NCBI RefSeq assembly: GCF_004010195.1
Contig: NC_057719.1
Location: 6,782,846-6,834,571, forward strand
Length of the DNA: 51,726 bases
Reading direction: 5' to 3'
Origin: Chiloscyllium plagiosum
Taxonomy: Eukaryota
Shown: positions 1 through 51,726 of the stretch, one piece after another
How the letters are laid out: every line of letters begins with the position of its first letter
How positions within the stretch are numbered: the stretch's first letter is position 1
The notes under the pieces: generated by a model
Databases searched by the model: none
What the model was told of the DNA's origin: nothing
Seen by the model: the letters and a program-made list of their open reading frames with translations, nothing else
Made by a program: the position numbers and the translations under genes

Positions 1-112
1 CTCTGCATTGTCCAAGGGTAGTTTACACATTATTGAACCAGGAGCGTTAACATGTTTCTGACCGTCTTGAAGGCTATTAAAACCATGAGCTACATCTCTG
101 CCAGGACTCTGG

Positions 113-242
113 CATTCCTGAAGAAGGGCTTATGCCCGAAACGTCGATTCTCCTGTTCCTTGGATGCTGCCTGACCTGCTGCGCTTTTCCAGCAACACAT
201 TTTCAGCTCTGATCTCCAGCATCTGCAGTCCTCACTTTCTCC
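113..242 (+). mobile_element. Mini Penelope-like terminal element, family A (about 130 bp, hammerhead core at 5' end)
   Basis: attcCTGAAGAaGGGCttatGCCCGAAAcgtc...ctcactttctcc, near-identical to copies at 12034 and 25498; flanked by direct repeat cattcctga (113-121, 242-250). Confidence 0.8.
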
Positions 243-393
243 ATTCCTGACTACTGCTTTTGAATAGTATTATACAGCTCAGAAAAAAGCCTTTCAACCC
301 ATTGTGTCTGTGCTGATAATCTGAAAAGGTTATCTGACATGCACTGTCCAGTTCTTTCCCTATAGTCCAGCAATTTATTTTCCTTTTCAAGTG

Positions 394-3300
394 AGGCTAG
401 GAACAGAGTGCGAGTGCAGCTGAACACGTGGCTGCAGAGCTGATATAGGGGGGAGGGCTTCAGACATATGGATCATTGGGATACCATCTGGGGAAGGTGG
501 GACCTGAATAAGGAGGATGGTTGCACCTGAACTGAAGGGGTACCAATATCCTAGGCAGGAGGTTTGCTAAAGCTCTTTGGGAGGGTTTAAACTAATTTGG
601 CAGGGGAATGGGAACTGGAGTTATGGATCAGAGAATGGGGTAGCTGGTGAACAGGCGAATACAGCGTGCAGAGAGTCTGTGAGGAAGGATAGACAGTTGA
701 TAGGGCAAAGTTAAAGTCAGTGTGATGGGTTGAAGTGTGTCTATTTTAACGCAAGAAATGTCAGGAATAAGGGTGGTGGACAAACTTAGAGTTTGGATCA
801 GTATTTGGAGCTACGATGTTGTGGCCATTGCAAAGACTTAGATATCACATGGGTTGGATGTGCCAGGGTTTAGATGTTTCAAAAGGACTGGGGAGGAAAA
901 TAAAAGAGGTGGGGGAGTGGCACTGCTAATCAGGGATTGTATCATAGCTGCAGAAAGGGAGGTTGGCAAGGAGGGTTTGTCTCCTGAGTTTGTCTGTGAG
1001 TAGAAGTCAGAAACAGGAAAGGAGCAGTCACTTTATTGGAAGTTTTCTACAGACCCCCTAATAGCAAAGAGACGCAGAGGAGTAGATTTTGGAAAAGTGC
1101 AAAAGTAACAAGGTTGTTGTCATGGGTGACTTCAACTTCCCTAATATTGATTGAAACCTCCTTAATTCAAATAGTTTGGATGGATTTTGTCAGATCTGTC
1201 CAGAAAGGATTCCTGACTCAATATGTAGATAGGGCAACTAGAGAGGAGGCCATATTGGATTTGGTGGTTTGCAATGAACCAGGTCATGTGCCAGCTGTCT
1301 CAGTGGGAGAGTATCTTGGTGATAGTGATCATAACCTCCTGACCTTTACTATTGTCATGGAGAGGAATAGGAGCAGATGGTATGGGAAAGTATTTAATTG
1401 GGAGAAATGGGGAATAATAATGCTATTAGGCAGGAACTATGGAGCACAAATTGGGAACAGATGTTCTCAGAGAAATGCACATTAGAAATGTGGAGGTTGT
1501 TTAGGGAGCACTTGCTGATAGCACTGGATAGGTTTGTCCCACTGAGGCAAGAAGAGGATGGTCAGGTGAAAGAATCTTGGATGACAAGAGGTGTGGAAAA
1601 TTTAGTCAAGTTGAAGAAGGAAGCTTACTTAAGGTTGAGGAAGCAAGGATCAGACAAGGCTTGAGAAGGCCAGCCAGTAACGAACTGAAGATGGACTTAA
1701 GAGCACTAGAACGGGGCATGAAAAAGCCTGGACGGGTAGGATTAAGGAAAATCCCAAGATGTTTTACACTTATATGAGGAACAAGAGGATGGCCAGAATG
1801 AGGGTAGGGATGATCAGGGATATTGGAGGAAACTTGTGCTTGGAGTTGTAGGAAGTAGGGGAGGTCCTTAATAAATACTTTGCTTCAGTATTCACTCGTG
1901 AGAAGGACCTTGTTGTTTGTGAGGACAGCGTGAAATAGGCTGATATGCTGGAATAACTTGATGTTAAGAAGGAGGATGTGCTGGAAAAAGCATAAGGATA
2001 GATAAATTCCCTGGGTCAGATGGGATATACCTAAGGTTATTTCAGGAAGCAGGAAGTGCCACTGGTGATGATCTTTACGTCCTCACTCTCCACTAGAGTA
2101 GTACCAGATGATTGGAGGGTGGCAAATGTTATTCCCATGTTCAAGAAAGGAAATAGAGATAACCCTGGGAATTATAGACTAGTCAGTCTTACATCGTTGG
2201 TGGGTAAATTATTGGAGAGGATTCTGACAGACAGGATTTATGATTATTTGGAAAAGCATATCTTGATTAAAGACAGTCAACATGGTTTTGTGAGGGGCAG
2301 ATCATGCCTCACAAGCCTTATTGAATTAATTGAGGATGTGACAAAACACATTGATGAAGGTAGAGCAATGGATGTGGTGTACGTGGATTTTAGCAAGGCA
2401 TTTGATAAGATTCCCCATTGTAGGATCATTCAAAACTTAAGGAGGCATGGGACACAGGGCAATTTGGCTGTATGGATACAGAATTGGCTGGCGCATAGAA
2501 GACAGAGCGTGGTAGTAGATGGAAAGTATTCAGCCTGGAGCTCAGTGACAGTGGTGATCTGTTCTGGGACCTCTGCAGGGATCTGTTCTGGGACTTCTGC
2601 TCTTTGTGATTTACATAAATGACTTGAATGAGGAAGCAGAAGGGTGGGTTAGTAAGTTTGCCGATGACATGAAGGTTGGTGGAGTTGTGGATAGTGTGGG
2701 GGGCTGTTGTAGTTTACAACAGGACAGTGACAGGACACAGAGCTGGGCTGAGAAGTGGCAGATGGAATTCAACCTGGAAAAGTGTGAAGTGATTCATTTT
2801 GGAAGGTCGAATTTGAATGCAGATTACAGGGTTAAAGGCAGGATTCTTGGCAGTGTGGAGGAACAGAGGGATCTTGGGATCCACATCCAAAAAATCCCTC
2901 AAAGTTGCCACCCAAGTTGATAGGTTATTCAGAAGGCATATGGTGTGTTGGCTTTCATTAGCAGGGTGATTGAGTTTAAGAGCCGCGAGGTTATGTTGCA
3001 ACTCTATAAAGCCCTGATTAGACCACATTTGGAATATTGTGTTCAGTTCTGGTCGCCTCATTACAGGAAGGATGTGGTAGCCTTAGAGAGGGTGCAGAGG
3101 AGATTTACCAGGATGCTGCCTGGATTGGAGGGCATGGCTTACGAAGAAAGGCTGAGGGAGCAAGGGCTTTTCTCATTGGAATGAAGAAGAATGAGAGGTG
3201 ACTTGGTCGAGGTGTACAAGATGATGTGAGGCATAGATAGAGTGGATCACCAGAGGCTCTTTTCCCCAGGGTAGAATTAGCTATCACAAGGGCACATAAT

Positions 3301-3550
3301 CTTAAGGTGATTGGATGAAGGTTTAGGGGAGATGTCATAGGTAGATTCTTTACACAAAGAGTGGTGGGTGTGTGGAATGCACTGCCAGCCATGGTAGTAG
3401 AGTCAGAGACGTTAGGGACATTTAAGGGACTCTTAGGTAGGCACATGGATGATAGCAAAATGAAGAGTATGTAGGTTAGTTTGGTAAAAGATTCGCACAA
3501 CATCGAGGGCTGAATGGCCTGTACTGTGTTGTACAGTTCTATATTCTAAA
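394..3550 (+). mobile_element. CR1-clade LINE (HER1-like), decayed: end of ORF1 esterase, ORF2 APE endonuclease and RT, 3' tail
   Basis: ORF fragments with CR1 motifs ([79 protein letters not shown]); many frameshifts and stops. Confidence 0.93.
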
Positions 3551-3555
3551 TAATG

Positions 3556-4838
3556 AGAACAAAGAAAGAACAAAGAAAATTTACAGCCCAGGAACAGGCC
3601 CTTCTGCCCTCCAAGCCTGAGCCGATCCAAATGTACTGTCTAAAACTGTTGGTCAATTCCTAAGCATCTGTATCCCTCTGCTCCCTATCTACCCATGCAT
3701 CTATCCAGACACATCTTAATTGAATCTACGTGCCTGCCTCTACCACCTCTGCTGGCAACGCGTTCCAAACTCCCACCACCCTCTGTGTGAAGTACTTGCC
3801 ACATGTATCCCCCTTAAACTTTCCACCTCTCACCTTGAAAGCATGACATCTCGTTATTGAATCCTTCACCCTGGGAAAAAGCTTGTCTCTATCCACCCTG
3901 TCTATACCCTTTATGATTTTGTAAACCTCAATCAGGTTCCCCCTCAATCTCTTTTTTTCTAGTGAAAACAAACCTAACCTAACCTACTCAATCTCTCTTC
4001 ATAGCTAGCATCTTCCATACCAGGCAACATCCTCATAAACCTTCTCTGCACCCTCTCCAAAGTGTCCACATCCTTTTGGTAATGTGGCGCCCAGAACTGT
4101 ACACAGTATTCTAAATGCGGCCGAACCAATCTTGTACAACTTTAACATGACTTGCCAGCTCTTATACTCAATACTCTGTCCGATGAAGGCAAGCATACTA
4201 TATGCCTTCTTGACCACTCTATCCACCTGTGCAGCAACCTTCAGGGTACAATGGACCTGCACTCCCAGATGTCTCTGCCTGTCAACTTTTCCCAAGGCTC
4301 TTCCATTCATTGTATAATTCGCTCTAGAATTAGACTTGCCTAAATGCATCACCTCACATTTTTCTGGAATGAAAGCCATCTGCCACTTTTCCACCCAACT
4401 CTCCAGTTTATGTATATCCTCCTGTATTCTCTGACAGTCCCTTATGCTTTCTGCCACTCCACCAATCTTTGTGTCATCTGCAAACTTGCTGATCATACCA
4501 ACAAGTGCCCTCTTCTAGATCATTTATGTATATCACAAACAACAGTGGGTCCAGCACTGACCCCTGTGGAACACCACTGGTCACCTTTCTCCATTTCGAG
4601 AAACTCCCTTCAACTACGACTCTCTGTCTGCAGTTGCTCAACCAGTTCTTTATCCACCTGCTAGAACACCCTGCACACCATGTGACTTCATTTTCTCCAT
4701 TAGACTACCATGGGGAACCTTATCAAATGCCTTACTAAAGTCCATGTATATGACATCAACAGCCCTTCCTTCGTCTAACAACTTGGTCACTTCCTCGAAG
4801 AACTCTATCAAGTTAGTAAGGCATGACCTCCCCCACAA
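3556..4838 (-). mobile_element. CR1-clade LINE 3' half, tail-to-tail with the preceding copy
   Basis: Minus-strand ORFs [64 protein letters not shown]. Confidence 0.92.
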
Positions 4839-5375
4839 TTATCCAAATCTCTCTTGAAATTTACGATTGAATCTGTTTCCACCATGCTTTCAGTCAGCGT
4901 ATTTCAGGTCATATTGAGTTTGCCTCTATTTATTTTGTTCATTGCCTTAATGACCAACATTTTAACATGTTAGTCTGATTTTTCTGTTTTCAGATACTGA
5001 TAGACTTGCTTTGAAATTCCTTCTATCCCTCAAAGTGATAGATGTTAGTCCTGTCCAATGGCACCCTTTTCATTTACATTTTAAGGACCCAGTACTACTA
5101 GGTGAGGGAGAATAATACTGTTAGCTGTAAAGGCCACCTCCCAATCTTGCCAACAATGCATTTCAATCCCAATCATCCCTGATGCACGCAGATGATAGGT
5201 TTTCATTAGCATGCCATGCCTAATATCTTGTGACTACTCCAATTTGTCATGCAATGGCAAATTAAGATAGTTTTACTTTTGCTTAGCGATATCTTCCTTG
5301 CCCAACAGGATTTGAATTGTCCAAGCCCAATTCATGCAGTGTGCAGAAAACACTACTCACCTGTCAGCCTCTAAA

Positions 5376-5463
5376 GTGATGGAGCAGCGCTCCGAAAGTT
5401 AGTGCTTTCAAATAAACCTGTTGGACTATAACCTGGTGTTGTGTGAGTTTTAAAATTGTGCAC
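5376..5463 (+). mobile_element. PLE family B terminal fragment
   Basis: ggagcagcgctccgaaagttagtg...aaacctgttggactataacctggtgttgtg matches family B ends elsewhere in the window. Confidence 0.7.
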
Positions 5464-5469
5464 AGTAAT

Positions 5470-5780
5470 TTCCAATGATTAAGAAAATGACAAGATAATT
5501 TGGCTATTTTTAGGAGTGTTTGTTGCAAGATAAATATTTGTTGCGACAACTGGGATAAATTTCCAGCTCTTATTCAAACTTTTGTCATGAAATGTTTTGC
5601 ATGTAACTGAGATACAACTTTGGCTTGACATATCTTTGAAAAGTAGCACCTCTGACAGTGCAGCATGTTCTCAGTACTACATAGGATGGTCAGCCTGGAA
5701 TTTGTGCTCAAGTTGTGGGAGTGGGACTTGGATACACAACCTCCTAATCCAAAGGCAAGGGCACAATTCCTTAAACCATA
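5470..5780 (-). mobile_element. Old Deu-domain SINE (SacSINE1/AmnSINE1-like), degraded
   Basis: Reverse complement contains gtactgagaacatgctgcactgtcagaggtgctac, recalled as Deu-domain-like; similar to 6732-7040. Confidence 0.55.
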
Positions 5781-6573
5781 GGTGATGATTTCGAATTGAC
5801 AATATCACCATTAAATCAGGTTCAACCTGACACGAGAAACAATGTGTGGGGATGCTGTCTCACATCCAAATCATTTAATAACAGTGTTAATTTGTGGAAT
5901 TCTTTATTGCAGACGGCTGTCAAGGCTGGATTGTGGAGCAGGTTTTTAATCAGTAAGGATATCAAGGGTATAAGAAAAAGGCAGGAAATTGGAGTTGAAT
6001 CAGCCATAATCTCATTGAATGGCAGAGCAGATTTGATAGGCTGAATGGTCTTATAAAATGAACCCAAAGTTTAAAGTGCAATTTTTAATGTAGACAAAGA
6101 TGCAACCTATAGTTTTAAGAACACTTTACATTTACTGCTCAAGAATTGGAGTCTTAGAACTCATTGTCTCCGTTGTAAGAATTTGAATTTGGAGCCATGC
6201 AGTGAAAAGCAGGTACTTTTGCCTGGCCCTAATTTTGTAACTACTAGTCCCTAACCATTAATTACTGTATAGCTGCACCGCCAAAGAGTATTGCTATTTT
6301 GCCTCTTCAATGAATATATCTGCTGTCTTGGATTTAAACTCATTGAATTGTAATTGCTACATTGGCAAGATTAAATACAAGTCGAGATGTGTATGGAAAC
6401 AATCAGTGAGCCTCTTTTCATAGCAAAGACTGCAGATGCATGCCAAAGACTACAATACGTTGTCACAATCTCAACATTATTGTGCTCTGGGTAGAACTAA
6501 AGTGGGAACTAAGGAAAATCCATAGTGTCCTTCTATTTCTGACATACATGGTTTTAAACAAACAGCACCTAAT

Positions 6574-6716
6574 AAAGTTAAAAATCACACAACACCAGGT
6601 TATAGTCCAACAGGTTTAATTGGAAGCACACTTCCAATTAAACCTGTTGGACTATAACCTGGTGTTGTGTGATTTTTAACTTTGTACACCCCAGTCCAAC
6701 ACCGGCACCTCCAAAT
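6574..6716. mobile_element. Palindromic PLE family B mini-insertion
   Basis: Perfect 53-bp inverted arms (6574-6626 and 6631-6683), tail of about 33 nt on the right arm, 15-bp duplication cagcacctaataaag (6563-6577, 6717-6731). Confidence 0.85.
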
Positions 6717-6731
6717 CAGCACCTAATAAAG

Positions 6732-7040
6732 GTTGACATTCAGTACTGCACTGTTGAAAGTGCCATCTTCCAGATGGAATATTCAATTTAAGGCCTTGAT
6801 CTACTGTCCAGCTGGAAGCATAAGATCCCATGGAGTTTCTATGAAAAGGACCAGAGGAGTCCCCTTCATTTTATTGGCCAATAATCATAAAAATTTCAAA
6901 GACAATTTATTTGGTCACGTAACTGTTCGTAGGATTCTGATTGTGGGGGGCTATGTTTTCTGAATTACAAGTGTGATTACACTTCAAAAGTGACTTGGGA
7001 CATCCAAAGATTGTGAAAGGTGCTGTGTGAATTCAAATTA
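6732..7040 (+). mobile_element. Old Deu-domain SINE body and tail
   Basis: ctgcactgttgaaagtgccatcttccagatg...aagatcccatgg...tggccaata...tacacttcaaaag...tgtgaaaggtgct resembles the DeuSINE consensus (from recall). Confidence 0.6.
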
Positions 7041-7402
7041 TTTGTGTTTTGGTCTTGGAAGGGTGGAGTGCAAGTTCATCAAAATTGCGTTGGAGCTTTA
7101 AGGTGAACTGATGATAACAGGTTGTATAGAAGAAACTTGTGTTCCCTTGAATCCAGGAGGTTAAGGAATTAGAATTAGAATTAGGGTTATTGTCACATGT
7201 ACTCATTTGAGTGCAGTGAACAGTCTACAAAGTTGACAACTTATAGTGCCATCTTAGGTACAAAGATATCTAGGTACAGGATCTTAGAAATAAATTAGAA
7301 AAATGAAGAAATTTTAAAAGTTCAGCATTAATGTACTTTGCACCATCTTAGGTACAGAATCTAATTAAGACTTTAAGATGATGAAAAGAATTGTTAGGAT
7401 AA

Positions 7403-7602
7403 GGTAAAGTCAAGCACCATAGTTCCAGAGGACCACTCTCTGGAGACAACTGATGTTGCATTGTAGCCTAAGGGTCATGACACCCAGGCAAGGGGTCAGA
7501 TTGAGAAAGCAGGACTTTCATGGTGACCTCAATTGGAATTGAGCCCAGGCTATTGGTATCATGCTACATCGTAAGTCAACTGTCCAGCCAACTGAGCTAA
7601 CC
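7403..7602 (-). mobile_element. tRNA-derived SINE, degraded
   Basis: Minus strand begins GGTTAGCTCAGTTGG (A box) with GGCTCAATTCC (B-box-like) downstream. Confidence 0.6.
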
Positions 7603-8445
7603 AAACTTCATTGTTAGAGTTGAAAGTGGGAGGAGAAACCAGAAAAGGAATCATAACATAGAAGTTACACCTAGGTTATCCAGAATTAATGTTAGGGAGC
7701 ACTTTCTCAAATCATAAGGCTGTGGAAATCTGGAACTCCCTCCCACAAAGGGCTATTGAGTTTGACAGCCAGTTGAAAATTTTGAAACCTTGGTTTGGGG
7801 ATTAAGATACAGATCAGGTACGATCTAATTGTGGCTAAAGATGAAAGGTTGAAATGTATTAGATGAAACGTAATGGTTTGGAGGATTATGCTAGTGTAGA
7901 CACAGAAATGTTCTCATTTGTGAAAATAATTCCCATTTGTGAACATAAGAGACAAGAAATATGCAAATAAACCCAGTAGAGAATTAAAGAGAAATTATTT
8001 TACTGTTTAAAATATGGATTTTGCTACTACATGGTGTAATTGAGCTAAATAGTACCTCGGTACTTATGGAGAAACTAGATCTGTACACAAGGAAGAAAGA
8101 AACACATGGAGACAGTGGTAGAGCGTGAGGAGGTTTGCAAACATCATAAACACCATCATAAATCAACTAGATCAAATGGCCTCTTACTGTGCAATAAACT
8201 CTATGTAACATGCTCGAACGCCTCCTCAACCTATATTTCCAATGGAGAGAAGCCAATTCTTCCTCTGCCATTCATGGGGCATAACCCTGAGGGAACATAT
8301 TCCCAGCATTGTCACCTCACGGCCAAGCACACAGGTCTAACAATTGAAAGTGTATTGATTTTGGAGGGTTTTTTAAAATCAAGGTTGATTAAATCATCAT
8401 TAGTGTTCAATAACAACACGTCGAAAAATAACACTTTGCAGAAAT

Positions 8446-9262
8446 TATGTGGAGGTGTTAGTGTTGGACCGGAGTGCACTAAGTTAAAAATTACAACACC
8501 AGGTTATAATCCAACAGGTTTATTTGAAAGTACTTGCTTTCGGAGCACTGCTCCTTCATCAGGTAGTGTGGAGCAGGATCAGAAGACATAGAATTTATAG
8601 CAAAAGATCACAGTGCCATGCATGCAGCTGATACAATACATTGAACAAATCTAGATTGCTGTTAAGTCTTTCATCTTTTAGAATGGTTGCAGGTTTCAGT
8701 TTATTAATATGTAAATCCCAGAACTTCTTTCAAGTCAGATTCTCTGGATAAGATTTTATAAAAAAAGGTGATATCTCAGCTGAGACAATGCATTAAAGTT
8801 GCAAGGTTAGAGTCTGTAGGCATCCCAATCTTGAGTTAGACTGGTTCTATTTCCAAAGTAGGAATTTATAAAATGTTACAAGCATTGACTGCCTGCAGAT
8901 TGTGTGCTTTTGAACAAAATAGAATGTATCCGCAATTTCAATTCTGCAAATGCAAATTCACCGCAGAGACTTAGATGCGTGCATGAGAGAGAGAAAGACA
9001 GAGAGAGAGAAAGAAAAGAGTATTTGTGTGAGAGAGCATTTGCGTGCATGTGAGAGTGTGTGTTTGCGTGTGTGCACCTCTTGGGGGGGGGGGTGTGGCT
9101 GAGAGAGCGTGTGTATGAGAGAAAGTCTGCGTGAGTGTGCGAGTCCATAAGAATACACATGTATGTGTATGTGTGTGTTTGAGAGTGTACAGTGTAGTGG
9201 GGTCACCTGTAGTGTGACATGAACCCAAGGTCCCGGTTGAGGCCATCCTCATGGATTCGGTA
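8446..9262 (-). mobile_element. PLE family B 3' region (ORF C-terminus, CA-rich UTR, hammerhead-like core, tail)
   Basis: ORF end HEDGLNRDLGFMSHYR; inverted homolog of 10550-11314; core at about 8531-8566. Confidence 0.8.
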
Positions 9263-9278
9263 CCATGTAAGCTAGCCT

Positions 9279-9355
9279 TTCCTGATGAAGGGCTTATGCC
9301 CGAAACGTTGATTCTCCTGCTCCTCGGATGCTGCCTGACCTGCTATGCTTTTTCT
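9279..9355 (+). mobile_element. PLE family A fragment
   Basis: ttcCTGATGAaGGGCttatGCCCGAAAcgttgattctcc. Confidence 0.75.
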
Positions 9356-9860
9356 GATCAGGTAAGCGCAGCAGTTTCCTTTTGTCAAGGAATGAAGGGT
9401 ATTTTGCACAATTAACAACAATTTCAGGGTCATCATTAGACTCATAATTCTTAATTAATAATCTCAATATAAAATTAGTCAACAAATTGTGTTTACGTAG
9501 CATTTTTAATTTGGAAAACCATCCCAAGATGTAATGTTATTAAACAAAATTTGCTGCCAAATTACAAAAGATTGTATGAGATCAGGAGACAAAAAAATTG
9601 ATCTAGGAGGTAGACTTTAGGCAGACTATTACAAAGTGGAGGACAGGATTCTAAGGTCACAAGCTGAACTTTAAGACAGCAATGGCCACAATAGAATTCC
9701 AACAAAGTTATAACAGCTGTGCCACAAAACTCTTCCCCAAATCAAATTCTCAGTGCTCACTAAGGAATCATGACAATTTTCAAACTTGATATGGGGTTAT
9801 AGTGGAAAATGTTTAAGATATACTGTTTTAAGGAGTACTCTATACCGTCTGAACACTTTT

Positions 9861-10400
9861 CGCTGTATGTATTCTGATCTCTGTTTGAACTAATTGTGAG
9901 CAACCTATACAGTCTGGTCTCTGTTTCAACTAACTGTGAGCACTCAATTCAGCCTGGACTCTGCTTGCATTGACCGTGAACAGTCTACATAACCTGGACT
10001 CTGTTTGCAATGACTATGTACACTCTACACTGTCTGGTCTCTGCACTGTGTAGAATCCAGTGTACAGAGCCTGGCCTCTGTTTGTGCTGACTGTGAACAC
10101 TTGATATAGCCTGGAGTCTCTTTGCACTGACTGTGTGAACCCTAAACCATTTGGATACTGTTCGCACTGTACATTCTACACAACCTTCCACTGACTGGGT
10201 ACACGCTATACAGCCTGGCCTCTGTTTGCACTGACTGTACGCATTTATGCAGTTGGGATTCTCTTTCCGTTGACTATGTGCACTCTATGCAGCCTCTACT
10301 CTGTTTGCACTGTGTATACCCTACACAGCCTGGACTGTATTTGTATTGACTGGATGCACTCTAAGCATCCAGAACTCTCCTTTGCACTGACTGTATGTAC
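9861..10400. repeat. Degenerate minisatellite, unit about 40 bp, about 13 units
   Basis: Recurrent unit resembling cactctatacagcctggactctgtttgcactgactgtgta at about 40-bp period (9901, 9941, 9981, 10021...). Confidence 0.85.
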
Positions 10401-11314
10401 CCAGATGGACAGTTGTGTTCCCTCCCAGTCTGGGAACATTTCAGTGATCAGGGACATTTGGCCTTGGATCTTTGGGTGACCATCCTCCAAGGCGGACTTT
10501 GGGATACGCAACACCACACACTGGCCAACCTGAGGCTGATAGCTAAGTTCAGACCCCATGAAGATGGCCTCAACTGGGACCTTGGGTTCATGTCATAATA
10601 TAGGTGACCCCACTACACTATGCACTCTCACATACATACACTTACACACTCACACAGACCCTCTCTCATACACACACACACACCTCCCACACTCTCTCCC
10701 ATGCACACACCGTGTCGCAGGCTTATAGTCTATCCCCCTTGCACTTTACCAAGCACGTGCACACACACAGTCTCTCACACGCACACTCACATGCATGCAC
10801 ACACACACTCTCTCTCTCATGCATACATGCAAATATAAGTCTATGGAGTGAATTTGTATTTGTTGAATATTTGCAGATACATTCTATTTTGCTCAAAAAG
10901 CACACAATCTGCAGGCAGTCAATCCATGTAATATTTTATAAGTTCCTACTTTGGAAATAGAACCAGTATGACTCAAGATTGGTATACATATAGACTCTAA
11001 CCTCACACCTTTAATGTACCGTCTCAGCTGAGATGTCACCTGTTTTTATAAAATCTAAGTTATCTTGTGAATGTGACTTGAAAGAAGTTTTGGGATTTAC
11101 ATATTAATATACCGAAAACTGCAACACATTCTAAAAGACAAAGACTTAACAGCAATCTAGGTTTGTTCAATACAGTATATCAAATCAGTTGCATGACACT
11201 GTAAAATCTTTTGCGATAAATTCTGTGTCTTATGATCCTGCTCCACAGATACCTGATAAAGAAGCAGTGCTCCGAAAGCTATTGTTTCCAAATGAACCCG
11301 TTGGACTATAACCT
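10401..11314 (+). mobile_element. PLE family B 3' region
   Basis: ORF 10395-10598 SLPVWEHFS...LIAKFRPHEDGLNWDLGFMS (C-terminal end of GIY-YIG region); ends in a degenerate hammerhead core and ttggactataacct. Confidence 0.8.
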
Positions 11315-12290
11315 TGATTTGGAGATACTGGTGTTGGACTGGGATGTACAAAGTTAAAAATCACAGAACACCAGGTTTAATTGGAAGCACTAACTTTCGG
11401 AGCGCTGTTCCTTCATCAGGTGGTTGTGAAGTACACAGTTGTAAGACACAGAATTTATAGCTAAAGCTTACAGTGTGATGTAACTGAAATTATACATTGA
11501 AAAATACCTTGATTGTTTATTAAGTCTCTCATCTGTTAGAATGACCATTTAGTTTCACTTCTTTCATATGTAAATCACAAAACTTTTTTAAAAAGTTACA
11601 TTCTCAGGTTAACTGTAACAATTGGTGTCAGTCAGATAAGATGTTGAAGGTGTTAGCCCCCTCTGTTCCCTGTCTGTGCCAATGTAACTCTGCAAGTACA
11701 AATTCACCCCACAAACGTATATGTGTATGTGTGTTTTTGTGTGTGTCCCCGTCTGGGGTAGGGGATTGAGAGTGTGAGAGAGTGTGTATATGTGAGTGTA
11801 AAGTGTCTAAGTCTGTGAGAGAATCATGTATGTGTGTGGGAGTGTGTATAGTGCACTGGTGGTCACCTGTAGTGTGGCATGAACCCAAGGTGCCGGTTGA
11901 GGCCCTCCCTATGGGTACAGAACTTAGCTATCAGCCTCTGCTTGGCCACTTTTCCCTGCTGCCTGTCCTGAAGTCCGGCCTTGGAGGATGGTCACCCGAA
12001 GATCTGAGGTCGATTGTCCTGGACCACTGAAGTATTCCTGAAGAAGGGCTCATGCCCGAAACGTCGATTCTCCTGCTCCTTGGATGCTGCCTGACCTGCT
12101 GCACTTTTCCAGCAACACATTTTCAGCTCTGATCTCCAGCATCTACAGTCCTCACTTTCTCCACTGAAGTGTTCCCCAACTGGGAGGGAACACTTCTGTC
12201 TGCTGATTGTTGTGCGGTGCCCATTCATCCATTGCCTTAGCCTTTGCTCAGTTTCACCAATACACCATGCCTCAGGGCATTCTTGCCTGC
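11315..12290 (-). mobile_element. PLE family B 3' region, interrupted by a family A insert
   Basis: Tail, core at about 11388-11423, ORF fragment MNGHRTTISRQKCSLPVGEHFS. Confidence 0.8.
12034..12162 (+). mobile_element. Mini PLE family A insert
   Basis: Full 129-bp unit; TSD ccactgaagt (12024-12033, 12161-12170). Confidence 0.85.
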
Positions 12291-12297
12291 AGCATCC

Positions 12298-13009
12298 TTA
12301 CTTGCAGAGTTACATTGTACTTTGCTCAAAAACTGCAAGAATGCATGAGAGACTCTGTTAACTCACTTTTTAGATTAGAATCAGTCTAAACATTATGGCA
12401 CAGACAGGGAACGCAGGGGGCTAACACCTTCAACATCTTAACATCTTATCTGGCTGTCATCAATTGTTACAGTTAACCTGAGAAGGTAACTTTTAAGGAG
12501 AAAGTGAGGTCTGCAGATGCTGGAGATCAAAGTTGAAACTTTATTGCTGGAACAGCACAGCAGGTCAGGCAGCATCCAGGGAACAGGAGATTCGACGTTT
12601 CGGGCACAGGCCCTTCTTCAGGAATTCTTTAGGCATTCCTGAAGAAGGGCCTGTGCCCGAAACGTCGAATCTCCTGTTCCCTGGATGCTGCCTGACCTGC
12701 TGTGCTGTTCCAGCAATAAAGTTTCAACCAAGGTAACTTTTAAAGAAGTTTTGTGATTTACATATGAAAGAAGTGAAACTATCATGGTCATTCTAACACG
12801 AGAGACTTAACAAACAATCAAGGTATTTTACATCACACTGTAAACTTTTGCTATAAATTCTCTCTTACAATTGTATACTCCACAACTACCTGATGAAGGA
12901 GCGGCGCTCAGAAAGCTAGTGCTTCCAGTTAAACCTGTTGGACTACAACCTGGTGTTGTGTGATTTTTAACTTTGCCCACCCCAGACCATCACCAGCTCC
13001 TCCACATCA
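12298..13009 (+). mobile_element. PLE family B 3' region, inverted partner of 11315-11700, abutting the CpG island
   Basis: Core CTGATGAaGGAGCggcGCTCaGAAAgcta at 12890-12918, then tail ending ccacatca. Confidence 0.8.
12497..12728. mobile_element. Palindromic PLE family A insertion (young)
   Basis: Near-perfect arms of about 94 bp around tctttaggc; 35-nt tail on the left arm; TSD aaggtaacttttaa (12483-12496, 12730-12743). Confidence 0.88.
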
Positions 13010-13420
13010 CGTGTGCACCCTACGCAGCCTGGAGCGGCACCTGAGGACGTCATGCGTCATGGCGTAGGGACGCGCCGTGCGTGCGTAAACCAGCGCCAAG
13101 ATGGCGGCGGGGACCAGCCATTGGTTGCTGTTACGCTATCAGGCGCCATTCCTACCGCCCGAATTCCTCCCGCCGGACCGAAGGGCCTGGAGGCCGCTCT
13201 GTGGGCGTCAGCAGGTCGAAAAACACCGACTTTACCTCAGGAATTTATTGGCCGGGCCGAGCTGCGGGGGGTTGGCTGGAGGGGGAGGCATTTCAGCGGC
13301 TGTCGTTGTTCGTTCGAGGGGCCCATGGGGACCTGAGGCGGAGGGAGGTAATGCTCGGCCGGATTGTCTCCTTGGCGACGGCCAGGGAGATCGTGGCGTT
13401 ATTGAGCGATGTTTCCCCCC
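13010..13420. promoter_or_regulatory. CpG-island promoter of an unidentified gene
   Basis: Sharp GC and CpG enrichment; CRE-like gacgtca (13046-13052) and tgcgtca; YY1 motif CAAGATGGCGGC (13097-13108); two reverse CCAAT boxes (13120, 13247); repeat-free sequence downstream. Confidence 0.8.
13345..13353 (+). other. Candidate first-exon splice donor GAG|GTAATG
   Basis: Donor-like site near the 3' edge of the CpG island, followed by a transition to T-rich intron-like sequence. Confidence 0.45.
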
Positions 13421-16400
13421 CTCCATCCCTTTTTTTTAAATAAGCACTTTTTATTCCAGGGGGTGGGGAAAAACCACGAGCGCTGGGGGAAAAAAAATCC
13501 CTTGTGTTCGTCAACAGCCATCTTTCCATGACATGAAGTGTAAGTAGACAAAAACCCAACTGTATCTTTATGTATTACATTTCTGCTGCTGCTTCACTCG
13601 AGAACATTGTTTCCTATACATTACAACTTATTTCTCTTCCACTTCCCCCTCCCTGACAAAGTGAAATTGCAAACTCGGCAAAAGATTAGGGAGGCTTGAA
13701 TAGTTTCGCTTGTTTATTTTTGTCCTATTTTAAAAGTCCATCTCGAACTTTTGTGTGTACATCTACATACATATAGATAAATATTATGTATTTATAACGT
13801 GGTGTTGTCCTTGAAATACAGTCCAATGTGTCTTTGTCCTCACCGCTTTTATTTATGCTAAATTTTGGTGTTTGGTTGGAACCTGGACTCCTGACATTGC
13901 AGCTAAAGTTTGGTTTGAATGCACCAAGTGGGCGAAATTTTGATTTTTTTTAAAGTGTTTGGGGTTGTGATTATCATTGTTCTAACTGAAAGCGACTTGA
14001 AATGTTTGTATATTGTATCAAATTTAAATGCAACTCTCCTCTCATTGTCCTACCCAAGTTTTATACTCAACTGTCTTAATAAAGTAAATTTTCTTTTAAG
14101 AAAAGGAGCTGTACTTCTACCCTTTCCGGCCAGCCTGCTGCTCAATGAGTGTTTGTTTTTCTCTTTAATGGGTAATTGTGTCCGTCTACACTTGTTTCCC
14201 CCTGCTGCGCACATTGGTTCTTTAAGTTGTTTCTTTTTATTTGCAGATTTTGTTTTGGAACATTCGCCCTTTCCCTCTTAAGATGTTGCTGTTTTCATGT
14301 AATGTCATTGTATTGCATTGTCATCCTCTGCTATAGGGAGCAGTGTTAGGCAACACCGCAGTGTCCTCAACCTCTGTCCTCTGGTAGGATAATGGTCTTT
14401 ACCTTGTGATGGTGAAAGCAAATCTCAAATTCTCGTATCAAGGATTTTTCTTGTTTAAATCCCATTTGATAAACATACTGAATTCTCCTGTTAACTTCAC
14501 TTTTTTTTAGGCTTATCTCAGCGTAAGTGTAACTTGTAGAAATGGGAATGTGTAAATGTCGCGGCCTTTCCCTAAAAGAAGCCTGTTTGGTTTTGGTCAT
14601 GCCTGAGCTTTGCTCAAATTGGTCGTTTCAGCAGATAGCATTTAATCCAAGGTGACAAGGCAACTGTTTCCAAGGGTAGACAACTCTGGAGAAAGCCAAA
14701 GCCATGGACCTGCCACTTGACCTTTTGACAGTTAGGTGGTCGAATGAAAAGATGCACCAGCAATTAACCCAGATTATGAAGTTCGCACACATCTTCGTGA
14801 TTTACACAGTCCGTTTGAAGCAATGCACAACGGCGTCTTTCAGTCTCGCTGCGCTGCAGATGTTGTCTATAAGTTCAGGACTGCAAAACTGGATGAACTA
14901 AGTCGATGCGTTTAATGTCGCTCGTCCATTCGTCGAAAACAACGCTTGTGCTATCTATGAAAGACTGTCGATGCTTCAGCAGTTTCGCACTCTTCCAAAA
15001 ATAGAATGCAAGGGATTGTGGGCAGGAGTCTTGTGATTTTTTCTCTCTCTGTATAATGTAAACCAGATGCTATGTGCGGAGGAATTGCCACGCAGCTCAA
15101 ACCGTGTACGATTAAATCACTTACGCCCACTTCGGAGGCACGGGATCTGATTACTGACTACCGACCTTAAATTGGATGTTTGTTTTGAAACAATCAATGA
15201 ACGGATTTCGGCGGCTGAGTTAAATAGGACAGAAGGACAAAGATGCAAAGGACAAAGTTGATTTTTTTTCTTGTTATGGCATGCTAACAAATACGTTTGC
15301 AAAACGAATACTGGAAACAACTTAGTCTAATGTATTCATTTACAATGATATTTGAGGCGTGGTCCTACAAAGTAACTGCCCGATAAGGCGTTTTTTTTTG
15401 TTATATATTGCTCCATATATTCAAATGCGTTTTCAACGCAAGGTATTAGACCTTCCTAAAGATACATTGTTATTTAAAAGTGACAATCGTGCGCTTCAAA
15501 TCAATTACACACAAGGAATTCCAAGTTAACTCATCCTTTTATGTACGGGGACCGCAGTTGGAAGCATTCGGCTATTGGATTGCTGTAATGTTTGAAAATA
15601 AACCTTATCTCATTGAAATAATTGTCCATTACACAATCTTTTCGTGTTTATATGTTCTGACATGTATAGACTCATTAACAAAATGGCCTTGAATTGCACT
15701 GATTCTTTATTTTAATGAAACGGTTATATTTTTAAAACTTTTGATTTTCATAATTGAAGTTTTAATGTATTTGGGGATCAGCAGAATATGTTACTACAAT
15801 AATATATTGTATGAATTCTGGTTGCATAGGGAGTGTTACAGATAGAAAAAGTTATATTCAGTGCAAAATTTTTCTATAGATTTTCAACAATTTTCTTAAG
15901 GTCTGATCATGTTACCCCATAAAGATAATTGGCTCTGCACTGGTGAAATACTCATTAAGTATTTTAACTTGATCTAATAAATGTGTGTTAAGTACTATTA
16001 AGCTCCAAAGACTGACTGCTTCACATGGAGGGATTAGTTATTACCACATACTTATCCTTAATGTAACTTGCTTCATGTGACATAATCCAACCTCTCAAAT
16101 TTCAAACTGTTTGCATACAAATTGTAATGAAAAGAGGGAATAAAAGAGCGCTGATCTGTGTTAGTTACATGAATTGATACAGTAATGAGGGTGTATGTTC
16201 ATACTAGTGATTGAACTCTGCTTTGCCAAAAGAGAAATTAATCACTGATATAGCGTAATCCTTTGATTATAGATTAGAAAATGCCTTGATGACTTTCTGC
16301 ATTTGAACATTAAATGCATGTTTTTATTGTATGTAGCCCAAATAATCAACTGGTTAGACGAAACTGGTATCTTTACATTCTTAAAGATTAAATTATACAC

Positions 16401-17303
16401 CTAGTTTACTATACACTATAGTTAAAATTTATCCAGTAAATAAAGCTCCACTTGCTGAATCTTCAGCTACAAGTTGTAACACTAAATTCATTCTGGTTGA
16501 CCTTTTCTGGATTTTCTCTATTAAGGAACTAAACTGGACACTATCCTGTATGCAACCACAAGTATTGCATTCATAACTTATTGAATTCTACTAGCAGTTC
16601 AACACATGCTGATAAGGCTTGCAACTCTAGTTTACGGCCTTTAAAATTCAGCATCTGTATATGTGACTTTTTTGTTTCAACCCTCGCCTATAAGGAGGTA
16701 ACCCATACATGATGTACATATGCCTGAAATTGCAGCACTAATCCTTCATTTATCCACAATGATGGATATCTGCAAGATACATAGTGTGTCTACATCAGGT
16801 TGTATCCTGTCTGTTGCGTTGCTTTTGAGCCCAGACACTCTGATAAGCCATCATCATACTGGTCATTACATTTTGATCCTTGTTAGTTCCTTATTGTAAT
16901 TTCATTTTTATGTAATTTCTACTATGGATTACTAGCTATTATATAATTGATTCTTTTTTTAAATTTGCATTTTTGCCCTTGCTACTCTTTTCCCAGTTGA
17001 GCTTCTTGTGAAGCAATTGTCATCAAACTCCACAGTCAGATGTGTAATAATCTTGCAAAATCAAACAGTGGATGTTGGAAATCTGAAATAAAAACAAGGT
17101 GTTAGCTATGCTGGCATATGTGGAATAATAATTTGTTAGTCAGAACTGCAGAGATGTGTTTATCCACAGCCACCAGTTTTAAATATTAACTTGCATAGAA
17201 TCAAAGAATGGTTACTATGCATTTTGCTGATCATGCCTATGTCACAGACATTTTGCTTGTGCCATACCTCCGCCCTATCTTGGCAAGACTCTGCAGATAA
17301 TTA

Positions 17304-17530
17304 GTTGAAACTTTATTGCTGGAACAGCACAGCAGGTCAGGCAGCATCCAGGGAACAGGAGATTCGACGTTTCGGGCACAGGCCCTTCTTCAGGAATCCT
17401 GATTCCTGAAGAAGGGCCTGTGCCCGAAACGTCGAATCTCCTGTTCCGTGGATGCTGCCTGACCTGCTGTGCTGTTCCAGCAATAAAGTTTCAACTTTGA
17501 TCTCCAGCATCTGCAGACCTCACTTTCTCC
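17304..17530. mobile_element. Palindromic PLE family A insertion (young)
   Basis: Arms of about 95 bp around a 2-nt spacer; 35-nt tail on the right arm; TSD ctctgcagataatta (17289-17303, 17530-17544). Confidence 0.88.
17401..17438 (+). ncRNA. Minimal type I hammerhead ribozyme motif (mirror copy on minus strand at 17361-17398)
   Basis: Stem I gattc/gaatc, CTGAAGA plus extra A, stem II GGGC-ctgt-GCCC, GAAA, palindromic ACGT stem III, GUC triplet (predicted cut after 17433). Confidence 0.75.
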
Positions 17531-17717
17531 TCTGCAGATAATTATCTGATTTTCTTTAAAATGCAATTGAATCTCCCTCTTATAATCTCAGGCAGTGCAT
17601 TCCAGTTCTTAACCACATGTTGTCTAAACGGGTGTTTTTATGCCCCTTCTGGTTCTCCAATCATATTATTGTGCACTGCTTAATATTTCTACTGTTGGGA
17701 ACAGTTACTCCCTACCT

Positions 17718-18270
17718 AGAATAAAACACAGATGCTGGGGATCTGAAACAAAAACAGAAATCACTGGAAAATGCAACAGGTCTGGCAGCACCGATAGGAA
17801 GAAAGTAGAGTTAACATTTTGAGATCGGTAACTCCTCTTCAGAACTGTTAGGATTGGCAAAACCTGTATTTATGCATAAGTGTGTATGTGTTTGCATGTG
17901 GGCTGGGGCAGTGGGGTGGATGGTGTTGTGTTGAAGGGAATAGCTGAGTGGAAAGATGGAAATAGAATCCACAGAAGAAAGGAGTAGGTAAATAGAGAGA
18001 ATGCATAGCAGGACAGGACAGAAAAAACGCTAATGGTGAGAAAATGGATTCATTGAGCTGAATGCAGCCCATATAAGATGGTAATGGACCGAGGAGTATG
18101 TGAGAATGCATGACTACTAAAATGACCCATGTCAAAACAAGACTGCATGTGTTTAAAAAAAAAACATGGAAGGATGGAATCAGGCTCTAGAGTTATTGAA
18201 CTCAATGCTGAATTCTAGGGTCCCTAAGCGGAAATGAAATATTCTTCGAGCTTGCGCTGAGGCTTGCTGC
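17718..18270 (-). mobile_element. Older PLE 3' region (family related to A)
   Basis: Minus strand RKLEE..FRLGTL..SIEFNN-like ORF end; degenerate ctgaaga..aaaa core near 17810-17846. Confidence 0.55.
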
Positions 18271-18351
18271 TTACCTACTTAATCTGTCCAGACCCCATTG
18301 ATTGAGCATAGCTGTCAAATTCTCTTCATCTTCCTTTCCAAAGATAACCCA

Positions 18352-19918
18352 GTTTTGGATGTAAGTTTGCTCGCTGAGCTGGAAGGTTCATTTCCAGATG
18401 TTTTGTCACCCTATTAGGTAACATCTTCAGTGGACCTCCAGGAAAAGCACTGCTGATGATTCCTGTTTTTATATGTTTGGGTTTCTTTGAGTTGGTGATG
18501 TCATTTCCTGTTTTTCTCAGGGGTTGGTAGATGGGGTCTAACTCGATGTGTTTGTTGATGAGAATTTCGGTTGGATTGCCATGCTTCTAGGAATTTTCGT
18601 GCGTGTCTCTGTTTTGCTTGCCTTAGGATGGGTGTATTGACCCAGTCGAAGTGGTGTCCTTCCTCATTCGTATGTAAGGATACTAGTGAGAGAGGGTCAT
18701 GTCGTTTTGTGGCTAGTTGATGTTCGTGTATCCTGGTGGCTAGTCTTCTGCCTGTTTGTCCAATGTAGTGTTTGTTACAATCCTTGCACAGTAGTTTGTA
18801 AATGACATTAGCTTTGCTTGTTGTCTGTATAGGGTCTTTCAAGTTCATTATCTGGTGTTTTAGTGTGTTGGTGGGCTTCTGGGCTACCATGATGCCAAGG
18901 GGTCTGAGTCGTCTGGCAGTCATTTCTGAGATGTCTTTGATGTAGGGCAGAGTGGCTAGGATTTCTGGACATGTTTTGTCTGCTTGTTTGGGTTTGTTGC
19001 TGAGAAATTGGCAGACTTTGTTCATAGGGTACCCATTCTTTTTGAATACACGGTATAGGTGATTTTTCTCTGCTTTGCGAAGTTCCTCTGTGCCGCAGTG
19101 TGTGTGTTGGCTCGTTGAAATAATGTTCTGATGCAGCTTCGTTTATGGATGTTGGGATGTTGCTTCTGTAGTTCAGTATTTGGTCCGTATGTGGCATTTT
19201 CCTGTAGACACTAGTTTGAAGTTCTCCATTGGCTGTTTGCTCTACTGTGACATCTAGGACTGGCAGTTTGTTGTTTTCCTCCGCTTTAGCGAATTTTATG
19301 CCAGTAAGGGTATTATTGATGGTCTTGAAGGTTTCCTCTAATTTGTTTCGTTTAGTGATGACAAAGGTCATCACCCACCAACACACTAAAACAGCAGCTA
19401 ATGAACTTGAAAGACCCTGTACAAAGAACAAGCAAAACTAATATCATTTACAAAATACCATGCAAGAACTGTAACAAACACTACATTGGGCCACCAGGAT
19501 ACATGAACATCAACTAGCCACAAAAAGACATGACCCACTCTCACTAGTATCTTTACATACAGATGAGGAAGGACACCACTTTGACTGGGCCAACACATCC
19601 ATCCTTGGACAAGTCAAACAGAGACACGCACGAGAATTCCTAGAAGCATGGCATTCCAACCGGAACACACTCAACAAACTTAGAGTTAGACCCCATCTAC
19701 AGCACCCTGAGAAAAAGAACAGGAAATGACATCACCAATCCAAAGAAACCCAAACATTTGAATAGAAAGCAGGAATCATCAGCAGTGCGTTGCCCAGAGG
19801 CCCGCTGAAGATGTTACCTAGCAGGGTAATGAAATGTCTGGAAATGAACCTACTAGCTCAGTGAGCAAACCTACTTCCAGAACTTCAACCTGAGCTACAA
19901 ATCTTCTCAAAATTCGCT
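18352..19918. mobile_element. PLE family C insertion: about 1 kb inverted arm (18352-19367, minus) plus direct arm (19368-19918, plus)
   Basis: GIY-YIG motif NVIYKLLCKDCNKHYIGQTGRRLATRIHEH and RT thumb LPVLDVTV..TSVYRK; degenerate hammerhead cores at about 18392-18431 and 19802-19841; TSD aacccagttt (18346-18355, 19922-19931). Confidence 0.88.
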
Positions 19919-20101
19919 ATAAACCCAGTTTCTCCAATTTAATCCTTACATCAAGTTTCTAATGTCTAGAACTGCTCTAGTAAATCTTTTCTGCATTTTT
20001 ATTAATACCTTCACATTATATGGGTTGCATTCAGCTCAGTTAACCCATTTTGTGGCTGTGTGGTCCCCAGAATTACACACATTTCCAGTTGTGCACATCA
20101 A

Positions 20102-20456
20102 GGGGGAGACGATGGCCTAATGTTATTGCTGCATTGTTAATCCAGCGACTCTGGATTATGTTCTGGGCACCCAGGTCCAAATTCAGCCACGGCAGGTGGT
20201 AGATTAAATTCAATGAGAAAATAACCTGGATTTATGAGTGTAATGATGACCAAGAATCCATTGTCAATTGTTGAAAATATCCCATCTGGTTCATTAATTT
20301 CCTTTAGGGAAGGAAGCTGCTAACATTACCACATCTGGCCTACATGTGACTCCAGACTCAAAGCAGTGCAGTTCACTTTTAACCGCACTCAACGATGGGT
20401 AATAAACGCTGGCCTAGCCAGCAACTCCCTCATCTTGTGAATGAATAAAGAAAAAA
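20102..20456 (+). mobile_element. tRNA-derived SINE (non-HE1 family)
   Basis: tggcctaatg A-box-like head, cccatctggttca..cctttagggaaggaa core, aatgaataaagaaaaaa tail; second copy split at 44530-45502. Confidence 0.7.
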
Positions 20457-20526
20457 GTTGTTGCAGTTGAGGTCAAACCAGAGATTTAAGGTTAATTGTG
20501 ACTTCCATGCTTTTATACACTGCATT

Positions 20527-20736
20527 GAGTGTGTGGTGCTGGCAAAGCACAGCAGGTCAGGCAGCATCTGAGGAGCTGGAGAATTGAAAGTTCGGGCATG
20601 AGCCCTTCATCAGGAGTGGGTTTTCCCTGATGAAATGTCTATTCTCCTGCTCCTTGGAAGCTGCCTGACCTGCTGTGCCTTTCCAGCACCACACTCTCAA
20701 CTCTGATCTCCAGCACCAGCAGTCCTCACTTTCTCC
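20527..20736. mobile_element. Palindromic PLE family A insertion (older)
   Basis: Diverged inverted arms, right-hand tail, TSD ttttatacact (20511-20521, 20738-20748). Confidence 0.78.
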
Positions 20737-21014
20737 TTTTTATACACTCTGCCTCTATTTATAAAGCACAAGATTCAGTATACTCATTAGCTCTATTCTT
20801 GACCACTTATGTCATCAATGGTTTGAGCACACATGCCCCAGATGTCTGTAAATTTGTATTCACTTTACACTTTTCTCAGTGTATCACTTAATGCTTTGCA
20901 ATGTTTCATGAGCCATATGTCTGTCCCCTCTAATAGTCTGTATGTTTGAGTGATGAGCTGACAAAGTGCAATTACAGCAGGCTTGTGCAATTACAGCAGG
21001 TAAAAGGCATCGGA

Positions 21015-21483
21015 ATAGTTAGATGAATAGAAAGGGTTTAGAGGGATATGGGCCAAGTACTGGCAAATGGGACTAGATTAATTTAGGCTATCTGATTGGC
21101 ATGGACAGGTTGGACCGAAGGGGCTGTTTCCATGCCGTACATCTCTGATGCAAACTTTTAACTGAATGAAGACATTAAAAATTGACCTATAGTGGATTTC
21201 AAGACAAGGGGGTACATTTTAACAGTGAGAGGAGAGAGATTTGGAAAATAAGCAAGAGGGTGGTTTGTGTGTGGAATGAACTTCCTGAGACAGTGGTGGA
21301 TGTGGGCACAACTGTAAAGTTTAAAAGGCATTTAAACTTTGGTTTGAATACAAATTTACATGAATAGGAAAGGTTTGGAGGATCATGGGCTAGGAATAGG
21401 CAGGTGGGACTAGTTTAGTTTGGGATTGTTTGGCATGGACTAGTTGTGCTGAAGGGTCTGTTTCCATGCTGTATGATTCCATG
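21015..21483 (+). mobile_element. Two CR1 3'-end fragments
   Basis: RVVCVWNELPE motif; tails ggaccgaagggctgtttccatg and gaagggtctgtttccatgctgtatg. Confidence 0.7.
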
Positions 21484-21542
21484 ACAAAAGAACTGAACAG
21501 AAACTGTTGTGTAAGGATTGGTGCTAATTTACCTTGGGCAAT

Positions 21543-21679
21543 ATGATGTGGAGGTGTTAGTGTTAGACTGGGATGCACAAAGTTAAAAATCTCACAATAG
21601 GTAACGAGCAGCGCTTTGAAAGCTTGTACTTTTCAAATAAACCTGTTGGACTGTAACCTGGTGTTGTGATTTTAACTTT
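21543..21679. mobile_element. Palindromic PLE family B mini-insertion (degraded)
   Basis: aaagttaaaaatc / gattttaacttt arms, left tail, TSD tttaccttggg (21528-21538, 21677-21687). Confidence 0.72.
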
Positions 21680-23224
21680 ACCTTGGGAAAAGTAGTTTTG
21701 CTTGAAATATCCAGGCTGCATAATAATTAGCTAATAGAACTGCATTTCTAGAAAATGATACTAAGACAAAGTTCTGGATTTTCAGAGACTGAAGTTTTAA
21801 GTAAAAATTTCATAGACGTACACCAAAAACAATTTATATATGTTGTCAAGTTCTAATGAAATATTAACTGGGGCAATACTGAGCAATTTTAAAAGAAAAG
21901 AATGGTGAAGAAGGGAAGAAAGGGTACATACAATATCTGACAAATACAAAGTACTGTAACAGACTCTGTTGAAAACATTACAAGTTCTGTAAAGTGTATA
22001 ATTGAGTCTCGACATTCTGCAATGGAAGTTCGATAATCTTCATCTAACAGTAGTTTAATTGGAATATTCATCTGAACTCAAGAATTTGAATATAAGTTGG
22101 TGAGAATATTGTTTTGCGGTCTTTTATTGGAAACTAATTTTGGGTTTTTCGGGCAACCACACAATGTTGGTTATTGAGGGGAGGAGAAGTGGGTTGTCTT
22201 ATTCATTTTGGATTATGTTCATTCTGAAAGCACTAGTTTTCTAATGGTCAGTACACAACCTATTTTGTTTATCTTTCTGAAACTGAATCTCAGATTTTAT
22301 AGGTTATTGCAATAGGGATGGAATTTGTTTTAAAACAAATAATTGCAGATGCTAGAGATCTGAAATAAACAACAACCACTGGATAAATTCAGCAGATCCA
22401 GCAGCATCTGTGAAGAGAAAATCAGTTAAGATATGGAATGCTTCCCAAATTTGTTATCATTAGCTGATCTTGGACCCTGCACATTGTGTTGCTTTTTTTT
22501 TGTACAATATTTGACATGAAAGCATGCTTTCAAACTTGGAAATAGTACTGAAAAGTAGTCTCTCCTCATTCCCTGCATTGTAGCTTTTTTTTTTAAGTTT
22601 GACCTATTTTCCAAAGAGCAGTCCATAACTTGTAGTTAGGAAAATACATTCAGATTTTATAACATTGCAGTATATTATTGTATTATGCAAACTGCACTGT
22701 AGAAAATTACATTTCATAAGTTGAAATTAATGCTGAGTTTAGAAATCAAGGCATCTTTACATTTTGAACAAATAATACCTATCTTCAATGTATAAAAGCC
22801 AAATATGGTGGCTACTGGAAATCTGAGCAGATACAATGCTGGAGAACCTGAACAGATCTGACTATCTGTGGAGAGAAAAATAGAGTTAACATTTTGAGTA
22901 TGGTTTTTTTCAGTTCCAAATGCTGCCAGATATGCAGAGTTCCTTTACCATTAGCTATGCTTATTTGTTTCAATCTTTGAGGAACTGTCAGTTTTAGAGT
23001 CATACAGCATGGAAACACATCCTTCAGTCCAACTAGTCCACACTGACCATGTTCCCAAACTAAACTAGTCCCATCAGCCTGGGTTTGGCCCATATCACTC
23101 CAAACCTTTCCTATCCATGTATTTATTCGAATGTCTTTTAAACATTATAACTTTACCAGCATCCATCAGTTCCTTGTGCAATTAATTGCACACACACCAC
23201 TCTTTGCATTAAAGTTGCCCGAAG

Positions 23225-23670
23225 TAGTTTTAAAACAGCAACTAATGAACTTGAAAGACCTTATGCAGGCAACAAGCAAAACTAATGTCATTTACAAAAT
23301 ACCTTGCAAGAACTGTAACAAACATTACATTGGACAAACAGGCAGGAAACTAGCCACAAAATGACATGACCCCCTCTTGCTAGTATCCTTACATACAAAT
23401 GAGGATAACTTTGGGACAACACATCCATCCTAGGACAAGCCAAACAGAGACGTGCACAAGAATACCTAGATGAATGACATTCCAACTGGAACTCTATCAA
23501 CAAACACATTGATTCGGGTCCCATTTACCAGTCCCTGAAAAAAAGAACAGGAAATGACCTCACCATAGGAAATGACCACCAACCCTAGGGAACTCTCAAT
23601 AGAAAGTGGGCTACACCACCAGTGCTTCATTCAGAGGTTCACTGAAGATGTTACCTAGTATGGTGATGGA
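23225..23670 (+). mobile_element. PLE family C fragment (GIY-YIG to hammerhead remnant)
   Basis: NVIYKIPCKNCNKHYIGQTGRKLAT; ctgaagatgttacctagtatggtgat at about 23642. Confidence 0.8.
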
Positions 23671-23672
23671 AT

Positions 23673-23855
23673 GTGAATTGGCCATACTAAATTGCTAATT
23701 GCCATACTAAATTCAGGTGAATTGGCCATGCTAAATTGCCCGTAGTGTTAGGTAAGGGGTAAATGTAGGGGTATGGGTGGGTTTCGCTTCGGCGGGTCGG
23801 TGTGGACTTGTTGGGCCGAAGGGCCTGTTTCCACACTGTAATCTAATCTAATCTA
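23673..23855 (+). mobile_element. 5'-truncated HE1-type SINE
   Basis: Matches the 3' half of 30314-30634; (aatct)n tail. Confidence 0.8.
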
Positions 23856-24249
23856 AATGCCCCTCGTTTTATAAACCTCTATAAGGTCACCCCTCAGCCT
23901 CTGACACTCCGGGGAAAACAGCCCCAGCCTATTTAACCTCTTCCTAAAGCTCAAAACCTCCAACCCTGGCAAATCTTATAAATCTCTTCTGAGTTCTTTC
24001 AAGTTTCACAACATCCCTTCTATAGCAGAGAGACCAGAATTGCAGGCAATATTCCATAAGTGGCCTAAACAATGTCCTGTACAGCCACATGACCTCCCAA
24101 CTCCTATATTCCATACACTGACCAAAAAAGGCATGCATACCAAATGCCGCCATCACTATCTTATCTAGGTCGGTGTGGACTTGTTGGGCCGAAGGGCCTG
24201 TTTCCATACTGTAGGGAATCTAATCTAATGGGATTCCACTCTAGATTTA

Positions 24250-24552
24250 GGGAGTCACGGTGGCTCAGTGGTTAGCACTACTGCCTCAGTGCCAGGGACC
24301 CGGGTTCAATTCCTACCTTGGGTAACTGTGGCTTTTGCACATTCTCCCAGTGTCTGCATGGGCTTCCTCCAGGTGCTCTGGTTTCCTCCCACAGTCCAAA
24401 GATGTGCAGGTTAAGTGAATTGGCCATGCTAAATTGCCCATAGTGTTAGGTGAAGAGGTAAATGTAGGGGAATGGGTCTGGGTGGGTTGCTCTTCGGAGG
24501 GTCGGTGTGGACTTGTTGGGCCGAAGGGCCTGTTTTCACATTTAGTAATCTA
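24250..24552 (+). mobile_element. HE1-type (V-SINE) tRNA-derived SINE, full length
   Basis: A box TGGCTCAGTGG, B box GGTTCAATTCC, central cattctccc..gtctgc..ggtttcctcccacagtccaaagatgtgcagg, CR1-like tail. Confidence 0.88.
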
Positions 24553-25375
24553 GTAGCTGTGACCCCACTTTCAAGAAACTATGAACCTGCACTCCAAGGT
24601 CTCCTTGTTCAGTAACACTTGTAGGACCTTACCATTAAGTATATAATTCCTCCCCATATTTACTTTTCCAAAATGCAGCACCTCACATTTGTCTAAATTA
24701 AACTCCATCTCCCACTCCTTGGCCTGCTGGCCCATCTAATCAAGATCCCGTTGTACTGAGGTAATCTTCGCTAACTGCGGCACCTCCAATATTGATGTAA
24801 TCTGCAAATGTACCTCCTTTGTTCACATCTAAATCATTTGTATAAATGACAAAAAGTAGTGGACTCGGCACCAATACTTGTAGAACACTACTGGTCACAG
24901 GCCTCCAATCTGAAAAACAACCCTGCACCACACTCTGTCATTCTACCTTTGAGCCAGTTCTGTATCCAAATAGTGAGTTCTCCCTGTACTCCACGAGATC
25001 TAACCTTGTGAACCAGTCTCCCATGGGAAACCTTGTCAAACGCCTTACTGAAATACATATAGATCACGTCTACCGCTCTGCCCTCCTCAATCTTCTTTGT
25101 TACTTCAAAAAACTCAATCAAGTTTGTGAGACATGATTTCCCACACACAAAGCCATGTTGGCCATCCCTAATCAGTCCCTGCCTTTCCAAATACATGTAC
25201 ATCCTGTCCCTCAGGATTCCCTCCAATAATTTGCCTCCCACCGACGTCAGGCTCACTGGTCTATAGTTCCCTGGCTTGTACTTAGCACCTTTCTTAAACA
25301 GTGGCACCACATTAATGAACCTCCAATCTTCCGGCACCTCACCTGTGACTATCGATGATACAAATATCTCAGCAA

Positions 25376-25607
25376 GAGCTGGAAATGTGTTGCTGGAAAA
25401 GCGCAGCAGGTCAGGCAGCATCCAGGGAACAGGAGAATCGACGTTTCGGGCATAAGCCCTTCTTCAGGAAGCCCTTCATTCCTGAAGAAGGGCTTATGCC
25501 CGAAACGTCGATTCTCCTGTTCCCTGGATGCTGCCTGACCTGCTGCGCTTTTCCAGCAACACATTTTCAGCTCTGATCTCCAGCATCTGCAGACCTCACT
25601 TTCTCCT
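25376..25607. mobile_element. Palindromic PLE family A insertion (young)
   Basis: Near-identical inverted arms, right-hand tail, TSD tcagcaagag (25369-25378, 25616-25625). Confidence 0.87.
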
Positions 25608-25893
25608 CAACCATTTCAGCAAGAGGCCCAGCAATCATTTCTCTAGCTTCCCACAGAGTTCTAGGGGTACACCTGATCAGGTCCTGGGAATTTATCCACT
25701 TCTGTGTTTCAAGACATCCAGCACTACTTCCTCTGTAATATGGACATTTTTTGAGATGTCACCATCTATTTCCCAACATTCTATATCTTCCACCTCTTTT
25801 TCCACAGTAAACTCTGATGCTAAATACTCGTTTAGTATCTTCCCCAATCTCCTGCGGCTCCACACAAAGGCCGCCTTACTGATCTTTGAGGGG

Positions 25894-25954
25894 ATGGAAA
25901 TGTGTTGCTGGAAAAGCGCAGCAGGTCAGGCAGCATCTAGGGAACAGGAGAATC
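25894..25954 (-). mobile_element. Single-arm PLE family A fragment starting at the predicted hammerhead cleavage site
   Basis: Reverse complement starts gattctcctgttccc; TSD tgagggg (25887-25893, 25955-25961). Confidence 0.75.
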
Positions 25955-26590
25955 TGAGGGGCCCTATTTTCTCCTTAGGTAATCTCTTGTCCTTAATGTA
26001 TTTGTAAAAACCCTTTGGATTCTCCTTAACTCACTTTGCCAAAGCTATCTCATGTCCCCTTTTTGTCCTCCTGATTTCCTTAAGTATACTCCTACAGCCT
26101 TTATACTCTTCTAAGGATTCACTTGATCTCTCCTGTCTGTATCTGACATGCTTCCTCCTTTTTCTTAACCAGACTCTTGATTTCTCTAGTCATCCCGCAT
26201 TCAGTACACCTACCAGCCTTTCCTTTCACCCTGACAGGAATATACCGTTGCTGGACTCTCCTTATCTCATTTCTCATTTTCCAACTGTCCCTTTCCCTGT
26301 GAACATCTGATCCATTTCAGCTTTTGAAAGTTGTTGCATAATACTGTCAAAGTTGCAATTCCTGTAATTTAGAACTTCAACTTTTAGATCTGGTCTATCC
26401 TTTTCTATCACTATTTTAAAACTAATAGAATTATGGTCACTGGCCCCAAAGTGCTCCCTCACTGACACCTCAGTCACCTGCCCTGTCTTATTTCCCAAGA
26501 GTAGATCAGGTTTTGTATCTTCTCTCGTAGGTACATCCACATACTGAATCAGAATTTTCTTGTACACCTTCAACAAATTCCTCACCATCT

Positions 26591-26789
26591 AAGTTAAAAA
26601 TCTCAACACCAGGTTATAATCCAACAGGTTTAATTGGAAGCACTAGCTTTCGGAGTGTCGCTCCTTCATCAGGTGGAGCAGTGCTCCGACAGCTGGTGTG
26701 CTTCCAGTTGAACCTGTTGGACTATAACCTGGTGGTGTGATTTTTAACTTTGTATACCCCAGTTCAACACTGGCATCTCCAAATCAAGG
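26591..26789. mobile_element. Palindromic PLE family B mini-insertion
   Basis: Inverted arms, right-hand tail, TSD ctcaccatctaa (26581-26592, 26790-26801). Confidence 0.83.
26641..26675 (-). ncRNA. Minimal hammerhead ribozyme motif, family B
   Basis: Minus strand cac-CTGATGA-a-GGAG-cgaca-CTCC-GAAA-gcta^gtg (stem I cac/gtg, palindromic AGCT stem III). Confidence 0.7.
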
Positions 26790-27545
26790 CTCACCATCTA
26801 AACCCTTAACACTATGGCAGTCCCAGTCTAAGTTTGGAAAGTTAAAATCCCCTACCATAACCACCCTATTATTCTTAGAGAGAACTGAAAGATCCTTACA
26901 AATTTGTTTCTCAATTTCCCTCTGACTATTGGGGAATCTATAATACAATCCCAATCAGGTGATCATTCCTTTTCTTATTTCTCAGTTCCACCCAAATAAC
27001 TTCCCTAGATGTATTTCCGTGAATATCCTCCCTCTATACAGCTGTAATGCTATCCCTTATCAAAAATGCCACTCCTTCCTCTCTTGCCTCCCTTTCTGTC
27101 CTTTCAGCAGCATTTGTATCCTGGAACATTTAAGCTGCCAGTCCTGTCCATCCCGGAGCCATATTCCTGTAATTGCCATGATATCGTAATCTCATTTCCT
27201 CACCATGTGCTGAGTTCATCTGCCTTTGCTGTTAGGCCCCTTGCATTGCAATAAATGCAGTTTAATTTATCACTTGTTCTCTGTTTTGTCCCTAACTGCC
27301 CTGACTATATGGCTCACTCCTTTTCCCAACTGTACCAGTTGCCAATTGATCTCTTTTCCCCCCTACATCGCTGTGTCCCATCTCCCTCTCCCCTTCTTCC
27401 CCATCTCCCCCCTTACTCATTTAAATCTTCCTGAGCAGTTCTTGCAGATCTCCCTGCCAGTATATTAGTCCCCTTCCAATTTGGGTGCAATCTGTCCATC
27501 CTTGTACAGGTCACTTTTACCCCAGAAGAGATTTCAATGATCCAA

Positions 27546-27958
27546 TGTTGATTGGAGGTCCTAAATAAAGAAGACGTCTTGAACCTGTGCATAAAAATGT
27601 TGGCATATTGGGGTCCAAATTTGGTCCCCATGGCTATTCAGCCTGTCTGAATGAAGAACTGGTTGTCAAAGGTGAAAATGTTGTAGTGGAGGATAAAGTG
27701 GATGAGTTGTAGGACAAGGCTTGAAGGTTGGCAGTTGTTGGAGTTGAGTACTAAGACTGTTGCTGCGATTCCATCATTGTGGGGCATGCTGGTATAGAGT
27801 GCTGAAACGTCCATTGTGATGAGGAATGTTCCTGGTTCGACTGGTCCATGGGTGCTGAGTTTCTGTAAGAAATCTGTAATGTCGCGACAGAGGCTTTGGT
27901 GGGGGGGTCCCCTTTACAATGGGTTTCAAGATGCCTTCGACATAGCCAGAGAGGTTCT
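27546..27958 (-). mobile_element. PLE reverse transcriptase core fragment
   Basis: TMDVSALYTSMPHNDGI and AMGTKFGPQYANIFM, typical of PLE RT motifs A and B'. Confidence 0.82.
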
Positions 27959-28500
27959 TACAGACTCGTACACTCATGCAGAGCCTCTCTCATACACTTC
28001 CACCCTCTCACAAACCTATACCCCTTTACACACTCTCTCAGGCTCTCATAACCACACCCTTCCCGCACGCGTGCACACATGCACGCCCACATGCACATTT
28101 AAGTTTGTGGGGTGAATTTTTACCTGCAGAATTACATTTTACTTTGCTCAGTTTGGCCATTGTGGCACAGGCAGTCTCAGGGCAGCTCACACCTTTTAAA
28201 TGCATTATCTGGGCTGACATGACACGGACTGTTTAAGTTCACTTGAGAATGTAATTTTTAAATGTTCGGCGATTTACATATGAAAGAACTGAAACCAGCA
28301 CGTTCATTCTAAAAGATGAGCGACTTAACAAACAATCAAGATCTTTTTCAATACATAATTTCAGTTACATCACACTAAGCTTTTGCTATAAATTCTGTCT
28401 TATGATCTTATATTACACAACCACCTGATGGAGCAGCACTCTGAAAGCTAGTGCTTCCAAATAAATCTTTTGGACTATAACTTGGTGTTGTGATTTTTAA
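27959..28500 (+). mobile_element. PLE family B 3' region
   Basis: CA-rich UTR, degenerate core at about 28422-28453, ttggactataacttggtgttgtgatttttaa. Confidence 0.75.
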
Positions 28501-29879
28501 TGTTATCTGGCATTGTTATGATGAATCAAATTTTATATTAGCCTTTACATAGGCAAGACTGCATGCAGAATTCTAGTGTTGCATAATTCTAAGTTTTCTT
28601 CGCACACAAGTTCAATCACCAATATTGTCTCCTTACCATCCTCCTCAGACTTACCCCTCTCAGCTTCACTCACCCATTCCTATGTTGTTACTTCATCTTT
28701 TGTTTTACTGATCCTTGCCTATTGCTCTGTCTTGCTAATTCTGCACTTCTATTTCCTCTCTGGTTTAACCCCTGGACTGATCCATTCCAGCAAAGTATTC
28801 CACTCAGATTATTGCTTCTGTGCTGTCTACCTTGAGTACTCCAACTCCCTTTTCAGCCTTGTGCCAAAGCCTGTCTTCAGTAATTTAAGGTCTCTCTCTT
28901 ATATCCTGCTTCCTAATGCTCTAACTGGTGGTCACTATTCTTAAAACTTATCTTTATATTCGCATTGTTATGCTTTCAGTCTGTAGTGTTCAAATCTTCT
29001 TTCTGCTTGTCTTTCTCATTATTCTATCCTCCTCATTGTTTCCCAACTGTGAGAAGCGCTGCAAGAAATTCTATAGCATGTCACTCTATCTGAAGGATTT
29101 CTACAGCAGGTGCTGCAGTATTATGTTTTGCTCTAAGGCCATAAGTTTCTGCCCAAAAATGTATACATTTACTGTGCAATAATACAGTCCCACTTAAGTC
29201 TTTCAAGCTGTGAAATTAGAACCTGCCATCTGCCAGGTTTAAATTGATTTTGTTTTTGAAGGTTGAAGTTCAAATTGTCAGTGCAGTAAAGGTGAATATA
29301 TATTCTTTGTATCTTATGTTGATGCTAAATTGAACAGTACATTTCTTTTTTGTTCTTAAATTGTGAATTCATTTTGATAGATTGGAATGCTTATTTGACT
29401 GTATAGGAAGATTCTTCACACCATTCTGTAACTTCAATTTTATTTATACAAAATACCTCATTGTAATTTTTTACTTCATATAAAACCAACATTTCTGGTG
29501 CATTAAATCTGTCAGTGCTGCTTTTCTTTCATTATAAGATTTGACACTTCTGAGATTTATTTTTACTCAACTTTAATTTATCCTAAATTTAATGTGACTT
29601 ATTCAAAATTTGCCTGACAATAAGCCTGGATGGATGGATTGTTAAAGATCAAAGGAACGCTTGGAATTGTTTTACTGAGAAAAAGGTACTAGGTATTTAG
29701 GCTGGAGACAATAGCTGCAGTCGGAGTCTTCCAAGGTCAGAGAAATGCTGTGGACAGTTGTGAGCAGTTGTACCGCTTACTGTCTATTTCTAAGATGAAA
29801 GTGAGTTGGGATCAAGGAGAACTACTTGTCATTTCTAGTTGAATGTGCACTTAATGTGCTTTCACATAATTTCATTTTC

Positions 29880-30192
29880 GTAGAATCCTCACAGTGAGGA
29901 ACCAGGCCGTTCAGCCCAACAAGTCCACGCTGATGCACCAAAGAGCATTCCACCCAGACTCACCCCCTGTATTTCCCATGGCTAATCCACCTAACCTTAC
30001 GTTATCCCTGGGCAATTCAGCATAGCCAATTCACCAAACCTGCACCTTTGGACTTGAGGGGAAATTGGAGCAACCAGAGAAAACCAATGCAGAAATGGGG
30101 AGAATGTGCCAATTCCACAGTCACTCAAGGCTGCAATTGAAGCCAGATTCCTGGTGCTGTGAGGCAGCAGTGCTATCCACTGAACCACTGTC
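29880..30192 (-). mobile_element. Older HE1-like SINE
   Basis: Minus-strand head cagtggttcagtggatagcactgctgcctcacagcacc; diverged homolog of the adjacent copy. Confidence 0.7.
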
Positions 30193-30313
30193 TCACATTG
30201 TAGGGGATGAGGAAACAGGAAGTTATTTTGAAAGTTTACAGATTTCGCTACAAATTAATGAATTTAACATCTGGACAGAAGTTGTCTTTCCATTCAAAAG
30301 TGGCTTCTTGAAT

Positions 30314-30634
30314 TTAGATTAGATTAGATTACTTTACAGTGTGGAAACAGGCCCTTCGGCCCAACAAGTCCTCACACCGACCCGCCGAAGCGCAAACCAT
30401 CCATACCCCTACATTTACCCCTTACCTAACACAACGGACAATTTAGCATGGCCAATTTACCTGACCTGCACATCTTTGGAACTGTGGGAGGAAACCGGAG
30501 CACCCGGAGGAAACCCACGCAGACACGGGGAGAATGTGCAAACTCCACACAGTCAGTCGCCTGAGGCGGGAATTGAACCCGGGTCTCTGGCGCTGTGAGG
30601 CAGCAGTGCTAACCACTGTGCCACCGTGCCGCCC
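30314..30634 (-). mobile_element. HE1-type SINE, full length, young
   Basis: GGGCGGCACGGTGGCACAGTGGTTAGCACTGC head, B box GGTTCAATTCC, CpGs retained, (taatc)n tail, possible aattt TSD. Confidence 0.92.
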
Positions 30635-30849
30635 AATTTGAGCTACCACAGCTGGATGCAGAAGGAAGATGGTCTCTAGTCAAAGAAGTGCTTTTTTTTG
30701 TCTTCTCTGACATGCAGGAGATTTATTTTGGCATGGCGAGGGGGAAAAAGAATCCTTTTAAAACACACTTTATTTCTGATGGTGGATTTAAGAAACTCTT
30801 TGTAAACTGGAAAACACCTGGAGACACACTCAAGTTCTTATTCAGTTAT

Positions 30850-31405
30850 AGAACATAGATCAGTACTGCACTTGAAGAGGTCCTTTAGCCCACCATGTCT
30901 GCACTAACCATGGATGACATTTCTAAACTAATCCCATCTACCTGCACATGGTCTATACCCCTTTATTCACTGCCCATTCTTGTATGTGTCTAAATGCCAC
31001 AAACGCTGCTGTCGTATATCTGCTACCATCTTCCCTGGTAGTGCATTCAGGCACCTACCACCCTTGTGTAAAAATGTTGCCTTGCACATCTCCTTTAAAC
31101 CTTTCTCCCTTTTCACTTTAACTTGTGCACGCTAGTAATTGGCATTTCCACCCTGGGAAAAAGAATGACTATCAATCCTCCGCATGCCTCTCGATATTAT
31201 GTACTTCTATCAGGTTGCTCCTCAGTCTCTGATGTTCTAACAAAAGCAATTGATGTTTGTTCAATCTCCGCTTACAGCTAATTTACTCCAATCCAGACAA
31301 CATCCTGATAAACCTCTTCTTTTGTACCCTTTCCAAAGCCGCCTCATCCTATAGTGTGGCAACCACAATGGCACATAATACTCAGTGATCCTACTAAAGT
31401 TTTAA
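30850..31405 (-). mobile_element. Old CR1 3' fragment
   Basis: Diverged similarity to 3600-4130. Confidence 0.65.
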
Positions 31406-31689
31406 ATGGAGTTACAAGACTCCACTGGAAGCAGACAGCGGCTGTGGACCATTTACTGTGAAGTCTGCAGAGAGCGAGAAAAATACGAAATGTTCCTCTT
31501 TTAATGGACAAATTTTAACATACAAAGAAAATAGTGTTTAACCAACAATGTTTATAGTCCATTTGTTATAGTGGAGATTCTAGTTTTTTTGTGAAATGTT
31601 GAATGACAAGTTTAATTTCTTGTCAAAAGCTGTTGATTTCCATATAGTGCACATTATAGGACACTACAGAGACTGGAAATCTATCTTTA

Positions 31690-32540
31690 AAAATGCTGAA
31701 AAACTGTTGGGTTTGGCAGCTGCTGGAGACATTCTGAGCATGGAATGTGGAGGACAACAAAATGTCTGTGACAGTGTAGAAGACAGGAGAGTTTCTTTTG
31801 ATAAGAGTTCCTCATACAGGGCTAAAGGGAATGGTGATGGAGGAAGAAAGGAAACAAAACATGCAGCTACAATGGATGCGATGCTAGTATTGAGTTTCAC
31901 TGGAATAGAGCAGGAGGCCGATGACCAGTGTGTCTGCACGAGAACGGGGTGGAGAATTAAAATTACAGGCTACCAGCAGCTCAGGATCATGCAAGCTGAA
32001 TGAATGGTGTTCTATAAAATACTTACCCAATCAAGATTGGTTGCTTTTCTCTTCTTTCCCACCAGCCCTGTGCAGAGGAGACCACATTCAGAGCAGTAAA
32101 CTGAATGTTAAATTGAATGACATGGATATCATTGTTTAACCTGGGGTAGTTGTGTGAGGCCTTAGTGAGTGGAGGTTAGAGCAGGTGTTACACCTTCTGC
32201 CTTGGCATTGGAAAAGAACTGTGTGAAGGCTGTTGGGGTGATTGGAGAGCGGACCTGGGCATATGGAACAAATAATTCCTTTGGAATGCTGAAAGGAGTG
32301 TAGAATATGTTTGCAGGTGATGGAAGATGATCCATTGAATGCAAATGTTGGTGGGTAACAGATGTGACCAGGACAGATGAACTGGAATCATGAGATGGGA
32401 TCCTGACAGGCTGTAGTGAGAGAGAGTAAACAAGGTAGCTGTGAGAATTAGTGGACTTGTAATGAATGTTCTTAGCCTAATATCAAATGGAAACTGAAGT
32501 TGAGTAAGTGAAGGAGTGTGTTGCAGATGGACCAAGGAGA
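31690..32540 (-). mobile_element. Old PLE ORF fragment (probably continues at about 34860-35300)
   Basis: Minus-strand remnants IQWIIFHHLQ..LLSAFQRN resemble the PLE RT-to-endonuclease linker. Confidence 0.45.
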
Positions 32541-32609
32541 GGTAGTTTGGCCACGCTAAGTTGCCCATAGTGTCCAGGGATGTGCCTGCTTGGTGGATTA
32601 GCCATTCGA

Positions 32610-34512
32610 AAGACTTTCACAGAAAGTAATACTGTACAATGTTGGTCCAAGGGGTTTCTGGAATTGCTTGGAATCAGTGCATTGGTCTGTATTCACCTAC
32701 TCAGTGGAAAACCTAGATGGGTATGCCAACACTGATACAGACTTCATTAGCAAATGTGTGCAGGACTGCATGCCAAAGAAGTCTATTCGAGCGTTCCTGA
32801 ACCAGAAATCTTGGATGAACCAGGAAATCTATCACCACCTAAAGACCAGGCGGGCAGCATTCAAATCAGATGACCCAGACTTGTATAGAAAATCCAGGTA
32901 TGACATCTGCAAAGCCATCAAAGATGCTCAGAGGCAGTACTGGACCAGGTTAGAGGCTCAAACCCATCATGGGTATCAAGGCCTAAACAAAACTGGATAC
33001 GAAATGATGAGGGACAAAAATATATCCCTCCCTGATGCGCTCAAGGCTTTTTATGCTCATTTTAAGCAGAATGCCAGTGGTGAGGTGTCACCTCCCTCAA
33101 CAGCCGCAGATGCACTTAGTCCCTCCGTCACCGCTGTAGACGTCAGATCAGCCTTCCTGAGAGTCCAACTAAGGAAGGCAGCGGGCCATCTTCAACCTCT
33201 CCTTTCCTACAGGTCAAGGGCCCGATCTGCTTCAAGACCGCCATCATCCCGGTACCCAAGAAAGCGCATGCAACATGCTTTAATGACTACTGGTCAGTGG
33301 CTCTGATCTCCATAAGGGAGGCTGGTCGTGGCCCACATCAACTGGAGCCTTCTAGCCTGCCTTGATCTGTTGCAATTTGCTAACCGATGTAACAGCTGCA
33401 CAGGGGATGCCATTTCCCTAGCCCTTAAAATACCTTGACAACAAGGGCATCTATGTCTGACTCCTGCTTATTGACTACAGCTCTGCCTTCAACATCATAA
33501 TCCCCTTCAGACTGAGCTCAAACCTTGGCTTCATCCTGTGCAACTGGATCCTTCGCTTCATAGCCCACAGACCGCAATCAGTGAAAATAGATAGCTGAAC
33601 ACTGGAGCCCCCACACTGTTGCATTATTAGCCCCTTACTGTACTCGCTATACACGACTGTGTCGCCAAATGCTGAATGAATACCATCTACAAGTTTGCCA
33701 CCATTTTGGTTGGACGGATATCAAATCGCGATTATTCAGAATACAGAATTGTGGTACAATGATAACCTCTATCTCAATGCTTGAAAAACAAAAGAACTGA
33801 TCATGGACTTCAGAAAGCAGAGAGGAGACCCTGCCCCATCTACATCAGTGGAGCTGGGTTTGAGAGGGTTGAGAGCTTTGAGTTCTTAGCAGTGATGATA
33901 ACTGGCAATCTGTCCTGTACTTCCCATGTAGATGCACGTCCTCTGTAGATGCGATGGTCAAGAAGGCACAGCAATGCTTCCTCTTCCTCAGGCGATTTAA
34001 GAAATTTGGCACGTCTATAAGGACCCTCACCATCTTTTACAGATAGTATGCTTTCTATGATGCATACTATCTGGGTGCATAATTGCCTGGTACGGCAGCT
34101 ACTCTGCCCAGGATTGTAAGAAGCTACAGAGGGTTGTGTGCACAGCCCAGACCATCACGGAAGTTGACCTTCAATCCATGGACTCCATTTACACTTCTCG
34201 TTGCTGCGGAAAGGTTGCCAACATCATCAAAGACCCTTCCTATCCAGGTAACACTCTCCTACAACCTCTTCCAACCGGCAGAAGATACAAAGTTTGAACA
34301 TGTACCAACAGGTTCAAGAACAGATTCCTCCCTACTGTTATTAATCTGACGAATGGAGATTCTACTGAACCTCCTGTGCAATATAATCTGTGTGCACCAC
34401 TCTAAGCACCCTATGGTTTGTATGACCTTGCCTACTATGATCTGCCTTTACTGCTTACAAACCAAGCTTTTCACTGTACCTAAGTGCATGTGACTGCAAT
34501 AAATTAAATGAA
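32610..34512 (+). mobile_element. Rex1/Babar-clade non-LTR retrotransposon, 5'-truncated and decayed
   Basis: DFISKCVQDCMPKKSIRAFLNQKSWMN..RAAFKSDD..RKSRYD..KAIKDA; RT remnants LDLLQFA, LLLIDYSSAFNIIIP, SPLLYSLY, IYKFA; caataaa 3' end. Confidence 0.85.
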
Positions 34513-34588
34513 ATGTAGAGTTACAGGGATAGGCTAGGTGGGTGGGTTGGAGGGGGGAAGCATTTTGGAGAATTGGTGTGCACTCCAT

Positions 34589-34818
34589 GGCAGAAATGGG
34601 TACTGCAGATGCTTGAGATCAGAGTCAAGATTAGAGTGGTGCTGGAAAAGCACAGCAGGTCAGGCAGCATCCGGAAGAGCAGGAAAATCGATGTTTCAGG
34701 CAAAAGCCCTTCATCAGGAATGACCCTGATGAAGGACTTTTGCAAGAAATGTTGATTTTACTGCTCCTGGATGCTGCATGACTGCTGTGCTTTTCCAGCA
34801 CCACTCTAATCTTGACTC
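34589..34818. mobile_element. Palindromic PLE family A-related insertion
   Basis: Inverted arms, left tail, TSD tgcactccatgg (34579-34590, 34820-34831). Confidence 0.8.
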
Positions 34819-35309
34819 ATGCACTCCATGGGCCAAATGGCCTGCTTCCACATTAGGGATTATATGTGACTTGGAAGTAAAGTTGAAGATATCCAATTTG
34901 AGGCAAAGCAGAAAATGGTACTGATGTAATAATCAGTCTACACGGAAGAGTTGTTGAAGTGGCCAGAGAAGGATGAGAACAAGGAATATTACATATTTTC
35001 CATAAAAATACAGGCATAGCTAAGACCTGTAAAAACTTCTTATTTGAAAGAAGAAAGATAATAAGGTGGAGGAAGGTGAATGGTAACTGGTTTGAACTCT
35101 GTTCAAGGAAAAAGTGAAGACCCCCTCAGATTGTCTTGGTGGAGACTAGAGATGTAGAGAGATTGGTGAAGAAATGGCTAGGACCAGGAAATTGGAAACT
35201 AAAAAGTGGAGGTCATCAGAAGAGTCACAGATCTTGTTAGGGAGTCATTCTGAAAAGGAAGGAAAATTATGTCAAAATTAGAAGGACTGGCTTTGTGTGT
35301 GGGAAATCA

Positions 35310-36648
35310 TGTCTTCCCAGCCAGATTGTTGTTGTTTTTTCTTGAAGCAATGATAAATTGATGAAGGCAGAGCAGTAGCTGTTGCCTGAACACTTCAGGA
35401 ATGCATTTGACAAGGTTCCATATGGGAGCTAGCTGATTGGATACAAAATTGGCTTGAAGGTGGTGATAGAGTTTGCTTTTTGAACTGGAGGCCTGTGACC
35501 AAAATGTGCCATAAGAATCAGTGCTGGGTGCACTGCTCATTCATTATATAAATGATTTGGACATGAATAAAGGAGGCACGGTTAATAAGTTTGCAGTGGG
35601 CAGTGATGAAGATTCTCTGGGTACAATAAGACCTTGTTTGGATGGGTCGGGGGCCAAGGAGTGGCAGATGGACTTTAATTTAGAAAGATGCGATGTTGCA
35701 TTTTGGTAAGGCAAGACTTGTACAGTTAATGGTAGGTCCCTGGGGAGTGTTGGTGAACAAAGGGGTTCAGGTGTATAGTTCCTTACAAGTGGAATCGCAG
35801 GTAGACAGTGGTGAAGAAGGCGTTTGGCGTGCTTGCCTTCATTGGCACTGCCCCATCATGACTAATGTTGGACTGAGATCGACCAGATCAGATGTCGTAT
35901 GACACCAGGTTAAAGTCCAACAGGTTTATTTAAAATCACAAGCTTTTGAAACGCTGCCCCTTTGTCAGGTGAAGTGACATTCATTTGACGAAGGGTCACA
36001 CTTCGAAAGCTTGTGATTTCAAATAAATCTGTTGGACTATAACCTGGTGTTGTGACGTCTGACCTTCATTGGTCATAACCTCCAAACTCCTACACTCAAT
36101 GTTATGGGCCTGTACAGGACATCAGTGAGATCACTTTTGAAATGCTGCATACAATTTTGGTCACCCTTCTATAGGAAGGATGTCAGAGGAGAAAAGACTT
36201 TCAAGGATCTTGCTGGAACTGGATGGTTGAGTTGTAGGGAGAGGCTGAATAGGCTGGACTTTATTCCCTGGAGTGTCAGAGGCTGAGGGGTGACGTTATA
36301 AAATTATAAGGGTATGGATAGGGTGAATAGCCAAAGTCTTTTTCCGAGGATAGGAGAATTCAAAACTAGAGGGCAGAGGTTTAAGATGAGCAGGGAAAGA
36401 TATAAAAAGGACCTGAGGAGTAATTTTTTTCATGCAGTGGATGGTGCATTTATGGAATGAGCTGCCGGATGAAGTAGTGGAGGTAGATACAATTATAACA
36501 CTTTAAAAGGCGTCTGGATGGGTATATGAATAGGAAACGTTTAGAGGGACATTGGCTAAATGCTGGCAAATAGGATTCTGTCACGTTGGGATATCTGGTC
36601 CATGCATATAAGTTGGACTGATGAATCTGCTTTTGTGTTGTATGACTT
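35310..36648 (+). mobile_element. Old CR1 3' half
   Basis: YINDLD..VNKFA, EWQMDFN, CIQFWSPFYRKDV, WNELP; CR1 tail. Confidence 0.8.
35846..36062. mobile_element. Palindromic PLE family D (B-related) insertion
   Basis: Arms acaccaggttaaagtccaacagg / ctgttggactataacctggtgt, degenerate tgacgaa..cgaaagctt cores, TSD ccttcattgg (35836-35845, 36063-36072). Confidence 0.75.
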
Positions 36649-38114
36649 TCAGTTCACAGGTAGTAACAGCTGAAACTATAGGTCTATTAGAGCAGTACTG
36701 TTCGTGGATCTTGGGAAGAAGGTAGATGTTAGTGATATGGGATAAAAACAGAAATTGCAGGAAAATCTCAGGTCTAGCAGCATTTGTGGACAGAAATCAA
36801 AGTAAATGCTTCTGGTCAAGTGACCCTTCAGAACTGATGGTCGCTAGGAAGATGTTAGTTTTCATTCAGAAGATGGGGTGAGAGGAGGGGGTAAGAGTAA
36901 ATGATAGTGCCCAAAGAGAGGAGAAAGTTGGATTTACAAAGGAATAGATAATGGTCAGCCTAGGAAAATGAAAAACTGCTCATGGGGACTATTAGTGGCT
37001 AGCAATGGGTTTAGTGGGATTAAGCTGCTATGTGGTAGGAAGCTGTAGAGGAGAGATTATTGGAGTAGATAAAATCAATGACTGTACTACAAGCAAGAGC
37101 TTGATTTTCTGTGGTGACATCATAGTCCAGGGGAATGCAAGACTAAGTATTGGAGAGTTAACTCTTCTGCTTTTGCAAAGTAGAGGTAAGTTCACCAACA
37201 TTTAGAGCCCTTGTCATTAAGATTTATTTAAGATTTGTCACTTTTACCTAGGTGGAGTGAAAAGTGTATAATGGAATGCCACAAGCTCAGAGAGAGAGGA
37301 TTCTAAACTCTGGGATTTCAACCCTGCATTGGTCTGCTTTCCTCCTCTTAAAACCAACTTATTTGAACAAGCCTTTGATCATCTGATCAAAGATTGCCAT
37401 ATGTGGTTTGGTATCATGATTTCTTTTAAAATGGTCTTCTGAAGTATCTTGGGATTAAGTGCTATACAAATGCAAATGGAAAACTGTTTTCCCATCGACA
37501 ATGAGGCAAACTGTTCAAATCATTCGTGCAGCATAATTTTATCAATGTTTGTTAGACTTGTAATTTTCTTTATATTAATATCCTCTATTTGGTGAAACAG
37601 TCTGAAATGAGCACTATAGTTGATAGTGTGATTAACTTCTCCATCTCACCAATTTAATTATTGATGACTTAGTTTTGGAGGAATGGGACCTGCATCATTA
37701 ATTATGATGGAAGCTGAATAGCACCAACCTTAAATGTGGTTATTGCATAGTGGGAATATTTCTTTCTTTCTCTTCCCCACTTCCCCTTTTCTTTTCCTTC
37801 ACCACACACTTCCATCCCCATCCTCCACTGCAAACTATTCCACTTCTTCATAATAACTGCGTCTGACCTGTCAAATCGAGGACCTTTCCAATATTCCCAA
37901 TTTGTGTTTTAGTTGCAAAAAGCCAATCCCCCTTTCCTACCAAGCTTGTCTTTGAGTAATTGTAGGTAGAAGCTGTAGAATTTAACAGACAGTGAGAACA
38001 ATAGCAATTCAATGTCACTATTAAAGTAATTGATTTTAAATGTTCTAATTCGAAGGTCTTATCTCATTGTCCCATTATCATCAACCAGCCCAGTTCAATG
38101 AATTGTGTAGGGGA

Positions 38115-38350
38115 GAGCCGACATTCTTTGCGTAGCTCTCAGGGAACAGAACTTCAGATACTCCTATTTACAGATGTTTTCTAATCAACCTTTTCAGAGA
38201 TGCTATTACATCCCTCTTGAGCAGGTAGGATTTGAATATAGTTCTTGCTGGCTCAGAGGTAGGGTTACTACTACTACACCATAAGACTCCCACTCTTTCT
38301 GTCGGCTCCCTGATTGGACCAAGTTGATAGCTGCAGGGAACTCATTCTTG
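38115..38350 (-). repeat. Inverted copy of part of the LTR-like element at 38604-39017
   Basis: Reverse complement aligns with 38630-38935 (e.g. ctgaaaaggttgattagaaaacatctgtaaataggagt). Confidence 0.85.
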
Positions 38351-38603
38351 CATAATAGGAGCAATGCCAGGTGTGAGTGGCAATCCTACAACCAGCAGAT
38401 TAGATCAAAGTTCTACAGCCTTCCCACATTTGTTGAATAGTGATGTGCAATTCAACAGCTACAGAATGTGGTTGGACAGACAGCTCCATCCTTGAGAACA
38501 TGTTAGTGTTTAAAAAAAATCTCCAGTTCATTGTCTATTCTGGTTTGCGGTCTCATATTTGTCTGTATGGTACTGAGTATCCATGGGTCCAAGTTGTCGT
38601 GAT

Positions 38604-39017
38604 TGTAACATGGTCGGCCAGGTGAACTTCATAGAATGGGTTCCCTGCAGCTATTAACTTGATCCAATCAGGGAGCCCTGGCTGACAGAGGAGTGGGGAC
38701 CTTTGATGTGAAGGGCACTGCTTGTTACTGGCCAGTTGGGTGTTTCTTTTCTTCCTGGTGGAAATAAAAAAAAAAGTGGGGCTCTTGTGGTGTAGTAGCA
38801 GTGTCCCTACCTCTGAGCTAGCAAGATCTATTTGCTCTAGAGGTGTGTAATAGCATGTCTGAAAAGGTTGATTAGAAAACATCTGTAAATAGGAGTCTCT
38901 GAAATTCTGTTCCCTGAGAGCTGCGCGGAGGATGCCAGACCAATGTCAAGTACTATGCACATGTAAATAAAGGCGATGGGACTTAGTGATGGAATAGTGA
39001 CCTCTGGAGTTATTTCA
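38604..39017 (+). mobile_element. Solo-LTR-like element (TG...CA) with internal tRNA-like and A-tailed inserts
   Basis: Starts tgtaaca, ends ttatttca, contains CCAAT and AATAAA; no TSD seen. Confidence 0.45.
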
Positions 39018-39212
39018 CATGTCATTTATGTCAATACAAAACAAATAGTTCCAACTGGGTCAACACTCCGTACTTTCACTTACCATGCAAAATTTATTTT
39101 CAAAGGCCATTTTCCATCCAAGCTGAGGCTTTGCTGTGATTCTCAACAGCTTACACTTAATGTGCTGATAGTTTGATATTTTAAATGCATTTTTTTTTGT
39201 TTCTCTGTTTAG

Positions 39213-39249
39213 GGTGTATAGGATTTAAAACGGATTTTTTTCACTCAAG
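39213..39249 (+). other. Candidate 37-nt non-coding (5' UTR) exon
   Basis: Strong polypyrimidine tract ending tttag before 39213; AAG|GTCAGA donor after 39249; no ATG. Confidence 0.35.
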
Positions 39250-41149
39250 GTCAGAATGTGGCAATTTATAAAACAGTGAATCTGGTCAGATAACTGTTTC
39301 CATCTATGATTAGTAATTTTCATTGGGTATAATGTGATGAATTCTGAGTTTTATCTGTCAAAACTTTCAATAGGTCAGTCTACAGCATCTGATAGTTGTA
39401 GTAGATGGTCACCTTTATTGGCTACTGATGAGGTAGCACAAGTTTTTCCTTCAGTTATGTAGCACTTTGCGAAGGTTGAAATTGTCACTACTAATGTCTA
39501 GGTGTTGCAACAATGATTAAAGTTTAAAAGTACTTCATTGGAATTTTGATGCCATTGGCTAGGCCATCATTTCTTACCCTTTCCTGCTTGCCATTGGGAA
39601 GATTGTGATGAGCTGCCATCTTGAGTAGTCCATGTGGTGTGGATACTCCGATCGTGATTTTCAGGAGAGTTGTTGTAGTGCATCATGTGGATGGTGTACA
39701 CTGCCATCACAATGTATTTGTGGCGGAAGGGCTGAACTTTACCACAAAAATAAAGTTTCTTATTAAGAAATCAGCCTAATGATCCTTCTATGAACACTTT
39801 TCAGTGCAACTTTATCTGTCCTGAAGTAAGAAGAACAAAACTGTATGCAATACTGTGAGTGCAGTCTCTCCAATGTCTTGTAAGTTTGCAGCAATACTTC
39901 TTACTTTTGTCCTCTTCCATTAAGGGCCAGCAGTAGGAGTATGGGAAATTTGGGGACTTCGAGACATTGAGAAATTGAGAGATCTATTCTAGCTGAAGAA
40001 TTCCAGTAAGTTTGATATTTGCTGCATGTTAATTATTGGCAGTCTTTCTCTGTCCCCAGTGATGATTTGGAAGATTTATTGATCATTTTACTTTAAGAAA
40101 TTATTTTCCAAGTCTCAGTTTCCATACTAAATTGTTTGCTCTGTTTTACTAGATTGTTATGGTGACTTTTTAAATAATTTGCTCATTAGTTTTGGGAAAA
40201 TGCCCTTTAAATGTGAAAAGTACAATATAAATTAATCCTGTTTTACATATTTTTCTGATGCAAGATATCCAGCTTCCACACTGTAAGGCTCAATAACAGC
40301 TATTGTGAATTTTTTTATTACTAAAAGTTCCGGCTATAGTCTGTTATATCTTGTGTAGCAGAATTGGTTTGGGGCTTATTTGCATGAGTGCTGACGCCTT
40401 GAGTATGCATGCAATTCAAAACCAAAGGCTGACCATCCACCTGTCCGTAATTCATCCCCAGCCATCTGTTGTTGTGTACAAAATACACAAAATGCTTTTT
40501 CATTCTTGTTTTCCTTTGTGGCAGATTGCTAGTGTTGTCAAGGTGAAGTGCACAAATGAGGATGTAGTAGCATAGTCATTGAATAATAACTATGCTGCTA
40601 TGTGTGTGGCAGACCAATGCCAGAGATCCCAACTTTTGGAGATTTATTTTGTTTTTATGCCAAATTTAGAAGCTTTTGTTTTATACCTAGAGTATAAATC
40701 ATCTGTTATGGCCAAAATGTTTCTTGCAAGTGAAATTAAGGTATGTTTACAGGAATGTGAGTCAGTGATTGAACTATTTTGACTTTTGATCTTGGGCAAG
40801 GAGCTAGTTTGAAAAATGGGGCGATCTGAGTGAAGAACAAAATGCTATTTTGTAACAATTGTGATGGTATAAGCGATAGTTAAGAATGCAAAGCCATTCT
40901 AAAGTGATATGTGGCCATCTATATCATACAGATGCAAAAACTAAGCTTTCAATGTTAGAATGTAGTGGCAACATGAGCTTGTTTTGAATTATGGACTGGG
41001 AGAATGATTCAAAGGTCCTTGAGTTAGTATGTAGTAATAGCGCAAGAAACTAGGGAATGGTCCGATTGTGTGTTCGAATGGGGTATTTTATCAGTACTGT
41101 ATTAATGCATCTGTACTCAGCTGGAAACAGTTTTGCTCACCAAAATTTG

Positions 41150-42400
41150 AAGTAGCGAAAGCATCATGAGAGAGACGAGAAATCTGCAAAGTGTTTTTGT
41201 TTTGTTGGGGGAGCGGTTGGCGAGAGAACATGCAGAAATAAATGCAAAGTTGATTGGATGTGGAAGGTGAAAGTGTCTCATAGAGCAATGCCCTTTTGTG
41301 AAATAAGCAATTTGTGTTCCTTGCAATCTGTGAGCAACATTTCTCCCAACGGTTTGTTGACGGACGTAGAGAAAGGTTAGTGAACGTTTTGAGTAACTCG
41401 CACCGCACTTAGAAGCGGGAGCATTAGGACCCGGAGGACATCTCCCTGTCCCTTCTGGTGCGATGAGTTGGAAAAGGACGGAAAAGAATTGAGGACGCAT
41501 TAACGTGCGGGCTGTGAATTTAAAAAAAATAGTCGGGTTGGGATATTATTTGCAACTCCGAAAGGATTGAAAACAACACTGAAGCAAACCAGTGAGGATT
41601 ATCGGGTGGAATATGAAATGGACATCGTTGTTTTGTAGCCTGGGCGGATGCGGAGTGGATTCATAGCAAGAGCAGGGAGCGAAAGCACGGGATTAAAAAG
41701 GTTACTAAATCAGCATCTCAGTCAATCTTTGGGCAGCTCTGATTTCATTAATGTTCACAGGCGTCTGGGCTGCATTTTTTTTTACTGTCTCCGGTTCTTG
41801 TTGCTGCAGTGCACAATTTTAAATTCAGCACATACCTGATGATGCTTTAAAAATCTTTTTATATCTATCCGATCTACCGAAAAAAAGAGCTCCGCCAATG
41901 TTACAACGTTTACAGCGGTGTTTGTGTTGTTGTGGATGACCCTGTGCTGTACACAGGGCGGCACGTCAGTGTTTGTGTGCAAGCCTCGCTTTTTTTTTGC
42001 AAACGTACATTTGGAAAATCTGTAAAGGACAGGCTATTCTGTTATTCCCTGTGGCGATTGTCGTTTATTATATGCTTCCACTTCATTGAAACTAGGGATT
42101 TGTGAGCAGGGATTTTAAATTTTCTCTTTCGTTGACTTTATTAAATAGCTTCTCTTTTATGGGCTTCGTTACTACAGTTTTGTCCCATTCAGTGGCTCGA
42201 AATGGTGTTCCCTTACATAATGGAAAAAAAACGTTTTACGCTGACCTGACGGAGGCTTATTTGGGCTAGTGCAATGTTTAACGCCTCCTAACTTTACAGT
42301 ACACGGCTGATAACAATAGGCCACGGATTGTATTAGTTAATGGAGGATGTGCAACCCACTCGGCATTAAAATAAATAAAGATAGCGATCACTTTGTAGCT
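41150..42400. promoter_or_regulatory. Second CpG-retaining region, possible alternative promoter or enhancer
   Basis: Many CpGs in repeat-free DNA; reverse CCAAT near 41253; AAG|GTTAGT donor at 41375/41376. Confidence 0.5.
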
Positions 42401-44529
42401 TTGCTCAGTTTAATTTTTATGGTTGAATTGAATGCTTTTCAAATTGCAAGTTATTTATTGATAAACATGGAAAAACATTATTTTACTACACAAAGCGAAT
42501 GAAGTACCACCAAACTCTCATGTCTCCGGTTGTTTCCAAGTAATCTATTTCTCTTGCAGTTTTCTTCATTGTGCAATTTTGCCACAGTTCAGAAAGTTGG
42601 GCTCAATATTTACTGTAAACTCAACTGAGATGTTTAAACTTCAGTTGTTCCTTGTTCTGATGGATCAGGTCAATGCTACACATCCTATGGGACGTTGTGA
42701 AGATGAACAGGCATTTCACCTTGTGTTCAAGCCAGTATTTTCCTCTTAGCTAAACAAATGATTGAAAAGTCTTGGCTATGGGACCTGGTGATAAATTTGC
42801 AAGATTTAAAAAAAAATTGATTGTCTCAATGCATTTTGCGTGACTTAAGTAAATGCTCCAAGAAAACAGGTAGTCTTAAATATGCAAAATTTTAAATTTG
42901 TCAGAGTTCACTGCAATATATGGACAACTTGTTGTTTTCCACTAATTGAAAACTATGCCTCTGATTTTGCTTCCTACAATAATGTGAAGAATTTTAAAAC
43001 AAACTAGGTGGCATCTAATCAATGACTCTTGAGTTGTCTTGGTTTTGTGCAGTTATTTTCAATATTGTTGACTTGCTGGCCAACTTGTTGGTTTTGACCC
43101 TTTTTGCACAGGTTTTTTGGTTTAATTGTGGCTTTGAATATTGACAGTTATATTTTATGCTGTGTAGCTACACACAGGTCTGTCTGATCATTAACAGTGT
43201 ATATTAATGTTAGCACTTCAAACAGTTTTTTCTGAAGTAGATTTTTGTTAGTCTGCATTCTGTTGTCCTACATCAGTATAGTACTGTAAGGAGCCAATGC
43301 ACATTAGTAAAGTGCATTCTAGTACCTAACTTTTGAGTTCATAAAAAATTCATTGCTGCCTTATGCTTTGCATCACAAATTTCTCCCCCCTATTTTGAGA
43401 CTAATTATTTCTTCTCACTTGGATCTTCTCCAGTATCGGAGATGGAAAAGTCTAACACACCCTGATAACTTGTACTCGCAGGGGATGCATTGTACCCAAG
43501 TAGTATGAAAAACCCAATTTTATTTTCTTTGGTTTAAGTAGACAATTTACAAGAATTCCAGAACCTTCCCTACTTATGCATTTTTGTTTTGTACATTTTT
43601 TCTTTGCATCTATTCAATATATTGCATTGGCAGGTGGTTGAACAGGTTTCAGTAGGCAGAACAGATCTCAGCACGGAGTACAGGTGATCAACCAAAATAT
43701 TCCTCCAGATTTTGGAGTGATATGCACTTCTGTTTGCAACATTAGTGCCACAGTGGTGAATGTTGGTAGGCAGTAATTCTTTGGAAGATATTTAATTTTG
43801 CCACAAGTGTTCAACAAAATGTATTTTGCTTTCTTTTGGTTAAAGTATTTAAAATTCAGTTTTAAGGCCATGGAAATAGTTGGCATAGCTGAGTATTTAA
43901 GTCACCAAATTGAGTTTTTAAAAAAAATGCAATTAAATATATTTTCTCATACTGCACGGAACTTGTATGTATAACAATGGAATAAGTTTTTTTGTCTGAT
44001 ACAAAAACATTGTTTACGTCTAATTTGGCTACAGCTTTGCAGAAAAAAGTCGAAGTTCTTCTCTGTTTAATATTTTTGTATCATTTGACCTTTCCCATGT
44101 TTTGCATACCCCTTACAACTGTATTTTCCTGTGGATCTGTAGTACTGTATTTGTGAATGCTGTAACTAAATGCTCCAAACTGGACACGACTTGCTTTGTA
44201 ATTTTAGTGGGACAGAGATGAACTGAAGTAACTTTTGTTTCGTTTCATAAAGGTATATGTTGGCATTCTCAACCTTTTAATGATTACTTGACACTTAAGT
44301 GAAGACAAATGTAGGTCCCTTTATAGTCAAAAACAAGGGTAGCTATATTGGGTAACAAAGAGATGGCAGAACGATTAAATACATACTTTGGCTCGATCTT
44401 CACAAACGAGGATACAAATCATGTCCCAAACGTTTTGGGTAACACTAGGTCTAGTGAGAGGGTTGAGCTGATGGAAATTATATTGGGGAAATTGATGGGT
44501 TTAAGGACTGAAAACTCCATATGATCTGG

Positions 44530-45502
44530 TGTAGGCATGGCCTAGTGGTATTATTGCTAAACTAATACTAAACTAAAACAATTTATACTTGGTAGTGTGG
44601 ATGAGCAGAGGGATCTTGGTGTCCATGTACACAGATCTCTGAAAGTTGCCACCCAGGTAAACAGTGCGGTGAGGAAGGCATATGGCGTACTGGCTTTTAT
44701 TGGTAGAGGAATTGAGTTCCGGAGTCCTGAGGTCATGATGCAGTTGTATAAGACTCTGGTGCGGCTGCATCTGGAATATTGTGTGCAGTTTTGGTCGCCA
44801 TACTATAGGAAGGATGTGGAGGCACTGGAACGGGTGCAGAGGAGGTTTACCAGGATGTTGCCTGGTATGGAAGGAAAATCGTATGAGGAAAGACTGAGGC
44901 ACTTGGGGCTGTTTTCACTAGAGAAAAGAAGGTTTAGGGGTGACTTGATTGAGGTGTACAAGATGATTAGGGGGTTAGATAGGGCCGACAGTATGAACCT
45001 TTTCCCGCGTATTGAGTCGGGTATTACAAGGGGGCATAGCTTTAAATTAAGGGGTGGTAGATATAGGACTGAAGTTAGGGGTAGGTTCTTCACTCAGCGA
45101 GTCGTAAGTTCATGGAATGCCCTGCCAGCAGCAGTGGTGGACTCTCCCTCTTTATGGGCATTTAAGCGGGCATTGGATAGGTATATGGAGGATAGTGGGT
45201 TAGTATAGGTTAGGTGGGCTTGTATCGGCGCAACATCGAGGGCCAAAGGGCCTGTACTGCGCTGTATTCTTCTATGTTCTATGTTCTATGTTCTAATCCA
45301 CAGGCCCTAGAAATGTTCTGAGGACTTAGGTTTGAATCTTGCTATGGCAGATCTCAATAAAAATTTGGAATGAAGAGTCTAATAATTGTCATTCGCTGGG
45401 GAAAAAACCCATCTGGGTACAATCATCCTTTAGGAAACTGTCATCCTAACCTGCTCTGGACTCTAAACAGACAACAATGTGGTTGACTCTTAACTGCCCT
45501 CT
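44530..45502 (+). mobile_element. tRNA-derived SINE (same family as 20102-20456) split by a young CR1
   Basis: Head tggcctagtggtatt at about 44538; body resumes at about 45294 (taatcca...aaacccatctgg...gactcttaactgccctct). Confidence 0.65.
44585..45294 (+). mobile_element. Young 5'-truncated CR1/HER1 3' end
   Basis: Uninterrupted 203-aa ORF2 C-terminus (44597-45208), CpGs retained, (ttctatg)n tail. Confidence 0.92.
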
Positions 45503-46444
45503 TGAATATGTATAGACTTTGGAACAGTTCCTGTGGATTAGGGTAGCTAATATAAGCCCACAATTTTTTTCAAGGGAAGTAAGTAGAGAGAAAATAGGGA
45601 ATGTAAGCCAGTTAGCCTGGCCATTGGTAATAGGAAAAATGCTAGAGTTAATTTTAAAGCAGAGCGCTTGAAAAGTAGTGACAGGATTGGACAGAGTGAG
45701 CTTAGGTTTATGAAATGGAAATAGTGTTTGACAAGTGTATTGCTATTTCTTGAGAATATGAATTGTTGTGTCAAGCAAGGGGAGCTAGTGGATATCATTT
45801 ACTTGGAGTTTGAGAAGGCTTTTTATACACTCCCCTATAAAAGATTAGCATGTCATTAAAGTGTATGTGATTTGGGTCAGTGTACTGACATGGGCTTTTT
45901 TCTGAGTGACAGCCATTGACGAACGGTGTACTGCAAAGGTGTTTGTTTGGACCTCAGTTAGTTACGATGCATTTAAAGATTTAGATGAAGAAACTAGGTG
46001 TAATATCTCCAATTTTGCAGGTGACACAAAGCTGAATGAAAGGGTGAACTATGAGGAGGATACAAAGTTGCTTCACTGTGGTTTGAATGTTGAATGAGTG
46101 AGCAAATGCATGGCCAATGAAGTGTAATGTAGCTAACTGTGAGGATATTCACGTTGGTAACAAAAGCAGGAAGGTGGATTATCTGAATGCTAATTGATCA
46201 GGAAAGGGACCTTGGTTCCTTGTACATGCATGGCTGCAAGTAAGCATGCATGTGCAGTAGGCCATGAGAAAGGCAAATAGTATGTTGGCCTTCATAGCAA
46301 GAGGATTTGAGTACAGGAGCAAGAATGTCATGCTGCATTTGTACATGGCCTTAGTGAGCAGTTATGGCCCCCTTCTTTGAAGAAAAATGTTCTATATATG
46401 GAGGGAGTGCAATAAATGTTGATCAGACTGGTTCCTGGGATGGA

Positions 46445-46667
46445 GGAGAAAGTGAGGACTGCAGATGCTGGAGATCAGGGTTGAGTGTATAGCGCTGGAA
46501 ATGTGCAGCAGATCAGACAGTATCCGATAAACAGGAGTTTCGGGCATTAACCCTTCATTAGGAACCTTGATCCTGATGAAGGACTTATGTCCGAAACATA
46601 GATTCTCCTGCACTTCGAATGCTGCCTGACCTAATGTGCTTTTCCAGCACCATACACTCGATTCCGA
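46445..46667. mobile_element. Palindromic PLE family A insertion (older)
   Basis: Diverged inverted arms, left tail, TSD ttcctgggatg (46432-46442, 46668-46678). Confidence 0.78.
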
Positions 46668-46964
46668 TTCCTGGGATGTCAGTACTGAAGTATGATGGGC
46701 AGCAGTGGTTACCTCTGTTCTCTGGAACTTAAGACAAACTGGGGAGGATCTCATAAGAAAACCTATAAAATTCTGACAGATCTATACAGGGTAAATACAG
46801 GGAGGATATTTCTGATGACTGGGGAGTCCAGAGTCCGGGGTCACTGGGGTGGGACTGAGGTGAGAAATGGGACTGAGGTGAGAAATTTCTTCAGCCAGAG
46901 AGTGGTGAGTCTGTGTAATTCACCGCCACAGAAAGCAGTTCAAGGTGAAGGTCAAAGCACTGTC

Positions 46965-47840
46965 ATTGAAATGTTGGTCCACACTGACCTTGTTCCCAAA
47001 CTAAGCTCGTCCCACCTGTCTGCGTTTGGCCCACATCCCTCCAAACCGTTCCAATTCATGAATTTATCCAATATCTTTTAAATGTTATAACTGTACCTGT
47101 GTCACTGCGATTTCTGGCAGTTCATTCCACACATGAACAGCATTTTTTAAAAAAAGTCCTTTTTAAATCTTTCTCCTCACCTTAAAAATATGATTTTAGT
47201 TTTGAACTTCCTTCACCCTCTGGAAAAGACCCTTGTCATATACCTCAGCAATGTTCCTCATGATTTTTATAAACCTTAATAAGGTAACCCCCTCAACCAC
47301 CTCTGCTCCAGTGAAAAAGAACATTACCTGGGTCTCTGGGTTAATAGTCTAATGAAAATGCCAGTAGGCCATTGCCTCCCATTTAACTCACTCAATACAC
47401 ACTGTCAAACTCAAAATGACACAACCATCTCTGGTAGGAGCCCTGCAATTTCCTCAACTTCCCACAACGTCCAGGGATTCATTTGATTTGGGTTCTGGAG
47501 ATTTATCTACCTATGTTTTCTAAGATCTCCAATCTTTCCTCTTTTTTATGTGAACTGTTTTCAGTACATCAATATTCATTTCCCTGAGGTCTCCAGCTTT
47601 TATTTTTACTGTTGAAAGAAACTGACACAAGACATTCATTTAAGATCTCTCCCATTTCCTGAGGTTCAACCCAAAGACATCTTGTTGATCTTCAAGGGGT
47701 CCGACTCATGCTCTAAATGCTCTCTTGCTCTTAGTGTATTTGTAGAATCTTTTTGGGTTATCTTTAACTTTTTCTGCCAAGGCTACTTCATATATGCTCT
47801 CTTTGCCTTCCTGAATACCTTCTTAAGAATGCCCCCACAC
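46965..47840 (-). mobile_element. Old CR1 fragments and a SINE head (about 47325-47380)
   Basis: Similarity to CR1 tail (ttcccaaactaa..cccacctg) and to the CR1 segment at 25620-26090. Confidence 0.55.
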
Positions 47841-48731
47841 TTTCAAGGAGGAGTGAGATATAAGTCTTAGGACTAAAGGGGTTATTTGGTATGAGGAAGA
47901 AGTGGAAACAGGGTACTAAGCTTCACGATCAGCAGCAATCGTATTGAATGACTGAGCGGTCTCCAAGATCTGAATGACCACAAGCTGTTTTCTATGTTTG
48001 ACAGTTTATAACACTTAGTGATTTTTATAGGGAATGCTGTTTTCAATGGATAATTATTTTTAGCTAAAGGTCATAGTCTTTTTCAGAGCATGTTGCAGAA
48101 AGTATTCGTACAAGGAGGAGTCACCTTTTTAAATCTACCTTTTTCAAGTCTTTTGCTTCAAATTTTTTAATGCTGCCTCTTCTAATTTGAAGCGACCTTT
48201 CCATTTTAAAACATTTTTTGCTTCATGGTTGATAACATGTACTTTTATCTTGTATGTCACCTCATCAGTGAGGCTCCTAAATTGTGCTGCTAGATTTGGA
48301 GCTATTGCTTCTGTGCCCTGACGTCAAAGATTTATGCTTGATTTAAACAGTTTGTTTGATCAGGTACCTTGATTTCAAAATTTGTTTTCAATCCTTTTTT
48401 AAATTTGTTCCTGTACAAGTATAGGTATTAATGTCAATACTCTGATTAGCTTTGATGTATATGACTGTTGACATGTTTATCAAGTCTACAAAACTTGTTG
48501 TGCTGCTTCAGAAAAAGAAAATTGAGGCCTGAGCACGAATAAAGATGAATATTGTAAGACAAAATATATTTTTGAGAGAGCTTTTCATCTTTAACTGATC
48601 AGGTCAATTTGCCAAAAATACCAGTGTAAAGGGAAATTAATGTTTCCAGTATGGAAGAAGAGAGCTGTTTATCAGAGTCCATTCGACAGACTGAAGCATT
48701 ACCCTGGAAATGCACCTGCTAATGATGACTT

Positions 48732-48757
48732 TTAATTAATTAATTAATTAATTAATT
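48732..48757. repeat. (TAAT)n microsatellite
   Basis: ttaattaattaattaattaattaatt. Confidence 0.9.
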
Positions 48758-51124
48758 GCTAAGCTTTGTTTATATTTTAAACCAGGCAGGTTGACTCTGG
48801 TCAAACTTTCTCTAAGAAATGAGCCTATTTTGTTGAAACTGTGCAGTGTGTGCCACATGTGCTTTTTGTCCACGTGTCTAGTCTGTCTCGGATTGCTCTC
48901 GAAGGGCAAGGTATATGAAAGGCTGAGCTACTGGTGATGCTAGCTGTTCCATGTTGCAACTTTGTAGCAACATGTGTAGTGTATTCTACGAACAGGATGC
49001 TAACTTGAAAACAAAGACATTCAGCCAATCCCACAAACATGTAGTAGAGTATGTGAATATCATTTCCAGTGTGATGCTAGGTATGTAGGCTGTATGTCAA
49101 AAAAAACTGGTGGATTGAATCAATTAACATATCTCAACAGTTCATACCAATAAGCAAGGTACTGAGCATTCCCGACCAGTCCCCGTTTGCAGAACTCGAG
49201 TGTTGAGCTATCAGTGATTTTTGCAATTGGATAACATTTACTGGATAATCCTGAATGTAAAGCAATTACGCTGACTACCAATTTAGACCTGTAAATCGGG
49301 CACACGGTACGGTGCACTTCCTTGTACTGGAATCTATATATTAACACAGTCAACACACTCCTCACATACAGTATAAACATTGATTTTCTTTTTTTCCTGT
49401 GAATTGTCCTGACGAGTGCAAAACAAAAAAGCTTTGACAAAATCTTTTTATAGCAATAATCAAGTTCTTCATTACCAAACAACTACTATAAGCATGACAA
49501 GTAAAATTAGAAGTGTAGTTTATGATATGACCCAGGGAAGATGGCCACATGGGAAGAGAGAAAAAGGAACCAGTCATCTATTTCGATTATTGGATTGAAT
49601 TGTTTGGAAGCCTATTTGGGATAGTATTTTGTGTTGATTGTAAAGGATATATTAAGTTGCAAAGTGGTACAGTTTTTACTCCAGTTTATAATTCTACTGG
49701 AAAATGCAACTTAAATGAATATTGCTGTTCGAGTAAACTGCTATAGATATGTTCCTTGCACATCTTCAGAAAATCTGAGATTCATGACAAAAAGTTGCTT
49801 TTAAATGGTAGCCATTTATGTAGGCAAATATGACATACCGTCTAACACAGCAAAACAGCAAAGGAGATTAATTACTATTTAATCATTTGGTGTTTGAAAG
49901 ACCACAAATCAGATCACATTACAGAACTGTATAGAATTCTTTTGCAAAGATATACAGCAAATCAGAAATAAATGGCAATGAGGTTTCTTTGCTAATCATC
50001 TGTATATAGTATCCTGCATTGTAGAGTGAGCCCATTTGACTCATCTTGCCTGGACTGAGTTTTAAAGTGGTATTCAAGTCAAAATTTCAACTGGCGCAAG
50101 TTGCTTTAATTACCGCAATTTCCCTGCAATATTTTTCCGATTAGCATTTGCATGTTCCTTCTTTCTCTCTCACTCAGTCTGTCTTCCCCCCCTCTCTCTC
50201 ACTCTGCCTCTCTCTTTTTCTGTCTCTTGTGTGTGCATGCTCTCTCCTCCCCTTCTTAGCCTCCCCACACACACACATGCACACGCACACCTGTGCCATT
50301 CTTTCAAGCGACCCGTTCCATATCAGAATTTGTTGTATGGAACCGATAAGTCTTATCTTCTTCTCTGATTCATTTGGTAATGCGCTTGATTCTATGTCCG
50401 CTGATTACTGCCCATTCCGTTATTGGAAACGGAAACAGTAGATAGTGAAAAACTATCAAACGATGATGTTGTGTTCCTCTAGTTAACCTTTTGGATCAAT
50501 TCATGTTTTCTAGTAACTATATGTAAGTGAGCATCCAAATCTCTGGTACTCACGAATCTGAATGATAACTGATGGCAAGCTGAGCAATTTGTTTTTTTAT
50601 TGGTTTATGGGAATTGAGCATTATACTTTCCAAGAAAAGCCCTTGATGTGATGTCATTAAACTTTAACTGTTTACTGGTTTTGCTACTCAAATTGTGGCT
50701 TGTTAACTTGTCATTCTGAAGTTAATTAACTAAATTGCAACTGTTATTTCTTCTTCCTTTTGATTTTAATTGTAGTTCTGCTATAACGTCAGTTGGGGTT
50801 TAGGAGCAGCTACCAGAGGTTTTTGTTCATTTCAGAGTTTGATGTGCTAAATGGGATGTTGGTGACAAGTGGATTTGAAACAAGGGAAACAGTGTAGAAT
50901 ACGCGTATTGTTATTTATTACTTGCTACGACTCATTCAAAACCAGTAAAAGTGCAGGAAAAATAGTGCACACAAAGGCTTCAAGGGTTTTTTAAAAAGAC
51001 ATGCTGAGCAAGTGGCAGACAGCAACACAGGTTGAAGTTTATCTACTTAAAGAACAGCGATCCAAAGTTTTTTTTCAAATGGTGAGAGATTGGGAAGAGG
51101 TTGTGTCCAAAGGCCGACAGGTAT

Positions 51125-51370
51125 CATAGAGTTATAGAGATGTACAGCATGGAAACAGACCCTTCGGTCCAACCTGTCCATGCCGACCAGATATCCCAAC
51201 CCAATCTGGTCCCACCTGCCAGCACCTGGTCCCACCTGCCAGCTCCAAACCCTTCCTATTCATATACCCATCCAAATGCCTCTTAAATGTTGCAATTGTA
51301 CCAGCCTCCTCCACTTCCTCTGGCAGCTCATTCCATACACGCACCACCCTCTGCGTGAAAAAGTTGCCCT
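51125..51370 (-). mobile_element. CR1 3' end fragment
   Basis: RVVRVWNELPEEVEEAGTIATFKRHLDGYM and tail; internal duplication of ctggtcccacctgccagc. Confidence 0.85.
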
Positions 51371-51374
51371 TGGG

Positions 51375-51726
51375 TCACATCCAACAGCATTTATGGCAGA
51401 TATAATCTGCAGTAACCCTTAAACTCTCTTTAAACTCCCACATCTGACAAGAAGTACATATCACTGCAAAGGCCATTTTTGCTCCTTCACAATCTACAGA
51501 CCCAGAAAATAACACCGTCTTATTCCTCTACAAACACTGCCCCAGGTTAAATTAATAGCTATGGCTTATATTTTAAGTTTAATCAAGAGACTTATCTCCA
51601 AAAACATATAATCAAGAAAGAATCCACTGTGCCCACTACTGCAGCCTTTCTATTGGACAGACTTAAAACAACAATTAACTTATCTGATTCTGTGCTGTGA
51701 ACTTCGCCCAACAGTTCCTCCAAGAT
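51375..51726 (-). mobile_element. CR1 5' region with ORF1 N-terminal zinc-finger remnant
   Basis: 51476 to 51375 translates as MAFAVICTSCQMWEFKESLRVTADYICHKCCWM* (CxxC..CxxC). Confidence 0.65.

What the first reader, a model, noticed from the sequence alone, without database searches (positions are those of the whole stretch)
6574..6716. Family B palindrome folds back exactly at its predicted hammerhead cut site
Seen: intact family B reads ...GAAAGCTA^GTGCTTCC. The inverted arm ends ggaagcac at 6629 (GTGCTTCC on the minus strand) and does not continue into tagctttc. The other arm starts 3 nt further in. The insert therefore lacks everything upstream of the cut. This independently matches the family A case at 25894 in a family with a different sequence.
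Basis: partly seen in the sequence, partly recalled or inferred. Interest (0 to 1): 0.75.

Follow-up and report, generated by a model that had tools for sequence, protein, structure and literature searches.

The report
Penelope stub ending at ribozyme cut
This 145-base mirror-image insert is a recent stub of a Penelope-like jumping gene in a known layout; one of its two arms stops at the base where the element's small ribozyme is predicted to cut, which likely records a self-cut RNA template, but most sister copies stop elsewhere, so it is an exception and not the rule.

Summary
The sequence claim holds. Between two copies of a 15-bp target duplication lie a tail-less inverted arm (6574-6629) ending exactly at +1 of the predicted hammerhead cut, one extra A, and a tailed arm from +4 to +91; the arms are identical over 53 bp. 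This is the published layout of endonuclease-bearing Penelope-like elements; longer family-B copies end in a shark Penelope-type endonuclease ORF. It is not a simple fold-back: the one-sided tail and short target matches at both outer ends point to two cDNAs, one from each cut strand. The generalisation fails: 1 of 10 two-armed inserts in the window turns at the cut; most short arms stop about 30 nt upstream, likely at the transcription start. Two of 25 short arms end at +1 (rough chance 0.004-0.03, uncorrected). In reads from two species +1 is the top inner 5' end, but a subfamily with a 2-nt duplication at the cut confounds the count. Odds that this arm copied self-cut RNA: about 55%. The scan noted such cut-site ends before, in this genome and others.

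The parts
6563..6577 (+). Left copy of the 15-bp target-site duplication; its last 4 nt (6574-6577) also match the element at +53..+56
6574..6629 (-). Tail-less inverted arm, element +1..+56; its 5' end is at +1 of the predicted hammerhead cut (6631 if the template was the GT-duplication variant)
6627..6630 (.). 4-nt loop at the centre (CACA); 6630 is an untemplated A or part of the GT-variant template
   Evidence: GT variant
6631..6683 (+). Direct arm, element +4..+56, identical to the inverted arm over 53 bp
6684..6718 (+). 35-nt one-sided tail (+57..+91) between the two likely priming sites; the last 2 nt overlap the target
   Evidence: 3' ends pile at +53..+56 and +91
6717..6731 (+). Right copy of the 15-bp target-site duplication
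12890..12921 (+). Intact family B hammerhead motif used as reference (cut after 12918); stem II has one mismatch in this copy
26641..26672 (-). Intact family B hammerhead motif (4-bp stem II, AGCU helix III, 3-bp stem I; +1 = 26643)
10401..10595 (+). C-terminal ORF remnant upstream of a long family B copy; ties family B to shark Penelope-like endonuclease proteins
25895..25954 (-). Family A single-arm insert whose 5' end is at +1 of its own predicted cut, inside a 7-bp duplication

Best explanation
The insert is a recent two-armed stub of a Penelope-like retrotransposon, likely made when both strands of a 15-nt staggered cut primed reverse transcription on the element's RNA, and its left arm likely ran off an RNA whose 5' end had been made by the element's own hammerhead ribozyme. 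Shown: the duplication, the two arms, the one-sided tail, the short target matches at both outer ends, and the +1 end. Inferred: the top-strand 3' end paired at +53..+56 and copied back to +1; the bottom-strand 3' end paired at +90/+91; the first cDNA's end then turned on a 4-nt loop or switched template at +4 and copied the second cDNA through the tail, which sealed the join. On this view the +4 start reflects the join, not a second stop. Most sister copies likely ran off uncut RNA at a start near -31 to -37.
For: Layout; same layout in PMC8557442 and PMC3846280 (passages). A purified Penelope-like protein nicks and extends both strands and starts at two RNA sites that bound the tail (PMC11167929, main text). 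Family-wide 3' ends pile at +53..+56 (359 and 531 contigs) and +91 (516 and 602) in two DNA runs. No self-complementary word is kept at the join, although AGCT (-5) and CTAG (-3) were available. 2 of 25 short arms, in two families of different sequence, end at exactly +1; among the 7 arms outside the -28..-34 cluster the rough chance is 0.004 (exact) to 0.03 (within 1 nt). +1 is the largest inner 5'-side loose end in run X2 (85 contigs) and in X13, another species (77). One further joint in X1 lands on +1 (table 5c; kind not given).
Against: The +1 pile has as its majority sequence a 2-nt insertion plus an intact ribozyme, so alignment clipping of the GT subfamily explains part or all of it. 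My rough unmixing leaves 16-43 (X2) and 31-50 (X13) other contigs, against unlisted neighbours below 37 and 52: no clear excess. None of the 9 head-to-head joints shown (15 of 49 rows shown) has a +1 end; 5 of 9 have an end at -31..-37. In RNA run X21 depth shows no step at the cut and no place where many molecules begin; 230 reads have a loose 5' end at -31, while +1 is not among the 6 rows shown (smallest 128). In PMC11167929 uncut RNA was the main substrate in vitro and no RNA-seq reads began at the cut. Stem I is only 3 bp, Rfam gave no hit, and cleavage of this motif is untested. The window was picked by a reader looking for such coincidences, so the chance figures are too low.
Confidence: 0.55

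Rival explanations
1. Same two-strand priming, but on uncut RNA: the cDNA stopped early or was trimmed before joining, and the +1 end is a coincidence.
For: Family B junction ends in reads are spread (-25, -13, -4, +5, +6, +11, +12, +16, +18, +30) and in the window (-21, -20, +42). Uncut RNA dominates in X21 and in vitro (PMC11167929). The window was chosen after the fact.
Against: Two exact +1 ends in two families within 52 kb; family A has no other stop between its -29..-34 cluster and +1 (the -8 is an internal deletion). +1 tops the list in two species, though confounded.
Confidence: 0.25
2. The two cDNAs from uncut RNA paired through the self-complementary AGCT or CTAG next to the cut (or the palindrome was once longer), and the hairpin tip was later trimmed; the A at 6630 would be a left-over of -1.
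For: The palindromic helix III lies directly 5' of the cut in both families, so pairing there would draw joins to this spot without cleavage. Junction palindromes are described (PMC3846280, passages).
Against: Needs two separate small losses in an insert whose arms have no other difference. It cannot explain the single-arm family A copy at 25954.
Confidence: 0.12
3. One cDNA from self-cut RNA folded back on itself and made the whole palindrome.
For: Identical arms and a 4-nt loop; with the GT-variant template the last C could pair with G6626. Self-priming was proposed for such junctions in PMC3846280.
Against: The strand that carries +1 was primed at +56, so copying itself cannot yield the +57..+91 tail. 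The right end has its own 2-nt target match at the family-wide +91 end. No stable hairpin is predicted at the cDNA end. The arms of the 26591 insert differ at 9 of 67 columns, including the GT variant, which fits two templates or age. Fold-back survives only as the joining step.
Confidence: 0.05
4. Assembly collapse of a longer palindrome centre.
For: Not checked with long reads; such structures trouble short-read assemblies (PMC8557442).
Against: The insert is 145 bp with 53-bp arms, an asymmetric centre, an intact duplication and unique flanks in the window. Ten longer palindromes in the window and the nine other two-armed inserts keep their centres.
Confidence: 0.03

Closest known systems
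Insertions of endonuclease-bearing Penelope-like elements with inverted pLTR, one-sided 30-40 bp tail and target duplication (PMC8557442, PMC3846280, passages; PMC2377424, passages)
   Same: Inverted 5'-truncated arm, tail on one end only, target duplication, small junction palindrome; ORF end like shark Neptune/Nematis-type proteins.
   Different: No ORF and no ribozyme left; both arms start at or after the predicted cut. The passages I saw do not map junctions against the cut site.
Poseidon element of Anolis carolinensis studied in vitro (PMC11167929; parts 1-2 of 4 of the text, figures and most supplements not seen)
   Same: Both strands nicked and extended; two reverse-transcription starts bound the tail; hammerhead upstream of them.
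   Different: There uncut RNA was the main substrate and no RNA ends at the cut were found; here a genomic end lies at the cut. The family B ATG in the core meets an in-frame stop at the cut, unlike the Anolis ORF.
Minimal type I hammerheads of metazoan Penelope-like elements (PMC4209133; parts 1-2 of 4)
   Same: CUGANGA/GAAA/UH core, bulged base before stem II, palindromic helix III for dimers.
   Different: Stem I is 3 bp and stem II 4 bp (shorter than the Schistosoma examples); that paper states there is no in vivo evidence of cleavage.
R2 retrotransposons, whose HDV-like ribozyme sets the 5' junction (PMC3774820, abstract only)
   Same: Works like it in the proposed minority route: the ribozyme cut fixes the template's 5' end, which is recorded in the genomic junction.
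   Different: Different ribozyme and element class; in R2 it is the rule, here at most a minority.
LINE-1 twin priming (recalled, not read; one search gave no paper applying it to Penelope in its 3 listings)
   Same: Both target strands prime on the RNA and give an inverted 5' part.
   Different: Here both arms copy the same short stretch from two fixed start sites, giving a palindrome and a tail.

Membership tests
Endonuclease-bearing Penelope-like element insertion | Inverted 5'-truncated copy adjacent to a direct copy | tested here: met
   Arms 6574-6629 (-) and 6631-6718 (+)
Endonuclease-bearing Penelope-like element insertion | 30-40 bp tail on one end only | tested here: met
   35 nt, 6684-6718; family-wide ends at +53..+56 and +91
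Endonuclease-bearing Penelope-like element insertion | Target-site duplication | tested here: met
   15 bp
Endonuclease-bearing Penelope-like element insertion | Hammerhead motif in the terminal repeat of the family | tested here: met
   Intact family B copies; absent from this insert itself
Endonuclease-bearing Penelope-like element insertion | Parent ORF with telomerase-like RT and C-terminal GIY-YIG endonuclease | tested here: inconclusive
   A 65-aa remnant upstream of a family B copy is 66-69% identical to the C-terminus of 4 shark proteins, which show a GIY-YIG-like motif by eye; Pfam gave no GIY-YIG or RT hit on P0001-P0003 or the remnant; no full ORF seen
Neptune/Nematis clade | CX2-5CxxC linker before the endonuclease | tested here: met
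   Present by eye in homologs P0001-P0003 (definition); not seen in window DNA; no tree built
Minimal type I hammerhead | Conserved core, stem II with bulged base, palindromic helix III, stem I | tested here: met
   Copy 26672-: stem II 4 bp, AGCT, stem I 3 bp; Rfam gave 0 hits in the window; minimum-energy folds of single copies did not give the hammerhead
Minimal type I hammerhead | Self-cleavage 3' of the UH | not testable with these tools
   Cut site is predicted from the core; no step at +1 in one polyA RNA run
Ribozyme-defined 5' junction (R2-like) | Genomic 5' ends enriched at the cut base across the family | tested here: inconclusive
   2 of 25 short arms; top loose end in two species but confounded by the GT subfamily; 0 of 9 joints shown

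The most novel reading that the evidence does not exclude
Genomic copies of shark Penelope-like elements record two template starts, the capped start near -31 to -37 and the hammerhead cut at +1, so these minimal ribozymes do cut in the germ line and the cut RNA is used for insertion. The start and a working poly(A) site at +27..+30 bracket the ribozyme, so one transcript would carry exactly two hammerheads for dimer cleavage while only its 5' repeat carries the priming sites, which would explain the glut of 90-125-nt stubs.
Probability: 0.5. Interest if true: 0.65.

Novelty: new member of a known kind. Interest (0 to 1): 0.4.

Why it matters
The role of hammerheads in endonuclease-bearing Penelope-like elements is stated to be unclear (PMC8557442), and the one in vitro study found cleavage dispensable and no RNA ends at the cut (PMC11167929). 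Genomic ends at +1 would be a fossil record of cleavage in the germ line, testable by counting junctions in any shark assembly. One locus cannot carry that claim; as an object the insert is an ordinary stub of a very abundant family (37,119 and 45,877 contigs laid).

Tried and rejected
Scans for more copies: 0 in metagenome contigs, 0 in viral contigs, 1 in prokaryote genomes, a bare 20-nt match with about 1 expected by chance. Rfam: 0 hits. No RNA holder listed for the locus; run X22 laid 0 reads, no test. My early idea that family B is a direct homolog of the Anolis Poseidon element (ATG 26 nt before the cut) was dropped: the frame stops at the cut and homologs carry the Neptune/Nematis linker. 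The +1 peak was not accepted as proof because of the GT subfamily. Which subfamily the 6574 copy belongs to could not be told. PMC5785218 is not held; supplementary figure 2 of PMC11167929 is a picture without text and may show genomic ends near the cut that bear on novelty. Literature searches for a junction at the cut; none of the listings or passages read reports it, but subscription papers are missing.

Full report
Setting. The window is 41% GC, without N, and rich in repeats with CR1-type RT remnants. Three repeat families carry a hammerhead core. Homologs of a family B ORF remnant are shark proteins, so the source is likely a cartilaginous fish. No whole genome was available.

The observation. 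Numbering from the predicted cut (+1 = first base after CUA), the insert has a minus-strand arm at 6574-6629 covering +56..+1, an A at 6630, and a plus-strand arm at 6631-6718 covering +4..+91 (the script's majority sequence is 2 nt shorter, so it prints 54 and 89). The arms show 0 differences in 53 bp and fold as one hairpin with a 4-nt loop. A 15-bp duplication flanks the insert at 6563-6577 and 6717-6731 (chance about 6e-6). Its last 4 nt on the left and first 2 nt on the right also match the element's ends. The flanks have no second copy in the window.

What it is. Long family B copies extend about 700 nt upstream to an ORF end that is 66-69% identical to the C-terminus of four shark proteins. 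Three of these show a CX4CxxC linker and a GIY-YIG-like motif by eye, the Neptune/Nematis layout (PMC8557442 passages). Pfam did not confirm the domain in them. An inverted 5'-truncated copy, a one-sided 30-40 bp tail and a duplication are the typical Penelope structure. The ribozyme motif fits the minimal hammerheads of PMC4209133, with a short 3-bp stem I and no Rfam hit. The family is very abundant: 37,119 and 45,877 contigs of two DNA runs lay on one copy.

How it likely formed. A 15-bp duplication with target matches at both outer ends implies two 3' overhangs, each able to prime (inference). Family-wide 3' ends pile at +53..+56 and at +91, matching the two arms here and the two in vitro start sites that bound the tail in PMC11167929, where both strands were nicked and extended. 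The strand that carries +1 is the one primed at +56. If it had only folded back it would have copied itself to +56 and then the flank, never the tail. A second cDNA is therefore needed, and fold-back can only be the joining step. The +4 start is then a product of the join and not a second stop. A subfamily with GT duplicated at the cut exists (411 of about 2,380 RNA reads; 5.5% of depth in X2 and 0.15% in X13; window copy 26675+). With that template the centre needs no untemplated base, and the left arm ends at +1 or +2 of that variant. Either reading puts the end within one base of the cut.

Is +1 special? In the window I scored 30 arms, 14 of family B and 16 of family A. Five family B arms run on beyond -73. 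The nine short ones end at -31, -31, -25, -21, -20, -9, +1, +4 and +42; by eye -9 is a clip in a diverged stem II (true end about -28). Family A: 14 of 16 at -29..-34, one at -8 (internal deletion, true end about -29), one at +1 (25954, single arm, 7-bp duplication). So 2 of 25 short arms end at +1, and 1 of 10 two-armed inserts (4 B, 6 A) turns at the cut.

Read-level tests. (intact copy 12790-13040; runs X1, X2, X21, X22): 15 of 49 joints were shown, 9 of them head-to-head; 5 of the 9 have an end at -31..-37 and none at +1. One of 12 rows shown in table 5c (of 44) lands on +1. In RNA run X21, 230 reads have a loose 5' end at -31, +1 is not among the six rows shown, depth has no step at the cut, and no place with many starts was found. 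(52-nt reference, -12..+40; runs X2 and X13, two species; 12 of 86 rows shown): +1 is the largest inner 5'-side loose end in both (85 and 77 contigs). Its majority sequence, however, is a 2-nt insertion followed by the intact ribozyme, the GT subfamily clipped by the aligner. Agreement of 0.59 and 0.53 lies between pure-family rows (0.72-0.82) and pure-flank rows (0.34-0.38), but the family-like rows itself score 0.50-0.64. A rough unmixing leaves 16-43 and 31-50 other contigs, against unlisted neighbours below 37 and 52. The test is inconclusive.

The main stop. The cluster at -29..-37 lies just 5' of the ribozyme. In family B a TATAAA sits at -66, about 30 nt upstream, so I infer a transcription start; earlier notes of the scan reached the same reading and I reuse their wording of a capped start without a test of my own. 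In X21, 839 and 526 reads pass into poly(A) behind +27 and +30, downstream of the ATTAAA or AATAAA at +10 (one sample, starts not counted). If start and poly(A) site bracket the ribozyme, a transcript carries two hammerheads and has priming sites only in its 5' repeat; cDNAs then run off at the cap or, if cut, at +1 (inference).

Against cleavage: uncut RNA was the main in vitro substrate and no RNA-seq ends at the cut were found in Anolis; self-complementary words flank the cut in both families and could draw joins there, although none is kept at this join.

Comparison and novelty. The architecture is in print. A genomic end at the hammerhead cut was not found in my searches or in the passages read; figures and most supplements of PMC11167929, and PMC5785218, were not seen. 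The closest working analogy is R2, whose ribozyme cut sets the 5' junction (PMC3774820, abstract). The scan has noted cut-site ends before, in this genome and others, with verdicts on both sides; these are unchecked notes and I do not count them as evidence.

Verdict. Observation confirmed; interpretation partly supported. A real, young, two-armed Penelope-like stub (about 90% sure), likely from two primed cDNAs, with about 55% odds that its left arm copied self-cut RNA. Interest 0.4.

Noticed in passing
window:12928-12948 (family B +10..+30), run X21: 839 and 526 RNA reads pass into poly(A) right behind +27 and +30, downstream of an ATTAAA/AATAAA and before a GU-rich stretch: the repeat seems to carry a working sense-strand poly(A) site, upstream of both priming sites.
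   Followed up: partly
family B cut site (window 12918/12919; copy 26675-26786): A subfamily has 2 nt (GT, less often AT) inserted exactly at the predicted cut; 5.5% of depth in one species, 0.15% in another. Could be slippage or a scar of cutting and rejoining.
   Followed up: partly
window:26581-26801: Two-armed family B insert in one 12-bp duplication whose arms differ at 9 of 67 columns, including the GT variant and stem II: perhaps two different RNA templates in one event.
   Followed up: partly
family A arms across the window: 14 of 16 5' ends fall in -29..-34, several with a G just before; likely a transcription start.
   Followed up: partly
window:18351-19884 and 23231-23674: A third Penelope-like family with a GIY-YIG remnant (Pfam E 0.0012), long inverted arms and its own hammerhead core at 19805.
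   Followed up: no
window:11189-11483, 9254-9352, 12024-12170, 12483-12743: Nested insertions: family B into family B at the TATAACC motif, and family A inserts inside family B copies.
   Followed up: no
table 5c (12972-12974 to 12929-12933): Joints from the inner priming site back to about +8..+15, one at depth 99.7: recurrent short tandem units of the +8..+55 stretch.
   Followed up: no
proteins P0001 and P0004: Annotated shark proteins in which the Penelope-like endonuclease end is fused to a pyrin domain or to ankyrin repeats; may be gene-model artefacts or exonised copies.
   Followed up: no
window:9885-10355: Degenerate tandem array of about 40-nt units.
   Followed up: no

Follow-up and report, generated by a model that had tools for sequence, protein, structure and literature searches.

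Insertions of Penelope-like elements (PLEs) have been described with an inverted terminal copy, a 31-bp tail and a target-site duplication (TSD) of 8–10 bp (Arkhipova et al., 2013, PMC3846280), with a one-ended tail of 30–40 bp (Craig et al., 2021, PMC8557442) and with a 34-bp repeat (PMC2377424). The inverted partial terminal repeats and short 3' tail that the first-pass annotation of this DNA had taken as established for Penelope insertions are indeed published (PMC3846280; PMC8557442). For Poseidon PAc of Anolis carolinensis, nicking and extension occur on both target strands, two RT starts bound the tail in vitro, no difference in start site was seen between the strands, and a dimer is predicted (Frangieh et al., 2024, PMC11167929). 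The final steps of PLE integration are described as unresolved in both PMC11167929 and PMC8557442. Comparisons made here refer to the accessible parts of the sources cited.

The inserts that we describe lie in a window of shark DNA (the whole stretch analysed, 51,726 nt, to which all counts refer unless stated otherwise), which is vertebrate non-coding DNA with many decayed LINE and Penelope-like pieces. They are similar to endonuclease-bearing PLE insertions in having a head-to-head 5'-truncated copy, a one-ended tail of 30–40 bp, an outer TSD and a hammerhead in the terminal repeat, but differ in being mostly 138–237 bp long, non-coding and of very high copy depth (PMC3846280; PMC8557442), and their TSDs measure 10–15 bp compared with 8–10 bp in the rotifer examples. 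As in PAc, a minimal hammerhead lies upstream, and most arms here span the cut site, in keeping with the dispensability of ribozyme cleavage in PAc. However, PAc primes without homology, whereas 4 of 11 inner junctions here overlap the target by 2–4 nt, and PAc gave no reads ending at the ribozyme cut, whereas two arms here begin exactly at its predicted position; the accessible text on PAc draws no link from the two starts to two arms of one insertion (PMC11167929). Minimal PLE hammerheads have, by eye, the same core features (Cervera and De la Pena, 2014, PMC4209133), but the motifs here face opposite ways, so that no tandem dimer would arise on one strand. Non-LTR retrozymes, too, are short, carry a hammerhead, lack coding sequence and derive from PLE terminal repeats, but they are head-to-tail tandems (bioRxiv 10.64898/2026.07.22.740005), in contrast to the single or head-to-head, TSD-flanked arms seen here; no tandem array of hammerhead units was present among seven rows in the window. 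We found no description of shark mini-palindromes or of PLE twin priming in a literature search that had most subscription papers and repeat-database entries outside it, and the accessible part of Kojima 2018 (PMC5753468) holds nothing on hairpin-tail structure. The architecture is therefore mostly known, with the tail, the inverted arm, the TSD and two RT starts already published, while new here are the longer 5' reach of the tail-less arm (3/3 unequal pairs) and a stem enclosing the inner start in three unrelated families, the latter without covariation support.

One-tailed palindromes between target-site duplications

The insert at 12497 (12483–12743) displays the architecture in full, and its arms are 100% complementary across 94 nt:

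12483..12496, forward strand: left copy of the TSD, 14 bp, exact match; 4/4 paralogous host-repeat copies align to one copy
12497..12531, reverse strand: 35-nt tail of the long arm, family A, containing the 3' strand of the proposed stem
12532..12625, reverse strand: body of the long arm, with a minimal hammerhead motif at 12621–12594
12626..12634, no strand: centre spacer, 9 nt, unique to the locus
12635..12729, forward strand: tail-less arm (12635–12728) plus a foreign base at 12729, with a hammerhead motif at 12639–12666
12730..12743, forward strand: right copy of the TSD, 14 bp, exact match to the left copy

The centre spacer bears a likeness, by eye, to nearby arm sequence. By family, the 11 listed inserts comprise six of A, three of B, one of C (related to B) and one of D; the other ten, together with single arms and one exception, are as follows (no strand unless given):

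6578..6716: family B palindrome (6574), 15-bp TSD, tail right; predicted ribozyme cut site marks the start of the tail-less arm; 4-nt arm/TSD overlap
17304..17529: family A palindrome, 15-bp TSD, tail right; orthologous site empty in organism B
18356..19921: family D (Penelope/Poseidon-like) inverted insertion (18352), 10-bp TSD; tail-less arm of ~1020 nt with RT and GIY-YIG pieces, tailed arm of ~545 nt
20522..20737: older family A palindrome (20527), 11-bp TSD, tail right
21539..21676: family B palindrome (21543), 11-bp TSD, tail left; tail-less arm 60 nt longer on the 5' side
25379..25615: family A palindrome within a LINE fragment (25376), 10-bp exact TSD (13 with one mismatch), tail right
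26593..26789: family B palindrome (26591), 12-bp TSD, tail right; tail-less arm 10 nt longer on the 5' side
34591..34819: older family A palindrome (34589), 12-bp TSD, tail left
35846..36062: family C (related to B) palindrome, 10-bp TSD, tail left
46443..46667: older family A palindrome (46445), 11-bp TSD, tail left
114..242, forward strand: single family A arm, tailed; an 8-bp duplication overlaps the arm's 5' end
12034..12162, forward strand: single family A arm, tailed, with TSD, in a family B endonuclease-like region
25894..25954, reverse strand: single family A arm (25895), tail-less, 7-bp TSD; starts at the predicted ribozyme cut site
11315..13009: exception, two family B arms head to head, each with a tail, lacking a TSD and hosting the 12034 and 12497 inserts

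The first-pass annotation had counted about 11 inserts with TSDs of 10–15 bp, and exact TSDs were found in 11/11, with lengths, from 6574 to 46445 in the order above with 12497 second, of 15, 14, 15, 10, 11, 11, 10, 12, 12, 10 and 11 bp. These scores of 10–15 compare with a maximum of 7 among 110 mismatched end pairs and of 9 among 300 random end pairs, in a test with insert ends placed by eye and a slack of 8 nt. All TSD sequences differ, and their length varies over the same 10–15 bp. The tail is on a single arm, at one end only, in all 11, and the short arms of 12497 and 17304 end at the same base, as had been noted, with an ambiguity within 1 nt. The proposed offset of 33–35 nt between the arms holds in 7/11, but the others measure 32, 29–30, 36 and 39 nt, as read by hand with extra bases behind the tail removed first. 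Counted to the first TSD base the offset is 30–42 nt, and 29–39 nt if bases common to arm and TSD are assigned to the arm; it is thus a narrow window (29–42 nt, mostly 32–36) rather than one base. At the tail-less end, arm and TSD overlap by at least 2 nt in four of the 11 inserts (p 0.004–0.025).

A single architecture accounts for all listed inserts, but the window also contains the single arms 114, 12034 and 25895 and the two-tailed pair 11315–13009, and the MITE-like size ascribed to the inserts fails for 18352 (1566 bp), while most others span 138–237 bp without coding sequence. By self-search, the window contains 12 head-to-head pairs, of which 11 combine one tailed and one tail-less arm (p 0.003 under independent arm choice). 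The arms of the two-tailed pair are each other's best match at 89.8%, and the longest word shared by its flanks is 5; the pair interrupts a family B copy (10500–11314) at the terminal repeat. Centres are all different at the 10/10 loci printed.

Several neighbouring structures were recorded separately. The inverted pair 38122–38934 was excluded, having no TSD; there an element running from TG at ~38573 to CA at ~39017, solo-LTR-like, faces an inverted partial copy (38122–38348), and no TSD was found over 38122–39017. At 8444–9352, a tailed arm of family B and a 3'-truncated arm of family A are linked through a short inversion, with no TSD. The duplicated 8-bp target at 114–242 is identical to the element's own first bases, which suggests that this 5' joint formed by annealing. 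A GC- and CpG-rich, gene-start-like stretch (13010–13450) lies right beside a family B tail. No tRNA genes, and so no tRNA-SINE head, were found in the window, and weak ExoU_C, GAPES1 and DUF2250 Pfam rows on LINE fragments were dismissed as below cut-off.

Hammerhead arms and their coding relatives

A pattern scan detected hammerhead cores in arms of families A, B and D; followed outward from the centre, each arm starts at or inside the motif. The ctgt and ttat 'loops' of the first-pass annotation correspond to the helix II loop of a minimal hammerhead, whose core, by eye, has an extra base after position 9, a short helix II and four palindromic bases in place of helix III. Helix II is 87–96% paired, with two double changes in family A. 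Rfam returned nine matches, none of them a hammerhead, and a microRNA precursor was rejected given that the Rfam microRNA matches were weak, below the gathering score, and reflect hairpin shape.

Family D, which we take from its motifs to be Penelope/Poseidon-like, links these arms to coding sequence: the arms of 18352 contain RT and GIY-YIG pieces that are 77–83% identical to shark proteins having those domains (tblastn). The GIY-YIG match (E 0.0013) is below the curated cut-off, and RT followed by GIY-YIG in one frame occurs in family D only; RVT_1 was found in 4/4 relatives and a weak GIY-YIG in 3/4, and for one fragment the nearest relatives with a name are proteins of the zebra shark. Long arms of family B, presumably Neptune-like from its motifs, run by eye into endonuclease-like frames, with no Pfam match. 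Family C is related to B (z 7–11), while A, B and D have no similarity outside the ribozyme, the only part that A shares with B. In family A no arm is joined to coding sequence in the window, and its mobiliser is assumed. The arms are thus, as far as sequence can tell, hammerhead-bearing ends of PLEs, and we hold a PLE origin of the inserts to be nearly certain.

The helix I edge lies no more than ~4 nt from the start of most family A arms, and in 2/4 runs the loose ends contributed by other loci gather at this same base, 17397, among the matches listed. At 17397–17402, loose ends from other loci have a common upstream continuation, which in the window is not above chance (three matches; as many in 20/100 shuffles). 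This common continuation makes a longer parent of family A probable. The boundary at the shared 5' edge (TCATTCC) is, we presume, initiator-like, but a transcription start there gained no support: an RNA run had no pile-up of molecule starts or ends, and 117 reads crossed the edge. The single arm 25895 and the short arm of 6574 (6578–6629) both start exactly at the predicted ribozyme cut, hinting that cleaved RNA may sometimes be copied.

A single-event insertion and the probable route of integration

We aligned four public runs over 16500–18300, of which X14 derives from organism B and X1 and X5 from organism A. Runs X1 and X5 contain the junctions of the 17304 insert. In X14, contig 10 (443 bases) matches 17065–17288 and then 17530–17753, skipping 241 bases, that is, the 226-base insert and one 15-base TSD copy. 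The check proposed in the first-pass annotation, an empty orthologous site in a related species, thus succeeded at 17304, with both arms absent; given that the empty site has one TSD copy, the tail came in along with both arms and insertion itself created the TSD, and the claim that both arms arose in one event is confirmed for this insert only. Paralogous empty sites agree, as 4/4 copies of the 12497 host repeat align to a single TSD copy, as does 1/1 for 12034, while 0/3 LINE pieces aligned usefully for 25376. The shared subfamily-diagnostic bases of paired arms, on which that claim had rested, hold up in young inserts, but across 20 arms (18352 was left out of the alignments) the own partner is nearest for only eight, and for neither arm in 20527, 46445, 26591 and 21543; shared loop bases alone are therefore insufficient as proof of a single event.

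The best-supported loose ends cluster at 17529–17532 in 4/4 runs, and this massing implies that many loci share one fixed tail end. The inner end, the start of the tail-less arm, is absent from the best 24 of 1263 loose-end rows and its position was measured in this window only. Family A is very abundant in organisms A and B. In three runs the summed contig depth over 17293–17536 is ~100,000-fold the flank depth, which is not a copy count. Some centre joints have a depth of 100–370 versus 10–24 for unique flanks, and some centres recur or were re-amplified whole. A metagenome scan with the arm motif gave 17 loci, none matching over more than 30 nt, and no extra copies.

That the inserts are retrotransposition products and not DNA MITEs, as the first-pass annotation held, is borne out by the variable TSDs, differing centres, asymmetric ends, arms linked to RT and GIY-YIG, and the empty site. 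DNA-transposon MITEs with terminal inverted repeats would be small, palindromic and of very high copy depth, as these inserts are, and the multi-copy centre joints would suit them too; but TSDs vary in length and sequence, tail-side repeats are not terminal, centres differ at 10/10 loci, single arms occur, and the same ends are found on arms coding for RT and GIY-YIG, so that this reading is largely refuted and scarcely credible. Only slightly less improbable are two independent insertions at the same position, or gene conversion or recombination at a later stage. PLEs do nest here (12034 and 12497 within family B), and in older inserts an arm other than the partner is nearest; against this, one TSD brackets both arms in 11/11, the orthologous site of 17304 lacks either arm, and the arms of young inserts are 99–100% complementary.

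Twin priming is the route that we favour for these PLE inserts and consider probable. In L1 twin priming, a second target nick primes a second cDNA, resulting in an inversion between TSDs; L1 arms derive from separate RNA regions and the inner site varies, whereas here both arms copy the same RNA part and the inner site is nearly fixed. The element protein would nick both target strands 10–15 bp apart, producing the TSD, whose creation is shown by the empty site. From each target 3' end a cDNA would be copied off the terminal RNA of the element: priming at the outer start site would leave the tailed arm, and priming at an inner site ~35 nt further 5' the tail-less one, as the genomic ends suggest. 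Two primers, each using its own start site, would yield precisely the order TSD, tail-less inverted arm, tailed arm, TSD. Both cDNAs would run to or near the hammerhead 5' edge, probably an RNA end, and would be joined head to head via a few common or added bases, making a new centre each time. The near-strict one-tail rule probably reflects a single protein complex, perhaps working on one RNA, that employs each start site once. The fixed second priming point of the first-pass annotation fits within a few bases, but is not new, given the two RT starts seen in vitro (PMC11167929).

The alternative of fold-back or self-priming, in which one tail-primed cDNA folds over at its 3' end so that copying turns it into a hairpin, with the endonuclease or bound protein ending the second strand ~35 nt early and joining at the second nick, appears unlikely to us, although it would yield the one-tail rule directly. 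Self-priming is favoured in PMC3846280, and PMC8557442 ascribes the tail to endonuclease-mediated resolution. Tiny centres and the near-equal 5' starts of most family A pairs speak for it, the seven short pairs whose 5' starts are equal within ~3 nt fit it equally well, 20527 being unclear in this respect, and the short overlaps at the tail-less end are expected under it as well as from primer-template pairing. The unequal pairs tell against it: wherever the 5' reach differs by at least 10 nt, the tail-less arm is longer (3/3; ~500 nt in 18352, 60 in 21543 and 10 in 26591; direction alone p 0.125) and neither arm is contained in the other, which argues against a simple fold-back, whose copy must be a subset, unless later deletions intervened; such deletions at palindrome centres could also produce unequal reach. 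Fold-back is further disfavoured by RT starting at the tail's inner edge in vitro (PMC11167929) and by the tail-less single arm 25895 with its 7-bp TSD, which, like the tailed single arms 114 and 12034, shows a start used singly. Counting against twin priming are the 29–42 nt spread of the offset, the pair 11315–13009, two-tailed and without a TSD, the like start sites seen on the two strands in PMC11167929 and the multi-copy depth of some centre joints.

A possible stem around the inner start and its proposed meaning

In families A, B/C and D, a stem of 7–9 Watson-Crick bp has its 3' strand 9–12 nt into the tail and its 5' strand 27–48 nt before the inner start, which follows AAC in most families, 9–12 nt before the stem. 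It is clear in 10/16 tailed arms, the other six having a shorter or different best stem. Shuffle tests on one young copy per unrelated family gave p values of 0.12, 0.02 and 0.02 (combined 0.003), in a test picked after the stems had been seen, and three such stems in one register occurred in 0/2000 shuffled sets. Covariation within families was not found in A (no double change in eight pairs) and amounted to one double change in nine pairs in B/C; whole-structure scores were not above shuffles, and folding energies of single arms were no better than shuffles. The PAc template given in the methods of PMC11167929 holds, by eye, a 7-bp complementary pair at ORF bases 50–56/94–100, with AAC ~12 bases before the second strand, and this pair agrees with the stem if the tail ends at 111–118, an inferred assignment. 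An AC-rich stem loop is mentioned in PMC11167929, and part of the stem may already be in print in its figures.

Tentatively, and with more doubt than confidence, we propose that one PLE complex copies one RNA twice, with a conserved stem, its 3' strand in the tail, enclosing and positioning the inner start; the inner primer would pair over 1–4 bases and run first, and the outer would follow and displace it. If this were true, the tail would be a template-positioning element, and the one-tail rule, the fixed offset and the longer tail-less arm would all be accounted for. In telomerase, elements framing the template have a role comparable to that proposed for the tail.

As long as they go unrecognised, such abundant hairpins can easily be mistaken for MITEs or for precursors of microRNAs. 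Pairs that are short, young and bounded by TSDs, with empty orthologous sites, allow the closing steps of PLE integration to be tested on natural material, in which tail pairing, the longer-reaching arm and junction overlaps are counts that separate twin priming from fold-back.

What the first reader, a model, noticed from the sequence alone, without database searches (positions are those of the whole stretch)
17361..17438. Minimal hammerhead ribozymes with covarying helices in 3-4 Penelope-like families
Seen: the core CTGAnGA+N..GAAA is conserved while the helices change compensatorily. Family A: stem I attc/gaat, stem II GGGC/GCCC, ACGT (12635-12670, 17401-17438). Family B: cac/gtg, GGAG(C)/(G)CTCC, AGCT (26641-26675 minus, 12887-12921). 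Family C: cca/tgg, GTTACC/GGTAAY (19802-19841). Established: PLE termini carry minimal type I hammerheads whose very short palindromic stem III needs dimerisation. All copies here have one extra nucleotide between A9 and stem II. I cannot tell whether these shark families are already described.
Basis: partly seen in the sequence, partly recalled or inferred. Interest (0 to 1): 0.75.

Follow-up and report, generated by a model that had tools for sequence, protein, structure and literature searches.

The report
Shark Penelope elements' minimal hammerhead ribozymes
These are real copies of the small hammerhead motif, a predicted self-cutting RNA already known from the ends of Penelope-type jumping genes, present in over 100,000 exact copies in what is likely a shark genome; the commonest start point of the copies is the motif's first bases rather than its predicted cut site, which likely means they were copied from uncut RNA that starts there.

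Summary
Families A and B sit at the ends of Neptune-type Penelope-like elements (PLEs), and C at the end of a Penelope/Poseidon-type one. A fourth family (D) occurs elsewhere in the genome. Exact genome counts: A 87,506, B 17,087, C 1,369; reversed controls 0. Helices covary between families and in subfamilies (few independent events). Minimal PLE hammerheads, their palindromic stem III and the extra nucleotide after A9 were published in 2014 (PMC4209133), so this is a new member of a known kind. Corrections: the 4-bp stem I holds only for a minority A subfamily, and the cited B (12887) and C (19802) copies are decayed. Added: 62 of 152 random A arms start at the motif's front edge and 2 near the cut site; 25 of 27 inverted pairs have one tailed and one tail-less arm. 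This fits two-ended priming on uncut RNA starting at helix I. Cleavage is untested, and a cap-G signature was not supported. The scan already noted the same motif and reading on other shark DNA and in this window.

The parts
17289..17303 (.). Left target-site duplication (15 bp, edges ambiguous by 1-2 nt) of the family A fold-back insertion
   Evidence: Same 15-mer at 17530-17544
17304..17397 (-). Family A short (tail-less) arm, Neptune-type PLE end
   Evidence: (I12)
17362..17397 (-). Minimal type I hammerhead, family A (CCTGT-loop subfamily, 4-bp stem I); predicted cut after GUC between 17366 and 17365
17402..17437 (+). Minimal type I hammerhead, family A; predicted cut between 17433 and 17434; the stem I + stem II fold is the MFE of the monomer (-7.1 kcal/mol)
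17402..17531 (+). Family A long arm including the ~35-nt PLE tail (about 17496-17531)
17530..17544 (.). Right target-site duplication
12497..12728 (.). Second family A fold-back insertion (tailed arm minus, tail-less arm plus; 14-bp TSD at 12483-12496 and 12730-12743), nested in the 3' UTR of a family B copy
12635..12670 (+). Hammerhead, family A
12590..12625 (-). Hammerhead, family A
12887..12921 (+). Hammerhead, family B, decayed (G10.1-C11.1 pair lost); the element's tail ends near 12995
26641..26675 (-). Hammerhead, family B (cac/gtg, AGCT, CUA cut triplet) in a fold-back insertion 26591-26786 with a 12-bp TSD (26581-26592, 26790-26801)
19802..19841 (+). Hammerhead, family C (Poseidon-type), CpG-decayed; A9, the extra U and G10.1 spell ATG
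19361..19729 (+). Broken 3' end of the family C ORF (GIY-YIG C-terminus), about 75 nt upstream of the hammerhead
18352..19437 (-). Inverted partner arm of the family C insertion: RT C-terminus and GIY-YIG remnant, hammerhead at 18394-18433
   Evidence: GIY-YIG E 0.0013, below the curated cut-off
25375..25606 (.). Family A fold-back insertion (TTAT-loop subfamily, stem I of 2 bp + U.U); hammerheads at 25436-25470 minus and 25478-25513 plus
114..242 (+). Solo family A stub starting at the hammerhead's front edge
9279..9352 (+). Solo family A stub
12034..12162 (+). Solo family A stub (TCAT loop)
20531..20736 (.). Decayed family A fold-back insertion
34592..34828 (.). Older family A fold-back insertion (TTTT loop)
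46445..46655 (.). Older family A fold-back insertion; plus-strand copy has stem II GGAC/GTCC (both sides changed)
8531..8565 (-). Hammerhead, family B (stem I tac/gta, U16.1 lost)
11388..11422 (-). Hammerhead, family B, decayed; inverted partner at 11250-11284 plus
35937..35971 (-). Hammerhead, family B variant (GCTT), decayed
23639..23675 (+). Truncated family C hammerhead

Best explanation
These are minimal type I hammerhead motifs in the terminal repeats of three Penelope-like retrotransposon families; they are predicted to cut only weakly, as dimers or with protein help, and most genomic copies were likely reverse-transcribed from uncut RNA whose 5' end likely coincides with the first bases of the motif. 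Shown: the motif, its place before and after an RT + GIY-YIG ORF, two 3' ends about 35 nt apart, long target duplications, and the distribution of 5' ends. Inferred: transcription starts at or near the A at -4 (5' strand of helix I). The element's protein nicks both target strands and primes each on the RNA at one of two internal start sites (about +90 and +125). When it uses the copy of those sites near the transcript's 5' end, it runs off after 95-130 nt, giving solo stubs or head-to-head pairs with one tailed and one tail-less arm. Inferred from the literature: the ACGU/AGCU palindrome lets two motifs form the missing helix III; cutting would remove the first ~32 nt of the RNA. Inserted copies then decay neutrally, and selection on the fold acts only in source elements.
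For: Exact counts A 87,506, B 17,087, C 1,369, reversed controls 0. L322: hammerhead at 2986, matches to residues 1-907 of RT + GIY-YIG protein P0009, hammerhead at 6196. GIY-YIG passes the Pfam cut-off for A. CX2-5CxxC linker in A and B, none in C. In 99 A rows selected without using the core, common non-CpG variants fall at N7, loop II and +30/+32, and none in the core. Both-sided changes: A stem II pair 2 is A-U in 7 of 9 A-bearing copies, and 34 of the first 100 of 4,746 genome matches, counted by eye, against 7 of 257 background; C stem I is C-G 35, U-A 11, mismatched or wobble 4; stem III is C-G in A and C, G-C in B. 5' ends: 62 of 152 in -10..+4 (mode -4) and 2 of 152 in +26..+30; 28 of 98 solo arms also start at the edge. 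9 of 30 copies that run on into the ORF start there too. Tandem junctions return to -3..-5 from inside the ORF (L324, L326; four joints in run X15). 25 of 27 close inverted pairs are one long plus one short arm. In vitro precedent: two internal RT starts, both strands extended, uncut RNA as main template, protein-assisted cleavage (PMC11167929).
Against: No cleavage or transcript-start data: two lays of a single-cell poly(A) run showed no place where many molecules begin, and those reads are mostly host RNA carrying embedded copies. A cap-derived extra G is not supported: G before attc 15,481 versus A 9,366, but in 30 + 30 loci the G was mostly explained by the inverted arm or the target duplication, and by eye about 2 untemplated G versus 2 untemplated A remained. 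The majority A subfamilies have only 2 bp + U.U + 1 bp in helix I, so their activity is doubtful. Compensatory changes are few independent events, and the Fisher P values count copies, not events. Unconstrained co-folding did not give the helix III dimer for any of 6 copies. Family C shows little front-edge pile-up (3 of 21 in -10..-2; 13 extend more than 80 nt upstream).
Confidence: 0.7

Rival explanations
1. The ribozyme cuts and the RNA circularises (retrozyme or rolling-circle model). Copies come from religated circles or multimers, and the front-edge pile-up is a stall or template-switch point rather than the RNA's 5' end.
For: Proposed in PMC4209133. Head-to-tail units of 438 and 411 nt with one hammerhead each and an internal deletion exist (L323, L328). 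Family B has 5 of 65 starts at +28/+29; by eye, 8 of 62 scored lines start at +25..+28 and 54 at +29..+33 (38 of 100 lines dropped as a longer subfamily or deletions).
Against: RT meets the fold from its 3' side, so a structural stall should leave ends downstream of the motif, not after it has been fully copied (inference). The edge rate is 4.1 per nt against 0.4 per nt at the cut site. The B step is also what stalling at the 3' strand of helix I would give.
Confidence: 0.17
2. The fold is kept mainly as an RNA pairing or protein-binding element: the palindrome joins two templates for two-ended priming, and cutting is incidental or lost in most subfamilies.
For: Both arms of most inverted pairs copy the same RNA stretch (34 of 54 paired arms start at the edge), which needs two templates or two passes. 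Helix I is weak in most A subfamilies while the palindrome is kept. The Anolis protein is a predicted dimer, and hammerhead mutants still insert in vitro.
Against: The catalytic core shows no subfamily-level change in A and is shared by four families, which pairing alone would not require. Inverted truncated copies also occur in Naiad elements, which lack canonical hammerheads (PMC8557442).
Confidence: 0.1
3. The motif is a chance match inside a high-copy repeat, or the inserts are MITE- or miRNA-like hairpins.
For: Rfam finds no hammerhead family, only sub-threshold miRNA hairpin hits on the fold-back inserts. One ancestral chance match would be multiplied by copying.
Against: Four families with different flanks carry the same core with different complementary helices at the same place in the element. 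The two arms are unequal (one tail) and continue into a PLE ORF.
Confidence: 0.03

Closest known systems
Minimal type I hammerheads (min-HHR) of metazoan PLE pLTRs, including fish Xena, Poseidon and Neptune (Cervera and de la Pena 2014, PMC4209133; parts 1-2 of 4 read)
   Same: [quoted passage not shown]
   Different: Host (sharks are not named in the text read; supplements not opened). Copy number is over 100,000 exact against about 4,000 (coelacanth) and 9,000 (Xenopus), with different search methods. Helix II is 4-5 bp in A and B; helix I is 2-4 bp.
Poseidon element of Anolis carolinensis, PAc (Frangieh et al. 2024, PMC11167929; parts 1-2 of 4 read)
   Same: Two RT start sites defining a tail, both strands primed, uncut RNA as template. 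In family C an ATG lies at the start of stem II, 28 nt before the cut (26 in PAc), and copies end about 108-110 nt after it (111-118 in PAc).
   Different: PAc was assayed in vitro; here only genomic footprints. In family A the ORF's homologous Met lies about 165 nt after C3.
Neptune and Penelope/Poseidon clades of endonuclease-bearing PLEs (Craig et al. 2021, PMC8557442; passages read)
   Same: RT followed by GIY-YIG, pLTRs, inverted 5'-truncated copy, 30-40 bp tail on one end; CX2-5CxxC linker in A and B as in Neptune, absent in C as in Penelope/Poseidon.
   Different: Extreme share of stubs under 140 nt ending at one point. Clade assignment here rests on the linker, not a tree; Nematis also has the linker.
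Non-LTR retrozymes (Li, Clavereau and Pollet 2026, bioRxiv 10.64898/2026.07.22.740005; parts 1-2 of 5 and passages read)
   Same: PLE-derived, hammerhead-bearing, reported in one chondrichthyan (mean consensus 363 bp); L323 and L328 look like such units.
   Different: The window's copies are solo or head-to-head, not tandem arrays.

Membership tests
Minimal type I hammerhead (min-HHR, PMC4209133) | Core CUGANGA, GAAA and NUH cut triplet | tested here: met
   GUC in A and C, CUA in B; non-CpG core positions 90-98 of 99 in core-unselected A rows
Minimal type I hammerhead (min-HHR, PMC4209133) | Helix II closed by G10.1-C11.1, preceded by one unpaired nucleotide | tested here: met
   G-C 221 and G.U 35 of 269 in A; extra nucleotide in 10 of 10 strict hits
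Minimal type I hammerhead (min-HHR, PMC4209133) | Palindromic, loop-less helix III | tested here: met
   ACGU in A and C, AGCU in B; CpG decay in many copies
Minimal type I hammerhead (min-HHR, PMC4209133) | Short helix I (4-5 bp in the paper's Schistosoma families) | tested here: inconclusive
   4 bp in the CCTGT subfamily, 3 bp in B, C and D, 2 bp + U.U + 1 bp in most A copies
Minimal type I hammerhead (min-HHR, PMC4209133) | Compensatory changes in helices | tested here: met
   A stem II, C stem I, B stem I, stem III across families; few independent events, no tree-aware test
Minimal type I hammerhead (min-HHR, PMC4209133) | Self-cleavage as dimer or with protein | not testable with these tools
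   No assay; no read-end pile-up
Rfam hammerhead families (full-size) | Match to an Rfam covariance model | tested here: not met
   No hammerhead family among 11 hits at E up to 5
Endonuclease-bearing Penelope-like elements | Single ORF with RT then GIY-YIG | tested here: met
   A: L321 and L322 match P0009 from residue 1 to 907, broken, with an assembly gap in L322; B: L332 residues 214-842; C: RT end and GIY-YIG remnant in the window
Endonuclease-bearing Penelope-like elements | pLTR with hammerhead on both sides of the ORF | tested here: met
   Family A, L322; not seen for B or C among the 18 stretches fetched
Endonuclease-bearing Penelope-like elements | 30-40 bp tail on one end and inverted truncated partner | tested here: met
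   3' ends cluster near +89 and +125; 25 of 27 pairs asymmetric
Neptune clade (A, B) versus Penelope/Poseidon (C) | CX2-5CxxC linker before GIY-YIG | tested here: met
   Present in A and B, absent in C, one copy each
Neptune clade (A, B) versus Penelope/Poseidon (C) | Position in RT phylogeny | not tested
   No named reference set was at hand
Non-LTR retrozymes | Head-to-tail tandem non-coding units each with a hammerhead | tested here: not met
   Window copies are solo or head-to-head; two outside loci do show such units

The most novel reading that the evidence does not exclude
In shark Neptune elements the hammerhead is the very first structure of the transcript (+1 lies in helix I), so it works as a 5'-end switch that can clip off the capped leader, not as a circle-making device. 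Its palindrome pairs two uncut RNAs so that both nicked DNA strands are primed at once, and priming at the 5'-proximal start sites has produced about 700,000 ribozyme-bearing stub arms that record both the transcription start and the two RT starts at near-base resolution.
Probability: 0.3. Interest if true: 0.55.

Novelty: new member of a known kind. Interest (0 to 1): 0.27.

Why it matters
The pairing of minimal hammerheads with PLEs is known, so the finding as written is ordinary. What these ribozymes do in endonuclease-bearing PLEs is still described as unclear (PMC8557442). This genome offers a very large natural record of insertion ends that supports in vivo what was seen in vitro for one lizard element: two internal RT starts and uncut RNA as template. 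It also gives natural helix I variants (4 bp versus 2 bp + U.U) for a direct activity comparison.

Tried and rejected
Rfam scan: no hammerhead hit; miRNA hits are below threshold and reflect the fold-back shape. Cap-G idea: not supported. Cut-site peak in A: 2 of 152. In the 100 listed lines (4,248 matches), by eye about 5 per nt start at +26/+27 and about 9-10 per nt at +28/+29, after setting aside 5 lines that look like core-skipping deletions: at most a twofold bump. RNA evidence: no RNA holder listed; lays of run X19 show both strands, 92-98% of reads running on into unlike sequence and no molecule-start pile-up; X20 laid nothing. MAFFT misaligned family C against A and B, so pair counts were done per family in scripts. 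A very relaxed de novo descriptor gave mostly SINE/LINE noise; only A, B, C and D were kept. Co-folding does not predict the helix III dimer. Pfam gave GIY-YIG for 2 of 12 fragments and no RT hit on short pieces. Paper searches for Penelope + shark + Neptune (1 paper, listing only), hammerhead ribozyme + shark + retrotranspos (3) and Penelope + Chiloscyllium + transposable (2) found no description of shark PLE hammerheads. The whale shark genome paper only lists Penelope as present (passage). Lunse et al. 2017 is not held and was seen only through the review PMC6765202 (passages). Dfam and Repbase could not be consulted, and no supplements were opened, so named shark families may exist.

Full report
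Observation. The motifs are at the stated places. The core pattern occurs 22 times in the window against 4.7 expected. With family patterns the window holds 14 A, 7 B and 3 C copies, many decayed. The focal stretch 17361-17438 is the centre of a fold-back insertion, 17304-17531: two family A arms head to head, each starting at the 5' strand of helix I, one with a ~35-nt tail and one without, inside a 15-bp target duplication. Positions below count from core base C3 as 0; the predicted cut lies before +28 in A, +29 in B and +34 in C.

Abundance. Exact patterns give 87,506 (A), 17,087 (B) and 1,369 (C) matches in the 3.56-Gb genome, with 0 in reversed controls. In 80 evenly placed 10-kb stretches (773 kb without gaps) there were 152 A arms, which extrapolates to about 700,000. 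The closest named proteins are from carpet sharks at 66-74% identity, so the host is likely such a shark.

Parent elements. Upstream of A and B lie the ends of RT + GIY-YIG ORFs with a CX2-5CxxC linker, which PMC8557442 gives for Neptune and Nematis; C follows a GIY-YIG end without it. Three of 186 A tail ends continued into shared sequence, which matches the N-terminus of a 909-residue RT + GIY-YIG protein. Locus L322 shows the canonical hammerhead-ORF-hammerhead layout, 3,210 nt apart, broken and with a gap. No such complete layout was seen for B or C in 18 stretches. A fourth, older family D (stem I gtt/aac, stem II GGGTC/GACCC) occurs outside the window.

Is the fold selected? In 99 A copies picked without using the core, frequent non-CpG variants occur at N7 (A 36, T 59), in loop II and at +30/+32, and none in the core, which shows only 2-10% scattered decay. 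Both-sided changes: A stem II pair 2 is G-C 250, A-U 7, A.C 2, G.U 7; C stem I pair 3 is C-G 35, U-A 11, other 4; B stem I pair 3 is C-G 50, U.G 9, U-A 3. Genome-wide, 34 of the first 100 of 4,746 copies with A at that stem II position carry the matching T (by eye). These are few subfamily events, not many independent ones. Across families helix I, helix II and the stem III palindrome all differ in sequence yet pair. Against the reading: most A copies have only two pairs, a U.U mismatch and one more pair in helix I (177 of 269), and unconstrained co-folding did not give the dimer helix in 6 of 6 cases.

What the ends say. A 3' ends cluster near +89 and +125, and 25 of 27 close inverted pairs combine one of each. 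5' ends: 62 of 152 in -10..+4, mode -4, against 2 at +26..+30; 4.1 per nt at the edge versus about 0.28 background. Solo arms (28 of 98) and ORF-containing copies (9 of 30) show the same edge, and tandem junctions jump from inside the ORF back to -3..-5. B shows a similar edge (16 of 65 in -14..-2) and 5 starts at +28/+29; C mostly extends upstream. Because RT meets the fold from its 3' side, stopping after copying all of it is best read as run-off at the RNA's 5' end (inference). The template there reads TCATTC, which resembles an initiator consensus (recalled, not tested); D. virilis Penelope has a TATA-less internal promoter and a start in the pLTR (PMC2377424 passages; PMC8557442). A cap-G signature was not supported, and RNA reads gave no start or cut pile-up. 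A weak excess of starts at or after the cut site (by eye) could be a minority of cut templates or stalling at helix I.

Comparison. PMC4209133 already describes these minimal motifs in PLE pLTRs of fishes and other animals, including the extra nucleotide, the palindrome, opposite-strand pairs, no monomer activity and low dimer activity. PMC11167929 shows two internal RT starts, priming of both strands, uncut template and protein-assisted cleavage for an Anolis Poseidon. A 2026 preprint reports PLE-derived retrozymes in one chondrichthyan. My three shark-directed searches found no description of these families, but Dfam, Repbase, supplements and Lunse et al. 2017 were not seen.

Earlier scan notes report the same motif, the front-edge pile-up and two-ended priming on other shark DNA and in this window. 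I had reached the reading before looking (note), and they are not independent support.

Verdict. Real feature, correctly interpreted, new member of a known kind. Interest 0.27, carried mostly by the copy number and the end-mapping clue to an open mechanistic question.

Noticed in passing
L129 minus 9861, L271 minus 290, L327, L043 and others: Fourth, older hammerhead family D (stem I gtt/aac, 5-bp stem II, GUU triplet) with a body distantly similar to A; parent ORF not traced.
   Followed up: partly
L323:2929-3367 and L328:5816-6227: Head-to-tail family A units of 438 and 411 nt (hammerhead, tail, ORF start, jump to 3' UTR), retrozyme-like.
   Followed up: partly
L330:8434-8671: Family C hammerheads repeated 51 nt apart on the same strand plus a mirror copy; a natural cis-dimer candidate.
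   Followed up: no
window 19811-19813; L330:6809: In family C the 'extra' nucleotide is the T of an ATG that opens at least 40 codons, as described for Anolis PAc; not shown to be the true ORF start.
   Followed up: partly
window 12497-12728: A family A fold-back insertion sits inside the 3' UTR of a family B copy.
   Followed up: yes
listing (e.g. G000:C1:12520644, C1:24390821): Five of 100 lines look like precise skips from the CTGA of the core to the GATT after the cut site, removing the hammerhead body; possibly RT slippage over the hairpin.
   Followed up: no
window 13000-13440: CpG-rich stretch with an ATG in a GC-rich context right after the family B tail; may be a host gene start.
   Followed up: no
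window 25894-25954: A family A piece begins at the predicted cut site (+28).
   Followed up: partly

Follow-up and report, generated by a model that had tools for sequence, protein, structure and literature searches.

The 61-base insert at 25894-25954 on the minus strand of the window (the whole stretch of 51,726 nucleotides of Chiloscyllium plagiosum DNA that was analysed, from contig NC_057719.1) is a truncated single retrocopy of family A, a terminal repeat of the Penelope-like element (PLE) kind that carries a minimal type I hammerhead, and its 5' end is the first base after the hammerhead GUC. With a probability of about one half, we regard it as a target-primed retrocopy belonging to a small class made on RNA which the hammerhead had already cut. 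Junction, target-site duplication (TSD), end clusters, counts and the step in 5' starts at the scission site are direct observations, and from these we infer the cleavage itself. PLE hammerheads, internal priming and the tail are already known; the new part is a modest statistical signal at the cut site.

Structure of the insert and of family A

In the family numbering position 1 is window position 25478 (plus strand) and the GUC occupies positions 30-32. The minus strand of the insert corresponds to positions 33-92, with one extra, non-matching T at its 3' end, and is 98% identical to the arm at 25380-25439; its 3' end falls in the short (92-97) class of family ends. Intact copies read GAAACGTC and then GATTCTCC, with 12 matches in the window at up to 3 mismatches versus 0.11 expected. 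The insert is flanked by TGAGGGG at 25887-25893 and again at 25955-25961 (plus strand). Together with a neighbouring PLE insertion it is held by a minus-strand fragment of a host LINE (24540-26580, approximate limits, from translations and paralogues), which we take to be CR1-like from the look of the translation of its RT region, no database hit standing behind the name. Among 21 other copies of this LINE in the fetched DNA the heptamer is found twice in none and exactly once in 6; since these copies carry it at most once, the TSD is exact and no target bases were deleted. The first-pass annotation had placed the start of the insert on the first base after the GUC and a tgagggg TSD on either side of it, and both are borne out, the empty site being present in other copies of the host. 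It had also cautioned about an 'atc' microhomology between target and junction: this likeness exists but lies 2 bases outside the TSD, and the contiguous microhomology at the blunt 5' junction is zero, as the next target base is an A against a G in the element, and the base preceding the junction is an A against a C in the element. Of 16 arms in the window 14 start at positions 1-4, one at 25 through an internal deletion, and one, the present insert, at 33. Taken as a lone event, the insert is weak evidence.

The hammerhead is intact in the neighbouring copy at 25478-25513 on the plus strand (from sequence, haplotype counts, folds and comparison with PMC4209133), with the predicted scission between 25509 and 25510. 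Its layout is helix I (1-4/33-36), CUGAAGA, stem II (13-16/21-24) and GAAAC-GUC, and this copy belongs to a fold-back PLE insertion at 25375-25608 made of a minus arm (positions 2-97, 25470-25375), a short spacer and a plus arm (positions 1-131). The core CUGANGA...GAAA...UH is present in the family, with CTGAAGAA in 181, CTGATGAA in 52 and GAAACGTC in 218 of 330 arms, and the arms without these strings are mostly truncated or affected by CpG decay. In the same 330 arms the core reads CUGAAGA or CUGAUGA, GAAACGUC stands without a helix III, and helix I has 4 bp. Stem II (GGGC/GCCC) has G10.1-C11.1 and one unpaired base 5' of it, as in minimal PLE hammerheads; its variation sits in the loop, which differs by subfamily (TTAT 161, CTGT 40, TTTT 22, TCAT 15 and TAAT 11 of the 330 arms), and covariation within family A does not prove the pairing. 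Helix I is fully paired, and part of the minimum-energy fold, in the ATTC/GAAT variant (29 arms); in the commoner ATTC/GATT variant (123 arms) it has a U-U mismatch and lies 0.5 kcal above the minimum, stem II being the only helix in the minimum-energy fold of this main variant.

The Rfam hammerhead models gave no match at gathering score in the window; according to the accessible part of PMC4209133, minimal hammerheads were defined with a relaxed descriptor. With the metazoan pLTR minimal type I hammerheads of that paper family A shares the CUGANGA and GAAA core, the extra base before stem II, a predicted 4-bp helix I, the lack of a real helix III with palindromic ACGU, and the dispersed single and inverted copies. 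In its accessible part the paper holds neither in vivo evidence nor an analysis of genomic 5' ends at the cut, and family A of this genome is not among the examples given there. All 16 arms of the window are single or inverted, and no head-to-tail tandem hammerhead units occur among them. The non-LTR retrozymes (bioRxiv 10.64898/2026.07.22.740005, part of the text) similarly have a type I hammerhead from PLE pLTRs in vertebrate genomes but form tandem arrays, whereas the copies of family A are dispersed single or inverted stubs with TSDs.

The 3' ends of family A fall into two classes, at about 92-97 and 129-131 (90-99 in 44 and 125-131 in 36 of 114 arms). In the fold-backs of the window a long arm meets a short one head to head. 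Both features would follow if RT started at two internal sites and the two strands of the target were each extended (PMC11167929, PMC8557442). The family also has the terminal repeat with a 30-40 base tail and an inverted 5'-truncated partner, as described for EN+ PLEs in PMC8557442. Long copies go on upstream with frames in which an RT motif, a CX4CX2C linker and a GIY-YIG-like motif were read by eye in locus L424, where a large inverted PLE insertion (L424:2029-3963) with frameshifted RT, linker and GIY-YIG-like frames would tie family A to an ORF of the autonomous type. YIDD and IIYCVRCTRCGLLYIGE were recognised by eye in these frames, upstream of the repeat. For the frameshifted ORF pieces Pfam matched none of 6, PDB gave no credible hit and Atlas no name. 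The linker, CNRRRCKTC in L424:3178-3576, fits the CX2-5CxxC linker before the endonuclease by which Neptune and Nematis are defined (PMC8557442), and is unlike Poseidon, the clade of the PAc element of Anolis carolinensis considered below. Judged on motifs read by eye, the ORF of the long copies points to the Neptune type.

Several further repeats were seen on the way. A 1-129 monomer at window 113-250 has a target duplication, ATTCCTGA, identical to the first 8 bases of the element itself. Two fold-backs at different sites (L008 and L009) have their junction spacer and a change at position 32 in common, which suggests that a fold-back copy itself served as template. A GATGCTGCC...ACCTGCTG core is common to other repeat families (window 17764-17790 and 22379-22409; L045, L048, L059, L061 and L234), which are probably further PLE families. 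A second abundant repeat family occurs in inverted arrangements at window 5377-5463, 6574-6718, 8447-9254, 10556-11614, 26591-26786 and 35885-36065.

Starts of genomic copies around the scission site

Most 5' junctions of the family are not at the cut site. Of 114 unselected arms, 54 begin between -2 and +6, another 20 upstream of that, 23 between 7 and 24, 3 at 25-32, 3 at 33-36 (one of them the 25894-25954 insert) and 11 at 37-64; 50,691 arms of the young subfamily are unbroken over positions 22-56, a stretch that includes the scission site, against 248 filtered matches which start on it. About 99% of arms pass through the site, and the normal template is uncut, since most arms start at about position 1 or run intact through the site. 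This main 5' end lies 32 bases upstream of the scission site, at the start of helix I, and in long copies it sits in TCATTCC (window 25475-25481 and other copies), which fits an initiator consensus. The promoter of Drosophila Penelope has an initiator, as stated in the accessible part of PMC2377424. About 22 bases upstream of position 1 there is a pyrimidine tract ending in TTTTATCTTAG, similar to a 3' splice site. A cap-copied G before position 1 was considered and not accepted, because the base found there in 21 arms (10 G, 7 T, 4 A) is confounded by fold-back partners.

In order to count starts genome-wide we used exact 35-letter patterns of the young subfamily, requiring that CCC at 22-24 be lost and that a mismatch immediately precede the start. 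The 25894-25954 insert is absent from these counts because of a change at position 49 with respect to the pattern. A first pattern (purine before GATT, 544 matches) was replaced, about half of 30 loci being point mutants of full arms, and a DNA search of the shark's own genome with the repeat returned nothing, common words being skipped by the search. By apparent start the patterns gave 376 matches at 25-28 (94 per position), 69 at 29, 143 at 30, 86 at 31, 86 at 32, 248 at 33, 133 at 34 and 183 at 35, the last including chance 36; position 33 is thus the highest of 25-35, with neighbouring positions at 69-183. Divided by a filter pass rate of 0.49, the 248 matches correspond to about 500 estimated starts on the site versus the 50,691 intact arms. 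CpG decay leaves 107 of 138 arms intact, and hand correction for it brings position 33 to about 200 versus about 105 upstream and 90-115 downstream.

About half of all pattern matches are fold-backs or deletions (by eye, 18 of the first 100 matches at 33 are symmetric fold-backs through the GAATC/GATTC near-palindrome), and TSDs were therefore called directly at the junction, by one rule for all classes and with a false-call rate of 9/1198. Classes of simple inserts drawn up without the TSD requirement were discarded; long fold-backs and internal deletions had slipped into them, and position 33 was about level with 30 and 35. The loci fetched out of those examined were 72/100 at 25-28, 30/30 at 29, 54/70 at 30, 48/83 at 31, 44/86 at 32, 60/100 at 33, 49/70 at 34 and 43/70 at 35, the unfetched ones being put down as fold-backs, deletions or mutants on reading the listed string by eye (40/100 at 33). 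Nine non-genuine rows (L415, L208, L221, L197, L324, L132, L365, L245 and L372) were dropped, each being a deletion, a fold-back, an internal tandem or a longer copy bearing a point change; four of them probably start upstream, a loss for which the CpG correction makes up only in part.

After these drops the TSD-flanked inserts number 7 at 25-28, 1 at 29, 6 at 30, 7 at 31, 3 at 32, 15 at 33, 12 at 34 and 9 at 35, and position 33 stands 4.4-fold (2.3-8.4) over upstream and 2.0-fold (1.06-3.8) over 34-35. Five loci with tandem duplications (L034, L075, L300, L319 and L123) were then removed, leaving 7/100, 1/30, 6/70, 7/83 and 3/86 for the classes 25-28, 29, 30, 31 and 32, and 11/100, 11/70 and 9/70 for 33, 34 and 35. 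Scaled and corrected for CpG, this amounts to about 8 per position upstream versus 28 at 33, a ratio of 3.3 (1.6-6.5), so that about two thirds of the clean starts at 33 exceed the upstream rate. Positions 34-35 are themselves 2.1-fold (1.1-3.8) over upstream, and position 33 is 1.6-fold (0.75-3.1) over 34-35 and 1.8-fold (0.7-5.1) over 30, neither of which is significant. A Poisson model that allows for the k-mer frequencies of the genome and for a fitted preference for microhomology still calls for a 2.2-fold step of 33-35 over 25-32 (p=0.005; with the duplications kept, the excess has p=0.0003), and an extra peak at 33 beyond the step has p=0.35 without the duplications. The excess of 5' ends after the GUC for which the first-pass annotation had proposed to look is therefore present, with 33 the highest of positions 25-35 and a step up in TSD-flanked inserts, but it is only 2-3-fold, extends over 33-35, and forms no sharp spike without the five duplications.

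CpG depletion as the sole cause of the excess was rejected, since the step survives the correction. Junctions at 33 have shorter microhomology than those at 34-35 (1.2 vs 2.2, p=0.06), and positions 25-28, where the strongest hairpin has its 3' edge, show no excess. The first 30 matches of each class, all of them fetched, contain 2 inserts at 25-28 together, then 1, 4, 1 and 2 at the remaining upstream positions, and 4, 5 and 4 at 33, 34 and 35 without duplications. Eleven more position-30 loci, kept outside the statistics, added 3 inserts, in line with the earlier rate. The count covers positions 25-35, and a gradient may still underlie the step. The subfamily with a perfect helix I showed no enrichment at 33 (5/15 vs about half at neighbouring positions), and the older subfamily, an uninformative replicate, gave 3 TSD-flanked inserts (27, 35 and 37) and none at 33 among 50 loci fetched of 77 listed. 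About a third of the TSD-flanked single inserts have very long target duplications of 60-120 bp (L090, L166, L329, L352, L360, L383, L442, L444, L466, L474 and others); nearly all are of the short 3'-end class and many come from the GAAT subfamily.

Origin of the insert and of the step

In the explanation which we prefer, the element's protein would nick the target and RT would start within the element, downstream of the hammerhead by about 60 or 98 bases, as suggested by the clustering of 3' ends at 92-97 and 129-131. Most templates would be uncut, so that the cDNA runs through the ribozyme and mainly stops at position 1, which is probably where transcription starts, or continues past it. In roughly 1 template in 100 or fewer a dimer- or protein-assisted hammerhead would have cut after the GUC; on such a template the cDNA would run off at G33, and its end would be joined bluntly or after losing 1-2 bases to microhomology, giving the step at 33-35. 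Joining through microhomology would spread the signal into 34-35, just as at +1 to +6. If priming took place inside the element at about 92, copying in the 5' direction and running off at the cut end would yield a 60-base insert ending at G33. We give about two thirds to scission as the cause of the step. For the insert itself, which had been put down to copying of a self-cleaved RNA as a genomic fossil of ribozyme activity, the step lends support, but ordinary truncation also lands on 33; with the excess small and most arms passing the site, the odds that it came from a cut template are about even at most, a figure that combines the two-thirds excess at 33, the two-thirds chance of scission and the blunt junction.

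The most serious alternative, in our judgement rather unlikely, is an ordinary premature stop of RT on uncut template, with in vivo cleavage absent or negligible and the step a product of noise and sequence bias. Truncations do occur at every position from 25 to 35, about a third of the clean starts at 33 are expected from the upstream rate (more if 34-35 is taken as the baseline), position 30, which is also a G, is raised too, and the counts are small; furthermore the verdict on 40 of the 100 listed matches at 33, and on comparable shares at the other positions, was reached by eye, and the PAc element needs no cleavage according to the accessible part of PMC11167929. Against this, the step survives correction for CpG and microhomology (p=0.005), the A-rich positions 25-28 are low, the fully fetched first 30 matches per class give the same picture, and position 33 had been specified ahead of the count.

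A real step of another origin, namely a stall of RT on the folded hammerhead or a surplus of very short cDNAs in general, appears improbable. The excess does spread over 33-35, the 3' strand of helix I, and the count stops at 35; stalling, however, would be expected at 37, before helix I, or at 25, before stem II, where 25-28 are low, and the smooth slope of a short-cDNA gradient would not give a 2-fold change within 3 bases. Least probable of all is a local origin, in which the neighbouring arm (25470-25375) was copied through a template switch, in DNA or on read-through RNA, and the 5' end of the insert need not reflect a free RNA end: the insert shares orientation and the T90C variant (found in 55/180 comparable arms) with that arm about 420 bases away, and, duplications aside, the other 55 clean inserts all lack a young arm (at least 92% identical) within 500 bases, but the 7-bp TSD, and a 3' end of the class in which the family itself starts, agree with target-primed insertion, 2/30 unselected arms also have a young neighbour 250-500 bases away, and a local RNA template would still be compatible with cleavage.

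The five tandem duplications removed from the count (L034, at 1344-1680, L075, L300, L319 and L123) are perfect and lie directly behind long copies. Each consists of the long copy and its 3' flank, followed by positions 33-94 and the same flank again; they span 132-202 bases with 0 mismatches and shared private variants, and four start at 33 and one at 34. In the assembly the five lie at C1:1850230, C2:51216458, C4:108937433, C10:14628272 and C2:13112197. A scan of 1.66 Mb lists 5 perfect duplications, 4 of them from this set. The start is fixed on the element and not on the distance from its end, which fits a duplication templated by cut read-through RNA, and the 0 mismatches with N runs nearby in 3 of the 4 listed by the scan fit an artefact of gap-filling in the assembly; the duplications at 33 may be either. 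No RNA run covered the junction of the L034 duplication. Two fold-backs with both arms ending at 33 and a spacer of 2-3 bases were also found (L074, L080/L081). Over all fold-backs, however, the partner arm was truncated at position 33 or beyond just as often for arm starts at 33-35 (14/44) as for 25-31 (21/65, p=1.0), which lends the cut-template reading no support.

Ribozyme activity in PLEs

Family A sequence was found on both strands of one poly(A) run and was absent from a second. Its read ends showed no clustering in one poly(A) single-cell run, a type of data ill suited to show it. The closest biochemical comparison is PAc, a Poseidon element, as described in the accessible part of PMC11167929: its RT starts at two internal sites 30-40 bases apart downstream of the hammerhead, the hammerhead cuts only with the protein present, insertion in vitro goes ahead without cleavage, and RNA-seq gave no reads starting at the cut. 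Family A is similar in its two internal RT starts and in the extension of both strands, which matches the long-plus-short arms of its fold-backs, and for it too we propose a protein-assisted hammerhead. The two differ in that PAc cleavage is dispensable in vitro and leaves no reads at the cut, whereas family A has a small genomic excess at the site. Low activity in vitro is given for minimal PLE hammerheads in PMC4209133 and very low in vitro rates in the review PMC6765202, both within the parts accessible, and the role of PLE hammerheads is called unclear in PMC8557442.

A 5' junction at a ribozyme cut has served before as a genomic footprint of in vivo cleavage, as it may here, for R2 with its HDV-like ribozyme (PMC3774820), and likewise, as a junction or TSD next to the cut, for Perere-3 with its twister variants (PMC8501958), to judge from the accessible parts of these papers. 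In those two elements the cut sets the normal 5' end, whereas in family A it would mark about 1% of arms; unlike them, family A has its normal end 32 bases upstream, with the ribozyme intact. In the literature outside subscription papers and supplements (the latter including Fig. S2 of PMC11167929, which bears on this), no report of an excess of PLE 5' ends at the hammerhead cut was found.

The analysis suggests that cleavage happens but is rare among integrating templates. A wider proposal, which we put forward as tentative, is that the genome records the in vivo self-cleavage of a minimal PLE hammerhead, about 1 arm in 100 coming from RNA cut after the GUC, and that cut read-through transcripts of long, promoter-bearing copies template local tandem duplications starting exactly at the cut. 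If true, this would be the first genomic evidence that the minimal hammerheads of PLEs work in an animal, and cleavage would abort rather than enable most retrotransposition. With more than 50,000 young arms, family A makes in vivo cleavage a matter of counting on any assembly, from the height and the exact place of the step in 5' ends at the scission site.
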